From Alphaproteobacteria bacterium (GTDB lineage Bacteria > Pseudomonadota > Alphaproteobacteria > Rs-D84), in NCBI GenBank assembly GCA_017546265.1, contig JAFYXG010000012.1, positions 4,249 to 68,248 of the forward strand: DNA of 64,000 nt, read 5' to 3'. The position numbers and the translations under genes are program-made. The notes below the pieces were generated by a model. It was not told the DNA's origin, did no database searches, and worked only from the letters and a program-made list of their open reading frames with translations. Shown in pieces: positions 1-64,000 of this stretch; the first letter of the stretch is position 1, and each line of letters begins with the position of its first letter.

Positions 1-5
1 GTTTA

Positions 6-3000
6 TTATTCCATGCTGGTTGATATCATGTCGCCGTACATACCAACCTCGTCAGCACCGATAAAGCAACGGATTTTTGAACCGACATTGTCCATGAATT
101 CCCGGATTGCGGCCTGTTGTGCCGTATCCAATTCGGCATTCTGGACACTGTTCACAATCTGGTTGGTCAATATACCGCCCGCAATCGCGGTCACCCCTGC
201 ACCGATTGCTGCGGCAGCACCAGTACTTACCCCCTTTTTCTGATCGGATTCAGTCAGGCCCGCAACATCAAACAGGCTTTCACATTCGGATTTCAGGTTT
301 GACACCAATACTTTTGCCTGACCTTGTGCATTTTTTTGAACCAAACTATCATCTTGGACCTCTTTTGTTGTACAACCACTAAGATTTTGTCCACATATTT
401 CTTTGGCTTCATCACTGCTGAAGGAACTTTTTTCAGCATAAGTCACAAATTTCCGGGCCTGCTTCATGGTTTCAGATTCGACCCCATTACTTTTACGCCG
501 CATATTATCCAGCAGACTATTTGCTGTGGCTGCACCACCGTACGAAATATAATGGTTCGCAACCTGTGAACATTTTTCTTTTGTAAAGCCATTATCCTTG
601 CCCTTTTCACCGATTCCTGTCAGGCCGCTGAAGATTTCGCCCTTTTGTATGCCGGCACCCAAATAGGCACCGCCTACACCGCCACCAATCGCACCCAGTG
701 CGGTTAACCAACCCTTAATCTTGGGCTGGGCCGCCGCCGCATCGGCACGGGCATCTTCGCCCGCCGCCGCGGCCAATTCTTCCAGTTTATCGTTTGGTAT
801 CCATGAACCGCATGTAAAGGCATCGCCCGCCGCAAAGTATGCAGTCGCCCAATTCGCACCATTGTTGATTGCGTCCTGGATGCGTTTGTCATCAGACTGT
901 AATGTTACACGTACACGACAGAACGAACCGTACAGGTCATTACTGGCCACAAATTGTGTGGTCTTTAACCCAGCGGTCGCATAGTTCGCGGGAACCTTGT
1001 TCGATTTCAATTTTGCCCACATGAATGTAGAGCCCATATCACGATTGCCCATTATGCCGCCATTATTTGACGACATACACATATTCTGCTGTTTAGTCAA
1101 TTTGGCATTGTATTTTGCCTGGGCTTCGATTTCCAAATCGTAAATCAGGTCTTTGAACAGTGTGCTGGCCGCCTGGGATTCAATGTATGTTGTATATGCA
1201 ATCATGACAGGTTTGTCATATATCGCACCAGTTGCATCAACTGTATCACATACCCCCTGTTCCCCACGTGCATTTTCACACAGTTTATTGCCATTTTCGT
1301 CAATGGCCGCGACCTGTTCAATGGATTCTGTCATGGCCGATGTTGCACCCGCATCTATCCAGTCAGAACGAACAGACCCAGTTCCCCATGATGATTCAGA
1401 TGATTTATCGGCAATCTTTAACTTGTTCGTTTCAATCGCCAAGTGTTCCGAACAAACATCTGCATTTTTAACCGTGTCGACACACAGTCCCAATACGACT
1501 GTATAATCTAAAACACCACCAACCTTGTTCATGGATTTGTCAAAGTTTGCATCACCACTGTTGGTCAGGGATGAATAAATATCCGTGCGGTTGCGATAGC
1601 AGTTTACATAATCTGTGCCACACATGGATTTAACACACGATGTCGCAATTGACTGACAACGTTTTTTCATTTGTGCAATCGCCGCATCACTGTAATTGTT
1701 TGCCAATGACGCGTTTAATGAGGCAACAACACCAATTGGATCCAATTCCGCACCATCATCATATTCTGGGAACAAAACGTCAAACGCGTCCGCATCCATA
1801 AACGAATAATTATATGTGCCAGTTGAATTTGGATTCTGAGCCGCATATTTACAATTCGCGTCCGTATTCACAATAGACTGGCACCCGGTTTTAATTTCAT
1901 TACGGGTGTATTCGTTGTTGATAGATTTGTCCGCAGAACCAAATACCTGGGCATAGCAGGCCGCACCAGAGCCACCACCACACGTACGCATCGCACATGA
2001 TTTAATCGTGTTGATACATTTTTCCTTGGCACGGGTGTCAAATTTGTTCACCAGGTCTGTAATTTTAGCCCGCATCCCGGAATTCATACGAGCAGAATAT
2101 GCCAGGTCATAAACCTCGGCCTGGTTGTCTTCGTCACGCAGCTGGGATGCCGTTGGCATTACACCATCGCTGATAAACGTTGCATAGCAATATTTGTTCG
2201 AACCAATTGTGTCCAGACATGAATTTTGGATATAAGACGATATGCTGGAACGTGCAATAACCGATGTCGAGTCAACTGCAGTTGGAACTGCAGTCCCGTT
2301 GTTAATCGCATCAACCGTTTCAACAGTTTCCATGGTCGCATTTTCATAGCAACGATATGGATTGGCACTGCATGCGTTCAAAATACACTGGTCAACAACC
2401 TTGTAACAAGTGGACACAGCATTAACCGCTGCCAGGGCCGCACCTTCGGCAATCATTTCACCGATACGACTGGACGCAGTGGGAACCGTTGCAGATGTCG
2501 CACCAGAATTTCCAAACAATTCCATCTTGCCATCGCCGGCACAACGGGCCAGGGTCGAATCACAAAATACCGCTTGTTTCTTAAACTCAGAATTCGTGGT
2601 ACACAATTCAAAGTCCGCACCGCACACACTGTCTTTACGCAGACATGATGAATAGCGGCGAACACAATTCGATGTGTCGTACATGTTTTCAATCGCCGCA
2701 GCAGAAATCATTTGCCCCAAAACACTGCCCGCGGTTGGATATGTGTATTCTGTAACCTCGCCATACGTGTTCTTGGTCGCAACATTCGATAACGCAGATA
2801 CGTTAGATGTGCCAAATAGACTGTTTACACCAGCAGACTGACACTGGGCCAACGTAGACAAACACTGAGGCATCTTTGCATGAAACAAAACATTCGTTGT
2901 ACATTCTTCGAAATTCGGACCACAGGCATCGCCCCCCTTGATACATGCTGTGTAGGCATCTATACACTCGGCATTCGCCAACAATGTCGCCGCAGTCGTA

Positions 3001-3179
3001 GACCCACCAGACGTCACTGTACCCGCCGTGCCAGTCGTTGCACCTATGTATGTCGCCATTGTCGGCATGCGCCGTACATTCGCCGCATTAAGTACACTGG
3101 GACGTGCAGTCGCCGCGTTCGCCGCAGGAATTATGCAGGACAAAGCCAATAAACTTACTGTATTTTTGAGAAAAGACAT
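6..3179 (-). CDS. Large secreted cysteine-rich repeat protein (1057 aa) with C-terminal Gly/Ala-rich hydrophobic segments, function unknown
   Basis: Signal-peptide-like N terminus (MSFLKNTVSLLALSCIIPAANA); two ~100-aa Cys repeats starting at C72 and C172; three C-x6-C-x4-C-(x6-7)-CY repeats; two Gly-rich hydrophobic stretches near the C terminus. Confidence 0.85.
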   Translation of the reverse strand: MSFLKNTVSLLALSCIIPAANAATARPSVLNAANVRRMPTMATYIGATTGTAGTVTSGGSTTAATLLANAECIDAYTACIKGGDACGPNFEECTTNVLFHAKMPQCLSTLAQCQSAGVNSLFGTSNVSALSNVATKNTYGEVTEYTYPTAGSVLGQMISAAAIENMYDTSNCVRRYSSCLRKDSVCGADFELCTTNSEFKKQAVFCDSTLARCAGDGKMELFGNSGATSATVPTASSRIGEMIAEGAALAAVNAVSTCYKVVDQCILNACSANPYRCYENATMETVETVDAINNGTAVPTAVDSTSVIARSSISSYIQNSCLDTIGSNKYCYATFISDGVMPTASQLRDEDNQAEVYDLAYSARMNSGMRAKITDLVNKFDTRAKEKCINTIKSCAMRTCGGGSGAACYAQVFGSADKSINNEYTRNEIKTGCQSIVNTDANCKYAAQNPNSTGTYNYSFMDADAFDVLFPEYDDGAELDPIGVVASLNASLANNYSDAAIAQMKKRCQSIATSCVKSMCGTDYVNCYRNRTDIYSSLTNSGDANFDKSMNKVGGVLDYTVVLGLCVDTVKNADVCSEHLAIETNKLKIADKSSESSWGTGSVRSDWIDAGATSAMTESIEQVAAIDENGNKLCENARGEQGVCDTVDATGAIYDKPVMIAYTTYIESQAASTLFKDLIYDLEIEAQAKYNAKLTKQQNMCMSSNNGGIMGNRDMGSTFMWAKLKSNKVPANYATAGLKTTQFVASNDLYGSFCRVRVTLQSDDKRIQDAINNGANWATAYFAAGDAFTCGSWIPNDKLEELAAAAGEDARADAAAAQPKIKGWLTALGAIGGGVGGAYLGAGIQKGEIFSGLTGIGEKGKDNGFTKEKCSQVANHYISYGGAATANSLLDNMRRKSNGVESETMKQARKFVTYAEKSSFSSDEAKEICGQNLSGCTTKEVQDDSLVQKNAQGQAKVLVSNLKSECESLFDVAGLTESDQKKGVSTGAAAAIGAGVTAIAGGILTNQIVNSVQNAELDTAQQAAIREFMDNVGSKIRCFIGADEVGMYGDMISTSME

Positions 3180-3254
3180 TCCCGTACTCCATAGTTTTTA
3201 TTATTTTATTTTAACATAAAAACAATGGTTTGAAAAGGGAAAAATCCGTTATTT

Positions 3255-4214
3255 TTAGATATTTTCAAGTAAATATTTTAATTCTAACATGTCGTCTGGC
3301 AGACGGGTCTTAAAACGCATCATTTCGCCCGTTACAGGATGAGCAAATTCCAGTAATTCGGCATGCAACATCTGACCTTCGTGTGTACGCAAAAATTCCA
3401 ACAAATCACCATCTCGTACAGACCCCAGTCGGGCCGAACCGCGACCATACAATGGGTCACACAACACCGGAAAACCATGCGATGACAAATGAACACGTAT
3501 CTGATGTGTGCGGCCGGTAAACAATGTGCATCGCATCTGGGACACCCCAGCACGAGGCCATGCGTTTATAACCGAAACCTCGGTATGAGAATCACGACCA
3601 CCCGTCTTTACCATCGTCATTTTCTGACGATTGCGAGAAGATCGTGCAATCTGACCCGTGATGTCGGCAACCTCCCAATTCGGAACACCCCAAACAAAGG
3701 CTATATATTTCCGAGTAAGGTTATGTTCAGAAAATGTTTTTACCAATTCTCGAAATGCTGCGTCCGATTTCGCAAAAACCATTACACCACTGGTATCTTT
3801 GTCCAGACGATGAACAACACCAGGACGTATATCACCACCCAATGTTGACAGATGTGTATGCGATAAAATGTTTTGGACCAATGTACCCGTTTTATTCCCC
3901 GCCGATGGATACATCACCACACCACGAGGTTTGTTTATCACAATAATATCTTCGTCTTCAAACAAAATGTCCAAGTCAAAATCCGATGAAATATTTTCAA
4001 TCGCCGTGTCCGTCCGAACGTCCGGAATTTCAACAACAAATGTGTCTCCTGGACGCACCTTGTCGGCAAAACGAACAGAACGACCGTCCGCAAAACGAAC
4101 AGAAAAACGCTGAATCTCGCTGCGGGAAAATTCGGGCAGTTTGGACGATAAAAATTTGTCCGTACGTGTTATCTCGTCCGTGTCTGAAACAATAAATTCG
4201 CGTGTCTGTGCCAT
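3255..4214 (-). CDS. rluD: RluA/RluD-family 23S rRNA pseudouridine synthase
   Basis: Motifs INKPRG, VHRLDKDTSG, TGRTHQIRVH, QMLHA; S4-like N terminus; start moved to ATG 4214 (MAQTREF). Confidence 0.9.
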   Translation of the reverse strand: MAQTREFIVSDTDEITRTDKFLSSKLPEFSRSEIQRFSVRFADGRSVRFADKVRPGDTFVVEIPDVRTDTAIENISSDFDLDILFEDEDIIVINKPRGVVMYPSAGNKTGTLVQNILSHTHLSTLGGDIRPGVVHRLDKDTSGVMVFAKSDAAFRELVKTFSEHNLTRKYIAFVWGVPNWEVADITGQIARSSRNRQKMTMVKTGGRDSHTEVSVINAWPRAGVSQMRCTLFTGRTHQIRVHLSSHGFPVLCDPLYGRGSARLGSVRDGDLLEFLRTHEGQMLHAELLEFAHPVTGEMMRFKTRLPDDMLELKYLLENI

Positions 4215-4215
4215 G

Positions 4216-4683
4216 TTATAAATCCCGGTTATATTTATCCCAATCAGGTCCAACCATACAATCAGACAGGTCAATTGTCAAATCACGACCGCGGGATTTT
4301 ACAGGACATGTCAAAATTCCCGTTGTTGTCGCCTGGTCCGCATCACGGGTCGCATTGCGATATGCAAAGTTTATCGTGGTCGGTGCCGCAACACATGCAA
4401 TTTGCAAATCATTGTCCGTTTTCCCATCAGGTGACACCCATACACGTACTCCATACCCCAGACCATAACACGGAAAACCGTCCAAATAATACAAAACCAG
4501 TCCACGACCAACCAATTTCCGGTCGCCAACAAATCGGCCTGTATACTGGTTCAATGTCAGACCAGTTACAGCCTGCCAGTCGGTGCTGGTGGAAAAAATA
4601 CTGACACGCGGCTGTGCCCCATCATCAGCATTTGCAGACAACACAAAAAACAACGCAATCAAACATGTAATCAGTTTCTTCAT
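4216..4683 (-). CDS. Hypothetical secreted protein (155 aa)
   Basis: Signal peptide MKKLITCLIALFFVLSANA; abuts both neighbouring genes. Confidence 0.75.
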   Translation of the reverse strand: MKKLITCLIALFFVLSANADDGAQPRVSIFSTSTDWQAVTGLTLNQYTGRFVGDRKLVGRGLVLYYLDGFPCYGLGYGVRVWVSPDGKTDNDLQIACVAAPTTINFAYRNATRDADQATTTGILTCPVKSRGRDLTIDLSDCMVGPDWDKYNRDL

Positions 4684-5213
4684 TTTTCACCCCCAACAGG
4701 TGTTTCCAGATCAGATAACTCGGCTGAGATGGTCTTTGTCCCAGCAGGCAAAGCCGACAGAACATGATTGAAATTTACAACACCACCAGAATCCAATAAT
4801 GTCGCAGATGGCATGAACTTCTGACGCCCCAGCACACGACCGTCTGAATCCAAGAATACTATCATCAAATCTGGCACACCGTAAATATCATCCGAAATAT
4901 TCGTAATAGAACCACCAACAACAATGTGCGATACTCCTTCTGCATCTGTTATCGTTTCAACAGACGACACAGACGCAACCAACGGACCACGCGATACTGT
5001 GCGTGCCTGGTGCTGAGTAATGACCGCAATGGTAAATATTATCGCAGATAACAATGCACACAAAGACGCAAAAAACATCAACCATGTATTCCGCCGAGTC
5101 GGCCCCGCAACAGACCAACGATGACCACATACCGCACACTGGACCGCAGATGATGTCATGTTGTCAACCGAATATTCTGTTTTACAAAAATCACACTTTA
5201 CTTTCATAGACAT
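4680..5213 (-). CDS. MJ0042-type zinc-ribbon membrane protein with DUF3426-like periplasmic domain
   Basis: CDFC...CAVCGHRW zinc finger, one TM helix, beta-rich C-terminal domain (GSITN...VP.L). Confidence 0.75.
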   Translation of the reverse strand: MSMKVKCDFCKTEYSVDNMTSSAVQCAVCGHRWSVAGPTRRNTWLMFFASLCALLSAIIFTIAVITQHQARTVSRGPLVASVSSVETITDAEGVSHIVVGGSITNISDDIYGVPDLMIVFLDSDGRVLGRQKFMPSATLLDSGGVVNFNHVLSALPAGTKTISAELSDLETPVGGEK

Positions 5214-5230
5214 ACCTATACCACATTTTA

Positions 5231-6544
5231 TTACAATTTCAACATACGATATTTTTCCTGAACCTGGGAACTGATTTCGTTTATCGCGTTCATATAATCT
5301 GATACTGTCGCATTTTTGTTCGCAGATACAGCACCGAATATCTGACCTGATAATGTTGTCATGTCTCCATATACATACACAGCCAAAGTCGCCATGCGAT
5401 TCAATTCTACAAATGATACATCAGCAAAATTTGCAACCCCAGATTTTGTGTTCCAGTAATAATCGGTATTATTTGAATCTGCTATCATATCATAAACAAC
5501 CAACCTGGGGGTCATAGAGCCTGTAAAACCAACCGTTACAAACATTGCGTCTATGTGACCAGAAGTCATGTCCAGGGACTGATTTACCTTTAATATCGCC
5601 AGGTCGTTGGTTGCATCGACCGACAATCCAGACAAAGTCATGTTTGACACCCATAAATTATCCGCCGTCAGTGATGAAAACTTGCCCGTGTCGGCCAATG
5701 TAAACGCACCAGATATTTCCATATTTTTGGCATCAGATGACAACATGCCTGCAACCGTTGACGATACGGTTTTGAACCGCATATCCAATGTGGTGCGATT
5801 TTTAAATATCATGGTTTCTGATACAACATCAGGCAAAAACAGCCCCTGATTGAATTCTATATAGTTCGAATTCACAAATGACGCATTCTTGATATCGTGC
5901 CCAGCCAGATTTAACGCGGACTTCATTTTGGCATCGTCCGGATTACTGGACGGCACACGCCACAGATACAACGCATTGTCACGATTAACCGAAGTAGTTT
6001 CAACCAAACCATTTTCCATACTAATGCCCAGGTCAATGTTATCTGTATGCCACGAACCAAACGAACCATACGCATGGACACCATCTATGAACCCCATGTT
6101 GCCACCAGAAAGTCCAACTATTTCACGTGTACGAATTGGAGAAATGTCCGCAGCAGAACGAACCACAATCCCCTGAAGAGACGACTTTTCCATGCTGTCT
6201 GCCGTTTTCAGAATTCGCAGTTGATACATTTCTTCGCCTGCCTCTAATACAGACGGAGGCAAACCATACGGTTCTAAATCAGACAATTCAACGCGAGTTA
6301 TCGTTCGCCCAACCGTTCGCAACAATTCAGGACGATTGGCCAAGATATAACGCTCTAAAGCAACCTGAATTTCAGTCATCTGATTTGTAATCGAAATGTT
6401 TTCAGCACGCATAATCGAAGACTGATGATAACGAAGAATAAAAGGAACTATGACCACCACCAATGCAATACTTAACAGTAATTCAATCAGCATATTGCCC
6501 GAACTTCTGTTTTTATCTGAAAAGATTTTTCCGTTGCGTTTCAT
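5231..6544 (-). CDS. Type IV pilin-like protein, PilV/shufflon-N-like minor pilin (paralog 3)
   Basis: Class III signal SG|NMLIE plus hydrophobic helix; YLWRVPSSNPDDAKMKSALNLAGHDIKNA resembles the PilV constant-region motif LYR...LNxMxTxLDMGxNxxxN. Confidence 0.7.
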   Translation of the reverse strand: MKRNGKIFSDKNRSSGNMLIELLLSIALVVVIVPFILRYHQSSIMRAENISITNQMTEIQVALERYILANRPELLRTVGRTITRVELSDLEPYGLPPSVLEAGEEMYQLRILKTADSMEKSSLQGIVVRSAADISPIRTREIVGLSGGNMGFIDGVHAYGSFGSWHTDNIDLGISMENGLVETTSVNRDNALYLWRVPSSNPDDAKMKSALNLAGHDIKNASFVNSNYIEFNQGLFLPDVVSETMIFKNRTTLDMRFKTVSSTVAGMLSSDAKNMEISGAFTLADTGKFSSLTADNLWVSNMTLSGLSVDATNDLAILKVNQSLDMTSGHIDAMFVTVGFTGSMTPRLVVYDMIADSNNTDYYWNTKSGVANFADVSFVELNRMATLAVYVYGDMTTLSGQIFGAVSANKNATVSDYMNAINEISSQVQEKYRMLKL

Positions 6545-6547
6545 TGT

Positions 6548-7765
6548 TTAGCGTATTGTGTATTTATTGTTTTGTTGTGTCAACTGCCACCCCTTGCGGT
6601 ACAGCGAATTAAATTCTGTCCGTGATGGCATAGCAGGCATTTTGCCACGCGACACGGTAAAACTATTAAACTGAGGCGGCTTGGTCGATGGAAATGCCCA
6701 ATTGCCAAAACGAAGAGCCGCTGTGCCAGATACCAATAACTCGCCCGAGACGGTCAAACCAAAATTATCGTAAAATATCATCTCTTCGGCAGATACGTAT
6801 GGAACCGCAACAGAATTTACTGTTATCCCCGTAAAACCACTGACCGTTTTAGAACTGTCAGATTTTAATATCAAATCGTTCGCAACGTTTACAGAATTTT
6901 TTATCGTAGCACGGTCCGTGATAACCCGACCAGTTGTCGTATATCCACGACCGTTTAAATTATCTGCGTATATATTGCGAAAACCTGATACATCACCAGA
7001 TACACGCATTGTGCCAACCGATACTTCATCGCCATCTACATTTGCACCTGATGAAAAATATATCGTGTTGGCAGCCGCTGAATCTGCATCCAAAAATGTC
7101 GTATCGCCATTTTTTGCACGTACAGATTGGCCAGATAAAATGGATACATTATATACATGATGGTGCCCCATGTCCAAATCACGTTCCATGACATTCAAAT
7201 TATCATCACCAGATGTCGCACGATGCAGATACTTTGCCGTGTCTTCGCCCGCAACATCACGCGAAATACGATAAATTAAATCGCCAGGTTCAAAGTCAGG
7301 TGCCGCAACCGCCCATGAACCACCATATGCAATACCTTCATTTGACACAATTGCCGCATCTGAACCAATATGCCTGGCAACACTGTTTGCACGCAATTCA
7401 GAACCACCTGTTTCAAACGCCAAATAAACATCCGTTATGGTCGCACCAGTTACAGAATATTTGTCTATAAAACCAGCCACCGCATATGGCGATATATCCG
7501 ACAATTCGTCCGCAGCCAATCGAATTTGTGCCGTATCTGGCCATTTATCCTGGTTCATACGAACGAAATTTAGTGCTTCATCGCGTACAGACATTATCTG
7601 GCGAGCAACAGATATATCACGCAATGTCTCGTTCGTACGAGATATTTGACCATATACAAACGGGGTCGCAACCGCAATTATTGCCATGGACAATAAAACC
7701 TCGGTCATGCTGGCACCAGACGTATTATTCGCAAAAATTTTACTGTTTAACACACTCACTGCCAC
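6548..7765 (-). CDS. Type IV pilin-like protein, PilV/shufflon-N-like minor pilin (paralog 2)
   Basis: SG|ASMTE plus hydrophobic helix; YLHRATSGDDNLNVMERDLDMGHHHVYNV; exact GTG start uncertain. Confidence 0.7.
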   Translation of the reverse strand: MAVSVLNSKIFANNTSGASMTEVLLSMAIIAVATPFVYGQISRTNETLRDISVARQIMSVRDEALNFVRMNQDKWPDTAQIRLAADELSDISPYAVAGFIDKYSVTGATITDVYLAFETGGSELRANSVARHIGSDAAIVSNEGIAYGGSWAVAAPDFEPGDLIYRISRDVAGEDTAKYLHRATSGDDNLNVMERDLDMGHHHVYNVSILSGQSVRAKNGDTTFLDADSAAANTIYFSSGANVDGDEVSVGTMRVSGDVSGFRNIYADNLNGRGYTTTGRVITDRATIKNSVNVANDLILKSDSSKTVSGFTGITVNSVAVPYVSAEEMIFYDNFGLTVSGELLVSGTAALRFGNWAFPSTKPPQFNSFTVSRGKMPAMPSRTEFNSLYRKGWQLTQQNNKYTIR

Positions 7766-9110
7766 CTGCCATTAAACACTGTTTTATATTTATTCTTTGT
7801 TCCAAACGCTGCCAGTAAAGATACTGACATACCAAATATTGAGATATGGATTGTTTATTATACACACCTTCGAGTTGCTTTATAATCGCCGCACAGTTTT
7901 CAACCGCTTCATCGTCCGCCGATGGAGTTTTTATAATGGAAAACGCATCGTTGTTTACACTGGAAATATAGGCATCCGGTAATAATGATGTACCACCAGG
8001 ACGAATATCTAAAATAACATCGCCCGTCTTCCCAGAATTTAATCCAGTGGACGTTTGATCACGCAATGTAACGTTTGATGTGTACAAAGTACCAACCTCT
8101 ATCCCAGATTTACTGCTGTACTCCAACGTTTCATTGTCTATAAAAACATCCTGACCGCGGGTTGCATTCAAATACGATGAAATATCTAACCGTTCAACAG
8201 TAAAGTTTATTCTGTCAGATACAACATTTCCCCGAACATTCCATACCCCAGGCCCAGTAAATGCAGTCGCACCCGCCGTCATCGCAAAATCATATACAGA
8301 TATGTTGTTGGCAGTAAAATTCCCCGTATCTCCAAATAATGAAACTGTTTTGGCAGAAACACTGTCCGCGTACAAGGTGCCACGCATCAGTGTCAGGGCA
8401 GATTCGCCCGAGACACTTTGAAAAATAGTTTTAGCGGCAGACATTTCCGATATGTGATTACGAACCTTTTTTCCAGACTCTATGCCCGATATGGTCAAAG
8501 TATTAAATTCAGCACCATCAAATTCACCACGAACACAGAATATGTTGCCCGCATTGTTTAATACAAAACCACCCATGTCCAGATCAGTCAAAAAACCACT
8601 GTTTTCCAAACTGGGCTCATTACGGCGAACAATATCTGAATACACATCTGTCAATTCTATGCCGACACGAATAATACCCGGTGCTTCGTCAGACGGAGAT
8701 GCATAAAACCCAATTCGCCGAACCAATTCTGCAAGCTCAACCCCGTTCAGTTTTCCACCCGTTAATTCTAGATACGCAGATATAGATACGGGAGTTTTAT
8801 GAATCACCAAGGAAATATCCTGACCCAAGGCCGTTTTGGGAACAAACCCCAGTGGCAAACCATATGGTTCCAATGTATCAGAAAAATCACGCCCAGTTAT
8901 TACAGTCGTATCGTACGGAATATTATTCGCGTTTTCACGAATAAATATTCGAGATGCAGTCTGGGCAACATCAACCTGGCGTGTGGCAGAATACATACGT
9001 GCATCTGTGTTGCGACCCGCCATCTGACGCGACATAAATGGTATGAACGCAAAAATCACCCCCAGTGCCAACAGGGCTTGTAATAAAAAATTTCCACGTT
9101 CTTGGTGCAA
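7740..9110 (-). CDS. Type IV pilin-like protein, PilV/shufflon-N-like minor pilin (paralog 1)
   Basis: RG|NFLLQ plus hydrophobic helix; FLTDLDMGGFVLNNAG motif; likely TTG start at 9110 behind a strong SD (AGGAGG). Confidence 0.65.
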   Translation of the reverse strand: MHQERGNFLLQALLALGVIFAFIPFMSRQMAGRNTDARMYSATRQVDVAQTASRIFIRENANNIPYDTTVITGRDFSDTLEPYGLPLGFVPKTALGQDISLVIHKTPVSISAYLELTGGKLNGVELAELVRRIGFYASPSDEAPGIIRVGIELTDVYSDIVRRNEPSLENSGFLTDLDMGGFVLNNAGNIFCVRGEFDGAEFNTLTISGIESGKKVRNHISEMSAAKTIFQSVSGESALTLMRGTLYADSVSAKTVSLFGDTGNFTANNISVYDFAMTAGATAFTGPGVWNVRGNVVSDRINFTVERLDISSYLNATRGQDVFIDNETLEYSSKSGIEVGTLYTSNVTLRDQTSTGLNSGKTGDVILDIRPGGTSLLPDAYISSVNNDAFSIIKTPSADDEAVENCAAIIKQLEGVYNKQSISQYLVCQYLYWQRLEQRINIKQCLMAGGSECVKQ

Positions 9111-9284
9111 GGTTGTGCCCCCTCCTACGGATATCAGCATAGCAACAGAAAAAAATTATTGCAATCAGTTTTAACTTGATTTACTATTTGTTGCGTTGGA
9201 TGACAGTATCAAATGCAGAATGCTGGTGCTGTTTGAGGGGGTTCCCAATGATTATAAAATAAAAGTTAATTAAAAAGATAAGAC

Positions 9285-9593
9285 ATGCAAAATAAAAAAA
9301 ATCAATCTAATGTTGGACAGATGATTCAGCGTTGCCATAAGTGGCGACAAAAAAGAAAACAATATATCGATCAGGCCAGACAAACAACTGATGAGATCGA
9401 ACGTGAAAGATTACTGCAAACAGCAGAACACTATGGTCGCATGGTCAATACAGAACAGGGAAAAATAGATTCTACACGCGATCCAAAGGAAAAGGCCGAA
9501 GCAGCAGCAGCCGCTGAAGCAGAAAAAGAATCGTCCGAAAATGCAGATGACGAAGAACCTGGTTTCCCAGACTTTATAACAAATCTGAAATAA
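9285..9593 (+). CDS. DUF4167-like protein
   Basis: YIDQARQ...ERLLQTAEHYGRM resembles the alphaproteobacterial DUF4167 core (Y..lArdA...E.ylQhAEHY.R); acidic tail. Confidence 0.6.
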   Translation: MQNKKNQSNVGQMIQRCHKWRQKRKQYIDQARQTTDEIERERLLQTAEHYGRMVNTEQGKIDSTRDPKEKAEAAAAAEAEKESSENADDEEPGFPDFITNLK

Positions 9594-9597
9594 TCAT

Positions 9598-9622
9598 AAA
9601 ACGCACCATTTTGGTGCGTTTT
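9598..9622 (+). terminator. Intrinsic terminator
   Basis: AAAACGCACCA-TTT-TGGTGCGTTTT hairpin just after the stop codon. Confidence 0.8.
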
Positions 9623-9627
9623 ATTTG

Positions 9628-9655
9628 TTGAAATTTAACCGTATTTTGCTATGCT
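9628..9655 (+). promoter_or_regulatory. Putative sigma70 promoter of the dnaX operon
   Basis: TTGAAA-16 nt-TATGCT with extended -10 TG. Confidence 0.5.
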
Positions 9656-9677
9656 GGGGCAAAAGGAAGTTGTAAGC

Positions 9678-11261
9678 ATGGATAATAATTACACCGTTTT
9701 GGCACGCAAATATCGCAGCCAGGATTTTAAATCTTTAATCGGTCAGGACGTGTTGGTAAAAACACTGACAACCGCAATAAATACCGCTCGTATCGCACAC
9801 GCATATATTTTTACAGGCATTCGTGGAACTGGTAAAACCAGTACCGCACGTATTCTGGCCAAGGCTTTGAACTGTCTGTCGTCTGACCGGGCAACCGCAG
9901 AACCATGCGGCGTCTGTGAAAACTGTCGGACAATTGCAGCAGGTCAACACATCGATGTTATGGAAATTGACGCCGCATCCCATACGGGGGTCGATAATAT
10001 GCGTGATATCCTGGATGCAGCACAGTACAGACCAACAAACGGTAGATTCAAAGTGTATATCATTGACGAAGTTCATATGCTGTCGACATCCGCGTTTAAC
10101 GCATTGTTGAAAACACTGGAAGAACCACCTGCACATGTCATATTCATCTTGGCAACAACAGAAATAAGAAAGGTGCCCGTCACCATCCTGTCTCGTTGTC
10201 AAAGATTTGACCTGGTACGCGTGCCAGTTGAAACACTGAAACAACATTTTGCATGGATTGCAGAACAAGAAAAAATTACACTGACCGATGAAGCAAATGA
10301 ACTGTTGGCACGGGCCGCAGACGGGTCGGTACGCGATGGACTGTCCCTGTTGGACCAGGCAATCGCACAAACAGGCGGAAATGTCGATGCCGATGCCGTG
10401 CTGGACATGTTGAAACGTGCCGACCGAGGTGTGGTACTGGATATGATGAAATCTGTCCTGTCGGGGGACGTAGGACGTGCACTGAACAAGGTTGATGAAA
10501 TCTATAATAATGGGGCCGATTTGGCTATGTTGCTGACCGATATGATGGAATGGACACACTGGGCAACACGTATGCACCCGGCACTGAATGCAGGGGAAGT
10601 AAATAACTCGCCCTATACCGCAGACCAACGTGAACAAATCATGGACATAAACAATCGGGTGTCGGTGAATACACTGTCACGTATCTGGCAGGTCATGGTC
10701 GCCGCAGTACCTGAAATGCAGGCCGCAGGCAATCAAAAACAGTGCTTTGATATGCTGATAATTCGAATGATGCATATTGCAGATATGCCACCAATACCAG
10801 AAATTATTAAACAACAGGAATCCGCCAATCGTATGCGTGATGTAAAAAGCATACTGGCTGACCGTATGGCAAATACAACACAACCTGCCACCAACAATAC
10901 ACCTGTACCAGAAACACAAAAACAAACAAAATGCATCTCAAATGCAACCGAACTGGCAACGGCACTACAGGAATCTAAGGAAATTCTGTTATTCTCGTAC
11001 TACAGCAGTAATATAGAAATCGCAGAATTTACAGACGGAAAAATAAAATACTTTGACCGCAAAGGTGATGCTGATTTTGTTCACAAACTGGCATCTTGGC
11101 TGATGGATAAAACAGGCAAACAGTGGCAGTTAGAACGCGCAATGGAATCCGTTCACACAAATACAATAAATGAACAAAAGCAAGAAGAACTGGTCGCAGA
11201 CCCACTGGTCGCCAGTGCAATGGACCTGTTCGCAGACGCAGAAATCATAGGAGTCAAATAA
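9678..11261 (+). CDS. dnaX: DNA polymerase III subunit gamma/tau
   Basis: LARKYR, Walker A GIRGTGKT, Zn Cys cluster, DEVHML, SRCQ; start moved to ATG 9678. Confidence 0.97.
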   Translation: MDNNYTVLARKYRSQDFKSLIGQDVLVKTLTTAINTARIAHAYIFTGIRGTGKTSTARILAKALNCLSSDRATAEPCGVCENCRTIAAGQHIDVMEIDAASHTGVDNMRDILDAAQYRPTNGRFKVYIIDEVHMLSTSAFNALLKTLEEPPAHVIFILATTEIRKVPVTILSRCQRFDLVRVPVETLKQHFAWIAEQEKITLTDEANELLARAADGSVRDGLSLLDQAIAQTGGNVDADAVLDMLKRADRGVVLDMMKSVLSGDVGRALNKVDEIYNNGADLAMLLTDMMEWTHWATRMHPALNAGEVNNSPYTADQREQIMDINNRVSVNTLSRIWQVMVAAVPEMQAAGNQKQCFDMLIIRMMHIADMPPIPEIIKQQESANRMRDVKSILADRMANTTQPATNNTPVPETQKQTKCISNATELATALQESKEILLFSYYSSNIEIAEFTDGKIKYFDRKGDADFVHKLASWLMDKTGKQWQLERAMESVHTNTINEQKQEELVADPLVASAMDLFADAEIIGVK

Positions 11262-11719
11262 TGCAACAAGAATCTGGACGCTCGTTAATCGAAGTTATTG
11301 GCGTAATGGCAATCGCAGGTCTGATGACAGTTGCCGCCGCAGGTATGTATACAATGATTCGCCGAGACCAATCTCGCACGATCGCAGATGCAACAATGGA
11401 ACAAATTGCACAAGATGTTAAAATGCTGATGGAAATGCGAGGTACATACGAGGGATTATCAATTGACTATCTGATTAAGGCAGGGGCACTGCAATCAGAC
11501 AAAGCACCAATCGGTGGCGATAACTGGTCGGTCATAAGCAGTGCAGATGGACTATATTTTTCAATCAACCTGGTTGATTTGCAACATGCAGACTGTGAAT
11601 ACTTTGCCGCAAAAAAACCACAATGGGCAACAGCAATTTTAATAAACGGATTCGAAGCCGGTATAACAGAAAACTGTTTTGAAACAGCAACAAATCAGGT
11701 GTCCTTTATCGTAGAATAA
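11261..11719 (+). CDS. Type IV pilin, PilS (type IVb major pilin)-like
   Basis: MQQESG|RSLIEVIGVMAI; YEGLS...LIKAG, PIGG, FSINL...ADC and a second Cys give a PilS-like D-region pattern; ATG overlaps the dnaX stop. Confidence 0.75.
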   Translation: MQQESGRSLIEVIGVMAIAGLMTVAAAGMYTMIRRDQSRTIADATMEQIAQDVKMLMEMRGTYEGLSIDYLIKAGALQSDKAPIGGDNWSVISSADGLYFSINLVDLQHADCEYFAAKKPQWATAILINGFEAGITENCFETATNQVSFIVE

Positions 11720-12403
11720 ATGAAAAAATTTATTGCGTTTTTTGTATGCATAGCATGTGGACTGATGATGGGGTGTGTGCCCTATTCCAGTCCAGACAGG
11801 CAGACGTGGAAATACTTTCTGAACGGTGCCAGTTTTACAGATATGACAGAAATGGCACGCGTGGCAAAGCGACCTGTATATTTAGGGGCGGGCGGAAAAT
11901 TGATTGATGACGCAGTTAAAACACATGAAAAACTGGATTATGGCGATAAAAATACCAATGATAATATTGTCGCAACGCACTATATGACACAGGTCGAATA
12001 CGAATTATATGATGCGTTGAGAAAACCAGGTATTTCCGTTCAACGCGCAGGAACAGATGTTTTGGTCATTTTGGTACGTGATGCGATTATGGAACTGAAT
12101 GTCGCAGACATTTCCGCCACAGGTGATGATACGCTGAAAACAATAGAAAATATACTAAAAAAACACAATGCAACTATGATAGAAATCGCCGGTTATACCG
12201 ATGCTATGCGTGATAAAAATGCAGCAGCGGCACTGTCCATGGATATGGCACAACGTGTCGCAGTGCATATGGCACAACACGGTATCATTACACAACGATT
12301 GTTTATAACAGGACGTGGTGCTTCACGCCCAATCGCCGCCCAAGATGATATAGGTCGACTGACCAACAGACGTGTCGAATTACGCATTGTCCCAGCACGT
12401 TAG
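11720..12403 (+). CDS. OmpA-family peptidoglycan-binding lipoprotein
   Basis: Lipobox-like LMMGC; IAGYTD...LSMDMAQRV...NRRVEL. Confidence 0.8.
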   Translation: MKKFIAFFVCIACGLMMGCVPYSSPDRQTWKYFLNGASFTDMTEMARVAKRPVYLGAGGKLIDDAVKTHEKLDYGDKNTNDNIVATHYMTQVEYELYDALRKPGISVQRAGTDVLVILVRDAIMELNVADISATGDDTLKTIENILKKHNATMIEIAGYTDAMRDKNAAAALSMDMAQRVAVHMAQHGIITQRLFITGRGASRPIAAQDDIGRLTNRRVELRIVPAR

Positions 12404-12419
12404 TTATCGTTATTGTACC

Positions 12420-12448
12420 TTGAAATGGTCAAAGTTATATTTTATACT
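12420..12448 (+). promoter_or_regulatory. sigma70 promoter of lptF (probably leaderless)
   Basis: TTGAAA(12420)-17 nt-TATACT(12443), 7 nt upstream of ATG 12456, no SD. Confidence 0.65.
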
Positions 12449-12455
12449 GCATAGC

Positions 12456-13514
12456 ATGAAGATTCTGAATAGATATTTTTCACGGCAATTGGTGGCAATT
12501 TTTGTTATGCTGCTGCTGATTTTAACAGGACTGGCATGGATGATGCAAATCATGTCTATGATGAAGTTCTTGCTGAAATACGGAATTGATGTCGGCAGTT
12601 TTTTGGGACTGACCGCGTTGATGATACCATTTATCGCATCTATTATCGTACCATTTGTTTGCTTTATCGCCGTTATCTTTGTCTATAACAAGTTGATTGC
12701 AGATAATGAAATTACCGTTATGGCCGCGTCTGGACTGTCGCCCAGACAAATCGCCGTGCCCGCAATTAAACTGGGGACAGTGTTGATGATTCTTAATTTG
12801 GTGCTGAATATATGGATAGTTCCAAAAAGTCAATCACTGTTCTATGATACTCAGTGGAATCTGCAGTACGGTATGGCACATATGAAATTACAGGAAAGTG
12901 CGTTCACAGAAATTGCAGATGGACTGGTCGTGTATGTGGACAGTGTTGCAGGTCATGATTTAAGCAAGGTTATGTTGTCTGATATGCGTGATAAACAATC
13001 TCCCAGTATGATTTTCGCAGAAAAAGGAAAACTGGTATCCACAGTTCGCGGTTTGTCGCTGGTTATGACAAACGGTTCGCTACAGGCATCGGGACAACAA
13101 ATGGTGACCGGAACATTTGAAACATTTGATATGGATTTGAATGTTGTTGAACGCGGTGGTAACAATTCATTCCGCGTTCGCAGAATACCAACAAAAGACT
13201 TGATGCAAATCGCATTCGATGCAGAAACCAAAAAACAGCATAAAATGATTCTGACAGAACTGTGTAACAGATTTTTAAGCCCCATCATGAATCTGATACT
13301 GGCGGCATTATGTGCAGTTATCCTGTTGCGCTCTTCGTTGTTACGGCGGAGAACCAGTTTTGCACCAATTGTCGCAGTCGCAGCAATGGCAACTGTGATG
13401 GCTTTATATATGTCCGCTACAAACATGATTGGCAGTTTGACAGGTTTTGGAATGCTGGCCGTGGGACAGGTGGTTTTATTGGCGATTATTATGATGGTGT
13501 TGGCAAAAAAATGA
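12456..13514 (+). CDS. lptF: LPS export ABC transporter permease, LptF/LptG family
   Basis: ILNRY start, DNEITVMAASGLS signature, 3+3 TM helices around a periplasmic domain; upstream of lptD. Confidence 0.85.
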   Translation: MKILNRYFSRQLVAIFVMLLLILTGLAWMMQIMSMMKFLLKYGIDVGSFLGLTALMIPFIASIIVPFVCFIAVIFVYNKLIADNEITVMAASGLSPRQIAVPAIKLGTVLMILNLVLNIWIVPKSQSLFYDTQWNLQYGMAHMKLQESAFTEIADGLVVYVDSVAGHDLSKVMLSDMRDKQSPSMIFAEKGKLVSTVRGLSLVMTNGSLQASGQQMVTGTFETFDMDLNVVERGGNNSFRVRRIPTKDLMQIAFDAETKKQHKMILTELCNRFLSPIMNLILAALCAVILLRSSLLRRRTSFAPIVAVAAMATVMALYMSATNMIGSLTGFGMLAVGQVVLLAIIMMVLAKK

Positions 13515-15532
13515 AACGTGTTTACTCATTTTTAATATGTCTGTTGGCCGCAGGAAATGCCGCGGCATTTTCCGTTGACCCAAACGAACCAAGAACTATC
13601 GTTGCAGATAAAATCGAATACGATGTCTCGTCTGAAACAATCAAAACTTCGGGCAAAACGGAAATTACTAATAAGTCAGGTCAAAGACTGACACTGACAG
13701 ATTCATATATCACACAACAAGGTGATGAGTTGTCTGGTGATGATATCCGACTGTGGTTGGGAAATCATGTCTATGTAGAATCAGATAATATTACACGCAA
13801 AGGCGATTTAACCATCGCAAGAAAAGCAACTTTTACCGCATGCGATGACTGTGATGCCTATGGCGATGCGTGGGAAATTTCTACGTATAAAATTATTCAC
13901 GATATGGATACTCGTATGCTGAAATTTTACAACCCTGTGCTGCGTACGTATGATGTCCCTGTGCTGTGGTGGCCATATTTTGAAATGCCAGACCCAGGAG
14001 TAAAGTATAAAACTGGTTTTTTAATGCCAGACTTTGCATCAACAAACAAAATGGGAACTCAGATAAACATACCGTATTATATATCGATTTCTGATACTCA
14101 TGATATGACGGTGACATTTTCATATCTGACCCAGGAAAATCCGTTATTCCAATTGGAACACAGATTAAATACTGACCATGGAGAATTCAGAACCCAGGGG
14201 TCATTTACACACAATAAACTGGGGGAAAATCGTTGGCATATTTTTAATGACGATGTTTTAGAAATGGGCGAATATGCACGGGCAACTGTTTTCCTGGAAC
14301 GCGCATCAGATAAAACTTATTTGCAAAAGTATGGGTTCTATGACGACCAACCATATTTGGATTCAGGGGCAAAAATCGAACTGTTCGGTCAAAGCAGTTA
14401 TGTGGTTGCTGATGCTCATATTTTCCAGGAACTGCGTGAAAGTACCGGAAATCAAAATGCACTGGACGGAAATATTTTGCCAAATATACGTGCAGTACAC
14501 CAAACAGAACCGTTGTTCGGTGAAACATATGCCACTTTTGCAGCAGATGTTTTAGGTATTTCCGGAGATGGAACGTCCGCACAACGTATGACAGGCGATA
14601 TCAGATTGACTACTCCGTGGACACTGTGGGGCGGAAACAGAATTACAGCCAGTGCATCTGCACGATATGATTTATATAACTTTTATAACACAGAAATGGC
14701 AAATGGTGGACTGTATTCCGGAATCAAATCCAGATTCTTACCCAGTGGTTATTTGGAATGGGGACTGCCATTGTTCAAACCGACAAATAAGTGGACTCAG
14801 ATTCTGGAACCACGAGCAAGAATCACATTTATGCGACATATGGAAAATGAAGAATTCGCAAAAAATAATGATTCGGCCGGAACAATCCTGACTGATGCAA
14901 CTCTGTTCTCAGATAATAGATTCTCGGGACTGGATTTATGGGAAAATGGAACATATGCAGACTATGGTGTCAGATGGGCCGCATTTAACGAACAAGGACA
15001 TAATGTAGAAGTTTTCCTGGGACAATCTTATGACTTTACAGACAGGCCGTCTATTGACCTGAACAGCGGATTTCATAACGGGTCATCCGACTATGTGGGA
15101 CGCATAAGTTATAACAATATGAAATGGTTGAATGTCGCTTCGCGTTTCAGATTAAATCAGGCCGATTTGGCATTACGACATTTTGAAACATCTGCATACG
15201 TTGGCACAGCACGAAACTTTGTAAACATCGGACATATCTGGTCGCAAAACCTGACCGCAGAAGAAGAAATCGTCACAGGACATAATGATATTAACGAAGC
15301 AATTATCGGAACTGGATTCCAACTGACCAACAGATGGTCAGTCCGTTGGAACGGTATATTCAATATGGAATCTGGAGCATTCCAAAGACATACTGGAGGT
15401 TTTTTCTATAACCATCCGTGCTATTACATGTCGGTGGAATACAGACGTGATAATGCCGTCAAAGAAGACTATGTCGGAACCACGACTTTTCAATTCAGAT
15501 TCGGTATGGCAATCAACGGACAACAGTATTAA
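13511..15532 (+). CDS. lptD: LPS-assembly outer membrane protein LptD
   Basis: ATFTAC, PDPGVKYKTGFLMP, ASDKTYL, NRFSGLD.WE, YNHPCY; start moved to ATG 13511. Confidence 0.92.
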   Translation: MKRVYSFLICLLAAGNAAAFSVDPNEPRTIVADKIEYDVSSETIKTSGKTEITNKSGQRLTLTDSYITQQGDELSGDDIRLWLGNHVYVESDNITRKGDLTIARKATFTACDDCDAYGDAWEISTYKIIHDMDTRMLKFYNPVLRTYDVPVLWWPYFEMPDPGVKYKTGFLMPDFASTNKMGTQINIPYYISISDTHDMTVTFSYLTQENPLFQLEHRLNTDHGEFRTQGSFTHNKLGENRWHIFNDDVLEMGEYARATVFLERASDKTYLQKYGFYDDQPYLDSGAKIELFGQSSYVVADAHIFQELRESTGNQNALDGNILPNIRAVHQTEPLFGETYATFAADVLGISGDGTSAQRMTGDIRLTTPWTLWGGNRITASASARYDLYNFYNTEMANGGLYSGIKSRFLPSGYLEWGLPLFKPTNKWTQILEPRARITFMRHMENEEFAKNNDSAGTILTDATLFSDNRFSGLDLWENGTYADYGVRWAAFNEQGHNVEVFLGQSYDFTDRPSIDLNSGFHNGSSDYVGRISYNNMKWLNVASRFRLNQADLALRHFETSAYVGTARNFVNIGHIWSQNLTAEEEIVTGHNDINEAIIGTGFQLTNRWSVRWNGIFNMESGAFQRHTGGFFYNHPCYYMSVEYRRDNAVKEDYVGTTTFQFRFGMAINGQQY

Positions 15533-15555
15533 AATCAGCAGGAGAGGATAAAAAA

Positions 15556-16383
15556 ATGAAAATTGTGAAAAATTTAATGTTGGCTTTTTCTGTGCTGTGG
15601 GTAATGCCTACATTCGCAGCCACTGTTGTAGCATCTGTCAATGGTAAACCTATTACAGATACAGATATTACAGCACGTACAAAACTGATGGCAAAACAAG
15701 GCAAAACATCAACCGATAACAGACGTATCGCACTGCAAAGCATTATTGATGATGCTGTTAAAATTGAATATGCACAAAACTTTAATGCCGTGCCCGATGA
15801 TAAAACAGTGGATGCAGAACTGAAAAAAATGAACCTGGGGGATATCAGTGCATCTGAACGCGAAATGGCACGCAGTGCCTTGCGGGCAGAAATCGCATGG
15901 CAAATTATTGTCGCTCGTACTATCCTGCCTACGGTTGATACAACTCGCGAAGATATAGCAAAAGAAAAAGCAGAACTGGCACGAGAACACGGACTGCCAA
16001 TCGAAATGACCATTATCAGACTGACAGATATCCCAGCCGAGGTCGCAGAAAAACTGGTTAAACCAAAGTCTTGTGATGCGGCAATTAAAATGGCCGAAGA
16101 TTTGGGTGGAGTGCCTCAAAAATTTACCGCACTGCAATACGAATTAAGTGCAGATATTCGTGAACGTGTCGCAAGTCTGCCTGAACTAACGTGGTCAAAA
16201 CGACAGGATAATTCAATTTTACTGGTGTGCAGCACTAAAAAGACAGATGAATATAAAAATCTGGACAATATTATTAAACAAAACACCCAATTTAAACAGG
16301 CAATGTTTATGGCAGACCAACAGTTAAAACAACTGAGACGCCGTGCCGTCATTGTCATAAACGATGATAGATATAAACTATGA
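15556..16383 (+). CDS. surA: SurA-family periplasmic chaperone (short)
   Basis: VVASVNGKPIT.DI, C-terminal LKQLRRRAVI; position directly after lptD. Confidence 0.8.
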   Translation: MKIVKNLMLAFSVLWVMPTFAATVVASVNGKPITDTDITARTKLMAKQGKTSTDNRRIALQSIIDDAVKIEYAQNFNAVPDDKTVDAELKKMNLGDISASEREMARSALRAEIAWQIIVARTILPTVDTTREDIAKEKAELAREHGLPIEMTIIRLTDIPAEVAEKLVKPKSCDAAIKMAEDLGGVPQKFTALQYELSADIRERVASLPELTWSKRQDNSILLVCSTKKTDEYKNLDNIIKQNTQFKQAMFMADQQLKQLRRRAVIVINDDRYKL

Positions 16384-17483
16384 CAAAAACAATCTTATTT
16401 AATCTTTCTGATGCAGAACTGGAAAAGTTTATAACCGATATGGGGCAGCCAAAATTCAGAGCAAAGCAAATTCGCGAATGGCTGAATCGCGGTGTGCCTG
16501 ATTTTGCACAAATGAAAAATATCCCAGAAAAATTACGCTTGCAACTGGCGGAAAACGCAAAAACTTTGCCCGTGGAAATTATAAAAAAACTGGAATCCGC
16601 AGACGGTGAAACAACTAAGTTTCTGTTGGGACTGGGGGACGGTGAACAAATTGAATGTGTGCTGATGCGGACAACATATGGAAACAGCGTTTGCGTCAGT
16701 TCTCAGGCAGGCTGTGCAATGGGATGTAAATTCTGTGCCAGCACATTATTGGGACTGAAAAGAAATTTAACAGCAAATGAAATCTTTGCTCAGATACTGG
16801 TCGCACAATGGGAACTGAGAACAGATAAATTTGCCGATAAACCAATTCGACCAAACGGCGATGCAAACAATGGTGATGTTTCACATATCGTTATTATGGG
16901 AACTGGGGAACCACTGCAGAATACAGAAAATGTTATCGACTTTATCGAGCGGGCAAATTCACAGATGGGTATCGGATGGCGGCGTATCACATTATCTACA
17001 TGTGGAATCGTGCCGGGAATTGACAGACTAATCGAGTGGGGAAGACCTATTAACCTGGCGATTTCTTTGCATGCACCAACAGATGAACTGCGTTCACAAA
17101 TTATGCCTATAAACAATAGATATAAATTAAATGAAGTACTGGACGCAGCATGGCGGTTTACAGATAATCACAACAGGCAGTTGATGATTGAATATATCCT
17201 GTTGGGAAAACGTGACGAAAATGGTGAAACAGTTCTGTTTAATGCAACACCAGAATATGCAGAAAAATTAAGCAATCTGTTGCAGGGTAAAAACTGTATG
17301 GTTAATTTAATCCCATGGAATGCCGTTGATGAACGCGATTTCGCAGCACCATCTGGTAATGCTGTACACAGATTCCAGGATATTTTAATCAAAAATGGTA
17401 TTCATACACGTATCAGACGGGAACGTGGAACCGATATCGGTTCGGCATGTGGTCAGTTGCGTCTGAATAACGCAAAAAGGTAA
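16380..17483 (+). CDS. rlmN: 23S rRNA A2503/tRNA A37 C2-methyltransferase (radical SAM)
   Basis: CVSSQAGCAMGCKFC, MGTGEP, LAISLHA, SACGQL. Confidence 0.95.
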   Translation: MTKTILFNLSDAELEKFITDMGQPKFRAKQIREWLNRGVPDFAQMKNIPEKLRLQLAENAKTLPVEIIKKLESADGETTKFLLGLGDGEQIECVLMRTTYGNSVCVSSQAGCAMGCKFCASTLLGLKRNLTANEIFAQILVAQWELRTDKFADKPIRPNGDANNGDVSHIVIMGTGEPLQNTENVIDFIERANSQMGIGWRRITLSTCGIVPGIDRLIEWGRPINLAISLHAPTDELRSQIMPINNRYKLNEVLDAAWRFTDNHNRQLMIEYILLGKRDENGETVLFNATPEYAEKLSNLLQGKNCMVNLIPWNAVDERDFAAPSGNAVHRFQDILIKNGIHTRIRRERGTDIGSACGQLRLNNAKR

Positions 17484-17488
17484 ATAAG

Positions 17489-18238
17489 ATGATTATCAAA
17501 TATATCACTTGCAGCGCCCCACACGAAGACGTATCACACAGCGATGTCCTGAGACTGTTAAGATATGCACCACAAGTGGAAATTGGTATGCAGGCCTTGC
17601 CAGCATCTATGTCAACCGAAAAACCAAGGAATAAGTGGTTTAATGGACTGCTGCAGTTGGTGCAAAATATAGATATGAGATTAAATGTTGCCGTCCACGT
17701 AAATTACCAATGGTGCGATGAAATATGCAGCGGCAAAATCCCAGGCGAAATTCAACAATGGATGGGTATGCGGCGAACTTTTGAACGAACACCTGTGATA
17801 AAACGGTGGCAATTAAATATTGGTGATAATACAAAAAACTGGGATACTCGTGCGGTCGCAAAACTGATATCTGACCACCCAGAACATGAGTTTATTTTCC
17901 CATATAACGATACTGTACGGAATAAGATAGATGAATTAAATAAAACAGGTGTGCCGTTTTCTTTGTTGTATGATTCTTCGTATGGATACGGTAAATTACC
18001 AGAACAGTGGAACCCGCCAGTTTATGATAACCATATGATGGGATATGCAGGGGGATTATCCCCAGAAAACATTGCAGAAAACCTGGACAAAATTGCCCAA
18101 CAGGTGCCCGAAAATTATCACATGTGGATAGACGCAGAAGGCAGACTGATGCGGCCCGGAACGCGAGAATTCGACCCACAACGGGCATTGACATATATTA
18201 AAAATACTTTGGCATGGAACAAACAGCATATAAAATAA
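17489..18238 (+). CDS. Hypothetical TIM-barrel protein, remotely PRA-isomerase (TrpF)-like
   Basis: LLYDSSYGYG, GYAGGLSPENI, WIDAEG resemble the C-terminal phosphate-binding barrel motifs of PRAI. Confidence 0.55.
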   Translation: MIIKYITCSAPHEDVSHSDVLRLLRYAPQVEIGMQALPASMSTEKPRNKWFNGLLQLVQNIDMRLNVAVHVNYQWCDEICSGKIPGEIQQWMGMRRTFERTPVIKRWQLNIGDNTKNWDTRAVAKLISDHPEHEFIFPYNDTVRNKIDELNKTGVPFSLLYDSSYGYGKLPEQWNPPVYDNHMMGYAGGLSPENIAENLDKIAQQVPENYHMWIDAEGRLMRPGTREFDPQRALTYIKNTLAWNKQHIK

Positions 18239-18270
18239 AAAAATCCCCGAATTGGGGACTTTTTTTATTT
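18237..18270. terminator. Bidirectional intrinsic terminator
   Basis: A-tract, TCCCC-GAATT-GGGGA, T-tract between convergent genes. Confidence 0.8.
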
Positions 18271-18283
18271 GTAATTATTGCAA

Positions 18284-18580
18284 TTATGGCATGGGTATGC
18301 CCGCTGTCGCATCACCCATAACACGGTCGATTATTACATCGGCCTTTTGCTTGGCATCACGATAAGCCGCCAAAACCGCATCGGAAACCGCATCAGCCCC
18401 CAATGACAACACGTCTGGACGAATAACAACACCCAGCATGTCATACTTTGCCGTCATGTCAATAATGCATGCACCATTATCAGCAATACCTTTGACCGTG
18501 GTTTGTGCCAGTCTATCCTGGGCGGCGGCGACTTTGTTCTGCAATTCTGCCGCCTGGGCCATTAATGCTTCCATATCCAT
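18284..18580 (-). CDS. ybaB: YbaB/EbfC nucleoid-associated protein
   Basis: LMAQAAELQNKVAAAQDRLAQTTVKG...IRPDVL...AAYRDA pattern. Confidence 0.85.
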   Translation of the reverse strand: MDMEALMAQAAELQNKVAAAQDRLAQTTVKGIADNGACIIDMTAKYDMLGVVIRPDVLSLGADAVSDAVLAAYRDAKQKADVIIDRVMGDATAGIPMP

Positions 18581-18595
18581 TTTTACCCCCCTGCT

Positions 18596-18970
18596 TTATT
18601 TTTGTTTTAGTTTTTCAATGTGCAACATCTGTAATATACCCGCCGGCACCTGATTTGCCCGAGCCCAAAAATCATTCATTTCCAAATTTGGAATGATTTT
18701 TTCGTTGGCATATTCTGTCGCCTGATTTGATGTACAAAAACTTTGTGCAGATTCTATGATGGGTATATAACGCGGAAAACCAGATGGTGTATATTGACGC
18801 CGAGTTAGCACAAACGAATACTGCTTTTCAACCGTGTGTTTTACAATAGACGGACAATAGTTTTCGTAAACCCATTTTCTTAATCGTGGAATATCGTTGG
18901 GGGCACATTTTAAATGTGCCGCCCACTGTTCATCAGTCCACGTTAACTGTATCTTATTCATAACAATCAC
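18596..18970 (-). CDS. Hypothetical protein (124 aa)
   Basis: Fills the gap between pnp and ybaB on the same strand; no recognised domain. Confidence 0.65.
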   Translation of the reverse strand: MIVMNKIQLTWTDEQWAAHLKCAPNDIPRLRKWVYENYCPSIVKHTVEKQYSFVLTRRQYTPSGFPRYIPIIESAQSFCTSNQATEYANEKIIPNLEMNDFWARANQVPAGILQMLHIEKLKQK

Positions 18971-18976
18971 CGTCCA

Positions 18977-21148
18977 TTATTTTTTTGCAACTTCTGCACC
19001 TGTCTTTTGGTCAATACCGACCATAGACATGCGGGTTTTGCCACGTTTGTCTGCCCCCAGATAGCGGACATAGACTGTGTCGCCTTCTTTTATCTTGGCG
19101 TCTTCAATTTTTGCCAAACGTTCACCTGTGATTTCAGAAATGTGAACCATGGCTTCGAACCCGTTCATGATTTTTACAAACAGACCAAAATCCTTCATGC
19201 CAGATACGATACCTTTGTAAATCTGACCAACCTCGGGTTCAGCAACGATATCTTTGATGCGTGCAATTGCCGCGTCCGCATCTTCTTTGGATACCGCCAT
19301 GATTTTAATGGAACCGTCATCTTCCAGGTCGATAATCGTGTTTGTTTCACGTACCAATGCCTGAATCACACTGCCACCCTTGCCAATTACTTCACGAACC
19401 TTGTCTGGGTTGATTTTCATTGTGTATGCCTGGGGTGCATATTCAGAAACAGATGCGCGTGGCTTTTTAATTGCCTTTTCAATCTTGCCCAAAATATGCA
19501 TACGGCCATCTTTTGCCTGGGCCAATGCACGTTCCATGATTTCAAATGTAATAGATGTGATTTTGATATCCATCTGCAGGGCTGTGATACCCTGGTCTGT
19601 ACCTGTCACCTTGAAATCCATATCGCCCAGGTGATCTTCGTCACCCAAGATATCGGTCAAAATTGCGTAATCATCGCCTTCTTTGATCAAGCCCATAGCA
19701 ATACCTGCAACTGGACGCTTCATAGGAACACCACCGTCCATCATCGCCAATGTCGCACCACATGTGGTCGCCATAGATGAAGAACCATTTGATTCCAAAA
19801 TGTCCGATACAATACGGATTACATAGTCAAATTCACTGCGTGTTGGAACCATTGGATGAACCGCACGCCATGCCAAATTACCGTGACCAATTTCACGACG
19901 ACCTGGGGACTTTAACCCTTTGCATTCGCCAACGGAATAACCCGGGAAATTATAGTTCAAGATAAAGTCACGTTCTTCGGATCCGTCCAAAGATTCAATT
20001 GGCAATGCATCTTTGCCACCGCCCAATGTCAATGATACCAGGGCCTGGGTTTCACCGCGTGTAAACAATGCAGAACCATGTGCACGTGGCAATACACCCA
20101 ATTCAATTTCAATCGGACGTACCGTTTTATTGTCACGGCCGTCAATACGTGGTTTGCCAGCCAAGATGTTGCCACGCATAATACGTGCAGTCAGATTTTC
20201 AATAACTTCGTCCGCCCATGATTCTAATGTTGATGTGGCACGTTCGGATTCTGGGAAAAATTCTGGGATACGTGCCTTGGCCGCAGCGTGAATGTTCGCC
20301 AATGTTTCCAAACGAACCAATTTTTCTTTTATCTGTAGTGCGGATTCAATCGCATCTGCAAACTGTTCAAAGTCGGATTCCATTGTCAATTGTTCTGATG
20401 TTTTTTCCGGTGTCGCCCAACGTTCTTTGCCCGCACGTTCTGCCAATTCGTTAATCGCGTTGATAACGGCCTGTTGTGCGTCAAAACCGAACTTCACAGC
20501 ACCCAAAACGGTTGCTTCGTCCAATTCGCCAATTTCTGATTCAACCATCAGCACACCATCACGTGTCGCAGCAACAACCAAATCCATCTCTGATTCTTCG
20601 GTCTGCTTTTTCGATGGGTTCAAGATATATTTACCGTCTGCATAACCAACACGTGCCGCACCAATTGGCCCCTGGAAAGGAACACCAGATAATGCCAAAG
20701 CTGCACTGGATGCAATCATTGCCAAAATGTCCGGCTGATTAACCTTGTCATAGGAAAATACCTGGGCGATAATCTGAACCTTGTTCTTAAACGTTTCTGG
20801 GAACAGGGGACGGATTGGACGATCAATCAATCGAGCTGTCAATGTTTCAGCGGTTGATGCCTTGCCCTCGCGTCTGTCGCGTGAACCAGGGATACGACCC
20901 GCAGATGCAAACTTTTCCTGATAATCAACAGTCAGTGGGAAAAAATCCTGACCTTCGACCGCAGATTTTTCCGCACATACCGTAGCCAACACCATTGTTT
21001 CACCCAATGTTGCCAAAACAGAGCCGTTCGCCTGTTTCGCCATGCGACCAGTTTCCAAACGAAGTTTTGTATCGCCGTATGGAATTTCAACAACAATCGG
21101 ATTATTTAATTTTGCTTTTTCTTCTTTCTTAAATAAGCCAAATACCAT
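18977..21148 (-). CDS. pnp: Polyribonucleotide nucleotidyltransferase
   Basis: DFFPLTVDYQE, RREIGHG, SNGSSSMA, DHLGDMDFK, KH and S1 domains. Confidence 0.98.
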   Translation of the reverse strand: MVFGLFKKEEKAKLNNPIVVEIPYGDTKLRLETGRMAKQANGSVLATLGETMVLATVCAEKSAVEGQDFFPLTVDYQEKFASAGRIPGSRDRREGKASTAETLTARLIDRPIRPLFPETFKNKVQIIAQVFSYDKVNQPDILAMIASSAALALSGVPFQGPIGAARVGYADGKYILNPSKKQTEESEMDLVVAATRDGVLMVESEIGELDEATVLGAVKFGFDAQQAVINAINELAERAGKERWATPEKTSEQLTMESDFEQFADAIESALQIKEKLVRLETLANIHAAAKARIPEFFPESERATSTLESWADEVIENLTARIMRGNILAGKPRIDGRDNKTVRPIEIELGVLPRAHGSALFTRGETQALVSLTLGGGKDALPIESLDGSEERDFILNYNFPGYSVGECKGLKSPGRREIGHGNLAWRAVHPMVPTRSEFDYVIRIVSDILESNGSSSMATTCGATLAMMDGGVPMKRPVAGIAMGLIKEGDDYAILTDILGDEDHLGDMDFKVTGTDQGITALQMDIKITSITFEIMERALAQAKDGRMHILGKIEKAIKKPRASVSEYAPQAYTMKINPDKVREVIGKGGSVIQALVRETNTIIDLEDDGSIKIMAVSKEDADAAIARIKDIVAEPEVGQIYKGIVSGMKDFGLFVKIMNGFEAMVHISEITGERLAKIEDAKIKEGDTVYVRYLGADKRGKTRMSMVGIDQKTGAEVAKK

Positions 21149-21188
21149 TTTTGTTTTCTCCTGATTTTTATTTAGTTTTCTTGTATTC

Positions 21189-21255
21189 GCAAAGAAAAAT
21201 TATTCATTCCTGGATTCTGCAAAAAAAATACAGAAAAGAACAATTTCTTCTTTGC
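21189..21255 (-). promoter_or_regulatory. Long stem-loop in the pnp 5' UTR (probable RNase III/PNPase autoregulatory leader)
   Basis: 21189-21205 and 21238-21255 form a ~17-bp imperfect stem with an inner TTCTGTA/TGCAGAA helix; promoter TTGAAA-16-TATAAT at 21290-21263 just upstream. Confidence 0.6.
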
Positions 21256-21303
21256 CCCATAAATTATAAAGCATATTTCAATCATTTCAAGTGTAAAGCC
21301 AAG

Positions 21304-21334
21304 AAAAAACCCGCCATTCGGCGGGATTTGTTTT
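21304..21334 (-). terminator. Intrinsic terminator after infB
   Basis: CCCGCC/GGCGGG stem followed by a U-tract on the minus strand. Confidence 0.8.
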
Positions 21335-23747
21335 ATATCTGGGCACGAACTTCTTCGACCTCGTAGCACTCTACACGGTCGCCTTCTTTCAAATCATTAT
21401 ACTTGTCAAAAGACATACCGAATTCTACACCACCGGATACTTCTTTGACCTCGTTCTTTTCGCGGCGAAGTTCTCCGATTTTACCGTCATAGATAACCAC
21501 GTTATTACGCAGTAAACGCACAAAGGCATCTTTCTTAATCGTGCCTTCGGTCATGCGACAGCCCGCAACGCGAATGCCCTTGCCCACGGTAAACAATGCA
21601 ATAACATCTGCATAGCCGATAAAGGTTTCACGCTTTTCTGGTGCCAGTTTACCAGACAGAATTTCCTTTAATTCATCAGTAATGCGATAAACAACACTGT
21701 GATAGCGGATATCTATGCCGTTGCCACGCGCCATATCGCGAACCGCAGAGTCCGCACGGACGTTAAACGCAATAATCACCGCACCAGATGCAGTCGCCAG
21801 ACGAATGTCGCCTTCGGTAATCTGACCAACACCAGATGATAATAATTCTACGCCTACCTTGTCCGTGTTGATGTCTTTTATCATGTCTGAAATGGCCTCG
21901 ACAGAACCCTGAACATCCGCACGTAAAATAATCGGCAATATCAACTTTTTCGTTTCATCACGTTTGGCAAACAATTCTTCCAAAGATGAACGTTTGACTG
22001 CGTTGGCCTTGTCCTTGGCCTTTTGTACACGATAGGCCGCAACTTCACGGGTTTGTGCCTCGGTCTCCATTACACGAAGCTCATCGCCCGCACCAGGCAC
22101 ACTGTTTAACCCCAGAACAACCGCAGGCTGACCAGGGCGAACAGACTTTACACGCTCTCCAAATGAATTTATCAAACCACGTACGCGACCAAATGTTTCG
22201 CCAACAACAAATACATCACCAATCTTTAATGTGCCCTGACGCATTAAAACTGTCGCAACCGCACCCAGACCTTTTTCCTGTTTCGCTTCGACCACATAGG
22301 CAACCGCAGACATGTCAGGATCCGCCTTTAATTCCATCATTTCTGCCTGAAGCAATATGGCCTCTTCCAATTTATCCAGACCAATGCGTTTGGTGGCAGA
22401 AATTTCAACACACTGAACGTCACCACCCATTTCTTCAACCTGAACCTCTTGCTGAAGCAGGTCTGTCTTTACACGCATCGGATTCGCCTGGGGCAAGTCT
22501 ATCTTGTTTATCGCAACAATAAACGGTACGTTCGCAGCACGTATGTGATTTATTGCCTCTATCGTTTGGGGCATAATCGAATCATTTGCCGCAACAACCA
22601 ATACGACTATGTCCGCCATCTGAGCACCACGAGCACGCATCGCAGTAAATGTCTCGTGACCTGGGGTGTCCAAAAATGTTATCATTTGACCAGACTGAGT
22701 CTTGACCTCGTACGAGGAGACGTGCTGGGTGATGCCACCCGCTTCGCCGGCGGCAACGTTCGCGTTGCGAAACGCGTCTAACAACGATGTTTTACCATGG
22801 TCTACGTGCCCCACAACAGTCACAACCGGTGCACGTGGTTTCAAATTTTCTGGATTGGGTTCACGTTCAAGGATGTCTGCATAAGGTTTTAACTCTACAC
22901 GCTTTACAGTCGCACCAAATTCACCAGCAATCAATTCTGCTGTGTCGGCGTCAATCGACTGATTCACAGAAACCATCATGCCCATTTCCATCAGTTTCTT
23001 GATAACATTTCCAGCCTTTTCTGCCATGGCCGCTGCCAGGTCTTTGACCGTTATCGCATCACCAAGATTTACAATACGTTCCACCTTTTGTGGGGCAGAA
23101 AATACAGCACGAGCCTTTTCACGGAAACGTTTCAAAGACGCCTCGGACCGGCGGCGGTTAGAACCGCGAATACCGATTTCATCATCGTCTTCGCCATCCC
23201 CCATAACAATGTCGTTCAAATGGATTTTGCCAGATTTTTTGAAATCTTTTTTAGAATTACCAAATTTCGGTGAACGAGTGTCTTCTTCGTCAGAATTACG
23301 ATTGTTTTTCCGAGATACTCCAGCAACCGCATTGTTCGTAAACACACGTGGCTGATGTGCAGAGACCGGCTTTTTCACAGGTTCTTCAGATATGTCTGAT
23401 GTCGCCGTTTCTTCTGCCACATTTTCACGAGCCGCCAATTGAGATTTTACACGTTCATATTCACGTGTTTCACGTTCAATTTCTGCAGCACGAGCCTGAC
23501 GGGCTGCTTCTTCTTCGGCAAGACGCTGTTTGCGTTCCTCTTCGCGGGCACGCGCCGCAGCCAATACAGCACGCAATTTTTCATCAGATACATTGTGTGC
23601 CTGTGCGGCCGGTGCAGCCGGTTCTTCACGCAATTCCTTGCTGCCGGGGGCAACAACACGGCGGCGGCGTTCTACAAACACCGCATCGCCCTTTTTGCTG
23701 CGAACAGCATCGGTTGTAACAGATTTTCCAAGTGTTAATGTCGCCAT
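21333..23747 (-). CDS. infB: Translation initiation factor IF-2
   Basis: GHVDHGKT, DTPGH, NKID; start moved to ATG 23747 (MATLTLGK). Confidence 0.97.
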   Translation of the reverse strand: MATLTLGKSVTTDAVRSKKGDAVFVERRRRVVAPGSKELREEPAAPAAQAHNVSDEKLRAVLAAARAREEERKQRLAEEEAARQARAAEIERETREYERVKSQLAARENVAEETATSDISEEPVKKPVSAHQPRVFTNNAVAGVSRKNNRNSDEEDTRSPKFGNSKKDFKKSGKIHLNDIVMGDGEDDDEIGIRGSNRRRSEASLKRFREKARAVFSAPQKVERIVNLGDAITVKDLAAAMAEKAGNVIKKLMEMGMMVSVNQSIDADTAELIAGEFGATVKRVELKPYADILEREPNPENLKPRAPVVTVVGHVDHGKTSLLDAFRNANVAAGEAGGITQHVSSYEVKTQSGQMITFLDTPGHETFTAMRARGAQMADIVVLVVAANDSIMPQTIEAINHIRAANVPFIVAINKIDLPQANPMRVKTDLLQQEVQVEEMGGDVQCVEISATKRIGLDKLEEAILLQAEMMELKADPDMSAVAYVVEAKQEKGLGAVATVLMRQGTLKIGDVFVVGETFGRVRGLINSFGERVKSVRPGQPAVVLGLNSVPGAGDELRVMETEAQTREVAAYRVQKAKDKANAVKRSSLEELFAKRDETKKLILPIILRADVQGSVEAISDMIKDINTDKVGVELLSSGVGQITEGDIRLATASGAVIIAFNVRADSAVRDMARGNGIDIRYHSVVYRITDELKEILSGKLAPEKRETFIGYADVIALFTVGKGIRVAGCRMTEGTIKKDAFVRLLRNNVVIYDGKIGELRREKNEVKEVSGGVEFGMSFDKYNDLKEGDRVECYEVEEVRAQI

Positions 23748-23790
23748 ATAAACAACTCCGTCAGTTATGTTTTCTTTCTTGTGTCTTATC

Positions 23791-25392
23791 TTATTCGTTA
23801 TCTTGCTTGATATCATACGCCAATTCACGTGCCTTCATGATAATTCGACTGGCCAAACGGTTGGACATATTGTCTTCGCCCAAGATTTCAACCAATTCAT
23901 CAGTCGATAAATCAGCTAAATCGGTTAAAGTCTTAATCCCAGACTGCCCCAGCTTCATGATGGTTGGACGCTTGATAAAATCAAATTTTAGCAAATCGTC
24001 TGTCATGCCAATTTGATGCCCCGATTCCAGATAATCATTTTCAATTTTGTCCAGATAGGCACGTGCACGTGTCTGCAATTCTGTCGCCAATTCTGTGTTA
24101 AAGCCTTCAATTGCCTCTAACTCGGACAGTTCAATAAATGCAATTTCTTCAACTGAACGGAAACCTTCGGTAATCAACAACTGGGCAATCATTTCATCAA
24201 CGTCCAGCGCACCAATGAATAATTCTGTCTTTTCTTTGAATTCTTTGGCACGGCTTTCTTGTTCTTGGGCCTCGTTCATGACGTCTATATGCCACCCCGT
24301 CAACTGAGATGCCAGACGGACGTTCTGACCGCGGCGACCAATCGCCAATGACTGCTGATCTTCGTTAACTACTACAACCGCACGATGTGTGTCTTCGTCA
24401 ACAATGATTTTTGCAACCTTGGCAGGATGCATCGCGTTAACAATATATGCCGCAGGATCTTCGGAATATGGAATAACGTCAATCTTTTCACCATGACATT
24501 CGTTGATAACGTTCTGGATACGTGCACCTTTCATACCAACAGTCATACCAACAGCATCAATAGATGGGTCTGTCGCTTCGACCGCAATTTTCGCGTGCGA
24601 ACCAGGATCACGGGCAACTGAACGTATCTTAATCAATCCTTCATAGATTTCAGGCACTTCCTGGACAAACAGTTTTTCCATAAACAGCGGATGTGTACGT
24701 GTCATGAAAATCTGTGGACCTGTATTAGAACGAACCACATCCAAAACCAATGCACGAAATACATCTTTGCCTTCTTCTTTGGCACCTTCTTTGCCAATCG
24801 GAGTTTTCAAAACCTCGCCAGGGATAATTTCACCACTTTTTAAGAAACCTTCGGAACGATAGGCCAATTTACCCTCGGTGTCTGTGTATTGGTTAATACC
24901 AACAACAACGTTGCCAAATTCTGAACGAATAGCACGAACAGTCAATATCTCGCCTATTTTTTCTTTGTTCTCTTCGTATTCGCGTTCTTTGGACGCATCA
25001 CGAACACGGGTGGAAATTATCTGCTTGGCCATCTGAAACGCCATGCGGCCAAATTCTGGCTCTGGCAATGCATCTTCTACAACATCGCCAACAACTGGAT
25101 TTGCAGAGTACTTTTTCGCCTGGGATACCGTCAACATAGTGGCAGGATCATATTCATCACCAGCAGATTCAGGCGATTCAATTACTGTAAACAAACGTTT
25201 TACATGAATAGAACCATCACGGCGATCAATAGTTGCTGTGATATTAAACTCTTCCCCGTATTTGTGTTTGGCTATCTTGGCAATCGCCGTTTCTAAACCT
25301 TCAAATACAATCTCGCGGTCAATCAGTTTGCGTTTCGATAATGATTCGATTTCCAGCAATAAATCCTGACGTGGCATAGATACAAAAGACAT
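23791..25392 (-). CDS. nusA: Transcription termination/antitermination factor NusA
   Basis: FGRMAFQMAKQ, S1-KH-KH (ARDPG, GMKGARIQ, AIGRRGQNVRLA), two C-terminal acidic repeats. Confidence 0.97.
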   Translation of the reverse strand: MSFVSMPRQDLLLEIESLSKRKLIDREIVFEGLETAIAKIAKHKYGEEFNITATIDRRDGSIHVKRLFTVIESPESAGDEYDPATMLTVSQAKKYSANPVVGDVVEDALPEPEFGRMAFQMAKQIISTRVRDASKEREYEENKEKIGEILTVRAIRSEFGNVVVGINQYTDTEGKLAYRSEGFLKSGEIIPGEVLKTPIGKEGAKEEGKDVFRALVLDVVRSNTGPQIFMTRTHPLFMEKLFVQEVPEIYEGLIKIRSVARDPGSHAKIAVEATDPSIDAVGMTVGMKGARIQNVINECHGEKIDVIPYSEDPAAYIVNAMHPAKVAKIIVDEDTHRAVVVVNEDQQSLAIGRRGQNVRLASQLTGWHIDVMNEAQEQESRAKEFKEKTELFIGALDVDEMIAQLLITEGFRSVEEIAFIELSELEAIEGFNTELATELQTRARAYLDKIENDYLESGHQIGMTDDLLKFDFIKRPTIMKLGQSGIKTLTDLADLSTDELVEILGEDNMSNRLASRIIMKARELAYDIKQDNE

Positions 25393-25435
25393 TTATATAC
25401 TCCTTTGCGTTGGTATGTCTTGCGTTGTCTTAGCG

Positions 25436-25463
25436 AAAGAGCGGGGTTTTGCCACCCCGCCCT
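25436..25463 (-). promoter_or_regulatory. Weak terminator/attenuator hairpin in the nusA leader
   Basis: Minus strand AGGGCGGGGT-GGCAAA-ACCCCGCTCTTT, ~45 nt upstream of the nusA ATG, with only a short U-tract. Confidence 0.6.
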
Positions 25464-25582
25464 TAAAAAATTATTTAAGAACGCTTTTTATTATAAACTC
25501 GAATCGCAAAAACGCAAGTAAAAAACCATAGTTATATAAATTTGTGGATTCTGAACAAAATCTTCTTTATAATCGTCCTGCT

Positions 25583-26626
25583 ATGATGAAACTGATTAAA
25601 TCTTTGTTTATGCCGGCGGCAAGTAAAACTACAGCCGGTGCGTTGGCGGTCAAATTTGGCCTGGAATTACGCGGAAATGCAAACGAACCTGTGCGGGGGG
25701 TCGCACCAATCGCAGATGCAAAAGCAGGACAGTTGGCCTTCTATTCAACAGAACAAAACAGTAATGCTTTCAAAATCCTGCCAATCGAAGTTCTGCAAAA
25801 AACACGGGCAACTGTTATTCTGGTTCAACCAGAACAAGCAAAGCACGCGCCAAAAAATGCTACACTGCTGATAACAGACAGCCCTCGTGGAAATATTGTT
25901 AAAATACTGGGCGAAATATATCGCGAAAAACCACGATTCGGTATCAGTAAAAATGCAAATATCGAACGCGGTGTGTTTTTTAGAAAAAAAAGAACTACAT
26001 ATGTCGGACAATTCGCAACTATCGAACGCGGGGCCGTTATCGAACCGGGTGCAAAAATATATCCGTATGCATATATCGGACGAAATGTTGTTATTGGAAG
26101 AAATACTATCGTACAAACAGGAGCTCATATTGAAAATGCAACTGTTGGTGCAGATTGTGTTATAAACGCAGGAGCTGTTATCGGTAAAGACGGTTTCGGA
26201 TATACCAGACAAAATGGAAAAAATATCTTTATCCCACATGTCGGAAGAGTGGTAATTGGTGAACGAGTGTCCGTTGGTGCAAATACGTGTATCGACCGCG
26301 GTGCTATGACCGATACAAAAATTGGTGACGGAACAAAAATTGACAATCTGTGCCAAATTGCACACGGTGTTGTCGTGGGGAATGAATGCTTTCTGGCCAG
26401 TGGTGTTGGATTGGCAGGCGGGGTGGTTGTTGGTGATCGTGCCTTACTGGGGGGACATGTGGGTGTCGCAAACGGTGTACATATCGGCAATGACGCTTCG
26501 GTTGGGGCAAACAGCGGCGTTTTCCGAAATATACCAGATGGCGAATCACATATGGGATACCCTGCGGGCCCAGGAATGGAATTTATGCGGCATTATGCAT
26601 GGTTAAAAAAACAAACAAAAAAATAA
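25583..26626 (+). CDS. lpxD: UDP-3-O-(3-hydroxyacyl)glucosamine N-acyltransferase
   Basis: Hexapeptide repeats, IGKDGFGY, CIDRGA, KIDNLCQIAH; start moved to ATG 25583. Confidence 0.93.
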   Translation: MMKLIKSLFMPAASKTTAGALAVKFGLELRGNANEPVRGVAPIADAKAGQLAFYSTEQNSNAFKILPIEVLQKTRATVILVQPEQAKHAPKNATLLITDSPRGNIVKILGEIYREKPRFGISKNANIERGVFFRKKRTTYVGQFATIERGAVIEPGAKIYPYAYIGRNVVIGRNTIVQTGAHIENATVGADCVINAGAVIGKDGFGYTRQNGKNIFIPHVGRVVIGERVSVGANTCIDRGAMTDTKIGDGTKIDNLCQIAHGVVVGNECFLASGVGLAGGVVVGDRALLGGHVGVANGVHIGNDASVGANSGVFRNIPDGESHMGYPAGPGMEFMRHYAWLKKQTKK

Positions 26627-26641
26627 TAAAGGCGGGATAAC

Positions 26642-27088
26642 ATGACCTTTGTGGCAAAAGAAATCGAAAAAATTATCCCACATCGTGGAAATATGCGACT
26701 GGTGGATGAAATTCGTGAATTTAACGGTACCAGTGCCGTTGGTGTAAAATATGTACGTGATGACGAATTTTGGTGCGATGGACACTTTCCTGGCAACCCA
26801 ATCATGCCAGGTGTTCTGCAGGTCGAAGCATTGGCACAAACCGCGTGCTTTGTCGCATTCAGCAGACTTAGCAATGAAGAACGTAAAGACATGCTGGGAT
26901 ATTTTACAACAATGGAAAAAATCAAATTTTCACATATGGTTCGACCAGGAGATAAACTGGATCTACATGTGGAATTGCTGATGACAAAAATGAGTTTATA
27001 TAAATTCCACGGTATCGCGTTTGTAGGCGAAAAAAAAGTAGCCGAGGCAACATTTACCGCCGTTCTGCAAAAAGTTCAAAAACAATAA
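26642..27088 (+). CDS. fabZ: 3-hydroxyacyl-ACP dehydratase
   Basis: IPHR, GHFPGNPIMPGVLQVEALAQ. Confidence 0.95.
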   Translation: MTFVAKEIEKIIPHRGNMRLVDEIREFNGTSAVGVKYVRDDEFWCDGHFPGNPIMPGVLQVEALAQTACFVAFSRLSNEERKDMLGYFTTMEKIKFSHMVRPGDKLDLHVELLMTKMSLYKFHGIAFVGEKKVAEATFTAVLQKVQKQ

Positions 27089-27090
27089 AC

Positions 27091-27116
27091 AAAAATCCCC
27101 TGTTCGGGGATTTTTT
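27091..27116. terminator. Bidirectional intrinsic terminator (fabZ/pyrG)
   Basis: AAAAATCCCC-TGTTC-GGGGATTTTTT. Confidence 0.85.
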
Positions 27117-28689
27117 ATTTCCGTTTTTTCGCCGCCGCCCCAATAAAGGCATTGAACAGAGGATGCCCAGAGTATGGGCCTGACTGGAATTCTGGATGAA
27201 ATTGGCCTGCAATGAAAAATGGATGATTTTTTAATTCTATTATCTCGGGCAATTTGCCGTCTGGACTGCGACCAGATATTATCAAACCAGCATCCGCAAA
27301 CCTCTCCTCAAGCGAGATATCCATTTCATAGCGATGACGATGACGTTCAGATATTCGAGTTGTGCCATATATGCTGTGTGCCAACGTGTCGGGTGTTATT
27401 TCACATGGATACGCACCCAGACGCAATGTGCCGCCATAATCGTCCGAATCATGGTCAGACATTATACCTATTACAGGTGTGCAGTCCTTGGTAAATTCGG
27501 TCGAGTTTGCATTTTCAATGCCTAATACATTGCGGGCAAACTCAATAACCGCGACCTGCATACCCAGACAAATCCCCATATATGGCACACCGTTTTCACG
27601 GGCAAAGCGAGCCGCAGCAACTTTACCGTCAACACCACGTGCACCAAACCCACCAGGAACCAAAATACCATCCATGTCAGAACAATTTTCGGGCGTAAAT
27701 GTTTCCGCATCTAGTTTGTGCAATTTTACATGTACATTGTTTTGAATACCTGCGTGAAACAATGCCTCGTTCAATGATTTATATGCGTCAGGTACATTAA
27801 AGTATTTCCCAACAATACCTATGTTCACAGTCGGCAAATCAACAGATAAATAATTCTCTATGCGTTCAAATCGCATCATATCCCCACGGGCATGAGGTAA
27901 ATCAAAGTGATCCGCAATTATGTCAAAAACATGCTGGGATTCATATGCCAATGGTATTTTATATATATTATCTACGTCTATGCCGCTGATAACACTTTTG
28001 GCAGGCAAATTACAGAACATACCTATTTTATCTCGCTCGGACGCGGTCAACATGCGAGGCGTACGAACAATCAACATGTCTGCCTGGATACCGTTTTCCA
28101 ATAATTCACGAGCAGACATCTGGGTCGGTTTTGTTTTTAACTCGCCAGATTTTTCTAAATACGGTGCCAATGTTAAATGCACAAACATAACATTATGACG
28201 ACCAACATCATTTGCAAACTGGCGTATGGATTCCAAAAATATTTTACCTTCGATATCGCCAACCGTGCCGCCGATTTCACAAACTACAAAGTCTGTGTCC
28301 GTTGGTGCAGATATGTATTCCTTTATCTTGTTCGATACATGCGGTATCATCTGGACGGTCGCACCCAAATAATCACCGTGACGTTCTGCATTCAATACAT
28401 CCCAATAAATGCGTCCACCAGACACAGAATCATTACGAGATAACTGTATACCTAGAAATCGCTCGTAATAACCTAAATCAAGGTCTGTTTCATATCCATC
28501 GTTTGTCACATAGACTTCGCCATGCTGAAACGGCGACATTGTGCCAGGATCTATGTTCAAATACGGGTCAAATTTTCGCGAATGAACCGTGTATCCACGC
28601 GATTGAAGAAGGGCGCCGCAGCCCGCCGCTGCAACGCCCTTGCCTAAACTTGATACTACACCACCAGTAATAAATATATATTTTGCCAT
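27115..28689 (-). CDS. pyrG: CTP synthase
   Basis: GGVVSSLGKG, KTKPTQ, GICLGMQ, QFHPEF. Confidence 0.98.
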   Translation of the reverse strand: MAKYIFITGGVVSSLGKGVAAAGCGALLQSRGYTVHSRKFDPYLNIDPGTMSPFQHGEVYVTNDGYETDLDLGYYERFLGIQLSRNDSVSGGRIYWDVLNAERHGDYLGATVQMIPHVSNKIKEYISAPTDTDFVVCEIGGTVGDIEGKIFLESIRQFANDVGRHNVMFVHLTLAPYLEKSGELKTKPTQMSARELLENGIQADMLIVRTPRMLTASERDKIGMFCNLPAKSVISGIDVDNIYKIPLAYESQHVFDIIADHFDLPHARGDMMRFERIENYLSVDLPTVNIGIVGKYFNVPDAYKSLNEALFHAGIQNNVHVKLHKLDAETFTPENCSDMDGILVPGGFGARGVDGKVAAARFARENGVPYMGICLGMQVAVIEFARNVLGIENANSTEFTKDCTPVIGIMSDHDSDDYGGTLRLGAYPCEITPDTLAHSIYGTTRISERHRHRYEMDISLEERFADAGLIISGRSPDGKLPEIIELKNHPFFIAGQFHPEFQSGPYSGHPLFNAFIGAAAKKRK

Positions 28690-28767
28690 AAAGTGCCCCC
28701 TTTATGTAATGGTATCTTAGGCAATTTTTATTTGCAGTGCAACGAAATAAATTCCTATACTGGGGTC

Positions 28768-30687
28768 ATGCGGGATTGGTTGGATAATCAGTATCAAAAT
28801 TTGTTCCTGTACGTGCCATTCTTGCTGGCAGGTGGAGTTGCTGCATACTTTGCCATAAACACAGAACCGAATTTCATTCTGATGACTATAATCATGACAA
28901 CAGCAATTGCCGCCGTGCTGTACAGGTGGACACCAATTATTTGCAGGGCAATTCTTATCCCCATTATCGGGTTCTGTTGGGCGGGTGTCTTTACAGGAAT
29001 AATTGACACACCACAGATGAAAAGAAATATCTTTGACGTCAATCTGGTCGGAACCGTACAAAACATAGACCACACATATGATAAATCCAGAATATACATA
29101 AAACTGAATGCCGATGATATCAACGCAGACAGCGGAACAGCAATTATTCGCGTTTCCGTCAAAGATAACCTTTCCATGCCAAAAATCGGTGATGTCGTCA
29201 GGATAAACGGCGGACTGTTCAAACCAGCCAGGGCATACGCACCAGAGACGTTTGACTATGCACGATGGGCGTACTTTAACGGGATTACAGCCACAGGTTA
29301 TGCAAATGATTTAACAATACTGGAACATGCAGGGGACGGTAATATAAATTCACTGCGACAATTCCTGCATGATAAATCTGATTCGTTTCTGGCGGATACA
29401 CTGGTACTGGGGTATAAGTCCAGTATCCCAAAGACAGACAATGAAATCTGGACCGCCAGTGGTATCGGACATGTGTGGTCAATCAGTGGTTTTCACATGA
29501 CACTGGTCGGCGGGTGGCTGTTCGCGATATTTTATCTGATTTTCCGGTCAATACCGTATGTCGTTCGCAGAATACCCGCAAAAATCCCGGCAATGGGGTG
29601 TGCATGGATGGGACTGATGTTCTATTTATTTCTGTCGGGCGTGGATGTCGCAACCGTTCGTGCGTTCATCATGACCAGTTTAATCTTTCTGGCGTTTATG
29701 GTCGGACGAAGTGCAATTTCGCTGCGGAACATAGCGATTGCGTTTGTTATTATATTTGCTATAAACCCACACTATGTTATGCAGGCGGGATTTCAATTGT
29801 CTTTTGCCGCGGTGTTCGGATTGGTTTGGCTGTACAGTGTGGTAAAACCAAAAATGCCACAGAATAAGTTGGCTAAAATTATTTACGCATGTGTCTTGAC
29901 GTCAATTGTCGCAACTATATTTACTTTGCCATTTGTCGCAATGCATTTTGGAAAAATTCAAATTTATGGACTGATTGGGAATCTGATTTTGTTGCCTGTG
30001 TTCTCGTTCATTATTATGCCATTGGTTATGGTTGGTGTGGCTGCGGCAGTGGTCGGAATACACACGCCACTGATTTGGGCAGACAATGTATATAATCACG
30101 CACTGGGGATTGCAAAATATATCGCAGATTTGCCATATGCTAATATCTCTGTGCCACATATACCAAACATCGCCATCGGATTCATAATAGTTGGATTTAT
30201 GTGCCTGGTACTGGTGCGGACAATTAAACTAAAAATAAATGTTATTTTGTGTGTGGCATCTGTGACAGTTGGAACAGTTATTATTTATACAAATCCAAAA
30301 CCAATATTCTTGGCAACGTATGATAATGAACTGGTCGCATTTTTGGGTGATGATGGATTGCTGAGTTTTAATAAATCACGAGCTTCAAATCATTACTTTG
30401 CGTTTGATACATGGAAACAACTGGTCGGGCAAAACACAAACACACCAAACAAACGCAGAAAACACGAAAATGGACTGTATAAATACGGCGATATTGTTTA
30501 TGTACAAAAGTTTATGCCACTGATGAAGAATATAAATCAGTTGTGCAATGACGACAGTGTCAGGTATATCGTGTCTTACTTTCACATAAAATCAGATTAT
30601 TGTCAGCACAAAATTCTGGACGGTGGTTTTGTAATCTATCCAGACGGTCGTGTACGATATACACAATCAAACCGGAGGTGGCAATAA
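28768..30687 (+). CDS. comEC: ComEC/Rec2 competence DNA-uptake channel
   Basis: DUF4131/OB region (FDYARWAYF), GHVWSISGFH, GFQLSF, many TM helices; no obvious metallo-beta-lactamase domain; start moved to ATG 28768. Confidence 0.9.
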   Translation: MRDWLDNQYQNLFLYVPFLLAGGVAAYFAINTEPNFILMTIIMTTAIAAVLYRWTPIICRAILIPIIGFCWAGVFTGIIDTPQMKRNIFDVNLVGTVQNIDHTYDKSRIYIKLNADDINADSGTAIIRVSVKDNLSMPKIGDVVRINGGLFKPARAYAPETFDYARWAYFNGITATGYANDLTILEHAGDGNINSLRQFLHDKSDSFLADTLVLGYKSSIPKTDNEIWTASGIGHVWSISGFHMTLVGGWLFAIFYLIFRSIPYVVRRIPAKIPAMGCAWMGLMFYLFLSGVDVATVRAFIMTSLIFLAFMVGRSAISLRNIAIAFVIIFAINPHYVMQAGFQLSFAAVFGLVWLYSVVKPKMPQNKLAKIIYACVLTSIVATIFTLPFVAMHFGKIQIYGLIGNLILLPVFSFIIMPLVMVGVAAAVVGIHTPLIWADNVYNHALGIAKYIADLPYANISVPHIPNIAIGFIIVGFMCLVLVRTIKLKINVILCVASVTVGTVIIYTNPKPIFLATYDNELVAFLGDDGLLSFNKSRASNHYFAFDTWKQLVGQNTNTPNKRRKHENGLYKYGDIVYVQKFMPLMKNINQLCNDDSVRYIVSYFHIKSDYCQHKILDGGFVIYPDGRVRYTQSNRRWQ

Positions 30688-30750
30688 ACGCTGGTAAAAA
30701 CATAATTATTGTGTTATACTTTGGTTGATTTGATTGTTGGAGATGGAGTT

Positions 30751-31692
30751 ATGCGATTTTCTTTGATTATTCCAATTGCATTGTATGTTAGTACCGCAGG
30801 TGCCGCTGGTAATTTAGTGAACGCAATGGAAAATGTCCGTTTTGCGTGTAAAAATATCAGTGCAGAATTAAATGATATGAAAAATATGGCGGGCATAGGA
30901 ACCGCCGTCTCGGCCGCAGGTACCGTTGCGGGCGGTGTTGCCCTGGGGACCGGTATCGCCAAGGTGGGTGTGGATAAAGATATTCAGGACATGGAAAAAC
31001 AATTGGAAAAACTGTTGAATTCTGACAAATCCAGAAAACTGCAACCAATTATCATCACAGACATGGCAAAACTGAAACACGATTTGGATACATATCAAAA
31101 ATCGGGACATTATGAAACCAAAGAAGATATCGAACAACAATTATCCCAGGCAGAACAAAAATCAAAGTCTTTGGGCAACTGGCGGACAGGCATGTTGGCA
31201 ACCTCGACTGCAACTAATATAGCAGGTGCACTTATTGCAGGTAATAACAAGGTCAAAGGCGATTTAAAAACCCAAATCACCAGATGTTTGGCCGCGGTCA
31301 AAGTATTGTCAGATGTACGAATGCAGGCCAGGTTGTCACAAGATACAACAGATACAGAACTGGTGCGTGCACAGAATATCATTCGTGCCTGTAACGAATG
31401 GTCAACGGTTGATATTGACAACATAAACAAAAAAGCAACAAACACAACCATGTCCAACAGTGTTGGTGCAGGACTTGGGCTGGCGGGAACTGTGACATCT
31501 GCATTTGCCAACTCTGCCCCGGTACGTACAGGTGATAATCAAAAAGAAAAAAATCTGAATACAGCCGCCAATGTGCTGGCAGGTGGAACCACTGTGGCAG
31601 CGGGTCTGGCAACCGTGTTAAATGCGACACAAATTGGTGCGATTAAGCGTGCTGTGGCTGTTGCAGCCGAATGTGAGGAGGCACTAAAATAA
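30751..31692 (+). CDS. Secreted coiled-coil protein with four Gly/Ala-rich hydrophobic segments, function unknown
   Basis: Signal peptide MRFSLIIPIALYVSTAGA behind SD GGAG; two-fold internal repeat with paired Cys. Confidence 0.8.
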   Translation: MRFSLIIPIALYVSTAGAAGNLVNAMENVRFACKNISAELNDMKNMAGIGTAVSAAGTVAGGVALGTGIAKVGVDKDIQDMEKQLEKLLNSDKSRKLQPIIITDMAKLKHDLDTYQKSGHYETKEDIEQQLSQAEQKSKSLGNWRTGMLATSTATNIAGALIAGNNKVKGDLKTQITRCLAAVKVLSDVRMQARLSQDTTDTELVRAQNIIRACNEWSTVDIDNINKKATNTTMSNSVGAGLGLAGTVTSAFANSAPVRTGDNQKEKNLNTAANVLAGGTTVAAGLATVLNATQIGAIKRAVAVAAECEEALK

Positions 31693-31693
31693 T

Positions 31694-32674
31694 ATGAAAC
31701 TTGGTTTATCCGTTATGGCCATTACGCTGCTTGGTCTTGGTGTTGCGGCTGCAGACAGTGTTGATTTTGCAAATACTCGTGTCGAGTTTAGTGTACAAGC
31801 TGTGTACGACACAGTATTAGAACTTCACAAAGATTTACCAGGAAACACAGGGATTAAGGTGGCTTATAATATCCTGACCTCTGTGTTGGGGGCAGATTTA
31901 GAAAAAGAACGAACAACGACATTCAAAGAATTGTGCGATGCCTATGTAGCGGCTGCGACAAAACAGGGAGTGTCTCCGGTGGCATGCTCGGACTTTGTAG
32001 AAAAGACGATACAAAAGCACAATACTATTATTGACAACATTGTCGGAAATGAACAATTGGCGACCATATCGGCAAACAATCGTTCTGTGCGTGTTGCATG
32101 GCATCCCGATGCACTGAACATAGCATGCTGGTCCTTGGCAGAATTTAATATTATACCATCACGAAACTGCGGTTCGTACGCAAAATCAGTCGGAACGATT
32201 CCGCCTGTTTCTATAGACGAAATAAAAGATGACTGTGTAAAGAAGATATCTGATGAAAATGCCTGTGAAAGATTTGTGCAACGCTCTGTGTTATTGCATA
32301 ACTATTATGTAAAACGCCGAAACAATAACATCACATCTACGGTTCCTGTCCCCCCTTTGTCAACAGCAGACAATAACTTTGTTGTACGACCATACAACTA
32401 TTTCGAGGAAACACAAAAAATAAACGGACCTTTCCGTTTTTGTCAGATGCCGTATACCACAACATCGGAACAAAATGCGGTTATCTATGATGTTTCTGAC
32501 TCATCCATTGAACCGCAACCGATTGGTTTGATGTATATAAATTATTCTGATGGTAATTACTATGGAGACACACGTCTGACGGGTTGCCTGAGAAAACCAT
32601 ACAATTCTGAGCACGCTTTTTTTATAGAATGCCATGACGGTTTTTCCGATTGTAATATATTGCATACAAAATAA
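31694..32674 (+). CDS. Hypothetical secreted Cys-containing protein (326 aa)
   Basis: Signal peptide; internal repeat ACSDFVEKTIQKHN / ACERFVQRSVLLHN. Confidence 0.75.
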   Translation: MKLGLSVMAITLLGLGVAAADSVDFANTRVEFSVQAVYDTVLELHKDLPGNTGIKVAYNILTSVLGADLEKERTTTFKELCDAYVAAATKQGVSPVACSDFVEKTIQKHNTIIDNIVGNEQLATISANNRSVRVAWHPDALNIACWSLAEFNIIPSRNCGSYAKSVGTIPPVSIDEIKDDCVKKISDENACERFVQRSVLLHNYYVKRRNNNITSTVPVPPLSTADNNFVVRPYNYFEETQKINGPFRFCQMPYTTTSEQNAVIYDVSDSSIEPQPIGLMYINYSDGNYYGDTRLTGCLRKPYNSEHAFFIECHDGFSDCNILHTK

Positions 32675-32701
32675 AAAATCCCCGTTTTGGGGATTTTTTT
32701 T
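32673..32701. terminator. Bidirectional intrinsic terminator
   Basis: AAAAAATCCCC-GTTTT-GGGGATTTTTTT. Confidence 0.85.
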
Positions 32702-33431
32702 AATAATCTGCACGGACAAAATACAGCCCGCACGCAGGGGCGGTCGGCCCCGCCGCAGAACGATTCCGGGCCGCCAGTATAGCTGTTATGTCATACGGTT
32801 TGCCCAAACCTATTTCCGTCAGAGTGCCAACTATGTTCCGTACCATGTGATGCAAAAATGAACGAGCAGAAAATTCTAATATAATTTCATCGCCACTTTG
32901 TGTAATTTCAATGCGGTCCAGTGTTTTTATCGGAGATTTTGCCTGGCACTCGGACGCACGAAAACTGGTAAAATCATGATTCCCAACCAACAAAGTCGCC
33001 GCACACCGCATCGCGTCAACGTCCAATTTACGTGGAACCCAATATACACGATTTTTTTGTAGTACTGGTGATGCACTGCGATTTAAAATGACGTATTTAT
33101 AATGACGGGCCACACAATCAAACCGGGCATTAAAATCGTCAGGTACAATTTCACAATCCAATACAGAAACAGGTTGGTTTACCAAATAAAAATTTAATGC
33201 ACGCATTACCGTCTGAGCCGAATAGTCACCGGGCACGTCAAAATGTGCAACCATACCCAGCCCGTGCACCCCTGCATCTGTGCGGCCCGCACCAACAACA
33301 TCGGGACGAGTTCCGCAAAATTGCTCAATCGCATCTTTGACAACAGACTGGACAGATGGCCCCTGGCGATTTTCCTGCCAGCCAATCAGATTCGTGCCGT
33401 CATATTCAAGAATTACTTTGTATCGTGTCAT
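32700..33431 (-). CDS. truA: tRNA pseudouridine(38-40) synthase
   Basis: YDGT..GWQ, GRTDAGVH, HDFTSF, SFLHHMVR. Confidence 0.96.
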   Translation of the reverse strand: MTRYKVILEYDGTNLIGWQENRQGPSVQSVVKDAIEQFCGTRPDVVGAGRTDAGVHGLGMVAHFDVPGDYSAQTVMRALNFYLVNQPVSVLDCEIVPDDFNARFDCVARHYKYVILNRSASPVLQKNRVYWVPRKLDVDAMRCAATLLVGNHDFTSFRASECQAKSPIKTLDRIEITQSGDEIILEFSARSFLHHMVRNIVGTLTEIGLGKPYDITAILAARNRSAAGPTAPACGLYFVRADY

Positions 33432-34238
33432 TTATTCACCATATCTGATGTCGGCACCGTGCAGACCGTTTAGGAAACTTTTCCAGTCCATGGCGTTCTT
33501 GCCCGCGGGCTGAATACGCACGATTTTTAATTCACCGTTTTCAATTCTGGTTTCCAGAATCTTGACGTCAATGCCGTTGATTTTTGTGCGTCCACACCCC
33601 AATGCACGAATCTGGTTATGAATCCGATGTGCCGAACATGACCAATCTATGATTTCGTCAGAACCGGTCCATTTACGGGTAAATGTCGGTTCACCAATTT
33701 GCGGGGTGGCGGGATATGCACATGGATTATCCAAAAACCGAACCAGCATATCTGCACCAATTTCCGACACCAATCCTTCTACCGTTTCATTTGTATCGTT
33801 TTCAGCAATTTCAAATTCACGACACATGCGAATATCACCTGCGTCCAGTTGTTCAGTTATCTGCATCAAACATACTGCAGATGTTTTATCCCCATTATAA
33901 ATAGCAGTACGAATCGGGGACGGACCACGATATTTTGGCAATAAACTGGGGTGAATATTTACACATGGTGCAGACGATAAAACATTATCACGCAATATCA
34001 CACCATACGAAATCACAACAACCATATCAGGCGAATAACTGTATTCTTTTATGTCGGTATGTACCGTCAGACCTTTTTCATCCGCCCAGGTGTGTACCGG
34101 CGATGGAGTCAGAACACGTTTGCGACCAACCGGCTTTGGTGCACGCGTAAAGACAGCCATAATTTCATGACCAGATTTTCTTATCGCTTCGAAAATTGGC
34201 ACAACAAACGAGTTGGTGCCCATTAAAACCAGTTTCAT
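33432..34238 (-). CDS. fmt: Methionyl-tRNA formyltransferase (short)
   Basis: LMGT, NIHPSLLPKYRG, LDAGDI; def-fmt-truA order. Confidence 0.93.
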   Translation of the reverse strand: MKLVLMGTNSFVVPIFEAIRKSGHEIMAVFTRAPKPVGRKRVLTPSPVHTWADEKGLTVHTDIKEYSYSPDMVVVISYGVILRDNVLSSAPCVNIHPSLLPKYRGPSPIRTAIYNGDKTSAVCLMQITEQLDAGDIRMCREFEIAENDTNETVEGLVSEIGADMLVRFLDNPCAYPATPQIGEPTFTRKWTGSDEIIDWSCSAHRIHNQIRALGCGRTKINGIDVKILETRIENGELKIVRIQPAGKNAMDWKSFLNGLHGADIRYGE

Positions 34239-34738
34239 TTTTTTAACTTCTTTACCTTACGCATTAACATTTCACGGCGAACCGGAGATAAATAGTCTAT
34301 GAACAGTTTACCATCCAGGTGGTCTGTTTCATGCTGGACAATGCGGGCGGGCAACCCCGACATTTCAGCCATCTTATCCACGCCAGTTTCATCAGTCCAA
34401 CGGACAATAACACTGGATGGACGCGTCACATTCGCAAATACAGGCAGACCGTCATTGCCCAAAACAGACAGACAGCCCTCCTCCATAGTGCAGGTTTCGT
34501 TGCCATATGATACTATTTCAGGGTTTACCATGCGATATACAGTTTCTGTATCCGGATCCATCATTACCAAAAAACGCGACAATGAACCAATCTGGGGGGC
34601 CGCCAGACCAACACCACGCTGGTCATGCATCATGGAAACCATTTCGTCCATGGTTGACAACAGTTCCGGTGTAATGTCAGATACCGGTTCACATTTCGTT
34701 CGCAAAACCAAATCGCCACAAAGTTTCATTTGCAACAT
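34235..34738 (-). CDS. def: Peptide deformylase
   Basis: GVGLAAPQIG, EGCLS, QHETDHLDG. Confidence 0.97.
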   Translation of the reverse strand: MLQMKLCGDLVLRTKCEPVSDITPELLSTMDEMVSMMHDQRGVGLAAPQIGSLSRFLVMMDPDTETVYRMVNPEIVSYGNETCTMEEGCLSVLGNDGLPVFANVTRPSSVIVRWTDETGVDKMAEMSGLPARIVQHETDHLDGKLFIDYLSPVRREMLMRKVKKLKK

Positions 34739-34780
34739 ATATAAATCCTTTTATAATAAATCATAGCAAAGGATTAGGAA

Positions 34781-35656
34781 ATGACAACTTATATTTTTGT
34801 GCTGTTGGGGATTATTATTGTCTTGTTGGTTGCGTTGCTGATGCGGCGACCTGTTGTGGACCTTTCGCCACTGCGGGAAGATAATATCAGACTGCGTGAA
34901 AGACTAGCAGAACGACTGGGGGTGTTGGCACAAAATGCCGCAGAACTGAAAAATATCAGCGGCGATATCGCAAACTTTAAAAATATCCTGATGGGAAACA
35001 AACAGGCACGTGGACTGTTCGGAGAAAAACAACTGGAAGATATTGTCGCAAACGTTATGCCACCTGAAACATACGCGTTTCAGCATACACTGGCAACAAA
35101 CGTACGTCCAGATTGTATCATTCGACTGCCATACCCGCCAGGCGATATGGTTATCGACAGTAAATTCCCATTGGAATCATATAACCGATTGCAAGAAAAT
35201 CCAAATGACGGCATGGCAAAAAAACAATTCGAACTGGATGTCAGAAAACACATAGATGCAATCGCAGAAAAATATATAATACCAGGCATCACAGCAGAAT
35301 CTGCAATGATGTTTATAGCATCAGAATCTGTGTTCGAAACACTGCACAGATTGTTCCCAGACACTATTGACTGGGCCGCACGACAAAAAGTCTTTATCGT
35401 TTCACCGGCAACACTGTGGGCAACACTGAATACAATTCGTGCCGTTCTGAGTGATATCAAAATAAAAAATGTCGCAAAACAGATTAAATATGAACTGGAT
35501 TTACTGATGGGCGATTTAGGACGACTGGGCGACCGGGCAGATAACGTAGAAAAACACTTTGTTATGGCACAAAATGATATAAACCAATTGAAAATTTCCA
35601 TCGGGAAAATTGCACCTCGTGCAGAAAAAATTAAAAATATGGACTTTGGTGAATAA
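34781..35656 (+). CDS. rmuC: DNA recombination protein RmuC (short)
   Basis: N-terminal TM, RGLFGE.QL, RPDCIIRLP, IDSKFP, KYIIPG. Confidence 0.9.
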   Translation: MTTYIFVLLGIIIVLLVALLMRRPVVDLSPLREDNIRLRERLAERLGVLAQNAAELKNISGDIANFKNILMGNKQARGLFGEKQLEDIVANVMPPETYAFQHTLATNVRPDCIIRLPYPPGDMVIDSKFPLESYNRLQENPNDGMAKKQFELDVRKHIDAIAEKYIIPGITAESAMMFIASESVFETLHRLFPDTIDWAARQKVFIVSPATLWATLNTIRAVLSDIKIKNVAKQIKYELDLLMGDLGRLGDRADNVEKHFVMAQNDINQLKISIGKIAPRAEKIKNMDFGE

Positions 35657-35657
35657 T

Positions 35658-35684
35658 AAAAAAATCCCCAATTTGGGGATTTTT
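35658..35684. terminator. Bidirectional intrinsic terminator
   Basis: AAAAAAATCCCCA-ATT-TGGGGATTTTT. Confidence 0.85.
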
Positions 35685-35702
35685 ATTTTCGCACCATCGT
35701 TA

Positions 35703-36341
35703 TTATTTGTTTGGAATAATCTTGATTTCTGTGCGACGATTCTGGGCACGACCGTCAGCGGTGCTGTTAGACGCAATCGGATTTGATGACCCCAAACCCA
35801 AAACTTCGAATCGTGATGCCTTGACCCCCTGGCCCTGCAGGTATGACGCAACCGAATTCGCACGTTCACGCGATAATTGCAAATTGTATTCAGCAGAACC
35901 TGTACTGTCCGTGTTGCCAGATACCATAACCGTGGAATTGCTGTATTTATTCAAAACCTTGGCCACAGAATTTAATACAGGATAAAATGACGAGTTTATG
36001 TCCGCAGAATCTGTCTTGAATGTGATGTTGCCCGGCATAATTAAACGGATACTGTCTGCGTCTTCGATAACCTGGACACCCGTTGATACTAATTCAGCAC
36101 GTAATTCTGCCGCCTGGGCATCCAAATAATAACCAACACCACCACCAACAGCCGCACCAGCCAATCCCGCCACCAAGGCCGCTTCGCTGCTGCGAGTAGA
36201 ACCTATCAAAGCACCAGCCGTTGCACCAATCGCTGTTCCCCATGTCGATTTGGCAGTCTGGGACTGACCAGTATATGGGTTAACAGTTGTACAACCAGAA
36301 ACCAAAGCGGTTAAGGCAATTATCGATACGACTTTTTTCAT
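35703..36341 (-). CDS. OmpA-family lipoprotein, YiaD-like
   Basis: Lipobox VSGC, NPYTG, glycine zipper, GNTDSTG...LSRERA...NRRTEI; start moved to ATG 36341 (SD AAGGAG). Confidence 0.9.
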   Translation of the reverse strand: MKKVVSIIALTALVSGCTTVNPYTGQSQTAKSTWGTAIGATAGALIGSTRSSEAALVAGLAGAAVGGGVGYYLDAQAAELRAELVSTGVQVIEDADSIRLIMPGNITFKTDSADINSSFYPVLNSVAKVLNKYSNSTVMVSGNTDSTGSAEYNLQLSRERANSVASYLQGQGVKASRFEVLGLGSSNPIASNSTADGRAQNRRTEIKIIPNK

Positions 36342-36421
36342 ACTTTCTCCTTTGTTTTGTAATTCGCAAGTATGATAAAGCATAAAAAACAAAATTTCAA
36401 AAAATAAAAATCACATCCACG

Positions 36422-36446
36422 AAAAAAACCGCCATGCGGCGGCTTT
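36422..36446 (-). terminator. Intrinsic terminator after tRNA-Val
   Basis: Minus strand GCCGCC-GCAT-GGCGGT followed by a T-tract. Confidence 0.75.
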
Positions 36447-36453
36447 GTTATTC

Positions 36454-36530
36454 TGGTGGGTGTTGAGGGACTCAAACCCCCGACCCTCTCGGTGTAAACG
36501 AGATGCTCTAATCAACTGAGCTAAACACCC
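36454..36530 (-). tRNA. tRNA-Val(TAC), CCA encoded
   Basis: GGGTGTT-TA-GCTC-AGTTGATTA-GAGC-A-TCTCG-TTTACAC-CGAGA-GGGTC-GGGGG-TTTGAGT-CCCTC-AACACCC-A-CCA folds as a complete cloverleaf. Confidence 0.97.
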
Positions 36531-36575
36531 AAAGCCCGGTAATAATATAACATTTTTTTTCGTTTGTCCAGTATT

Positions 36576-37304
36576 TTATTTAATTTTTTTCCCGTCTGTT
36601 ATGGAAAACCGTTCGTCCCCAACCAACAATTCGCCATTTTCATATGTGGGAACCAATGCAGCCTCAACCACCGAACGCCATTTAACCGTGCCTGATGATA
36701 ATTCAATGGCGTATAACTTATCATCCGTGGATACTACAAATGCGTAATTGCCAGCAACCACAAATGGTAAACCAACACCAATATTTAAACACCATGTTTT
36801 CGCACCAGATGCAGCAGACAATTTACAAAACGCATCGCCCAGACCACCTGCATATACGTATTTGCCATGCGGAACAATCGGTGCAACAATATCAACCATG
36901 GTTGATCCGCCCGTCATCGCACTGGCCCGATATACGTCCGCAATCCAAACCAACTCGCGAGTGGTGGGGTTTATCTTGACCACCTCGCCCGTGGTAAGCC
37001 CAGCATAGATGTATTTGCCACTGCATATCGGACGTGGTGTGTTCGATACTGTATGCTTGGTCGGAAATCCTGAAAAAATTCGCCGTTCTCCATCCCAAAT
37101 GACATTAGACGCATCCTGGGTATAACGACAGTCCGAATTATTTATAATAACCGCGTCTGTTGGTATTTCTGTTATTTCTGTGTTCGACACAGATATTTCT
37201 GCCGTGTCAAATATCGGTGTGCGAACCCCTGGCAATATAGGATCGTGTTTATCACACGCAGATAACAACAATAACCCACAAATTATCCCCAGTACTTTAT
37301 ACAT
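36576..37304 (-). CDS. PQQ-like beta-propeller lipoprotein, short BamB-like
   Basis: Lipobox LLSAC, ILPGVR, propeller repeats (SGAKTW, SGTVKW); follows a YfgM-like gene as in the yfgM-bamB order. Confidence 0.7.
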   Translation of the reverse strand: MYKVLGIICGLLLLSACDKHDPILPGVRTPIFDTAEISVSNTEITEIPTDAVIINNSDCRYTQDASNVIWDGERRIFSGFPTKHTVSNTPRPICSGKYIYAGLTTGEVVKINPTTRELVWIADVYRASAMTGGSTMVDIVAPIVPHGKYVYAGGLGDAFCKLSAASGAKTWCLNIGVGLPFVVAGNYAFVVSTDDKLYAIELSSGTVKWRSVVEAALVPTYENGELLVGDERFSITDGKKIK

Positions 37305-37321
37305 ATTCCCCCCCATATGTT

Positions 37322-37972
37322 TTAACGCAACCCCTGGGCGGTGGCAGATATTACAGACGGCGCATCCGCATCATTTATAATTTTATCCAACCATTTATTT
37401 GCATTATCACGTTCACCCATTGACAGGTACTTTTGTGCAATGGTTATTGCCGCTGTATAGTAAAATGGTGATGATTTTGTATTCAAATCTGACAAATATT
37501 TTTCAACGTCCGCAGCCGACATTTCATCGCCACGCATACCTACTATGTGCAAACGTGCCAAATCACGAAAATCACGTGTATCACCATCGTTCGCCAACAT
37601 TTCCAATTTCGAAATATCACCGTCCAACAAATAGGCCTGGAATAATGCCAAGTCCGCAGTCGCACCAGATGTGTTGTTCGCCAATGCTGCCAATGCATTC
37701 GCGTCAACGTTCTCAACCGCAGTTTCATATGCCGCCGCAGTCGCTAATTTATTCTGATGGTATGTGCGAACACCAATCTGAAAACCAGTCGCAACTATTA
37801 AAATAACCAGCGCAGTCGCCATGATATGTTTTGAATATTTTTTAATAAACTGCATAGTTTTTTCATTATTCACCTCTTCCCAGACTTCGCGGTATAGTGC
37901 GTCTTCCATATGTTCCGCATGGGTTTTCTTAGATGTCTTGATGTTTTTATTTCTTTCCAGCATTGTTGCCAT
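37322..37972 (-). CDS. YfgM-like (DUF2659/TPR) membrane protein
   Basis: LYREVWEEV...FIKKY followed by a TM helix and a helical TPR-like domain. Confidence 0.7.
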   Translation of the reverse strand: MATMLERNKNIKTSKKTHAEHMEDALYREVWEEVNNEKTMQFIKKYSKHIMATALVILIVATGFQIGVRTYHQNKLATAAAYETAVENVDANALAALANNTSGATADLALFQAYLLDGDISKLEMLANDGDTRDFRDLARLHIVGMRGDEMSAADVEKYLSDLNTKSSPFYYTAAITIAQKYLSMGERDNANKWLDKIINDADAPSVISATAQGLR

Positions 37973-38025
37973 AATTTAATCTCCTGTGCTTGATAATTAT
38001 TTATTTATGGTATACTATAAAAGTT

Positions 38026-38940
38026 ATGAAAAAGGAAATCAAGGACGCTTTGCCAGTAAAACAAAATAACGATATTGTCGCTGCACGTGGGGTCAGCGAT
38101 GATAATTCACTGGCACAATACATTCAAAATATTCAGAAATTCCCAGTCCTGACCGCAGAACAGGAATATGAATACGCAACACAATGGGTAAAAAATCAAG
38201 ACAGTACAGCAGCCGAAAAACTGGTCGCAAGTCATCTGAGACTGGTCGTGTCAGTGGCATACGACTATAAAAACTATGGTATTCCGGTCGGTGAACTGAT
38301 TGCCAGTGGAAATATGGGACTGATGCAGGCGTTGCAAAAGTTTGACCCAGAAAAAGGATTCAGATTTTCTACGTATGCAATGTTTTGGATTAAGGCCGAA
38401 ATTTATGAAACTATTTTGAACAACTGGTCCATTGTCCGTATCGGTACGTCTGCAAATCAGAAAAAGGTCTTCTTTAACCTGGCAAGGGCAAAGCGAGCAC
38501 TGGGTATCATGGATAATAATTTGAGCGATGAACAAACAAAACAAATCGCAGAATATTTAGAAGTACCAGAAAAAGACGTCCAACGTATGGCAACACGCGT
38601 TGGGGCACGAGATGTTTCACTGAACGCACCTATGAATTCTGATGATGGGGCAACAGATATCCTGTCTAATATGACTGATGGTGGGGATACTATTGTCGAT
38701 ACACTGGAACAAATCGAATTTAGACAGCGAGGTATGGCTCTGCTGAAAAAACATCTGGAAAAAATGTCCGAACGTGACCGAGAAATTCTGACCGCACGCA
38801 GATTAAAGCAGCCGGTCGCAACACTGGAATCGCTGTCACAAAAATATGGAATTTCACGTGAACGCGTCAGACAAATCGAAGATCGGGCATATAATAAACT
38901 ACGTGATGCAATCCTGAAAGAAGCAGGGGAAAATAAATAA
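38026..38940 (+). CDS. rpoH: RNA polymerase sigma-32 factor
   Basis: SHLRLVV, FDPEKGFRFSTYA.FWIKA, RpoH box QKKVFFNL, ISRERVRQIE; start moved to ATG 38026. Confidence 0.93.
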   Translation: MKKEIKDALPVKQNNDIVAARGVSDDNSLAQYIQNIQKFPVLTAEQEYEYATQWVKNQDSTAAEKLVASHLRLVVSVAYDYKNYGIPVGELIASGNMGLMQALQKFDPEKGFRFSTYAMFWIKAEIYETILNNWSIVRIGTSANQKKVFFNLARAKRALGIMDNNLSDEQTKQIAEYLEVPEKDVQRMATRVGARDVSLNAPMNSDDGATDILSNMTDGGDTIVDTLEQIEFRQRGMALLKKHLEKMSERDREILTARRLKQPVATLESLSQKYGISRERVRQIEDRAYNKLRDAILKEAGENK

Positions 38941-38941
38941 G

Positions 38942-39970
38942 ATGAAATTTATAAAATTATTCACCATGGCAACTGTGCTGATGGCAATCGGACACTCGTC
39001 TGCAAACGCATTACAATTTGATATGGGAAGGTTTTCCGTTAAACTGACTGGTTATGCAACAGGTGGAATAATAGAACCTGATTTTCAATCTACACTGTTT
39101 ATAGGCGACTGGCGTGTGCGGGGACAGATGACGTACGAAGCAAATGCAGCCCTGAAAATTGGGGCTGTGTATGCTATGGACCAAATCGCAATGGACAAAG
39201 GAAATGCCGCACGCGAAGTCTTTACATTTCTGGAATCTGTGCAATATGGCAGACTGGAATTTGGATTTACCGATTCAATCGCACGAAAACTGGGGATTGG
39301 ATTGCCTGATGTGGGGGGGTTAAGAATAAATGACAGGCCGCTGTTTAACGAAAAGATTGTGCCAGATGGACCAGTTATCGCAGACACCGCACTGACATCA
39401 GGTCGCAGTAAAGCATTGCGACTGAACGCGGTCGCGGCACCCGTTAACGGTGTTCAATACGGTGTATCTGTGGCGGGGATTACAGATGACTATGACTGGG
39501 CCGTGGATGCAGGTTTAAAAGTCAGAAAATCCGAAGGAAAAATTAAAACCGCATATTCTGTTGGTGTGTCTTTTATGGATAATCCACACGACTTTGATAA
39601 CGAAGTTTATACCCCAGGTGTCACAGCAGATTGGCGGGCACAGATGTCAGTCGGATTTAACCTGCAATATAACAGCTGGATTTGGGGAACAACTGGACGC
39701 ATCATTTATGATATGGACCCAATTGGCACACCGTCCGATGGGTTTGTCGTTGGAACCGGTATCAGTTATGATTTGCTGCGGTACAGCGTATCATTGACGT
39801 ATATGTTTTCTGATACGGGCGTATGGCAACGAAATATAGATGATTTTGCAGACCATATGGCAATCGCATCGTTCAGATATAAATACAGCGAATTGGTTGA
39901 TGGGTGGATATCAGGCGGAATCACTTCAAAAACACCATTTGTTTCCGCAGGACTTAGGATTACTTTCTGA
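38942..39970 (+). CDS. Outer membrane porin
   Basis: Signal peptide, FLES..YGRLEFG, amphipathic beta strands, terminal Phe (GLRITF). Confidence 0.8.
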   Translation: MKFIKLFTMATVLMAIGHSSANALQFDMGRFSVKLTGYATGGIIEPDFQSTLFIGDWRVRGQMTYEANAALKIGAVYAMDQIAMDKGNAAREVFTFLESVQYGRLEFGFTDSIARKLGIGLPDVGGLRINDRPLFNEKIVPDGPVIADTALTSGRSKALRLNAVAAPVNGVQYGVSVAGITDDYDWAVDAGLKVRKSEGKIKTAYSVGVSFMDNPHDFDNEVYTPGVTADWRAQMSVGFNLQYNSWIWGTTGRIIYDMDPIGTPSDGFVVGTGISYDLLRYSVSLTYMFSDTGVWQRNIDDFADHMAIASFRYKYSELVDGWISGGITSKTPFVSAGLRITF

Positions 39971-39988
39971 TAATAAAAGGATAAAAAT

Positions 39989-40585
39989 ATGCTGAAAAAG
40001 ACCGAAGTTGTTTTATTTGATTTTGATGGAACCCTGTCGGGGTTGGACTCGAATGTTGCATTCGCAAGATACTGTTTTCGCCGCAGTGTACAACCATGGC
40101 TGTATCTGCCGCTGATGGGCATTTGCGGAATTTGCAGATGGGTTAAACCTGATGGCGTTTGGTGGCGGGAAAATATCCGCAGATTTTTAACCCCAAAAAT
40201 GGTTAAAAAGTTTGCCCCAGGTTTTATCAAACAACACAAACGCGAAAGATTCGGTTGGGCCAAAGAACGCGTCCAGGCAGAACGTGATGCAGGACGCAAA
40301 GTACTGATGGTGTCCGCCAGCCCAGACTATCTATTGCCGCAACTGGTGCGGGATATGAATTTTGATGCTGTGTTCTGTTCAAAAACATATAAAGACAAGC
40401 CTTGGAAATATGAATTCCTGTGCTGGGGGGCAAATAAAGTTCGCATAATGGACGAATGGGCCGCAGCAAATAAAATTATCCCTCATGTTGTTCGTGCGTA
40501 TTCAGACAGTAAATCCGATATGCCAATGATGGAAATCGCAGACGAACAGGTATGGATAGATAAAAAAACAGGTCTAAGAAAATAA
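39989..40585 (+). CDS. HAD-superfamily hydrolase (IB)
   Basis: FDFDGTL, VSAS, K, AYSDSKSD motifs. Confidence 0.88.
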   Translation: MLKKTEVVLFDFDGTLSGLDSNVAFARYCFRRSVQPWLYLPLMGICGICRWVKPDGVWWRENIRRFLTPKMVKKFAPGFIKQHKRERFGWAKERVQAERDAGRKVLMVSASPDYLLPQLVRDMNFDAVFCSKTYKDKPWKYEFLCWGANKVRIMDEWAAANKIIPHVVRAYSDSKSDMPMMEIADEQVWIDKKTGLRK

Positions 40586-40625
40586 ACCAAATGATTTTTT
40601 TGATGATTTAACGTACAGTGTATCT

Positions 40626-40889
40626 ATGGCTTTGATAGATACACTGTTTGATTTATTAAGTGCCGCAACCGGGGCAATCTTGGGGGCGGTGGCAACATAT
40701 GCACTGAACCATAGACGTGGTAAAATCATGGCAAACCAATTGGTCGTCAGTAAAAGTGCATTGGAAACAATAAAACTGGAAAATCAAAAGTTGCTGGAAC
40801 AAATCCAGGAAAAAGAAAATCTGATTCTGAAAATGCAGGTCGAGCTGATGGGCGATAAAGTAGACGATAAACAAAAAAAGAAAAAATAA
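40626..40889 (+). CDS. Small membrane-anchored coiled-coil protein
   Basis: One TM helix followed by a heptad-rich region; followed by a terminator. Confidence 0.65.
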   Translation: MALIDTLFDLLSAATGAILGAVATYALNHRRGKIMANQLVVSKSALETIKLENQKLLEQIQEKENLILKMQVELMGDKVDDKQKKKK

Positions 40890-40911
40890 TCCCGCCATTC
40901 GGCGGGGTTTT
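40888..40911. terminator. Bidirectional intrinsic terminator
   Basis: AATCCCGCC-ATTC-GGCGGGGTTTT between convergent genes. Confidence 0.75.
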
Positions 40912-40912
40912 C

Positions 40913-41185
40913 TTACTTACGCAGACCTAGTTTCTTAATCAGTTCTTCGTAGTCGGAAACATTACGTTTCTTGATATAAGCCAACAATTTCTTGCGGCGG
41001 TTAACCATCAACAACAATCCACGTTTAGAATGGTTGTCTTTGTGGTTGTTCTTCATGTGTTCTGTCAAATTACGAATGCGTTCTGTCAGAACCGCAACCT
41101 GAGATTCAACAGATCCACCATTATCCTGTTCAGATACCTTATATGCCTGAATCAATTCAGACTTTTTAGCCTTGGATACGGACAT
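40913..41185 (-). CDS. rpsO: 30S ribosomal protein S15
   Basis: GSVESQVAVLTERI..LTEH...KDNHSKRGLL, LGLRK. Confidence 0.97.
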   Translation of the reverse strand: MSVSKAKKSELIQAYKVSEQDNGGSVESQVAVLTERIRNLTEHMKNNHKDNHSKRGLLLMVNRRKKLLAYIKKRNVSDYEELIKKLGLRK

Positions 41186-41208
41186 TTGTTTTTCCTTTGG
41201 TTTTTATT

Positions 41209-42087
41209 TTATATTGTTCGTTTCGGACGCAGTACACCGTTATCAGCCACACCAATACCAATGAATTCACCACCAGTATATATGCGATACAGACCGTTGT
41301 CTGTGCCAACTTTTACAAAGCCACCATTCCTATAAAAAACGGCCGCCCCGTCCGGTAAATTCAGAACCGGAATGTCCCCCAGTCCATAATCAACCGGTTT
41401 CAGGTTGTCCCCGAAATTGCCACTATTATTAAATACTTTTTCCAAAAAATCAAGTTTTACTGCATTTTTTACGTCAAATCCGTTCGCAATCGTGCGGCGT
41501 ATCATGCTTACCGTTGCAACCGTGCCACATCGAACTGCAATATCACGGGCAATTGAACGAACATAGGTGCCGGTCGAACAACGCATGCGAAAATCCCAAT
41601 TTGTGCCATCAGTACCCAAAAATGCCAGTTCATAAATATGAACAGAACGGGCGGGAATTTCAATCACCCTGCCCCTGCGGGCCGCATCATAGGCACGCAT
41701 GCCATCAACATGTACCGCTGAATACATGGGCGGAGTTTGCATAATATCACCCAAAAATTCTGGCAGCACACATTGGACCATATCAACATCAGGCACAACA
41801 TCCGTGCGAACAGTTTCACAACCCGTGATATCCAATGTGTCTGTTTCAACCCCAAACCGACATGTAAACAGGTATTCTTTGACCGTTGGATTCAGTTCCT
41901 GGACAAACGGTATCATTTTGGTCGCATCACCAATCGCAATCGGCAATACACCCGTTGCCATCGGGTCCAGGGTGCCAATGTGACCAAACTTTTTCGTCCC
42001 CAGCATGCGTGCAATGCGACCACCCGCCGTCCGCGAAAACAAACCACTGTCTTTGTCCAAAATTATCCAGCCAGATGTGTTCATCAC
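41209..42087 (-). CDS. truB: tRNA pseudouridine(55) synthase
   Basis: GHIGTLDPMATGVL, PPMYSAV, CSTGTYVRS. Confidence 0.96.
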   Translation of the reverse strand: MMNTSGWIILDKDSGLFSRTAGGRIARMLGTKKFGHIGTLDPMATGVLPIAIGDATKMIPFVQELNPTVKEYLFTCRFGVETDTLDITGCETVRTDVVPDVDMVQCVLPEFLGDIMQTPPMYSAVHVDGMRAYDAARRGRVIEIPARSVHIYELAFLGTDGTNWDFRMRCSTGTYVRSIARDIAVRCGTVATVSMIRRTIANGFDVKNAVKLDFLEKVFNNSGNFGDNLKPVDYGLGDIPVLNLPDGAAVFYRNGGFVKVGTDNGLYRIYTGGEFIGIGVADNGVLRPKRTI

Positions 42088-42587
42088 TATCTTGTCTTTT
42101 CGATTGTATATGCCTGTTTTTCTATCTTTTGTACAAACTGCGTCAATTCAGATGGACGACCGTTGCATGGTGGATAAACCTGACGCATGCGAACAGGGTC
42201 AAACACCATGTCGCCTGGTGTGTATGGCTTTATATACTCGGAATACCATCTGTTGCCATATAGTATCCCTGGCAAAACTGGCATTTCAACATGAATAACA
42301 TTATCTGAAACCAGGGCAGAACGACCAATATAATATTTTGGCCCCCAGATTGTGTTAGACTTTACTTCATAGCCATCTATTTCAAAAGCCAAACGTGCAC
42401 CAATCTGGAATTGCTGGTCACGAAAACCACTAGTAATAAGACCATGTATAGGGTTGCCTTCGATACTGTATAAACTCCTGAAATCAAACGCATGAATAAA
42501 ATCGTATAATTTTTTCTTGTCTGAAAATTCATGCTGGACAGGATTGTATGCATTTGCCTGAAATACATAAACTGGTTTTACTTTCAT
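42087..42587 (-). CDS. Hypothetical protein (166 aa)
   Basis: Fills the mutS-truB gap and overlaps the truB start; no recognised domain. Confidence 0.65.
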   Translation of the reverse strand: MKVKPVYVFQANAYNPVQHEFSDKKKLYDFIHAFDFRSLYSIEGNPIHGLITSGFRDQQFQIGARLAFEIDGYEVKSNTIWGPKYYIGRSALVSDNVIHVEMPVLPGILYGNRWYSEYIKPYTPGDMVFDPVRMRQVYPPCNGRPSELTQFVQKIEKQAYTIEKTR

Positions 42588-42599
42588 TATAATATACCT

Positions 42600-45137
42600 T
42601 TATCCAAATAAGTTTAACTGAGGTGGCGGCAGGTCATCTGCAACACGATTTCGCCGAGGACTGCGGTTCGCAGCACACGATACAACCGTTTCAGATTCAG
42701 ATCGTACTGGATTTACCGCCGTTGATTCCAGTGCTGATAATACACTTTCCGCACGAGAAACAACAGATGTTGGCATGCCCGCCATCTTGGCCACATGAAT
42801 ACCATACGACCTATTCGCAACACCCGCAACTATTTTATGCATAAATACAATTTGATCGTTATGCTCGCGGACGTCAATCGTCAAACATGATACATGCAAC
42901 AAACCGCCATTTGATACCAAATGCGTCAATTCGTGATAGTGGGTCGCAAATAGTGTGCGTGGACACAAATTATCCAAATATTCCAATACCGCCTGGGCAA
43001 TCGCCATGCCATCATAGGTCGCTGTACCACGACCAATTTCATCAAATATTATAAACGAACGGTTTGTCGCACGATTTAATATGTTGGCAGTTTCACTCAT
43101 TTCCACCATGAAGGTTGATTGACCAGCAGCCAAATTATCCGATGCTCCTACACGACTGAACAACTGGTCACAAATGCCAATAGTCGCAGATGTCGCAGGT
43201 ACAAATGAACCTAAATGCGCCAAAACAACTATAATCGCGTTCTGACGCAAGTAAGTCGATTTACCTGCCATATTGGGCCCCGTCAATAACGCAATCGATT
43301 TCACGTTCAAATTACAATCGTTTTTAACAAAATTATCACCACGTAAACGCAATACATATTCAACCACAGGATGACGACCACCGACTATGTCAAATGCACA
43401 GTCTTCGGTCATGCGTGGACATACCCATGAATATTTGTCCGCAACACGAGATAAAGATAACCATACGTCCGCATCCGCCAATAAATCCGCTGTGGATAAC
43501 AAATCTTCGGAAATATGACGAATTTCATCTATGAACTTTTGAACTATTTCTGACTCGATGGCGGACGCCTTTTCCGCAGCACTGCGAATGTCATTGTCCA
43601 GGTCTATTAAACGTGATGTGGTAAATCGCATATTACCCGCCATCGTTTGACGATGTATAAAACCCGATTCTGGAGATAACAGAACTTCGGCACGTGCGGA
43701 TGGAACCTCGATAAAATACCCAAGAATGTTGTTGTATTTTATCTTTAACGTGTTTATGCCCGTTCGGTTTATGTATTCAGACTGTAATGCCGCAATCGTT
43801 TCACGACCACCATTCGATAAAGAACGCATATTATCCAATGATATGTCAAAACCGTCACGTATTACACCCCCGTCACGAAAAAATGTCGGTAATTCGTCCG
43901 ATAAGGCATTACGCAGACGCCCCCCCAGCTCATCATGACTGTTTATAGATTCAAAACGCGATGAAAAATCTGCATCCAGATGGCGAGCCAACAATCGTGC
44001 ATTCGGCAACGCACGCAGAAAGTCAGATACATGACGAAAATCACGTGGCGTACCACGCCCAGACAATAACCGCGACAACGAACGACCCACATCCGGAACA
44101 GTTGATAGCATCGTACCAACCTGGGCCGCAACGTCCGGATTCAAAACAAAGTGCGAAACGTGCGATTGACGTGTGTGAATCTGGGATATTTCAGATGACA
44201 GATTTCGCAAATACGAACGCAATTTGCGTGCCCCGGCCGCCGTACACGTTTCGTCCAGCACGTCCAACAAACACACACCACCATCGTTTATGGCCGAATC
44301 CAGTTCCAAACTGTGCCAAGTGGCGGAATCTATTAACAACTGACGCCCAGATGTAAAGGTGTACGGTGCACGAAATGTGATGGATGCACCACGCTGGGTA
44401 TTAAACAAATACCCCGCCAACAGGCATATTGCACAATCAGTGTTCTGGGCAACCGTGTTCGCATCGACCGCACCACCAAAAACACGAGAAACAACAATGT
44501 CTATGTCTGTGCGATGATATAACTTTTCATAAACAGGGGTAGATTTGAATAATTCGCGTATTTTAGAAATTGTCTTTTCTTCGGCGGTGCCAAATGGAAA
44601 TATAACCTCGGCCGGGTTGATACGTACCAGGTCGTCAATCGTGTTTGACGATGCACCAACAAAAAATTCACCAGTCGAAATATCACACCCGGCCATGTCA
44701 TATTTACCACCACCAATCGGTGATACCGCAACCAAAAAGTTTGACTTTTTCGGGGTTAATAAATTTTCATCCGTCAATGTCCCAGGAGTCAAAACACGTA
44801 CAACCTGGCGGTCGATATATTTATGACCACGCGCACGGGCCTGGGCCGGAGTTTCCATCTGTTCAACCAGCGCAACATTATACCCTGCACGTACCAGACG
44901 ACCAAAATAGTTGTCCGCCGCATGCCATGGTATACCACACATGGGTATGTCCGAACCTGTGCCATCTGTGCCACGGGCCGTCAGTACCAGACCCAATGTC
45001 GAACTTATCGTTTTTGCGTCTTCAAAAAATGATTCATAAAAATCACCCAAACGAAACATTAACAATGCGTCTGGATTTTCTGCCTTCATGTCAACATACT
45101 GCTGCATGACAGGTGTTAATTTTCCTTTGTCTGCCAC
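42600..45137 (-). CDS. mutS: DNA mismatch repair protein MutS
   Basis: TPVMQQY, GDFYE.F, GPNMAGKST, STFMVEM, DEIGRGT, ATHYHEL; C-terminal beta-clamp motif QLNLF. Confidence 0.98.
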   Translation of the reverse strand: MADKGKLTPVMQQYVDMKAENPDALLMFRLGDFYESFFEDAKTISSTLGLVLTARGTDGTGSDIPMCGIPWHAADNYFGRLVRAGYNVALVEQMETPAQARARGHKYIDRQVVRVLTPGTLTDENLLTPKKSNFLVAVSPIGGGKYDMAGCDISTGEFFVGASSNTIDDLVRINPAEVIFPFGTAEEKTISKIRELFKSTPVYEKLYHRTDIDIVVSRVFGGAVDANTVAQNTDCAICLLAGYLFNTQRGASITFRAPYTFTSGRQLLIDSATWHSLELDSAINDGGVCLLDVLDETCTAAGARKLRSYLRNLSSEISQIHTRQSHVSHFVLNPDVAAQVGTMLSTVPDVGRSLSRLLSGRGTPRDFRHVSDFLRALPNARLLARHLDADFSSRFESINSHDELGGRLRNALSDELPTFFRDGGVIRDGFDISLDNMRSLSNGGRETIAALQSEYINRTGINTLKIKYNNILGYFIEVPSARAEVLLSPESGFIHRQTMAGNMRFTTSRLIDLDNDIRSAAEKASAIESEIVQKFIDEIRHISEDLLSTADLLADADVWLSLSRVADKYSWVCPRMTEDCAFDIVGGRHPVVEYVLRLRGDNFVKNDCNLNVKSIALLTGPNMAGKSTYLRQNAIIVVLAHLGSFVPATSATIGICDQLFSRVGASDNLAAGQSTFMVEMSETANILNRATNRSFIIFDEIGRGTATYDGMAIAQAVLEYLDNLCPRTLFATHYHELTHLVSNGGLLHVSCLTIDVREHNDQIVFMHKIVAGVANRSYGIHVAKMAGMPTSVVSRAESVLSALESTAVNPVRSESETVVSCAANRSPRRNRVADDLPPPQLNLFG

Positions 45138-45154
45138 AATCTATCCGTTTTTTT

Positions 45155-45349
45155 CTATGCACTGACTTTCAAGGTTTCTATTTTTAATTCGGCCTCTTTT
45201 AATAACTGTTCACAATAGGCCTTTAATTTTACACCCTGTTCATACGCAACAACAGAATCCGCCAATGGCAGTTGACCAGATTCCATCTTTTTTACCAGTT
45301 CCATTAACTGTTTATATGCCTCTTCAAATGATAATTTGTTTTCTTCCAT
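45155..45349 (-). CDS. xseB: Exodeoxyribonuclease VII small subunit
   Basis: LSFEEAY..L..LV..MESGQLPL..S...YEQG. Confidence 0.92.
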   Translation of the reverse strand: MEENKLSFEEAYKQLMELVKKMESGQLPLADSVVAYEQGVKLKAYCEQLLKEAELKIETLKVSA

Positions 45350-45431
45350 TACAAAGTCCCCTTTGGCTGTCGTATTGCACATTACAAAATAAACGATAAA
45401 CTTTCAATTATTTTTACCGTTTTTTTGGGGA

Positions 45432-46649
45432 CTATTCATAACGAAGACTGTCAATCGGATTCAGTTTCGCCGCCTTCATCGCAGGCATTACACCAGATGC
45501 CAACCCAACAATTACCGCAACAGATACAGATAATATAACCGGCCATATGCTGAATGGAACATTATAACCCAATACAAAACGACCAACACCCTGGGACAAA
45601 CCAACACCTATTACCAAACCAAACATCGACCCAATAAATGAAATCAAAACCGATTCCGATAAAAACTGGATAATTATCATGCGTTCGCGGGCACCAATCG
45701 CCTTGCGTATGCCTATTTCGCGAGTGCGTTCAGCAACTGATACCAACATCATGTTCATAATTCCAATCGCACCAACCAATAAAGACACCGCCGCAATCGC
45801 AATCAGTAATAACTTCATATAACCAGTCACAGTCGTCATCGTTTCCATAATCTGCTTCATATCCATAATCTGAAAGTCATCAACCGCATCGTCTTTTAAA
45901 CGATGACGCTGACGCAACAGGGCCGTTATCTGATCAATCGCCATATTATTATCAGAATCTGCAAATAATTTCAGTGCAATCATGTTTACAGAATTTGGAA
46001 AACGTGACCCCTGTAATCGCTTTTTCAATGTGGTAATCGGTATCAGTATCATATCATCCTGGCTGCCCATGGCAGAATCACCCTTGGCCCGAGTCATGCC
46101 TATGACAACAAATGGCGTGTTCTGAACACGTATAACCTCGCCTACGGGGTTGGTGGACAATCCTAACTCTTCTGCTGTTTCAGGACCAATTACCGCATAG
46201 GTCGATGCATTGCGAACAGCAGACATATCAAAAAATGTGCCATATTCCATCTCGATATTCTGGACAGTCGTATAATCAGGATATACACCAACCATGGATG
46301 TACCCCAGTTTTTATTGCCATATATCGCCTGGGCCGAACCATTTTGAACAGGGCTGACCGCCATTACATCGGGCAGTTTACCAATAAATTCTGCGTCCTG
46401 GATTGTTAAAGTCTGGCGATTCCCCGTGCGTACACCCGCACTTTGTGCAGCACCAGCACGTATCATTATTGTGTTCGTCCCCAGTGATGAAAACTGGCCC
46501 GTGATTTCGTTCTGGACCGTTTCGCCAACCGCAACCATTATAACAACCGCCATCACACCAATGATAATGCCCAAGACAGTTAAAAATGAACGTATCTTGT
46601 TGCCACTGATGGACAGCCATGATTCTTTGAATATATCAGCAATTGTCAT
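45432..46649 (-). CDS. MacB/FtsX-family ABC transporter permease
   Basis: RSFLTVLGIIIGV, GIMNMMLVSVAERTREIGIRKAIGA, LNPIDSLRYE. Confidence 0.93.
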   Translation of the reverse strand: MTIADIFKESWLSISGNKIRSFLTVLGIIIGVMAVVIMVAVGETVQNEITGQFSSLGTNTIMIRAGAAQSAGVRTGNRQTLTIQDAEFIGKLPDVMAVSPVQNGSAQAIYGNKNWGTSMVGVYPDYTTVQNIEMEYGTFFDMSAVRNASTYAVIGPETAEELGLSTNPVGEVIRVQNTPFVVIGMTRAKGDSAMGSQDDMILIPITTLKKRLQGSRFPNSVNMIALKLFADSDNNMAIDQITALLRQRHRLKDDAVDDFQIMDMKQIMETMTTVTGYMKLLLIAIAAVSLLVGAIGIMNMMLVSVAERTREIGIRKAIGARERMIIIQFLSESVLISFIGSMFGLVIGVGLSQGVGRFVLGYNVPFSIWPVILSVSVAVIVGLASGVMPAMKAAKLNPIDSLRYE

Positions 46650-46671
46650 TTATCCCCCCCCCAACTAAGTC

Positions 46672-47394
46672 TTACAGTGCGTCATCGTTTTTTGGTACAG
46701 GACCATCATAGTTTATGCGACCATCGCGAATATGTATTAAACGATGGGCATATTTCGCAATATCAAACTCGTGCGTTATCATTATGATGGTTATTCCCAT
46801 GTCGCGATTTAACTGTTGAAAAAAGCGTAATATCTCGTTCCCCATTTTGCTGTCTAACGCACCTGTGGGTTCGTCCGCCAATATCAACTTTGGCTGACCA
46901 GCCAGGGCACGAGCAATCGCAACACGCTGTTTCATGCCGCCCGATAACTGGGTCGGTAAATACGTCTCGAAATTTTCCAAGCCAACACGCCGCAACATCT
47001 CACGCGAACGAGAAACACGCTCTGACATGGGCAGACCACGATACATCAACGGCAACATCACATTATCCAATACACTGCGTTTGGGCAACAGGTTAAACTG
47101 TTGAAATACGAATCCAATATGTTCGTTTCGGACAATCGCCAATTCGTCCGCCGTCAACCCAGTAACATCGCGGTCATATAATTCATATACACCAGATGTT
47201 GGTGTGTCCAGAGCACCTATTATGTTCATGCATGTTGATTTCCCAGAACCAGATGGCCCCATAATCGCAACAAACTCACCAGACTTTATCGAAATGTTTA
47301 TATCAAATAAAACCTGTTGAGTTCCGCCCATTTCCAGGGGAAAACTTTTGTTTATATGCTTTAAAGATATTATGTTTTCAGACCGTTTTCGCAT
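46672..47394 (-). CDS. ABC transporter ATP-binding protein (MacB/LolD-like)
   Basis: GPSGSGKST, LSGGMKQRVAIAR, ADEPTGALD. Confidence 0.95.
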   Translation of the reverse strand: MRKRSENIISLKHINKSFPLEMGGTQQVLFDINISIKSGEFVAIMGPSGSGKSTCMNIIGALDTPTSGVYELYDRDVTGLTADELAIVRNEHIGFVFQQFNLLPKRSVLDNVMLPLMYRGLPMSERVSRSREMLRRVGLENFETYLPTQLSGGMKQRVAIARALAGQPKLILADEPTGALDSKMGNEILRFFQQLNRDMGITIIMITHEFDIAKYAHRLIHIRDGRINYDGPVPKNDDAL

Positions 47395-47475
47395 GATAAA
47401 ACACCATTGTATAATCGCGTGTAATTATACCATAACAATGGTATAACTGCAAATAAACACAATCAGAAAAATCTT

Positions 47476-47501
47476 AAAAAAAAGACCGACTGTTGTCGGT
47501 C
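47476..47501 (-). terminator. Intrinsic terminator after the Yip1-like gene
   Basis: Minus strand GACCGAC-AACA-GTCGGTC followed by T8. Confidence 0.75.
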
Positions 47502-47508
47502 AAACTTC

Positions 47509-48105
47509 CTATAACAAGCATGCCAGGGTCGCACCCGTGTTCTTTAACATGAACCACCCCAGGCGATAGTCGGTCGCATACACCGTCACCATAAACAATG
47601 CCAAAATCGCAATCACAATCGCAACATTACCGCGTTTGCCACGCATGCAATACAGTGATATGTTATAGAATAAAAACAGTACATAAATGTCAACCAGCAT
47701 GCTGATTACCCACATAGATGTACAGTTAAATGCCAATGCATTTAATACCAATATAACTGGATATATAAAGAATATCGATGCCAGACCCTTAATCGCAATT
47801 TCCCAATCTCGTTCCCCACCCGTGATTTCAGATACCAACATCATCAGACCTCCAAACACAAACAATAACGCAACCGCCAGTACAGGAACAATTACAATCG
47901 CTGTGAAAATAGACCCCAATGTTATGGTCGCTCCACCCAATAAACGAATCAATAAAACCAATACACCACCCAACAAACCATACAAAAATGCCTTCATCAT
48001 CGATTCTTCCATATTACCATCTGCAACAATCTTGGTAAAATAACGCCGTGGATTGACAATTATATTGCGTATCGGCTTGATTACATTTCTGATTTTTTTC
48101 TTCAT
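47509..48105 (-). CDS. Yip1-family membrane protein
   Basis: IIVNPRRYF start, five TM helices, GG after TM2. Confidence 0.65.
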   Translation of the reverse strand: MKKKIRNVIKPIRNIIVNPRRYFTKIVADGNMEESMMKAFLYGLLGGVLVLLIRLLGGATITLGSIFTAIVIVPVLAVALLFVFGGLMMLVSEITGGERDWEIAIKGLASIFFIYPVILVLNALAFNCTSMWVISMLVDIYVLFLFYNISLYCMRGKRGNVAIVIAILALFMVTVYATDYRLGWFMLKNTGATLACLL

Positions 48106-48171
48106 ATTTATGCCCCCATTTGATTATTTATATTTTTGCTTTATAATTACAAAAAATCAACGGAAAAAAAC

Positions 48172-49512
48172 ATGATGAAAATAGTTATAGCAGGACGACC
48201 AAATACAGGTAAGTCAACTTTGTTTAACGCACTGACAGGAACACGTGATGCACTGGTGCACGACAGACCAGGGGTAACACGCGATACAATTTGCGGTAAT
48301 ATCCGCAACAGACCATATATGCTGTACGATACAGCTGGCCTGGAACGCGATAAAACTGGAATCGCAGCCGATTCAACCAATATGGCAATAGACGCTGTCC
48401 AAAGTGCCGATGCCGTTCTGTTCGTGGTCGATGGACGCGTAGGACTGACAAACGAAGACTTAGATTGGGCAAAACTGGTTCGCAGAAAAACAAAAGCACC
48501 TGTGTTGCTGCTGGTCAATAAAAGCGAATCGGTTAAACGATTGGCAAATGTTCATGACTTTTATAAACTGGGCTTCGGTGAACCTGTAATGGTTGCAGCA
48601 GAACACAAACAAGGTTTTGATGCTGTTTTCGAATTCCTGGATAAAATCGCAGGCGATGCCGCAAACGCACCTGTGCCAGAAAAAAATGAAGATAATCGTA
48701 TAAAAATCGCAATCCTGGGACAACCAAATGTAGGAAAATCAACCTTTGTTAACCGTGTGCTGGGCGAAAAAAAACAGATTGTTATGGACGCACCTGGTAT
48801 TACACGTGACACTGTTAAAATTCCTACAAAATTCTATGGTCGTGATATTATCTTGATGGATACCGCAGGACTAAGACGCAAAGCGGGTGTGACAGATGAC
48901 GTGGAAACATTGTCTGCACTGAAATCTTTGGATGCAATAGAAAAGGCAGATGTTGTTATTTTAATGGTTGACGCAACAAAAAATATAGAAAATCAAGCAC
49001 TGGGAATTGCAGCACGCGTATATAACGCAGGTAAAATTTTGTGCGTGGCATTGAATAAATGGGATTTAGTAGAACCAGAAATTCGTGATGAAAAATTATT
49101 AAAACTGAAACACCAGTTTTCTAATTCTTTCCATCAGATTATCAAACCTTTGATACTGGCTGTGTCCGCAGAAACAGGAACAGGTGTTCAAAATATGTTC
49201 CGCAGAATATACGAACAGTGGGACATCTCATCCGCACAGGCACCAACCAGTTTAATCAACAGAATCGTAGAAAAACTGGTTGCAGACAGACAACCACCTT
49301 TGTCACGGTTAAAGCGACCCATGAAAATTAAATTTGCACGACAAACCGGACGACATCCTATGAAAATCACAATCAACGTTGGTGGTGCATCAGATATCCC
49401 AGAATCCTATACCAGATATTTACGCCGCGGTATTGCAACCGCTTTAAAATGGGAACATCTGCCAATCATTATAGAATATCAAAAGGCAGACAACCCATAC
49501 GAAGACCAATAA
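48172..49512 (+). CDS. der: Ribosome biogenesis GTPase Der (EngA)
   Basis: Two G domains (GRPNTGKS/DTAG/NKSE and GQPNVGKS/DTAG/NKWD), C-terminal KH-like domain. Confidence 0.96.
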   Translation: MMKIVIAGRPNTGKSTLFNALTGTRDALVHDRPGVTRDTICGNIRNRPYMLYDTAGLERDKTGIAADSTNMAIDAVQSADAVLFVVDGRVGLTNEDLDWAKLVRRKTKAPVLLLVNKSESVKRLANVHDFYKLGFGEPVMVAAEHKQGFDAVFEFLDKIAGDAANAPVPEKNEDNRIKIAILGQPNVGKSTFVNRVLGEKKQIVMDAPGITRDTVKIPTKFYGRDIILMDTAGLRRKAGVTDDVETLSALKSLDAIEKADVVILMVDATKNIENQALGIAARVYNAGKILCVALNKWDLVEPEIRDEKLLKLKHQFSNSFHQIIKPLILAVSAETGTGVQNMFRRIYEQWDISSAQAPTSLINRIVEKLVADRQPPLSRLKRPMKIKFARQTGRHPMKITINVGGASDIPESYTRYLRRGIATALKWEHLPIIIEYQKADNPYEDQ

Positions 49513-49542
49513 AAAACCGCCATCTTGGCGGTTTCTTTTTTT
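49511..49542. terminator. Bidirectional intrinsic terminator
   Basis: AAAAAACCGCCA-TCT-TGGCGGTTTCTTTTTT. Confidence 0.8.
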
Positions 49543-49564
49543 ATAACCCGTTCGGTTGTTTCCA

Positions 49565-50230
49565 TTAGAACCCTTTTGGCGTTTCCATTTTTACATTGGA
49601 TACCTTTTTATCCAAAGCAGAAACAACTTCGTCTGTGATATCCAAATTCGCAGCATCCGCACCCGTGCGTGCCATACGACCATCCAATACCAATGACAAA
49701 TTCTTTTTCGCAATTACACCTTCGATAATCGGATCCAGGTGCTTTGTCTGGATTTCATTTAATGCACGCTGATATGACATTTCAATACTTTGTGCACGTT
49801 CCGTCAAATCACGCTGTAATTTTGTAACCCGATTTTGATAGTCTACTACGCGGCGTTGTAAAGCCTCACGCGATAAGACATCCTGGGACTTTTCAATTTC
49901 TGCCTTTTCTTTTTCCAGGGCCTTTTGTTCCTTTTCCAATTCGTTGCGTAATTCGTTTTCGTATTTTTCCTTTTGTGAACGAAGATCTTTTAATGCAGAT
50001 GCCTGGGCCTGAATCGCGTCCATACGAATCACCGCAATACGTAAATCAGCACCATTGGCCGCATCTGTTGTTACCGCTTCCAACGATTCCGCAACAGTCG
50101 CACTAGAATTTGAATTTAAACGATATACAGCAAAACCGCCCAATACCGCAACCAATACAACCACCGCCGCAATGATACCGGTTTTCTTGTAATTCTTTAC
50201 AGCAGAATTTTCACTTGATTTTTTTACCAT
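49565..50230 (-). CDS. skp: OmpH/Skp-family chaperone with N-terminal membrane anchor
   Basis: RIAVIRMD, long coiled coil, LSLVLD...LDITDEVVSALD. Confidence 0.8.
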   Translation of the reverse strand: MVKKSSENSAVKNYKKTGIIAAVVVLVAVLGGFAVYRLNSNSSATVAESLEAVTTDAANGADLRIAVIRMDAIQAQASALKDLRSQKEKYENELRNELEKEQKALEKEKAEIEKSQDVLSREALQRRVVDYQNRVTKLQRDLTERAQSIEMSYQRALNEIQTKHLDPIIEGVIAKKNLSLVLDGRMARTGADAANLDITDEVVSALDKKVSNVKMETPKGF

Positions 50231-50304
50231 TTTCCATCCTTTGTTTTACTTGTTATGCCCAAATAATAGCAATACTTTTTTTGAAAGTAAAACAGAAAGT
50301 TATC

Positions 50305-50338
50305 AAAAAAAATCCCGCCATGTGGCGGGTGTTTTTTT
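50305..50338 (-). terminator. Intrinsic terminator
   Basis: CCCGCCA-TG-TGGCGGG flanked by A and T tracts. Confidence 0.7.
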
Positions 50339-51410
50339 ATTCAATAACAGGTTGTGGTGTTTCAGCCACCGGAACCGTTTCTGTCGTTTCAACCACCACA
50401 GCGGTTTCAGCAGCAGGTACCGACAATTCTGATATCAGTTTAGTTAAACGCTGGGCCGTTTCTGCATCGTTTAACGCAACAGCAATTGTATAAGAAGATT
50501 CCAAATCACTGCGTGCCGCGTCAACATTGCCCATCTGCAAATTTAATGCCGCAGATTTTTCAAAATACCCCATCGCATTGTTTGATAGTGATTCACGTTC
50601 TTCCAGTGTGGGTACACCCTGAATCTGTTCGGAAATTACACGAATCGCAGACGAATAATCATTTATTGCATCTGCATACTGTTGCAGGGCAGTGTATGCC
50701 TCGGCACGTTCCGCATAAACAGATGGATTTACAGAACCTTCTGGACGTGCCAATGAATTTGTGTAATCAGCAATCGCACCCTGCCAATTCTTTAACCACA
50801 AATTTAACTGACCACGTTTGGCATATAAATCACGCATCTGTAAAATCGGACTGGGGTTAGATGTGTTCGCAGCCAATGCATTGTTGATATCGTTCATGGC
50901 CGCATTATAATCTTCCAGGCGTGTGTTCAATAACGAACGGTCATAATACGCAACCGCATTTGCTGGGTCTTTGGCCAAGGCCGCATCAAAGTCAGCCATC
51001 GCTGCACGATAATTGCCAGACTGCATGTATGCTTCGCCACGTAACAAATAGGTATCAACCGATGCCGCACCCGCATCGATAGACGCAGTCAAATCCATTA
51101 TCGCTTCGTCTATATTGCCAGCCAATAATTTTGTTTTGCCACTGTCATAATAATCACCTGATTGCAATAAAACCTCTTCCGTGATTTCAATGTTTGATGA
51201 CGAAGTCTGCATGTTGTGCGAACGACCCAAAATATAAAATGTCGCAGCAATAAAGAATAAAATTATGAACCAATATACATAGATAGACAAAGACCATGGA
51301 TTAAAGCATGGCTTTTGCTTGTTCGCCTTGACTGTTGGCTTACTTGCCACAGGACGCACAGTTGTGCGACTTTTTTTGATTGCAGATTTTTTTGCAGGTG
51401 CTTTTTTCAT
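50337..51410 (-). CDS. Membrane-anchored TPR protein
   Basis: Basic N terminus, one TM, about six TPR repeats (YLLRGEAY, YYDRS, YAKRG, YAERA); start moved to ATG 51410. Confidence 0.85.
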   Translation of the reverse strand: MKKAPAKKSAIKKSRTTVRPVASKPTVKANKQKPCFNPWSLSIYVYWFIILFFIAATFYILGRSHNMQTSSSNIEITEEVLLQSGDYYDSGKTKLLAGNIDEAIMDLTASIDAGAASVDTYLLRGEAYMQSGNYRAAMADFDAALAKDPANAVAYYDRSLLNTRLEDYNAAMNDINNALAANTSNPSPILQMRDLYAKRGQLNLWLKNWQGAIADYTNSLARPEGSVNPSVYAERAEAYTALQQYADAINDYSSAIRVISEQIQGVPTLEERESLSNNAMGYFEKSAALNLQMGNVDAARSDLESSYTIAVALNDAETAQRLTKLISELSVPAAETAVVVETTETVPVAETPQPVIE

Positions 51411-51443
51411 ATAAATCTCCCTTCCTGTTATTATATTCAAATA

Positions 51444-52142
51444 TTAAAAAGATTTTTTTATCTCGTCAATCGTTTTCTGTGGTAATTGTTTAATTTTTCC
51501 AACGGGTAAATTTCCCAACTTTACATTACCATACGCAACACGATGCAATTTGCGTACAGGACACCCAACTGAACGCAATACTATTCTGACTTCGTTCTTT
51601 TTGCCTTCGGTAATTTTTACCAGTAATTGGTTGCCACCTATTTTTATTATTTCCATTGGTGCATAATGCACTCCGTCAACGGTCGCACCAGATCGTGCAA
51701 TATCTAATCCTGAAAAATCGTTCCCGTTTACAGTCGCAACATATGTGCGTACAACACCAGATGATGGTAACGTCATTTTACGTGCAAAATCGCCATCGTT
51801 TGTTAACAACAATAAACCAGTCGTTTTATAATCCAGACGACCTATGTATTTCAGATTCCTGTATGCCATCGGCAGACAATCGTATATCGTTCTGCGCCCC
51901 TGAGGATCTTTCGCTGTCGTCATTGTGTTTATAGGTTTATGATACGCATAAACCAATGTTTCAGATGTAGGACGAACAACCGAACCATCTACGGTTACAA
52001 TATCGCTATCTGATACAAAATACACCGGTGTATCCACAACAACACCATTTACACAAACTCGCCCATTACGTATCATTTCTTCGGCACTGCGGCGTGATGC
52101 AACACCGCTGTCTGCAATATACTTTCCAATCCTAGTCGTCAT
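51444..52142 (-). CDS. RsuA/RluB-family rRNA pseudouridine synthase
   Basis: S4 domain (GVASRR), GRLDYKTTGLLLLTNDG, EGKKNEVR. Confidence 0.92.
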   Translation of the reverse strand: MTTRIGKYIADSGVASRRSAEEMIRNGRVCVNGVVVDTPVYFVSDSDIVTVDGSVVRPTSETLVYAYHKPINTMTTAKDPQGRRTIYDCLPMAYRNLKYIGRLDYKTTGLLLLTNDGDFARKMTLPSSGVVRTYVATVNGNDFSGLDIARSGATVDGVHYAPMEIIKIGGNQLLVKITEGKKNEVRIVLRSVGCPVRKLHRVAYGNVKLGNLPVGKIKQLPQKTIDEIKKSF

Positions 52143-52800
52143 TTTGTAATAAAACCTGTGTTATGGCAACAACTGCAGCAACCTCGGCACGAAGAATCGT
52201 TTTGCCCAATGAAAAACCAACCGCACCAGATGCGTCCAGTGCTGCAAACTCTTGCTCTGAAAAACCGCCCTCGGGGCCTATTAAAATTGTTTCTGTACCC
52301 GATGGCAAACCCGTTGTCCCATGTCCGTGGGTGGCACGCTCGTCAGCAAAAACAACGGTTGATAAATCTAATTCTTCAAATCTGACCGTTGGTAAAATTT
52401 GCGGAACTGTGTTGCGATTTGACTGCTCGGCCGCTTCGATTACTATTTTACGCATGCGTTCCCAATTTATGTAATTGGCATTTGTCCGGTTCGTTATAAC
52501 TGGTACAAAACGTGCAACACCCATCTGAGTCGCCATGTTCAACAAATCATCCGTGCGTTTAATCGGTGAAAACATCAATGTTACGCCATTCGATGGGTCT
52601 GTGTGTGCGGTCTGTTCCCCTATAACCAATCCACGACCGTTTGACGATACGGTCGCCGTATATTCATTGCCATCACCAAATACCAGACAATGGTCTGTTC
52701 GCATGACACGAGTCAGATAATGCAGTACTTCGTTTGATACCGAAATCGTTGATCCTGGAACAATCGTTTCGCCAATAAAAATTCTGGGAACATTTTTCAT
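52132..52800 (-). CDS. rsmE: 16S rRNA m3U1498 methyltransferase
   Basis: HYLTRVMR, EAAEQS.R, IGPEGGFS, LGKTILRAE. Confidence 0.94.
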   Translation of the reverse strand: MKNVPRIFIGETIVPGSTISVSNEVLHYLTRVMRTDHCLVFGDGNEYTATVSSNGRGLVIGEQTAHTDPSNGVTLMFSPIKRTDDLLNMATQMGVARFVPVITNRTNANYINWERMRKIVIEAAEQSNRNTVPQILPTVRFEELDLSTVVFADERATHGHGTTGLPSGTETILIGPEGGFSEQEFAALDASGAVGFSLGKTILRAEVAAVVAITQVLLQNDD

Positions 52801-52855
52801 ATTTTTGTATTTCCGTATTTTTTAATGAACCTTTTTCTGATATAATATAAACACT

Positions 52856-55108
52856 ATGGCAATAAAATTCAACTTTTTATCAGCATCAGGCAAAGGAAAA
52901 GGACTGAACATTTTCCGTTCGTCCGCGTACAAGGAATTTGATCAAACACCCATGGCACGTGAGTTTTGGTCAATACGTTGGACAATCATAGTATGGTTAA
53001 TTGGGGCGTTGATGTTCGCTGCGTCTTTTCCAATTGAACATATATGGCGGTACGGCTGGTCGCCGGCAACAAAACAGTGGTTAAGTATATTTTTATCTAA
53101 CCTGATGACCAGTGGGGGAATTTCCGTTCTGGCAGAAATACCAGCGTGGGCAACACGATGTGTTATGCGACCAGACATCCCATGTATTACTCCACTGTTG
53201 CCAATTATCGGATACTATTTCCTGGCGGATTCTACGATGACAGATGAATTTAACCCGCACAGCAAAGATAAGTTTGATGAAAAGACTTCACGTAAAGCAA
53301 CCGCAGACGATATCAAAAAAATGTCCCAGGACTATAAAAATAAAGAAGGATTGTTCAAGGGATTTATGATGGTGTTAGGGTACTTTAAGGGAAAACCGTT
53401 AATGTTTGATGAATGTTTATCAACATTGTGCGTTGCCCCCCCCGGGACCGGTAAAACCAAGGGTGTTGTTGAGCCAACTATTTTAGAATGTGATAATGTT
53501 TCTATGATTATCAACGACCCAAAACCAGAATTAAAACAGACAACGTCTGGATATCGGTCAACGGTTGGCCCCGTATTCATTATGAACTGGGCCGGTCAGG
53601 ACGACCCAGCACGCGGAATATACTATCCTTCATGGAATCCATTGTCGCCGGGACACGTGCCGTTCAATGCCGAAGAACGCGATTTGTATGTCGATTCTAT
53701 TGCAAATACGCTGATTCCAGACCGTTCCAGCTCGTCCGCCGACCCACACTGGACAATCACAGGCCGTGCAGCACTGACCGGTTTTATCCAATTTATTATT
53801 TCCAAGGTTGAACGGGCCAAGGCAGATGATTATTTCTATGCACGTATTGTCAACGGCACATTTAATGCAGAAGATGCCGCCGTACTGGGGGATTACTATT
53901 TATCCATGACATCTGATCCGAATGCATATGCGGCACACGCATTGTTGCAACGTGGCGAACTGGACGCAACAAACTATGTACACGTTGGCACATGGGAAAA
54001 CATCCCAGACGCATGGCGTGGCCGCGAGGCATCTATGTCCATGATTCTAGACTGGCTGAACGCATCTCAAATTTCTATTGCAGAAGAAATTGAAAATCGC
54101 CGCCGCCAGGGCGACCAGATGGTGATGATGGCCGACCCGCAAAAGGATATGTTTATGAAGTCCGTGGACGAGGCACGCAGATACGCGTATTCCCATCGTG
54201 CAATCCAGGAATTGACCCAATTGGCCAGCACCCCAGACAAAGAACGTGGGTCCATTATGTCAACCGCATTGTCTGGACTGAACATTTTCCGTAATGCAGC
54301 CGTACGGAACAGAACCAGTCATTCTGATTTCCACTTTTCTGACCTGCGTGGTATGTTAGACCCACGCGATGGCAAGGTTAAGCCTGTATCAGTGTATCTG
54401 TCCATTAACATGGTAGATGCACAGGCTTTAAACCCAATTACTGCCATATTTATCGAACTGATGTCTAATTTCCTGTTGGCACATAAGCCGGGTGATATAC
54501 ACCAGGGCAAAGAAATGGGACCGTACCCTGTACTGTTCGCAATTGACGAAATGCCCAAAATGCAAAAGTTACAGGCCGTTATCCAGGGGCCAGATTTGGG
54601 ACGTGGACAGAAAATATCATACCTGATTATCGGGCAAGACCTGCATCAGATTGCAGAAAAATATGGCCAGGATGCCGCAGCAACCATTATATCAACGACC
54701 GCAGCAAAGATAGTTATGCGGCAAAACGACCCTGATACAGCGGAAAGTTTCTCGAAAATGATGGGGCACAAAATGAAAAAGAAAACCGTCAAAGGACCAG
54801 ACGGCAAAGATAAAGAAGAAACAACCGAAGAATTATTGTTTACCCCAATGGATATCATGAAAATGGATCCTGAAAAACAATTGGTTATTATCCAGGGACA
54901 CTATAACCGCCCAATCGAGGCAGATCAGGAAAGATGGTATAAAAACAGCACCGCCGCACAGAAAAAACTGTATGCCAAGGTACAAATGGGCGAAGCACCA
55001 CCATTGCCTGAATTTTTGGTACCATCTCATCACAGGGCACTGGGATATTCGGGTACACCACGAATATTCGACCCAAAAACCAAACAAATAAAAGAACTGG
55101 TATCATAA
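52856..55108 (+). CDS. virD4: Type IV secretion coupling protein VirD4/TraG
   Basis: N-terminal TMs, Walker A APPGTGKT, NDPKPEL, WNPL, DPHW, FSDLR, Walker B FAIDEMP, QDLHQIAEKYG. Confidence 0.9.
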   Translation: MAIKFNFLSASGKGKGLNIFRSSAYKEFDQTPMAREFWSIRWTIIVWLIGALMFAASFPIEHIWRYGWSPATKQWLSIFLSNLMTSGGISVLAEIPAWATRCVMRPDIPCITPLLPIIGYYFLADSTMTDEFNPHSKDKFDEKTSRKATADDIKKMSQDYKNKEGLFKGFMMVLGYFKGKPLMFDECLSTLCVAPPGTGKTKGVVEPTILECDNVSMIINDPKPELKQTTSGYRSTVGPVFIMNWAGQDDPARGIYYPSWNPLSPGHVPFNAEERDLYVDSIANTLIPDRSSSSADPHWTITGRAALTGFIQFIISKVERAKADDYFYARIVNGTFNAEDAAVLGDYYLSMTSDPNAYAAHALLQRGELDATNYVHVGTWENIPDAWRGREASMSMILDWLNASQISIAEEIENRRRQGDQMVMMADPQKDMFMKSVDEARRYAYSHRAIQELTQLASTPDKERGSIMSTALSGLNIFRNAAVRNRTSHSDFHFSDLRGMLDPRDGKVKPVSVYLSINMVDAQALNPITAIFIELMSNFLLAHKPGDIHQGKEMGPYPVLFAIDEMPKMQKLQAVIQGPDLGRGQKISYLIIGQDLHQIAEKYGQDAAATIISTTAAKIVMRQNDPDTAESFSKMMGHKMKKKTVKGPDGKDKEETTEELLFTPMDIMKMDPEKQLVIIQGHYNRPIEADQERWYKNSTAAQKKLYAKVQMGEAPPLPEFLVPSHHRALGYSGTPRIFDPKTKQIKELVS

Positions 55109-55138
55109 AAAACCGCCATTTGGCGGTTGATTTTTTTA
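55107..55138 (+). terminator. Intrinsic terminator after virD4
   Basis: AACCGCCA-TT-TGGCGGTT followed by GATTTTTTT. Confidence 0.75.
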
Positions 55139-55147
55139 TCAAATCAA

Positions 55148-55176
55148 TTGAATTTATACCGTCATTGCGGTATAAT
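55148..55176 (+). promoter_or_regulatory. Near-consensus sigma70 promoter driving the structured RNA
   Basis: TTGAAT(55148)-17 nt-TATAAT(55171); predicted TSS ~55182-55183. Confidence 0.75.
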
Positions 55177-55181
55177 AGTCA

Positions 55182-55392
55182 CGAATCCAAAGGGATTTGG
55201 GTTCGGGCCTTCGAAAAGCCCAGGTGTTTCGGTGCGTTCTGTACCGTAATCCGATGTAATATCGGTGCATTCGCACCGTTATTTTCACCCCAGCGTCTGT
55301 CGGGGTGCCGTTGTAATATATTGAAAGCAACGGGGTCTGAAACACTTGACTTTTCGAACACCCCGACCGCCAATCCCAATGGCGGTTTTTTT
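55182..55392 (+). ncRNA. Structured RNA of unknown class (standalone sRNA, divergent 6S-like RNA, or attenuator leader)
   Basis: Bounded by a promoter and a U-tract terminator; 10-bp GNRA hairpin, ~21-bp long-range closing helix and several internal hairpins; GC-rich relative to other intergenic DNA. Confidence 0.65.
55365..55392 (+). terminator. Intrinsic terminator ending the structured RNA, 28 nt before the next start codon
   Basis: GACCGCCA-ATCCCAA-TGGCGGTT followed by TTTTT. Confidence 0.75.
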
Positions 55393-55420
55393 GATGTCCG
55401 TTTTTTTTGGGGGGATAAAA

Positions 55421-56899
55421 GTGTTATTACGTTTCAACATTAGAAATTCAATCAGAATATGCAGTTTGTTTTTGTGTGGGGCACTGGTTACAAACCATGG
55501 ATGGGCAGCAAAGTGCGAACCAGGCAAGTACTGGGTTGAATGGGCACAACGATGCTATTGGTGTTCGAGTGTTCCTGGACTGTATTGTCCGGGCGATGAC
55601 CAGGCATACGATTGTCCAGATGGAAAATATCCCTTGGATATTGGGGCGACCAGTATAGATGATTGCCTTTGTCCACCAGGTACATATTGGAATGATTGGT
55701 CGATGGGATGTGATACCTGCGAATCTGGGTATTATTGCCCAGGCGATGAAGAAGATTACAGTTGTTATGATGTATCTTGGAGTGGATGGAGTTATACGGA
55801 TTCTGATGCAGGGGCCGCAAGTATTGACGATTGTTACATATCGCTAACTTGTGCAACATGTAATCAAACAGGTTGCCCGACCGGGTATGCCTGTACATAC
55901 CAAAACGCAAGTACTGAGTATAAAATTTATTATAAACAAATACCTTCCTGTCCCACCCCATCCGGCAATTGTGCCATTGCAACGCAGACCTGCAACACAC
56001 CGTGCTCCGCCGTACAAAACAATACCAGTTATGACGGAACCGAGGTTTGCACACGTGAATGCAATATAGAAAATGGAACCTGTTCTTATGTCGGGGCAAC
56101 ACGGTCCTTTACAGATACATGTGCCGGAAAATATACGTCTGATACCTGCCAATCGGCGGGGCAAACCTGTTCGGGATGTTCCCAGTGGACACGAACCCAG
56201 GAATCAGAATGTTCAGGTGGCACAATCGTAATAAATTGCCATGACGGATATACCCCAAATGCCGATAATACCGAATGTGTGGCCAATACCCCAAAATGCG
56301 GGGCCGGACAATATTTGGATGGTACGACTTGTGTGGATTGTCCCGCAAATTACCCGCTGTCAGACGGGGGCGATGTCGGGGCAGATGGCTGTTATAAAAA
56401 TATGGTGCACGCAGGAACACAAAACACATGCAAAAAACCAGAACACAGCGTTTCATATGCATGCGGGGTATGCACACCAGGTTTTTGCATTTATCGAGAT
56501 TATAACGAGATAACAAATGAAACCTGTGTCGCAGACGCATGCGATATGCCCACAATAAATGTCATTTGCGACAATGGGTACTATACAACCGGTGGGACAT
56601 GCGTAGCCTGTACAAACAAGCCCGCCAACAGTTCATATACCGGCAGTGCAACATCCAATGCATGCCCGTGGAAATGCAATGATGGATACAATCAAACCAG
56701 CGATAACACCTGTGTTCAATTGTGCGATTCTGGGATTACACATATCCACCTGCAGATTCCTTTGTATTCGGTGGCACAAACATCGCCGGCGATAAATGTC
56801 AGTGCAAATGGCACAGTATGCTATTCGGGATTGGTACCGGGGGCGGGTGCGGGGTTAAACGTAGACTATAACGGTACAACATATCATGCAACCTGGTGA
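55421..56899 (+). CDS. Secreted, very cysteine-rich protein with CPxGxY/YCPG (GCC2-GCC3/EGF-laminin-like) repeats
   Basis: GTG start behind GGGGGAT gives a signal peptide ending HGWAA; repeats YCPGD...GAxSIDDC, CGAGQY..C..CP, CNDGY. Confidence 0.75.
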   Translation: MLLRFNIRNSIRICSLFLCGALVTNHGWAAKCEPGKYWVEWAQRCYWCSSVPGLYCPGDDQAYDCPDGKYPLDIGATSIDDCLCPPGTYWNDWSMGCDTCESGYYCPGDEEDYSCYDVSWSGWSYTDSDAGAASIDDCYISLTCATCNQTGCPTGYACTYQNASTEYKIYYKQIPSCPTPSGNCAIATQTCNTPCSAVQNNTSYDGTEVCTRECNIENGTCSYVGATRSFTDTCAGKYTSDTCQSAGQTCSGCSQWTRTQESECSGGTIVINCHDGYTPNADNTECVANTPKCGAGQYLDGTTCVDCPANYPLSDGGDVGADGCYKNMVHAGTQNTCKKPEHSVSYACGVCTPGFCIYRDYNEITNETCVADACDMPTINVICDNGYYTTGGTCVACTNKPANSSYTGSATSNACPWKCNDGYNQTSDNTCVQLCDSGITHIHLQIPLYSVAQTSPAINVSANGTVCYSGLVPGAGAGLNVDYNGTTYHATW

Positions 56900-57020
56900 T
56901 GGAGGCATCTTTTTTTGGTGCGGTGCTTTTGTTGTCCCCCACCCCGTTGGGATGGAATTTTACACTATGGAATCATCGCATCAATTCCAGGTAGATAGGA
57001 AGTTTTGATGTTGCGAATAT

Positions 57021-57049
57021 AAAAAAAACCGCCATTTGGCGGTTTTTTT
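57021..57049. terminator. Bidirectional intrinsic terminator
   Basis: AAAAAAAACCGCCA-TT-TGGCGGTTTTTTT. Confidence 0.85.
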
Positions 57050-57596
57050 ATTTCGCAGGTGCGATTATTATCGATTTCGTACGTTCATCAGGCTTTGATT
57101 TTGATTCTAGTGTACCACGGTCACCAATAATTTCCACAATACGGGCAAACAATTCTGGAACAGCATCCTTGCCACGAGCCAATACTTTCTTGTTTCCCTT
57201 GGTCATGACCGATATTTTTACCTTGTTCCCGTCAGATAAAAACTCCAGTGCTTTTCGCATCTTGATGTTCAAATCGTTTTCTTCGATAAAAGGTTTTACC
57301 CAAACCTCTTTCATTTCGATGCTTTTTTGTTTCTTTTTCGCCTCGGACGCACGTTTTTTCTGTTCGTACTTAAATTTACCAAAGTCCATTATCTTGGCAA
57401 TCGGGGTCGCACCGTTCGCGTTTATTTCAACCAAATCCATGTCGGCGTCCATCGCCATCTGTAATGCCTGGGATGTAGGCATAACCCCCAAATTTTGTCC
57501 GTCAGAACTGATTACCTGGACCGATTTCGCAAATATGCGGTTGTTTATACGTGGGCCATTATCACGGCGATTATCACGATTATTTACAGGTTTAAT
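57048..57596 (-). CDS. infC: Translation initiation factor IF-3 (ATT start)
   Basis: PRINNRI, MDLVEI, KIMDFGKFKYE; SD AAGGAG 6 nt before an in-frame ATT at 57596. Confidence 0.93.
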   Translation of the reverse strand: MKPVNNRDNRRDNGPRINNRIFAKSVQVISSDGQNLGVMPTSQALQMAMDADMDLVEINANGATPIAKIMDFGKFKYEQKKRASEAKKKQKSIEMKEVWVKPFIEENDLNIKMRKALEFLSDGNKVKISVMTKGNKKVLARGKDAVPELFARIVEIIGDRGTLESKSKPDERTKSIIIAPAK

Positions 57597-57637
57597 TTTA
57601 TGCTCCTTTTTATTAAACTTGTGCGAATTATTAACTA

Positions 57638-58420
57638 TTATTCGGCACTTTTCAAGATATTTTGCACATTTTGCAGGGCGGTCCATACATCACGCTTGGC
57701 CGCAGGCTTTAATATCAAATAGTTCGGATGAAAAATCGGTACCAGTGTTACGCCACCTGATACACTGACCGGAACGCCATGCGATTTCGCCAAATTTACA
57801 CCCGCCATTTCGGCCGCAGGCAATGTCCCCAATGTCAATATTACACGCGGTTTTAACAATTCTGTGGTCCTGTCAATAAAAGGACGCGTTAAATCCAGTT
57901 CTGTGCGGGTCGGCGTGCGACCGCCAGGTGTACGCCAAAATACCATCGGGATAATAGACACACACATACGTGATAAACCAATCGCCGCCAACATTTTATC
58001 CATCAATTCACCCGCCGCCCCAGATAAAATCGTACCTGTCGCATCATCATCTGAACTGGGAATGTCCGTCAATATCATCAAATCACCATTGCCAACATGT
58101 GGCAGAACAGTATTTGTCGCCCCCCCACGCAATGGATGATTTAATTCACCTATCATGCGTTTCAGCGTTGCCATGTCGGTCGGTCGTGATGCCATGGCTC
58201 GCACCGTATCAACAGAAACCGTCTGAGCCGGTGCAATCGGCGGAACAACAGTCGCAGGACCACGACCTATCTCGGCAATAACGGTTGCAGCCGTCTGACG
58301 CGGCGATTCCACAGGTGCAGATTCCAAAACAGTACGCGGACGCGGTGCAGATATAGGAGTGTCAGACAACTCCCAAACAACACCGGCCAATTCTAAATCA
58401 CGCAAATCACAATCTGACAT
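57638..58420 (-). CDS. Uracil-DNA glycosylase family 4-like protein (degenerate motifs)
   Basis: SGAAGELMDKML, FWRTPGGRTPT, PRVILTLG, IFHPNYL; GEAPG motif and Fe-S cysteines not present. Confidence 0.8.
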   Translation of the reverse strand: MSDCDLRDLELAGVVWELSDTPISAPRPRTVLESAPVESPRQTAATVIAEIGRGPATVVPPIAPAQTVSVDTVRAMASRPTDMATLKRMIGELNHPLRGGATNTVLPHVGNGDLMILTDIPSSDDDATGTILSGAAGELMDKMLAAIGLSRMCVSIIPMVFWRTPGGRTPTRTELDLTRPFIDRTTELLKPRVILTLGTLPAAEMAGVNLAKSHGVPVSVSGGVTLVPIFHPNYLILKPAAKRDVWTALQNVQNILKSAE

Positions 58421-58498
58421 TTTTTGTTTTTCCTTGATTTTTCACATATTTTATTGTACAATACAGCACGAGCAACAGAAACTCAAGGGAGTAATTTC

Positions 58499-58918
58499 AT
58501 GAAATTAAAAAACTTTGCTTTGTTGGCAGGCGTTGCTGGCCTGTTGGCAGCGTGCGGTGGGTCTTCTAAAATCGTAGAGCCTGCTGATTTGAACGAACAA
58601 CGCGTGTTCTTTGCTTTTAACTCTTCTGAAATTTCAGAAGATGCAAAAAACAACCTGTTGGGTCAGGCGTTGTATATGAAAAACCACGAAGATGTTAAAA
58701 TCCAAATCGCAGGTAACTGTGACGAACGTGGTTCAACAGAATACAACTTGGCACTGGGTGCACGCCGTGCAAACGCAGCAAAACAGGTGCTGGTAGATGA
58801 CGGTATTTGTGCAAAACGTATCTCGACCATTTCTTATGGTAAAGAACGTCCATTGGTTCAGGGCTCTGGCGAACAGGCTTGGAAATGGAATCGTAACGCA
58901 ACAACAACTGTTAAATAA
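58499..58918 (+). CDS. pal: Peptidoglycan-associated lipoprotein Pal
   Basis: Lipobox LAAC, RVFFAFN, GNCDERGSTEYNLALGARRA, SYGKERP; start moved to ATG 58499. Confidence 0.93.
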   Translation: MKLKNFALLAGVAGLLAACGGSSKIVEPADLNEQRVFFAFNSSEISEDAKNNLLGQALYMKNHEDVKIQIAGNCDERGSTEYNLALGARRANAAKQVLVDDGICAKRISTISYGKERPLVQGSGEQAWKWNRNATTTVK

Positions 58919-58938
58919 TAACGGTTTTTGTTTGGTTT

Positions 58939-58965
58939 AACGCCCCAAATCGGGGCGTTTTTTTT
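58939..58965 (+). terminator. Intrinsic terminator after pal
   Basis: AACGCCCC-AAATC-GGGGCGTT followed by a T-tract. Confidence 0.85.
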
Positions 58966-58985
58966 GTTTTAATACATTTCATAAC

Positions 58986-59088
58986 AAAAACACCGGTAAA
59001 AGCCGGTATTTTTTAACACTTTTATTAACTTTTGAACATCAGATACCTTTTTGTAAAAAAACGCCGGCTTTTACCGGCTTTTTTTAAC
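58986..59088. repeat. Two copies of an A-tract/CRCCGG-N6-CCGG/TTTTTTAAC element (third copy at 60896-60927)
   Basis: Cores CCGGTAAAAGCCGG (58993-59006) and CCGGCTTTTACCGG (59064-59077). Confidence 0.7.
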
Positions 59089-59092
59089 GTTT

Positions 59093-59971
59093 TTATTTTG
59101 TTAGTTTTTCAACCAGTTCTTGCAACTGGGTTCGCGTTGCAAAAGATATAACCAATTGCCCTGCCCCGCCACGGCGTTCCGATAAACGTACCGGCACCCC
59201 CAAAGCATTACGTACACGAGTTTCTATTTCACGAACAGTGGACGCATCCATTGTGTTTTGTGTGCGGTTGCGAGTCTTTTTAGATCGTGGTGCGTTTTTT
59301 ACCAATTTATCCGTTTCAGAAACAGATAATTTGCCCGCTATTATTTTATGTGCCAACTCTTCGGGATTTTCCGCAACAGCAATCGTGCGTGCGTGAGATG
59401 CAGTCAATTCCCCCTGCTCTACCAACAACTGCACAGAATCAGGCAAAGATGTTAAACGCAACATATTACGTATATAACTGGCAGATTTACCAATCAAACG
59501 AGACACATCAGGCAATTCATAATCACAGCACTCCATCAAATTCTTATAGGCACGCGATTCTTCCATAGGATTCAGATTTTCACGCTGAACATTTTCTATC
59601 AGTGCAATCTCCATCGCATTAGTATCGTCCAAATTTTTTACCAGTGCTGGTATATCGGTTAACCCAGCCATGCGTGATGCACGATAACGGCGTTCGCCTG
59701 CAACAATTTCATACAAATATGACTTACCAGAAACAGCACGCAATAAAATCGGCTGCAAAACGCCCTTTTCACGAATAGACGCCGCCAAATCCGACAATTC
59801 TGATTCCGTAAATGTTTTACGTGGCTGGTCCGGATTCGCACCAATCTGAGCCAACGGTATCTGCCTGACCACTACACGTTCCACCGGTGATAATACCGAT
59901 ATGTCAGGCAAAGCACCACGTGCCGCCCCCAATTCCGCCAAACCGCGCCCCAAACCAAATTTAGTTGCCAT
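59093..59971 (-). CDS. parB: Chromosome partitioning protein ParB
   Basis: GLGRGL, NPDQPRK, GVLQPI, VAGERRYRA, ENVQRENLNP, HTH. Confidence 0.96.
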   Translation of the reverse strand: MATKFGLGRGLAELGAARGALPDISVLSPVERVVVRQIPLAQIGANPDQPRKTFTESELSDLAASIREKGVLQPILLRAVSGKSYLYEIVAGERRYRASRMAGLTDIPALVKNLDDTNAMEIALIENVQRENLNPMEESRAYKNLMECCDYELPDVSRLIGKSASYIRNMLRLTSLPDSVQLLVEQGELTASHARTIAVAENPEELAHKIIAGKLSVSETDKLVKNAPRSKKTRNRTQNTMDASTVREIETRVRNALGVPVRLSERRGGAGQLVISFATRTQLQELVEKLTK

Positions 59972-60743
59972 TTATCCCCCCTGTGGTGCGTTGTACAACC
60001 TCGGTCGCAACACGCAAATATGCCTGGGCCCCGGTTGAATTAAAATCGTAGAATAATGCAGGTTTACCATGACTGGGTGCCTCGGATACACGAACATTAC
60101 GTGGAACAACCGTTTTGAACACCAAGTCTCCAAATGTATTACGAACATCCTCGTCAACAGCACGCGTCAAACCATAACGCCGGTCGTACATCGTCAACAA
60201 TACACCCAATATGGACAAGTTTGGATTCCAACGTTCACGCACAACCGATATAGTGTCCGTCAATTGTTGAATACCTTCGAGCGAATAAAACTCGCACTGC
60301 ATCGGAATAATCACCATATCAGCCGCCGTTAACGCATTAACCGTCAAATACCCCAACGCAGGCGGACAATCCAACAAAATATAATCATAATGTTCCATAA
60401 TCGGCAACAATGCATTACGCAAACAAAATTCACGATTTGGAACATCAAGCAGGTCAATGTCCGCACCCGCCAACGCCTGGGACGATGGCAACAAATGCAG
60501 CCCAGGAACCGCGGTTGATAAAATATTTTCCGCCGCTGGGGACACCCCCATAATAACATCATAAACATTCTGGGTATGACCACCACGCTCAAACCCCAAA
60601 CCCGTGCCAGCATTACCCTGTTGATCCAAATCAACCAGCAAAACACGCTGTTTAATCGCCGCCAGGGATGCCCCCAGGTTTATCGCGGTAGTGGTTTTTC
60701 CCACACCACCCTTTTGATTCGCAAACGCAATAATTTGTGTCAT
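59961..60743 (-). CDS. parA: Chromosome partitioning ATPase ParA/Soj
   Basis: NQKGGVGKTT, DLDQQGN, DCPP, PRNVRVSEAPSHG; start moved to ATG 60743. Confidence 0.96.
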   Translation of the reverse strand: MTQIIAFANQKGGVGKTTTAINLGASLAAIKQRVLLVDLDQQGNAGTGLGFERGGHTQNVYDVIMGVSPAAENILSTAVPGLHLLPSSQALAGADIDLLDVPNREFCLRNALLPIMEHYDYILLDCPPALGYLTVNALTAADMVIIPMQCEFYSLEGIQQLTDTISVVRERWNPNLSILGVLLTMYDRRYGLTRAVDEDVRNTFGDLVFKTVVPRNVRVSEAPSHGKPALFYDFNSTGAQAYLRVATEVVQRTTGGINGN

Positions 60744-60847
60744 TTTTCCCCTTTCATATTTCCAGTACAGTTTATAAAAACCGACTGATTCGGTCAAGAG
60801 ATTAAAATTCACATAAAAATATACTTAAAAATCAACAAGTTATCAAC

Positions 60848-60863
60848 AATTTCACATGAAATA
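60848..60863. promoter_or_regulatory. parS-like palindrome, copy 1
   Basis: AATTTCACATGAAATA compared with consensus TGTTTCACGTGAAACA; lies upstream of parA. Confidence 0.55.
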
Positions 60864-60895
60864 AACATATTTTTCACAAGAATACATTTTATAAT

Positions 60896-60927
60896 AAAAA
60901 ACACCGGCTTTTGCCGGATTTTTTAAC
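60896..60927. repeat. Third copy of the CCGG-N6-CCGG element
   Basis: AAAAAACACCGGCTTTTGCCGGATTTTTTAAC. Confidence 0.7.
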
Positions 60928-60981
60928 ACATTTTTTTACAACAAAATACAAAATATATATTATTTTCAACAATTTAACTGA

Positions 60982-60997
60982 TATTTCACATGAAATT
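60982..60997. promoter_or_regulatory. parS-like palindrome, copy 2
   Basis: TATTTCACATGAAATT; the 14-bp core ATTTCACATGAAAT is identical to copy 1. Confidence 0.55.
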
Positions 60998-61556
60998 ACC
61001 GGTCAAAACGCACAGAAATTATAAACCCGTCCCCTGTTTTCGATGGGGTCAAATCATAAACAAAGCGATAATGCTGTTTTGCCGCATCTATTTCCCCGGC
61101 AATTTCACGTCCTTTTAGTAAAAAAAGCCGGCATTTTGTAGATGCAACATAGTCCATTATTTTTGTTAACGATGCAAAAGCACGTGCCGTGAACACAATA
61201 TTTGGCATTTCGGCCGGTAAATCCCGGACAAAATTTTCAACACGACCATGATATATGGTCAGATTATCCAGTCCAAGTGCATTTTTGACCGCAGTTAAAA
61301 AGGCAACCTTTTTACCAATAGACTCAATACAGGTTACACGCCACCCAAAAATAGCCAACACCACCCCAGGAAACCCGGCACCACTGCCCAAATCAACAAC
61401 ATCAACATCACGGGGCAAAATATCAGCCAACTGGGCCGAGTCCGCAAAATGACGGTTTTCTATATCGTTCAGTGTACTGGGGGCAACCAGGTTCATTCGC
61501 CCCGACCATTCACGCAGCATCGCCGCGTACTGTTCAAATTTGACATTATTGCTCAT
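60996..61556 (-). CDS. rsmG: 16S rRNA m7G527 methyltransferase (GidB)
   Basis: MNLV, RHFADS, DLGSGAGFPG, KKVAFL, TARAFA; start moved to ATG 61556. Confidence 0.94.
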   Translation of the reverse strand: MSNNVKFEQYAAMLREWSGRMNLVAPSTLNDIENRHFADSAQLADILPRDVDVVDLGSGAGFPGVVLAIFGWRVTCIESIGKKVAFLTAVKNALGLDNLTIYHGRVENFVRDLPAEMPNIVFTARAFASLTKIMDYVASTKCRLFLLKGREIAGEIDAAKQHYRFVYDLTPSKTGDGFIISVRFDR

Positions 61557-61577
61557 AAAGAGTATTCTAGCATAGTC

Positions 61578-63197
61578 ATGAGAAAAATAGAAAGAACTTT
61601 TATTACAACATGCCTGATTGCAATTATCGCAATTACAGGTGGAGCAATTTGGAATCAAATTAAAACAACGGGCGAGCAGGGCAATTCGTACAAATTCCCA
61701 GAAACCAAATACGGGGCGTTTTTGGCCGCACAACACGCAATACATGTGAACGATTTTGATACAGCAGCAAAACTGGTGCAAAATGTCAGTGATGTAGCAT
61801 ACCCTGTTATTCAAAATACAGTCTTTGTTGCAGATTTTTTAAGCGGGTACATGCCAACAGATGCTGCAACACTAAAATCTGAAAAAAGTATGCCAGCACA
61901 GTTAATCTATGATGCATACCTGATTCAAAACGATAAATGGAAAGAACTGCACAACAGACACAAATCTGACGAAGCCGCACTGACCGCACCTATCAGAATA
62001 TGGTCCGCAATCGCAAATGACTGGCGAACAAATACGTTCAAGTTTATTGAAAAATTACCCACCAACGATTCTTGGAAATCATTTGTTCGTGGACAAATAT
62101 ACGCAGAACTGGGCGACACAACCAAGGCCGCAGAAAACTTTGCACGTGTAAGCACGGATTTTATGAATATAAACGACTATTTATACATAATGTCGTTTTA
62201 TCTGCACCATGATATGAACGGATACGCAGAACAACTGGCCGCCAGTTTTACAGACAGACCAGGCGGACTGTTCATGATTGGATACGAAAATATTCCAGAC
62301 TGGTCCATATTTGCTGGATATAAAAATCAAATGGCTTTCAGCCTGGTGCAAAATGTTTCTCATACACAAATGCTGATATATTCCGATTTATCTGTACTGC
62401 TGTTACGATTTACCGAAATTGTCGCACCAGAATTCGCGGTCAGCAATAATGTCACTGAATATTACCTTGGAAATTATTTCTTTAACAATTCAGGCGATTG
62501 GGCAGGGCACTTTGATAAAATCTCTGACACCAGTCCTTTTAAGCCATTCGCCGTTCTGAAACAAGCCGAAAAGACCGGCGATATGTCAGAATTAAAAAAA
62601 GTTACAAAGACACATCCTTTGTTCGTGCCAGCAATAAACAAACTGGTGGCACACAATATTCAAAACGGAAATAAACACGCCGCACTGCGTATTATAAACA
62701 ATGCGTTAAAGCATGAAAATCTGAACGAGCTGGGGCATGCGTTCTTTGTAAAAAATCGTGCACATATACATTTTGTATTTGGCGATATGGATGCTGCACA
62801 GGCCGATATTCATGAGGCCGCATCCGTATTGTTTATGGACCCAGACATACTGGCGTTACAGGCAAAAATTTGGGCAAATCAAAACCGTGAATTGGATACT
62901 GCGTACGAATATGCAATGACACTGGTTAGACAAAACCCAACCGATATCGCAGCGTGGGATACGCTGGGGTACGTGGTGGCAAAACGCGAAGGTGTTGATG
63001 CCGCACTGGAAGTAATGGAACGCGTTGGCGAAGTATCTGAAACGTGCTCTGAACTGTTTGAACATATTGGTGATATGTATGTTATCAAAGGCGATAAGGA
63101 ACATGCCAAAGATGCGTATAGACGAGCGATTGAATTGTCTGATGATGGATTGACGGTCGCACCAATAATCGAAAGAAAAATAAGGAAATTAAAATGA
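61578..63197 (+). CDS. TPR-repeat exported protein
   Basis: N-terminal TM/signal, YGAFLAAQHA, C-terminal WDTLGYV...EHIGDMY...YRRA TPRs; promoter TTGACA(61540)-17-TATTCT. Confidence 0.85.
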   Translation: MRKIERTFITTCLIAIIAITGGAIWNQIKTTGEQGNSYKFPETKYGAFLAAQHAIHVNDFDTAAKLVQNVSDVAYPVIQNTVFVADFLSGYMPTDAATLKSEKSMPAQLIYDAYLIQNDKWKELHNRHKSDEAALTAPIRIWSAIANDWRTNTFKFIEKLPTNDSWKSFVRGQIYAELGDTTKAAENFARVSTDFMNINDYLYIMSFYLHHDMNGYAEQLAASFTDRPGGLFMIGYENIPDWSIFAGYKNQMAFSLVQNVSHTQMLIYSDLSVLLLRFTEIVAPEFAVSNNVTEYYLGNYFFNNSGDWAGHFDKISDTSPFKPFAVLKQAEKTGDMSELKKVTKTHPLFVPAINKLVAHNIQNGNKHAALRIINNALKHENLNELGHAFFVKNRAHIHFVFGDMDAAQADIHEAASVLFMDPDILALQAKIWANQNRELDTAYEYAMTLVRQNPTDIAAWDTLGYVVAKREGVDAALEVMERVGEVSETCSELFEHIGDMYVIKGDKEHAKDAYRRAIELSDDGLTVAPIIERKIRKLK

Positions 63198-64000
63198 AAA
63201 CAGGCATAATAGGTGCCGGTGCGTGGGGTACCGCATTGGCAATCGCAGCAGAACGTGGACAAAACAAGGTTATTCTGTGGTCTTATGATGGTGAATATAA
63301 ACACTTTGATGGTGTGAAAATGCCAAAAAACATTCACATAACATCAGATATTCATGAATTAAAAGATGCGGATGCGTGGCTGATTGTGACACCCGCAGCA
63401 TTCTTTCGAGAAACACTGAGAAAGGCACGCAGCATATATAACGGACAACCTATTATCATATGTACAAAAGGGGCAGAAAGTTCAACTGGACAATTTATGT
63501 CTGAAATTTTGAATACCGAAATTCCAGAATGTGTCGAATTTGGCGTTCTGTCAGGCCCACAATTCGCAGCCGAGGTTGCACACGGTGTCCCAACTGGTTC
63601 TACACTAGCTGGAACAAATGGTGCAATTGTCGCAGGAACAGAAATATTAAATAATCTGTTTATCGAAACCAGTCGCGACATTATAGGAACAGAAATGTGT
63701 GGCGTTGGTAAAAATGCAGTTGCACTGATTTGCGGATATAACAGCGTTGCCGCAGCAGGTGAAAATGAACGGGCAATGATTTTTACACGTGCATGGAACG
63801 AAGTTGTTAAACTGGGTGTTGAAATGGGTGGCCAGGAACACAGTTTCCTGGGGCTGTGCGGAATAGGAGATCTGTTTTTATCCGCAACATCAGCCACCAG
63901 CAGAAACTTTTCGGGTGGCATGGCAATTGCACAAGGCAAAGCCCCAGAAGGTACTGTCGAAGGTATTTTTGCACTGAAGGGTCTGATTGAAAGAGCAAGC
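63194..64000 (+). CDS. gpsA: NAD(P)H-dependent glycerol-3-phosphate dehydrogenase (runs off the window end; not in ORF track)
   Basis: MKTGIIGAGAWGTALA, CTKGAE, LSGPQFAAEVA, KNAVA, GIGDL..AT...SRN, TVEG; ATG overlaps the TPR stop. Confidence 0.93.
   Translation, partial: MKTGIIGAGAWGTALAIAAERGQNKVILWSYDGEYKHFDGVKMPKNIHITSDIHELKDADAWLIVTPAAFFRETLRKARSIYNGQPIIICTKGAESSTGQFMSEILNTEIPECVEFGVLSGPQFAAEVAHGVPTGSTLAGTNGAIVAGTEILNNLFIETSRDIIGTEMCGVGKNAVALICGYNSVAAAGENERAMIFTRAWNEVVKLGVEMGGQEHSFLGLCGIGDLFLSATSATSRNFSGGMAIAQGKAPEGTVEGIFALKGLIERAS

Follow-up and report, generated by a model that had tools for sequence, protein, structure and literature searches.

Three fixed tandem PilV-like genes of Candidatus Enterousia and the chromosomal type IVb pilus they may serve

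In the thin pili of IncI1, IncI2 and IncK plasmids, such as R64 and TP114, the minor pilin and adhesin PilV is the product of a single gene whose C-terminal segments can be inverted, whereas the locus analyzed here carries three fixed tandem PilV-like paralogues, which raises the question of what these proteins are and which filament, if any, they would serve. Candidatus Enterousia and the order Rs-D84 to which it belongs occur commonly in the gut, have not been cultured and, at a genome size of ∼1 Mb, possess little metabolism of their own. The locus lies in a window of 64,000 nucleotides (the whole stretch of DNA that was analyzed) taken from a Candidatus Enterousia MAG of ∼1 Mb and 80% completeness.

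The trio and its prepilin signals

Three tandem minus-strand ORFs of 437, 405 and 456–466 aa occupy positions 5231–9140 (Table 1) and sit among housekeeping genes, with dnaX on one side and rluD on the other. The original prediction of three adjacent genes with prepilin-type N-termini, running into genes for a zinc-ribbon protein and a secreted protein and then into rluD, was confirmed for the ORFs, for their signal residues and for the gene order. The true start of P3 is probably TTG 9110, giving 456 aa, and not ATG 9140, because an AGGAGG at 9126–9121 lies 10 nt ahead of this TTG and because several P3 orthologues carry a Met at −6. A promoter/terminator scan of positions 3000–9700 was uninformative (23 promoter-like sites versus 17.1±5.4 expected).

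Table 1. Trio genes and neighbouring features, with positions counted from the first letter of the window (slash, cleavage site)
Feature	Position	Strand	Remarks
P3, first gene, PilV-like large minor pilin	7740..9140	-	ORF, 466 aa from ATG 9140
P2, second gene, PilV-like large minor pilin	6548..7765	-	ORF, 405 aa, GTG start
P1, third gene, PilV-like large minor pilin	5231..6544	-	ORF, 437 aa
ZitP-like bitopic protein, 177 aa	4680..5213	-	17 nt downstream of P1
Exported 155-aa protein, signal-peptide-like N-terminus	4216..4683	-	4-nt overlap with end of ZitP-like gene
Small pilin, 152 aa, MQQESG/RSLIE, candidate major pilin	11261..11719	+	ORF, directly after dnaX

The mature N-termini are G/NMLIE in P1, G/ASMTE in P2 and G/NFLLQ in P3, preceded by leaders of 16 aa in P1 and 17 aa in P2, and the +1/+5 residues are thus N/E, A/E and N/Q, as originally read, and conserved in the orthologues. 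Q5 was present in 48 of 48 P3 orthologues and E5 in 46 of 46 P2 orthologues; in P1, E5 was recovered in 44 of 46 by first regex match, the regex having caught an earlier G in the remaining two, whose printed sequences carry E5 further on. G−1 was invariant or nearly so in the three orthologue alignments, and G−1, the +5 position and the hydrophobic helix were kept across all orthologues of the trio. The hallmarks of type IV pilins (Gly at −1, hydrophobic helix and, in the model of P2, a pilin fold) were found, together with Glu at +5 in P1 and P2 and Gln in P3. The +1 residues had also been called non-canonical, a label that does not apply to class IVb pilins, the first residue of which is variable according to excerpts of PMC9045228.

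That one paralogue carries Q5 and the other two carry E5 suggests that their roles in the filament are unequal, and Glu5 has been argued to be dispensable in the subunit that starts a filament (PMC5207764, in excerpt). The related proposal that the paralogue lacking E5 caps the tip could apply to two families, namely the genus-area loci (48/48) and family f3, in which the first gene carries Q5 in six of six loci, but not to families f2, f4, f5 and f6, in which it carries E5 in all seven; at the order level, E5 is thus found in the first gene of 7 of the 13 loci.

Kinship with plasmid PilV and fixation across Rs-D84

The motif L.R......N.M..DLDMG...N was present in P1, P2 and P3, as first noticed, and lies in register with its homologue in plasmid PilV, the junction motif ..LYR..VPG.PELN.M...I.MGGH.I.N... 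The proposed resemblance to the PilV constant region was substantiated by BLASTP, which aligned P2 with an IncK2/Z plasmid PilV at E 5e-9 (residues 9–260), P1 with plasmid PilV at E 7e-9 (over GG..G.FG.W and the LY.W.VP...M...N.GGH.I.NA stretch) and P3 at E 0.007; starting in the leader, the alignments stay collinear up to and including the junction motif. In addition, a profile of 48 family members compared with PilV by hhalign gave a probability of 98% (E 2.3e-13, 208 columns; query columns 4–215 versus PilV 2–228). By these alignments, distant homology to the constant region of PilV spans the first ∼215 residues of the trio proteins. The likeness stops at about residue 215, whereas the constant region of TP114 PilV comprises 345 aa (PMC9045228, in excerpt). 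Besides the homologous pilin domain at the N-terminus, the trio and PilV have in common a prepilin leader and a similar overall size (405–466 aa for the trio, 457 aa for PilV).

A tblastn search with P2 against 72,556 plasmids matched 32 records (best E 0.04), and among the 20 matches listed of these 32, 13 are annotated pilV. Atlas neighbours include clusters with Shufflon_N in 80% and 71% of their members. Contrary to what the original prediction would suggest, hmmscan with Pfam Shufflon_N and N_methyl returned no match for P1, P2 or P3 at E<=1. Searching all six frames of the genome with the Shufflon_N model, PF04917, likewise gave no match, and 2 of the 48 family members reached Shufflon_N (best E 0.0015). 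The remaining Pfam and NCBIfam results on the trio proteins were at noise level, for example ComGE and prepilin models at E 0.08–0.2.

The absence of a shufflon was corroborated: a repeat search of positions 3000–12000 yielded short scattered matches only, with no family resembling sfx, and of the four tyrosine recombinase matches in the genome none falls inside the window. Plasmid PilV is served by Rci and sfx, whereas the Enterousia trio has neither, stays below the Pfam PF04917 threshold and is vertically inherited across the order. C-terminal exchange by Rci/sfx was not seen among related loci, in which order and C-termini are fixed; the P3-P2-P1 order was kept in 46 of 48. The PilV-like family occurs in 79 of 81 Rs-D84 genomes, mostly with three matches each, and in 70/70 high-quality genomes and 18/18 genera of the order. 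Conservation is even along each paralogue (0.57–0.82 per 40-aa block, the last P2 residues excepted), with C-termini conserved as well as pilin domains, a mean column identity of 68% in the alignment of 45 P1 orthologues, and invariant C-terminal cysteines C416, C438, C455 and C463 in P3. In the tree, paralogues from one genome never pair together, and the middle genes of all six families group together (SH-aLRT 84). The trio would have arisen by ancient duplication and is fixed across Rs-D84. The idea that paralogy replaces the shufflon as a source of diversity is a poor fit, since every paralogue is conserved over its full length. Outside the order, relatives were found in 31 of 298 sampled alphaproteobacterial genomes, with one to six family matches of variable length.

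Predicted folds, neighbouring genes and the assembly machinery

For P2, AF2 predicted (mean pLDDT 77) a pilin fold that is confident at residues 1–170, most blocks exceeding 90, with a long N-terminal helix and a β-sheet at pLDDT above 90, followed by a β-helix at 207–316 of moderate confidence (pLDDT 54–81). The P3 model is poor (mean pLDDT 52.8), with the pilin domain at 70–87 and residues 165–389 below 50. Foldseek of the P2 model against the PDB gave nothing at E<=0.001; its top rows are pilins, all weak (best E 0.054), with TcpB 7w63 at rank 10 (E 0.41). Two BFVD rows at E<=0.001 were dropped, their TM-scores being ∼0.1. In the VIA wide search, the C-terminal domain of an adhesin, 4wa0, ranked first (Z 6.8, rmsd 2.6 over 99 aligned residues), followed by PilM 3eoi (Z 6.2) and left-handed β-helix acyltransferases (Z 5–6, rmsd above 11); none was taken as fold identity, as all lie within the 'common' Z range of the tool. 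When the orthologue alignments of P1 and P3 were used as profiles against the PDB, they matched the N-terminal helix of a geopilin (E 0.006) and otherwise noise. The family profile also matched the phage tail fibre protein 9cuy at the sequence level (E 7.8e-6), which was rejected as a structural template because, according to its paper, fibres were built for N-terminal residues only and the matched region is unmodelled. Each trio protein is predicted to be built of four segments, namely prepilin leader, pilin domain, PilV junction motif and a β-helical, fibre-like C-terminal part of its own.

The gene next after P1, in 45 of 48 loci with the contig ending first in the other three, encodes a protein with an N-terminal CxxC...CxxC zinc ribbon, one TM helix and a DUF3426/FxLYD-like C-terminal domain. 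This is the domain order of Caulobacter ZitP, a zinc-finger polarity factor required for pilus biogenesis (PMC5182063, in excerpt), with all family matches below curated cut-offs (Zn_ribbon_4, E 1.1e-4, 22.5 versus 30.3; DUF3426, E 0.0029, 18.2 versus 27.7) and NCBIfam matches to an MJ0042 finger and an FxLYD domain. Caulobacter ZitP, however, has 311 aa and serves the Tad (type IVc) Cpa pilus via CpaM, as opposed to 177 aa in the neighbour of the trio. The exported 155-aa protein matched no Pfam or NCBIfam family at E<=0.1 and is conserved in position at related loci; judging from operon layout, it may belong to the pilus module. The small pilin, encoded on the strand opposite to the trio, has a short, type IVa-like leader, a weak N_methyl match (E 0.019) and one paralogue in the same genome (C8:41975-42436). 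Its orthologues carry E5 in 44 of 44 cases, with R at +1 in 29 and A in 15, and BLASTP produced no alignment with plasmid PilS.

On conjugative plasmids or islands, the PilV gene belongs to the pil operon and neighbours pilS-pilT-pilU, whereas the Enterousia trio is chromosomal and stands apart from its presumptive machinery: no pil operon setting was found at the trio, and the assembly genes lie ∼88 kb and 216 kb farther along the contig that carries the trio, as well as on contig C11. There, the ATPase, platform, secretin, PilO, PilP and prepilin peptidase were all located, such that the component set of an R64-type system, with a PilN-type secretin, is present. PAP_PilO-like, PilP-like, T2SSE ATPase and T2SSF platform genes follow the R64 order, the PF06864 match scoring 28.0 bits versus a cut-off of 26.7 and T2SSE and T2SSF lying above theirs; proteins of the genome also gave pairwise matches to plasmid PilO2, PilP, ATPase and PilU. 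A TcpQ-domain protein (65.8 bits) adjoins the secretin, whose best model is the type IVB PilN (TIGR02520, E 2.3e-70, 237.6 bits versus a cut-off of 287.65), and TIGR03021 scored 33.7 versus 34.65, so that the secretin and PilP scores both fall under NCBIfam curated cut-offs. Secretins of the PilN type occur in 80 of the 81 Rs-D84 genomes. The prepilin peptidase is a short A24 enzyme of 153 aa (Peptidase_A24, 50.3 bits), and for the methyltransferase domain PF06750 only a 13.9-bit match, under cut-off, was obtained elsewhere in the genome. One pilus ATPase was found, a second T2SSE match being VirB11-like, and the genome yielded no retraction ATPase. PilN/PilO/PilP/PilQ/PilR-type machinery is thus common to PilV systems and the trio genome, and the idea of a domesticated chromosomal type IVb pilus fits because such R64-like machinery lies elsewhere in the same genome.

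A putative tip set and its alternatives

The best explanation, which we hold to be reasonably probable, is that the trio represents anciently triplicated large minor pilins of the PilV family, likely the priming or tip set of an R64-type type IVb pilus that is encoded on the chromosome and passed on vertically in Candidatus Enterousia and Rs-D84. In this model, the short prepilin peptidase devoid of a methyltransferase domain would cleave behind the conserved Gly; P1, P2 and P3 would jointly form the priming/tip set, in which P3, carrying Q5 and encoded first in the operon, would be laid down first; the adhesive end gripping a partner surface would consist of the C-terminal fibres; and the adjacent ZitP-like protein may help to place or assemble the machine.

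Such a tip set would be a heteromeric counterpart of both the homotrimeric CofB/TcpB initiator and the GspI-GspJ-GspK tip. CofB and TcpB, of CFA/III and toxin-coregulated pili, resemble the trio in having a pilin domain followed by β-rich C-terminal domains; they are located at the tip and initiate assembly, and their systems are described in excerpts of PMC6048534 and PMC5207764 as devoid of a retraction ATPase, as appears to be the case in the trio genome. CofB forms its trimeric initiator complex through these C-terminal domains (PMC6048534, in excerpt), but as a homotrimer of one gene product, whereas Enterousia has three different genes; no sequence or fold match of the trio to CofB/TcpB was obtained. 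The GspI-GspJ-GspK tip likewise comprises three different minor pilins, one lacking Glu5 and proposed as first subunit (PMC5207764, in excerpt), much as P3 carries Q5 next to E5 in P1 and P2. GspK, however, has a hydrophobic +5 residue and an α-helical insert and is encoded last, whereas P3 has Gln, shows no such insert in its model and is encoded first; its likeness to P3 may be one of analogy, and the first gene carries E5 in four Rs-D84 families.

Alternatively, the three proteins could be adhesins used one at a time, each capping its own pili, perhaps as a CofB-like homotrimer, and together replacing the shufflon by three hard-wired specificities. The paralogues are only 23–28% identical overall with C-terminal halves that align poorly, plasmid PilV variants differ in the C-terminus, which sets recipient specificity (PMC9045228, in excerpt), and other Alphaproteobacteria vary in the number and length of family members, all of which would suit such a system. 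Interchangeable adhesins would nevertheless be expected to come, go and diverge faster, whereas the trio is evenly conserved within the genus, is nearly always present in three copies and keeps its order over six families, and the Q5/E5 asymmetry suggests unequal roles; we therefore consider this alternative unlikely.

Still less probable, in our judgement, is that the machine mainly acts as a pseudopilus for secretion or DNA uptake, with the trio as its priming complex devoid of an adhesin role. Export of TcpF and CofJ by type IVb systems (PMC6048534 and PMC5207764, in excerpt), the exported protein of unassigned family in the trio operon, a ComEC gene in the window (∼29401–30219) and the single pilus ATPase are compatible with such a function. 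Priming alone, however, would not require 200–300 additional residues per subunit, which in the trio are long, fibre-like and akin to the PilV adhesin family, and ComEC is widespread and unlinked to the trio. That the proteins are not filament subunits at all, but envelope-anchored surface fibres retaining a pilin-like N-terminal anchor, is very improbable: the lack of a Pfam pilin call for P1, P2 and P3 and the unmodelled middle region of P3 speak for it, yet the conserved prepilin features, the confident pilin fold of P2, and the retention of the peptidase and full assembly set in a genome under 1 Mb all argue against it.

Within the preferred reading of a priming or tip set, we tentatively propose, as a narrower and clearly less secure version, an obligate 1:1:1 heterotrimeric tip with the Q5 subunit first, on a plasmid-type type IVb pilus that would have been captured by the chromosome before Rs-D84 diversified and would serve these gut bacteria, with their genomes of under 1 Mb and few transporters, as the organ of attachment to a host surface or to another, partner cell. 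The trio would then offer a natural test of trimeric type IVb tips, with three genes used once each here as opposed to one gene used three times in CofB. The occurrence of relatives in other alphaproteobacterial genomes extends the PilV family beyond plasmids and islands.

In the literature searched on the group and on PilV, shufflons and type IVb pili, we found no description of a pilus for Candidatus Enterousia or Rs-D84, and a genomic survey reports type IV pili, in the excerpts available of its text, for another lineage and not for Rs-D84 (PMC12306168). Overall, because it is retained in 79–80 of 81 genomes of so strongly reduced a lineage, the pilus is likely to be central to the lifestyle of Rs-D84.

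Distant PilV homology of three tandem genes

The trio of tandem minus-strand genes, named P3, P2 and P1 in operon order, shows a 26-nt overlap between P3 and P2 and a 3-nt gap between P2 and P1, and it runs into a zinc-ribbon gene, a gene for a secreted protein and rluD, the same gene order as described in the original prediction. On the opposite strand, upstream of the trio, lie a small DUF4167-like gene, dnaX and a small pilin gene.

Coordinates of the trio, its surroundings and related features (C5, C8, C11 and C12 are contigs of the same genome, the window lying on C5; other coordinates are those of the window)
Feature	Position	Strand	Remarks
P3	7740-9140	-	466 aa, ORF
P2	6548-7765	-	405 aa, ORF
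P1	5231-6544	-	437 aa, ORF
Zinc-ribbon membrane protein	4680-5213	-	177 aa; downstream of P1
Exported protein	4216-4683		155 aa; followed by rluD
Cysteine-rich exported protein	6-3179	-	1057 aa; glycine-rich C-terminal membrane segment
DUF4167-like gene	9285-9593	+	
Hairpin	9596-9624		perfect 13-bp stem; 3 nt past DUF4167-like stop codon
Small pilin	11261-11719	+	152 aa
ComEC-type competence channel	29401-30219		inside 677-aa frame; PF03772, E 9.1e-58
VirB3-like, VirB4-like	C5:94187-96930		~5 kb upstream of pilO-pilR cluster
PAP_PilO-like, PilP-like, T2SSE ATPase, T2SSF platform (in that order)	C5:101644-106291		~88 kb beyond trio
TcpQ-domain protein, secretin	C5:228365-230974		
Second small pilin	C8:41975-42436	-	153 aa; MNQESG|RSMIE
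Two exported proteins	C11:42186-45874 (locus L009 2186-5875)	-	543 and 684 aa; adjoin prepilin peptidase gene
A24 prepilin peptidase	C11		153 aa
VirB11-like ATPase	C12:11899-12894		

The hmmscan proposed in the original prediction, for the PilV constant region (Shufflon_N, PF04917) and N_methyl, gave no match at E≤1 for P1, P2 or P3 in Pfam and NCBIfam, and searching the entire genome in six frames with PF04917 returned nothing. Using tblastn with P2 against 72,556 plasmids, we obtained 32 records (best E 0.04), and 13 of the 20 matches listed were annotated as shufflon adhesin PilV. BLASTP against PilV of an IncK2/Z plasmid yielded E values of 5e-9 for P2 (residues 9-260), 7e-9 for P1 and 0.007 for P3, in an alignment that is collinear from the leader up to and including the motif whose resemblance to the PilV constant region had been pointed out originally. 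That resemblance is further supported by hhalign, in which a profile of 48 family members matched PilV with a probability of 98% (E 2.3e-13, query columns 4-215, PilV 2-228). When the 48 members were scanned singly, two reached Shufflon_N (best E 0.0015) and 14 reached N_methyl, and neighbouring clusters in a protein atlas carried Shufflon_N in 80% and 71% of their members. Taken together, the agreement of these searches identifies P1, P2 and P3, at the level of sequence, as distant homologues of the first ~215 PilV residues, lying below the Pfam threshold.

Each protein begins with a prepilin-type signal (..SSG|NMLIE.. in P1, ..TSG|ASMTE.. in P2 and ..ERG|NFLLQ.. in P3) followed by a hydrophobic helix, and the sequences bear out the N/E, A/E and N/Q originally read at positions +1/+5. 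These cleavage sites had been termed non-canonical; as class IVb pilins are described as having longer leaders and a first residue that varies (PMC9045228), we regard the +1 residues as unusual in detail and still within the class. Position +5 is glutamine in all 48 P3 orthologues and glutamate in all 46 P2 orthologues and in 44/46 P1 orthologues by first regex match, the other two being mis-hits whose printed sequence has E5. In the small pilin, E5 occurs in 44/44 orthologues, with R or A at +1. Among other families of order Rs-D84, the first gene has Q5 in six loci of one family (f3) and E5 in seven loci of four others (f2, f4, f5, f6).

At 9121-9140, the longest P3 ORF translates a conserved Shine-Dalgarno AGGAGG as 'VGGG'. 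Since many orthologues, read in their extended frames, show the same 'GGG', automatic annotation probably begins P3 too early. A TTG at 9110, the gene end given originally, lies 10 nt past the AGGAGG and several P3 orthologues have Met at -6, so that 9110 is probably the true start; it would give P3 a leader of six residues, as in the small pilin, those of P1 and P2 having 16-17 residues.

Fixed layout and age of the trio

The original observation that no shufflon is present was upheld by the absence of any sfx-type repeat family in 3000-12000 and by the four tyrosine recombinase matches of the genome, none of which lies inside the window. We compared 48 related loci, whose record titles include Candidatus Enterousia and 'uncultured Alphaproteobacteria/Rickettsiales'. 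The order P3-P2-P1 is kept in 46/48, the remaining two stopping at a contig edge, and of the 45 loci long enough to show it, 44 have dnaX and the small pilin upstream. In related loci, the 1057-aa exported protein, for which a family search returned no match, keeps its position after rluD, with identities of 44-76%, and 27-38% in two loci.

Across the order, the family profile matched 79/81 genomes (70/70 of high quality, 18/18 genera), mostly three times per genome; the same tandem layout was found in seventeen order-level loci, and a PilN-type secretin in 80/81 genomes. A quick tree, built on 60 rows from the first 235 residues, never pairs paralogues of the same genome and places the middle genes of all six families in one group (SH-aLRT 84), deeper branching being unresolved. 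Both features indicate, on phylogenetic grounds, that the triplication is older than the diversification of the order.

Outside the order, family matches occur in 31/298 sampled alphaproteobacterial genomes (a count that includes the unpublished genome G120, used nowhere else), frequently within proteins of greater length and with copy numbers of 1-6. Among small-genome Alphaproteobacteria that are not Rs-D84, several PilV-family genes can stand side by side, some of them encoding 800-1100 aa (e.g. G264:C44:12919-16469 and G157:C5:38261-40952), and tandem PilV-like sets may extend beyond Rs-D84.

Pilus machinery elsewhere in the genome

The assembly ATPase, secretin and prepilin peptidase that the original prediction proposed to look for were all matched in this genome (958 kb, 21 contigs, 80% complete), and all machinery genes lie outside the window. 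The gene order of the ATPase cluster is that of pilO-pilP-pilQ-pilR in the plasmid record, and pairwise comparison with the plasmid proteins gave E values of 4e-6, 0.004 and 9e-46. Among NCBIfam models, the secretin fits that of PilN type IVB secretins best (E 2.3e-70, under the curated cut-off), and the peptidase has plasmid PilU as a relative (E 1e-6). A genome-wide search for a methyltransferase domain gave nothing above cut-off; an unconstrained +1 residue would fit a peptidase lacking this domain. No retraction ATPase was found in the genome, the sole other T2SSE match being VirB11-like. The VirB3-, VirB4- and VirB11-like genes are, judging from their matches, a type IV secretion system dispersed over the genome in the manner of Rickettsiales. 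The two exported proteins encoded beside the peptidase gene have C-terminal regions in common.

A regex scan of all reading frames returned, among its matches, five convincing prepilin-type N-termini: the trio and two small pilins, which are paralogues and either of which may be the major pilin. In the 177-aa protein encoded next to P1, sub-threshold matches point to a zinc ribbon, a single transmembrane helix and a DUF3426-like domain, an apparently ZitP-like architecture; ZitP is required for pilus biogenesis in Caulobacter (PMC5182063).

A possible priming and tip set

When P2 was modelled with AF2 (mean pLDDT 77), residues 1-170 formed a confident pilin domain and residues 207-316 were beta-helical at moderate confidence; the P3 model is poor across its middle 225 residues. 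Matches to the P2 model were weak, with pilins as best rows in Foldseek, and an adhesin C-terminal domain (Z 6.8) and beta-helix enzymes (Z 5-6) in VIA. Profile positions 207-350 of the family matched the phage tail-fibre protein 9cuy in sequence (E 7.8e-6), in a part of the fibre that is absent from the model in the published structure.

CofB is reported to trimerize via beta-rich C-terminal domains into a tip-located initiator complex (PMC6048534), and TcpB to start assembly and, by means of Glu5, retraction in a system that has no retraction ATPase; Glu5 is not needed by the filament's first subunit, and most systems with multiple minor pilins have exactly one that lacks it (PMC5207764). 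This literature, the constant number of three, the differing +5 residues, the uniform conservation and the shared ancestry with PilV together make a co-operating priming or tip set the best reading of the trio. P3 would be the first subunit laid down, with the adhesive end made up of the fibre-like C-termini. The main rival, in which the three proteins are adhesins deployed singly, as alternatives, draws on the divergence of those C-termini; it is opposed by the strict co-retention of the three genes and by conservation across 45 orthologues, which stays uniform over the length of each protein (0.57-0.82 in blocks of 40 residues) save for the last residues of P2, so that the C-termini, unlike shufflon segments, are not hypervariable.

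Enterousia, in order Rs-D84, comprises gut bacteria whose genomes are smaller than about 1 Mb, and Rs-D84 bacteria are described as devoid of the TCA cycle, respiration and standard transporters (PMC12306168). The available text of that source names type IV pili for another lineage only, and we found no description in the literature of a pilus in Enterousia or Rs-D84. Together with the ComEC-type channel, the pilus could have a role in DNA uptake. Overall, the kind of machine is already known, and what is new is that a chromosomal type IVb pilus has a trio of PilV-family proteins.

Follow-up and report, generated by a model that had tools for sequence, protein, structure and literature searches.

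We identified an approximately 210-nt structured RNA that lies on the + strand between a sigma-70-type promoter and an intrinsic terminator, at 55148-55392 of the window (the 64,000-nt stretch of contig JAFYXG010000012.1 that was analysed), and that probably acts in cis as a transcription-attenuation, riboswitch-like leader. It would represent a new and large family of candidate effector-controlled elements. The RNA combines the generic properties of riboswitches and attenuators, namely a structured, conserved domain in the 5' leader and mutually exclusive terminator and antiterminator pairings. A cis-regulatory attenuator had been one of the options offered by an initial annotation of this DNA, and it is the option that gained support: a conserved, covarying switch overlaps the terminator, and homologs almost always sit close before a co-oriented gene. 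For RNA biology, the family provides an orphan riboswitch or attenuator candidate that is well supported and comes in hundreds of natural variants, a clean three-strand switch and an unusual regulon without metabolic genes.

Promoter, terminator and downstream gene

The features of the locus are collected in Table 1. The promoter, TTGAAT-17-TATAAT, stands where the initial annotation had placed it and keeps a fixed distance to P1 in homologs. The end of the -10 box is separated from the first hairpin base by 6-7 nt in 66/73 homologs, the -10 box has at least five of six matches in 59/73, and the 17-nt promoter spacer recurs in 47/73. Within 54900-55700 this is the only promoter-like site, a number that by itself is not above chance (1.7 ± 1.4 expected), and the earlier remark that the downstream gene has no clear promoter of its own agrees with it. 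The interval from the RNA to the gene contains no second promoter-like site in the window, and this spacer, at only 28 nt, has no room for one. From these sequence patterns, family copies appear nearly always to carry their own promoter, and transcription is predicted to start near G55183, the first base of P1.

The terminator stem pairs in 77-81 of 81 cells in homologs, one of its pairs (188-200) covaries (CG 47, UA 19, UG 13), and 61/73 copies have 7-8 T among the 10 nt around the model 3' end. Downstream, the G-run at 55409-14 is likely the ribosome-binding site of the Cys-rich gene. No Pfam family matches the encoded 492-aa protein (55421..56899), and related Cys-rich proteins that follow other copies of the element match Ephrin_rec_like. 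One sequencing run, available as contigs only and of guessed RNA origin, contained a single 169-nt contig over 55369-55536, which is uninformative on transcript starts, ends and level.

Table 1 Positions of the promoter, RNA helices, switch strands, terminator and downstream gene in the window
Feature	Position	Strand	Description
Sigma-70-type promoter	55148..55176	+	-35 TTGAAT 55148-53, 17-nt spacer, -10 TATAAT 55171-76; 10/12 consensus positions
P1, 5'-terminal hairpin	55183..55204	+	GAAUCCAAA[GGGA]UUUGGGUUC; 55183-55191/55196-55204; GNRA-type loop
P2 hairpin	55205..55221	+	GGGC 55205-08 with GCCC 55218-21; loop 55210-17 supplies the 5' strand of the pseudoknot (PK)
P3 5' strand	55222..55229	+	pairs with 55340-55347; closes the inner domain
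P4 hairpin, first duplicated module	55230..55246	+	CGGUGC-loop-GUACCG; helix 7, 99.3% of cells pair
P6 hairpin, second module	55263..55278	+	CGGUGC-AUUC-GCACCG; helix 8, 96.1% of cells pair
P7 5' strand	55286..55291	+	CACCCC; proposed anti-antiterminator; local pairing with GGGGUG 55302-07
Switching strand	55299..55307	+	GUCGGGGUG; proposed 5' strand of the antiterminator; pairs with 55286-91 or 55359-67
P8 hairpin	55308..55333	+	CCGUUG/CAACGG; conserved UAUAU...GAAAG loop
P3 3' strand	55340..55347	+	helices 5-6
PK 3' strand	55350..55358	+	CUUUUCGAA, pairs with the P2-loop UUCGAAAAG (55210-18)
3' tail, distal partner (AT helix)	55359..55367	+	CACCCCGAC; final 3 nt also begin the terminator stem
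Intrinsic terminator	55365..55392	+	8-bp stem 55365-72/55380-87, 7-nt loop, U-run to 55392
Spacer	55393..55420	+	28 nt, T8 and G6 tracts, terminator to GTG
Downstream gene	55421..56899	+	492-aa Cys-rich protein, hydrophobic N-terminal signal-like segment, GTG start

A pseudoknotted fold maintained by compensatory changes

The element folds with an energy of -91.2 kcal/mol, compared with -61.7 ± 4.8 kcal/mol for shuffled sequences (z = -6.1; none of 200 shuffles was as good). Because the reverse strand reaches the same z of -6.1, energy alone does not identify the strand; frequent G-U pairs indicate the + strand, and the covariance model scores it at 215-249 bits versus 24-32 bits for antisense echoes. 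Collecting homologs and examining them for covariation, a check that the initial annotation had suggested, gave 73 distinct copies in which 96.7% of cells pair, against 77.8 ± 0.4% after shuffling (0/500 shuffles reach 96.7%), with compensatory changes on both sides at 52/61 pairs against 32.5 ± 2.7 in shuffles; for the nested helices these counts come from an alignment fitted to those same helices, AT and P2 being the exceptions. When partners were slid by 1-3 columns, pairing fell to 38-45%.

The modelled fold combines a 5' hairpin that has a GNRA loop with an H-type pseudoknot and a closing helix; inner hairpins are optional. The 5' hairpin with its GGGA loop had been recognised before and is confirmed, with pairs 55183-55191/55196-55204; compensatory changes occur at each of its 9 pairs, with pairing in 97.7% of cells. 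The long-range helices likewise reappear, as 55210-18/55350-58 and 55221-29/55340-48, in the minimum-free-energy fold, and both covary strongly. The first, PK (helix 4), has compensatory changes at 7/8 pairs with 94.8% of cells pairing, and as many as four Watson-Crick pair types are seen at single positions. The second, P3 (helices 5-6), has them at 8/8 pairs, with 97.6-100% of cells pairing and all four Watson-Crick types at most positions. Within P2 (helices 2-3), 93.6% and 68.5% of cells pair, and the variants GGGA/UCCC, GGAC/GUCC and GGGU/ACCC occur. P8 (helix 11) shows compensatory changes at 6/6 pairs and pairing in 98.6% of cells; it may serve as a tetraloop receptor into which the P1 loop docks as a tertiary contact.

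The duplicated modules noted at the outset proved to be two hairpins, 55230-46 (P4) and 55263-78 (P6). An alternative pairing of the first CGGUGC with the last GCACCG, suggested by RNAalifold on a MAFFT alignment that was poor mid-way, was rejected in favour of the two local hairpins because copies with unrelated P6 sequences (L165 and L180) lose the cross-pairing. A pairing of the 5' UUCGGGG with the C-rich strands was also discarded, as it does not covary in the GUUGGAG-type variants. P4 is optional, P6 may be absent or give way to different hairpins in other subtypes, and short variants of ~150 nt do without the inner hairpins altogether. Since a ligand pocket might be expected in these inner hairpins, their optional nature argues against a large conserved aptamer.

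The same covariation bears on whether the element is a functional RNA in the first place. Being multicopy and intergenic, with inverted repeats, a promoter and equal folding energy on both strands, it could be taken for a mobile element of the MITE type or for a portable promoter cassette, with inverted repeats that only resemble RNA helices, and one copy (L023) is a deletion derivative of the element. We consider such a non-regulatory repeat very improbable, and the MITE interpretation was rejected. MITE copies would be nearly identical and have terminal inverted repeats of conserved sequence. Paralogs of the element within one genome are only ~70-72% identical, and their long arms lack conserved sequence and vary freely while keeping their pairing through all four Watson-Crick types, which fits selection on RNA rather than recognition by a transposase. 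Moreover, the orientation to the gene is fixed, G-U pairs and model score are strand-specific, and a distant blastn search of plasmid and phage collections with 55183-55392 gave no match.

The initial annotation had recognised no SRP RNA, RNase P RNA, tmRNA or complete known riboswitch at this locus, and the Rfam check bears this out. At gathering scores, Rfam 15 finds only a tRNA at 36457-36530 in the whole window, and its E-value mode on 55050-55500 returns 12 sub-threshold matches. The best of them, sRNA-Xcc1 (RF02221), an integron-associated sRNA of beta- and gammaproteobacteria, reaches 26.2 bits (E = 0.021 in a 451-nt search) against a gathering score of 53, covers 55299-55375 only, the 3' third, and shares with our RNA an outer G/C-rich helix, GUCGGGGUG...CACCCCGAC, around a hairpin. 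We found no description of the family in the literature searched, and supplementary motif lists of RNA-discovery papers might hold it. A very divergent 6S RNA had also been raised, and the ~200-nt length, the helix-closed ends and the lack of any 6S RNA found by the standard model (RF00013) in the genome, to E 0.01, would leave a place for one. This reading is effectively refuted: no 6S match occurs at 55050-55500 even to E 10, the genome carries 10 gene-coupled copies of the element, and the fold is branched and pseudoknotted without a central open-promoter-like bubble, whereas known 6S RNAs form one long irregular hairpin with such a bubble, are usually present in 1-2 copies and are not coupled to a gene.

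Competing pairings of a G-rich strand at the terminator

The proposed switch is built around one G-rich strand with two partners. In this copy, GTCGGGGTG (55299-307) had been seen to match both CACCCC at 55286-91 and CACCCCGAC at 55359-67, and both pairings turn out to be real and conserved: in the family consensus, GUCGGGGWG pairs either with an upstream CCCYGAC, forming P7, or with the 3' tail CWCCCCGAC, forming the AT helix. The AT helix had been left out of the search model and still pairs in 73-80 of 76-80 cells, and its pair 124-178 occurs as UA 31, AU 27, GC 10 and GU 7. In 74/82 copies, the P7 duplex beats the mean of shuffled upstream segments by more than 2 kcal/mol. Variants of the core strand change both partners along with it, as in GUCGGGA with UCCCGAC twice, GUCGGGC with GCCCGA- and GCCCGAC, and GUUGGAG with CUCCAAC twice. 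As read from the aligned copies, the three segments covary together, and the P7, AT and terminator pairings, which have strands in common, are mutually exclusive. Also as first noted, the distal pairing in this copy reaches 3 nt into the terminator stem; the overlap is 4 nt in most homologs, and GAC(C) is common to tail and terminator. The 3-nt overlap in the window leaves a 5-bp G+C-rich terminator stem, which might still terminate.

In the attenuator model, transcription would start at the first base of P1, so that the element forms the 5' leader of the downstream mRNA, and the RNA would fold into a compact core of P1 with its GNRA loop, the P2-loop pseudoknot with the 3' region, P3, zero to two inner hairpins and P8. 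In the putative OFF state, the emerging (G)GUCGGGGWG would first pair with the upstream CCCYGAC(C) and make the local hairpin P7, leaving the 3' tail free; the terminator would then form and transcription would stop ~28 nt before the gene. In the putative ON state, the G-rich strand would pair with the tail CW'CCCCGAC(C) and deprive the terminator stem of 3-4 nt at its base, allowing readthrough into the gene. Median duplex energies are -20.0 kcal/mol for AT, -14.0 for P7 and -12.2 for the terminator hairpin, and because little energy separates the two states, a modest input could be enough to tip the switch. The ratio of ON to OFF might be set by a putative effector acting on the folded core, be it a small molecule, an ion, a protein or the kinetics of folding.

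This architecture resembles several known attenuators in part. In trp-type (1:2/2:3/3:4) and T-box leaders, as here, the middle one of three segments chooses between an upstream and a downstream partner, and the downstream one is shared with the terminator. The present element differs in having no leader peptide, no conserved start codon within the leader, no T-box sequence, specifier loop or Rfam T-box match, and a much more elaborate, pseudoknotted upstream core. T-box leaders, with their stem I specifier, precede genes related to aminoacyl-tRNA; the genes here are envelope, glycan and methylase genes. The ZTP (pfl motif), fluoride and preQ1 riboswitches have an aptamer closed by a pseudoknot with the 3' tail. 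They share with our element the 5' leader position, the pseudoknot between an internal strand and the 3' tail, the involvement of that tail in an intrinsic terminator, mutually exclusive helices and a multicopy distribution. However, no similarity in sequence or model exists, their regulon is metabolism and transport, and our element adds a third competitor strand (P7), a variable, optional inner domain and a regulon of envelope, glycan and DNA-methylase genes.

A different way past the terminator would be a processive antitermination or anti-Rho leader, like phage HK022 put or Bacillus EAR, in which the RNA modifies its own polymerase to pass both the terminator and later stops. The surface-protein, LPS/capsule-transferase and accessory genes behind our elements resemble RfaH/UpxY-type regulons, and RfaH/ops (JUMPstart) and EAR/put are likewise leader-borne signals for surface-polysaccharide, adhesin and accessory genes. 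Rho is present in this genome together with only one NusG-family gene, and hence no RfaH-like paralog. The put arrangement is a structured RNA directly before a terminator, an order that is found here too. We nevertheless judge this reading improbable: the known systems act via a NusG paralog or polymerase modification over long operons, whereas the switch here is local and most of the units behind it look like single genes; the covarying three-way competition, in which the terminator stem takes part, points to local attenuation; and there is no similarity to the Rfam EAR or put models.

Candidate regulon and distribution of the family

A heuristic search found a co-oriented ORF after 75/82 unique copies, and in 59/70 the distance from the model end to the gene start is no more than 40 nt (median 24.5 nt), too short for the gene to have a promoter of its own. 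The downstream kinds are signal-peptide proteins, lipoproteins, autotransporters, glycosyltransferases and DNA methyltransferases; 51/75 downstream proteins have a hydrophobic N-terminal segment, and named families include autotransporter, Chlam_PMP, GT2, GT8, Stealth and 7 DNA methyltransferases. The initial annotation had suggested control of a surface protein, and the Cys-rich gene does follow the element; as a description of the family, a device for one Cys-rich gene beside virD4 is too narrow, for throughout the genome and across the order the elements precede many envelope, glycan and DNA-methylase genes. It had also proposed to decide between cis and trans by whether homologs always precede Cys-rich genes: the kinds of gene vary, and a co-oriented gene is nearly always nearby.

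A family of trans-acting sRNA genes, in which the terminated transcript of ~205 nt is itself the product (e.g., a protein sponge or base-pairing regulator) and the genes are neighbours or reached by leak-through, is less likely than a cis attenuator, and we regard it as unlikely. Given the strong promoter and strong intrinsic terminator of the element, short transcripts would be expected to build up from the 10-24 loci of a genome; at least one copy lacks a co-oriented ORF downstream; and terminated riboswitch leaders can act in trans, as Listeria SreA/SreB do. Besides the close gene linkage, however, the conserved competition between P7, AT and terminator would be purposeless in a plain sRNA, at least 10 divergent paralogs (~70% identity) would be odd for a single trans function, and neither Hfq nor CsrA was found in the genome (80% complete).

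This genome, of 0.96 Mb, has 10 copies of the element, and the covariance model detects it in 94/101 genomes of the genus, probably Ca. Enterousia, at up to 24 copies per genome, and in 123/151 genomes of the order Rs-D84, where hits number ~870. A scan of genome contigs with a 16-nt pattern matched mostly unrelated G+C-rich genomes, and full elements came only from MAGs named Enterousia, 'Rickettsiales bacterium' or 'Alphaproteobacteria bacterium'. Rs-D84, which includes Ca. Enterousia, is an order of uncultured gut Alphaproteobacteria with ~1-Mb genomes, presumed to live on other cells as obligate symbionts or parasites (PMC12306168). An RNA device that reaches at least 24 copies per genome and precedes the very genes facing partner, host or phages would be the most prominent regulatory system known from the order. 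To our knowledge, almost nothing is known of gene regulation in Rs-D84.

Like the c-di-GMP-I (GEMM-I) riboswitch, the element occurs in many copies before surface, adhesion and virulence-type genes and has a GNRA tetraloop, for which a receptor contact is suggested here. There is no Rfam match to GEMM-I, however, and no GGDEF cyclase was found in this genome or in any of 61 genomes from the genus, among which 58 have a completeness of 90% or more, so that the organism appears not to make c-di-GMP, and c-di-GMP sensing was rejected. More tentatively, the family may be a new riboswitch class whose double-pseudoknot core senses a small molecule or ion, perhaps reporting contact with or supply from the partner, and switches the host-interface genes together. 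The set so controlled would comprise adhesins, lipoproteins, surface-glycan enzymes and DNA methyltransferases, at up to two dozen copies per ~1-Mb genome. These gut Alphaproteobacteria are metabolically dependent, with very few regulators of other kinds, and the same kinds of gene are elsewhere under DNA-level phase variation. A metabolite effector would indicate which signal serves for sensing the partner; if there is none, the family would exemplify a purely kinetic or protein-driven RNA regulon.

Beyond the order, the covariance model detects the element in 7/149 other sampled alphaproteobacterial families, with the same layout of promoter, leader, terminator and ribosome-binding site. One class-level homolog is without an obvious terminator. 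Genes that follow the element outside the order encode an FkbM methyltransferase, a polysaccharide pyruvyl transferase, an autotransporter, an EcoRI-type methylase and a chemoreceptor.

The leader family and its distribution

The leader, a structured element of about 210 nt (window 55183-55392), is preceded by a sigma-70-type promoter and ends in an intrinsic terminator. In a sequence scan from the virD4-type gene's end to the next ORF, no other promoter-like site appeared. The 218-nt segment 55175-55392 folds at -91.2 kcal/mol versus -61.7 +/- 4.8 kcal/mol for shuffled sequences (z = -6.1; none of 200 shuffles matched it). An equally stable fold exists for the reverse strand, so the strand had to be decided by evidence other than energy: since the covariance model R1 scores the sense strand at 215-249 bits versus 24-32 bits for antisense echoes, and several helix pairs are mostly G-U by pair counts in the alignment A5, the RNA strand is the forward one. 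All helices drawn in the initial annotation were recovered at their positions; its duplicated modules are present as the hairpins P4 and P6, which are optional across the family.

Features of the leader locus and of the window (helices P1-P8; PK, pseudoknot; AT, antiterminator helix)
Feature	Window position	Strand	Remark
tRNA gene	36457-36530	-	sole Rfam gathering-score match in the window
virD4-type gene	52856-55108		Pfam T4SS-DNA_transf
Bidirectional terminator	55111-55128
Sigma-70-type promoter	55148-55176	+	TTGAAT-17-TATAAT, from sequence
P1	55183-91 with 55196-204	+	GGGA loop
P2	55205-08 with 55218-21	+	not in R1
PK	55210-17 with 55351-58	+	P2 loop; pseudoknot
P3, closing helix	55222-29 with 55340-47	+	all four Watson-Crick types at most positions
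P4 hairpin	55230-46	+	optional
P6 hairpin	55263-78	+	optional
P7	55286-91 with 55299-307		local hairpin
AT	55299-307 with 55359-67		switching strand with tail
P8 hairpin	55308-33	+
Intrinsic terminator, before the U-run	55365-55387	+	from sequence
Downstream ORF	GTG start 55421	+	492-aa Cys-rich protein, signal-like N-terminus, without Pfam family

Housekeeping genes surround the virD4-type gene (an rsmE-like methyltransferase, a pseudouridine synthase, a TPR protein, infC and a uracil-DNA glycosylase family gene; window 50337-58420), which resembles a chromosomal type IV secretion component more than a piece of any obvious integrative element.

A blastn search identified 3 further copies in the window's genome (0.96 Mb, 21 contigs, 80% complete), which share about 72% identity with the one in the window. 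Within the genus, by sequence probably Ca. Enterousia of the order Rs-D84, 19 of 24 genomes searched also gave matches. R1 (208 positions, 57 nested pairs) was built from the window copy and two near-colinear ones in Candidatus Enterousia sp. records. It detected 10 copies in the window's genome, at least about 740 matches in 94 of 101 genomes of the genus (up to at least 24 per genome, with a maximum of 24 candidates scored in each), and matches in 123 of 151 genomes of the order (by family 112/121, 2/4, 8/19, 0/1, 0/2 and 0/3). With one genome sampled per family, 7 of 149 other families of the class were positive (genomes of 0.9-3.0 Mb). The leader family is real, strongly supported and highly multicopy in Rs-D84 gut Alphaproteobacteria, which one report describes as uncultured and metabolically dependent (PMC12306168), and it occurs in some other alphaproteobacterial families too. 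Some copies in the window's genome are less than 1 kb apart, arranged in tandem or divergently (C9:2179-3156 and C1:6159-6656; loci L147/L152 and L150/L153).

Across the whole window, Rfam 15 at gathering score returned nothing at the leader, and the best match in E-value mode, sRNA-Xcc1, reached 26.2 bits versus a gathering score of 53 and covered only the 3' third. The suggestion of a very divergent 6S RNA was rejected, as the 6S model has no match at the locus or genome-wide and the leader occurs in 10 copies in the window's genome. No published description was found in the literature searched, the supplementary motif tables of discovery papers lying outside that search, and the family is apparently undescribed so far.

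Covariation and a three-strand switch

We counted a hand-written structure, including two helices outside the model, in A5 (74 matches to R1, 73 distinct, aligned to it). Standard pairs fill 96.7% of 4311 cells versus 77.8 +/- 0.4% when columns are shuffled (a level never reached in 500 shuffles), and 52 of 61 pairs show changes on both sides versus 32.5 +/- 2.7; the nested-helix counts lean towards R1, since R1 fitted them (AT and P2 are free of that bias), and the shuffle statistics overstate significance because related genomes are not independent. The stronger argument is the control in which partners were slid by 1-3 columns, where pairing falls to 38-45%, combined with the large number of pair types that arose independently in each column. 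Such freely covarying arms contradict a MITE-like repeat as the source of the copies, as do paralogs only about 70% identical, the fixed orientation, strand-specific signals and the failure to find the element in the plasmid and phage collections searched.

Other subtypes carry different inner hairpins in place of P4 and P6, and variants of about 150 nt have none; P1 may make a tertiary contact with P8. In one natural deletion derivative (L023:1420-1542), the GGGG stretches of P2 and of the switching strand are fused and P3 through P7 are lost, whereas P1, P8, the tail and the terminator are retained together with promoter and gene; it is probably a constitutive or dead variant. In a G+C-rich alphaproteobacterial genome of 3.0 Mb, another copy (L211, G281:C157:5558-5743) keeps P1, PK, P3, P7, AT and P8, but neither a terminator hairpin nor a U-run is obvious downstream of its tail, and it may use a different expression platform.

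The switching strand, (G)GUCGGGGWG, has two alternative partners: an upstream CCCYGAC(C), CACCCC in the window, forming P7, and the downstream tail CW'CCCCGAC(C), forming the longer AT. Although absent from R1, AT pairs in 73-80 of 76-80 cells, and its W/W' position is U-A in 31 sequences, A-U in 27, G-C in 10 and G-U in 7. Median duplex energies among 82 unique copies are -20.0 kcal/mol for AT, -14.0 for P7 and -12.2 for the terminator hairpin, and P7 beats the mean of the shuffled upstream segment by more than 2 kcal/mol in 74 of the 82. Departures of the core strand from consensus are matched by changes in both partners: GUCGGGA occurs with UCCCGAC both upstream and in the tail, GUCGGGC with GCCCGA- and GCCCGAC, and GUUGGAG with CUCCAAC as both. 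Pair counts, energies and joint variation support both of the pairings initially proposed for this strand. Also borne out is the predicted overlap of the tail with the terminator stem, whose first nucleotides are the tail's last 3 nt in the window and last 4 in most homologs; one strand therefore chooses between an anti-antiterminator partner and an antiterminator partner, the latter common to the terminator. Read from sequence, the leader has a built-in terminator/antiterminator/anti-antiterminator switch, and the sequence conservation of the switch strands may reflect no more than this three-way constraint. Summed median duplex energies suggest that P7 with the full terminator and AT with a terminator stub are comparable, placing the two states close together.

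Proposed mechanism and candidate effectors

The leader would be transcribed from its own promoter, from a putative start site, and P7, being local, would be the first to form. After synthesis of P8 and of the 3' strands of P3 and PK, the core would close and the tail emerge right beside PK, from where it could invade P7 from a W-G toehold to form AT, an arrangement presumed to be sterically compatible with PK and P3. AT would remove the base of the terminator stem before the stem's 3' half is made, giving readthrough (ON); if P7 holds, the terminator would form (OFF), an ON/OFF assignment that belongs to the model. The outcome would be set by whatever stabilises either the closed core and AT, or P7. 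A small-molecule pocket in the P2/PK/P3/P8 core is possible, but a large aptamer is less likely given that the inner hairpins are optional. As a self-made signal, c-di-GMP is excluded (GGDEF in 0 of 61 genomes). Hfq and CsrA were not found in the 80% complete window genome; Rho is present, and only one NusG-family gene was found in this incomplete assembly.

Gene linkage and a varied regulon

Of 73 unique copies, 59 match the -10 consensus at five or more of six positions, and in 66 this box lies 6-7 nt upstream of P1; 49 match the -35 consensus at four or more of six positions, and 47 have a 17-nt spacer. By a crude RBS-plus-ORF search, 75 of 82 unique copies are followed by a co-oriented ORF, which starts at most 40 nt from the model end in 59 of 70 (median 24.5 nt). 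The seven remaining copies include three at locus ends, one with an ORF 150 nt downstream, and a 142-bit copy (L164:1501-1698) whose nearest sizeable ORFs lie on the opposite strand only.

By our own heuristic, the N-terminal segment is strongly hydrophobic in 51 of the 75 downstream products, 9 of these with a lipobox-like motif. No Pfam family was found in 49 products; the families of the other 26 include EcoRI-type adenine methylase (5); GT2, Ephrin_rec_like (Cys-rich repeats) and PLD-like (3 each); Chlam_PMP repeats (2); and HsdM/N6_Mtase, N6_N4_Mtase, GT8, Stealth, Autotransporter, Trypsin, Ankyrin and HTH (1 each). Cys-rich genes do occur behind the leader, but the regulon is varied. Outside the order the layout is unchanged, and among the 12 downstream ORFs scanned there, those that could be named are an FkbM methyltransferase, a polysaccharide pyruvyl transferase, an autotransporter, an EcoRI-type methylase, a TRL lipoprotein and a chemoreceptor. 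The EcoRI-type adenine methyltransferase (PF13651) is the commonest named gene, in 5 of 75 cases in the order and 1 of 12 outside (L158, L186, L163, L179, L182, L209). A short, weaker-scoring leader variant stands upstream of a PLD-like gene (172 aa) at two sites in the window's genome and at one in a second genome.

Processive antitermination of the put or EAR kind would fit this type of regulon, yet single-gene units and local three-strand competition do not fit it. A trans-acting sRNA family would have as its product the short terminated transcript, which must exist if the terminator works; gene coupling and terminator competition nevertheless favour a primary role in cis, supporting the cis-regulatory attenuator among the initial readings. 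Attenuators and riboswitch-like leaders are a known kind, from which this leader differs in its new architecture, copy number and regulon.

In host-adapted bacteria elsewhere, phase variation controls genes of the kinds found behind the leader: surface proteins, surface-glycan enzymes and DNA methyltransferases. Long homopolymers lie between terminator and start codon in 15 of 70 spacers, including the window (55393-55420, T8 then G6), L098 (T11 then G8) and L012, and the indels that distinguish the single contig of X1, a sequencing run, from the window fall precisely in the T-runs. Through these tracts, the RNA switch may be supplemented by slipped-strand (phase-variable) control. Three copies with spacers of 77-119 nt (L155, L183, L102) carry a further inverted repeat, GGGGTAATA...TTACCCC, directly before the ribosome-binding site, possibly an added translational element.
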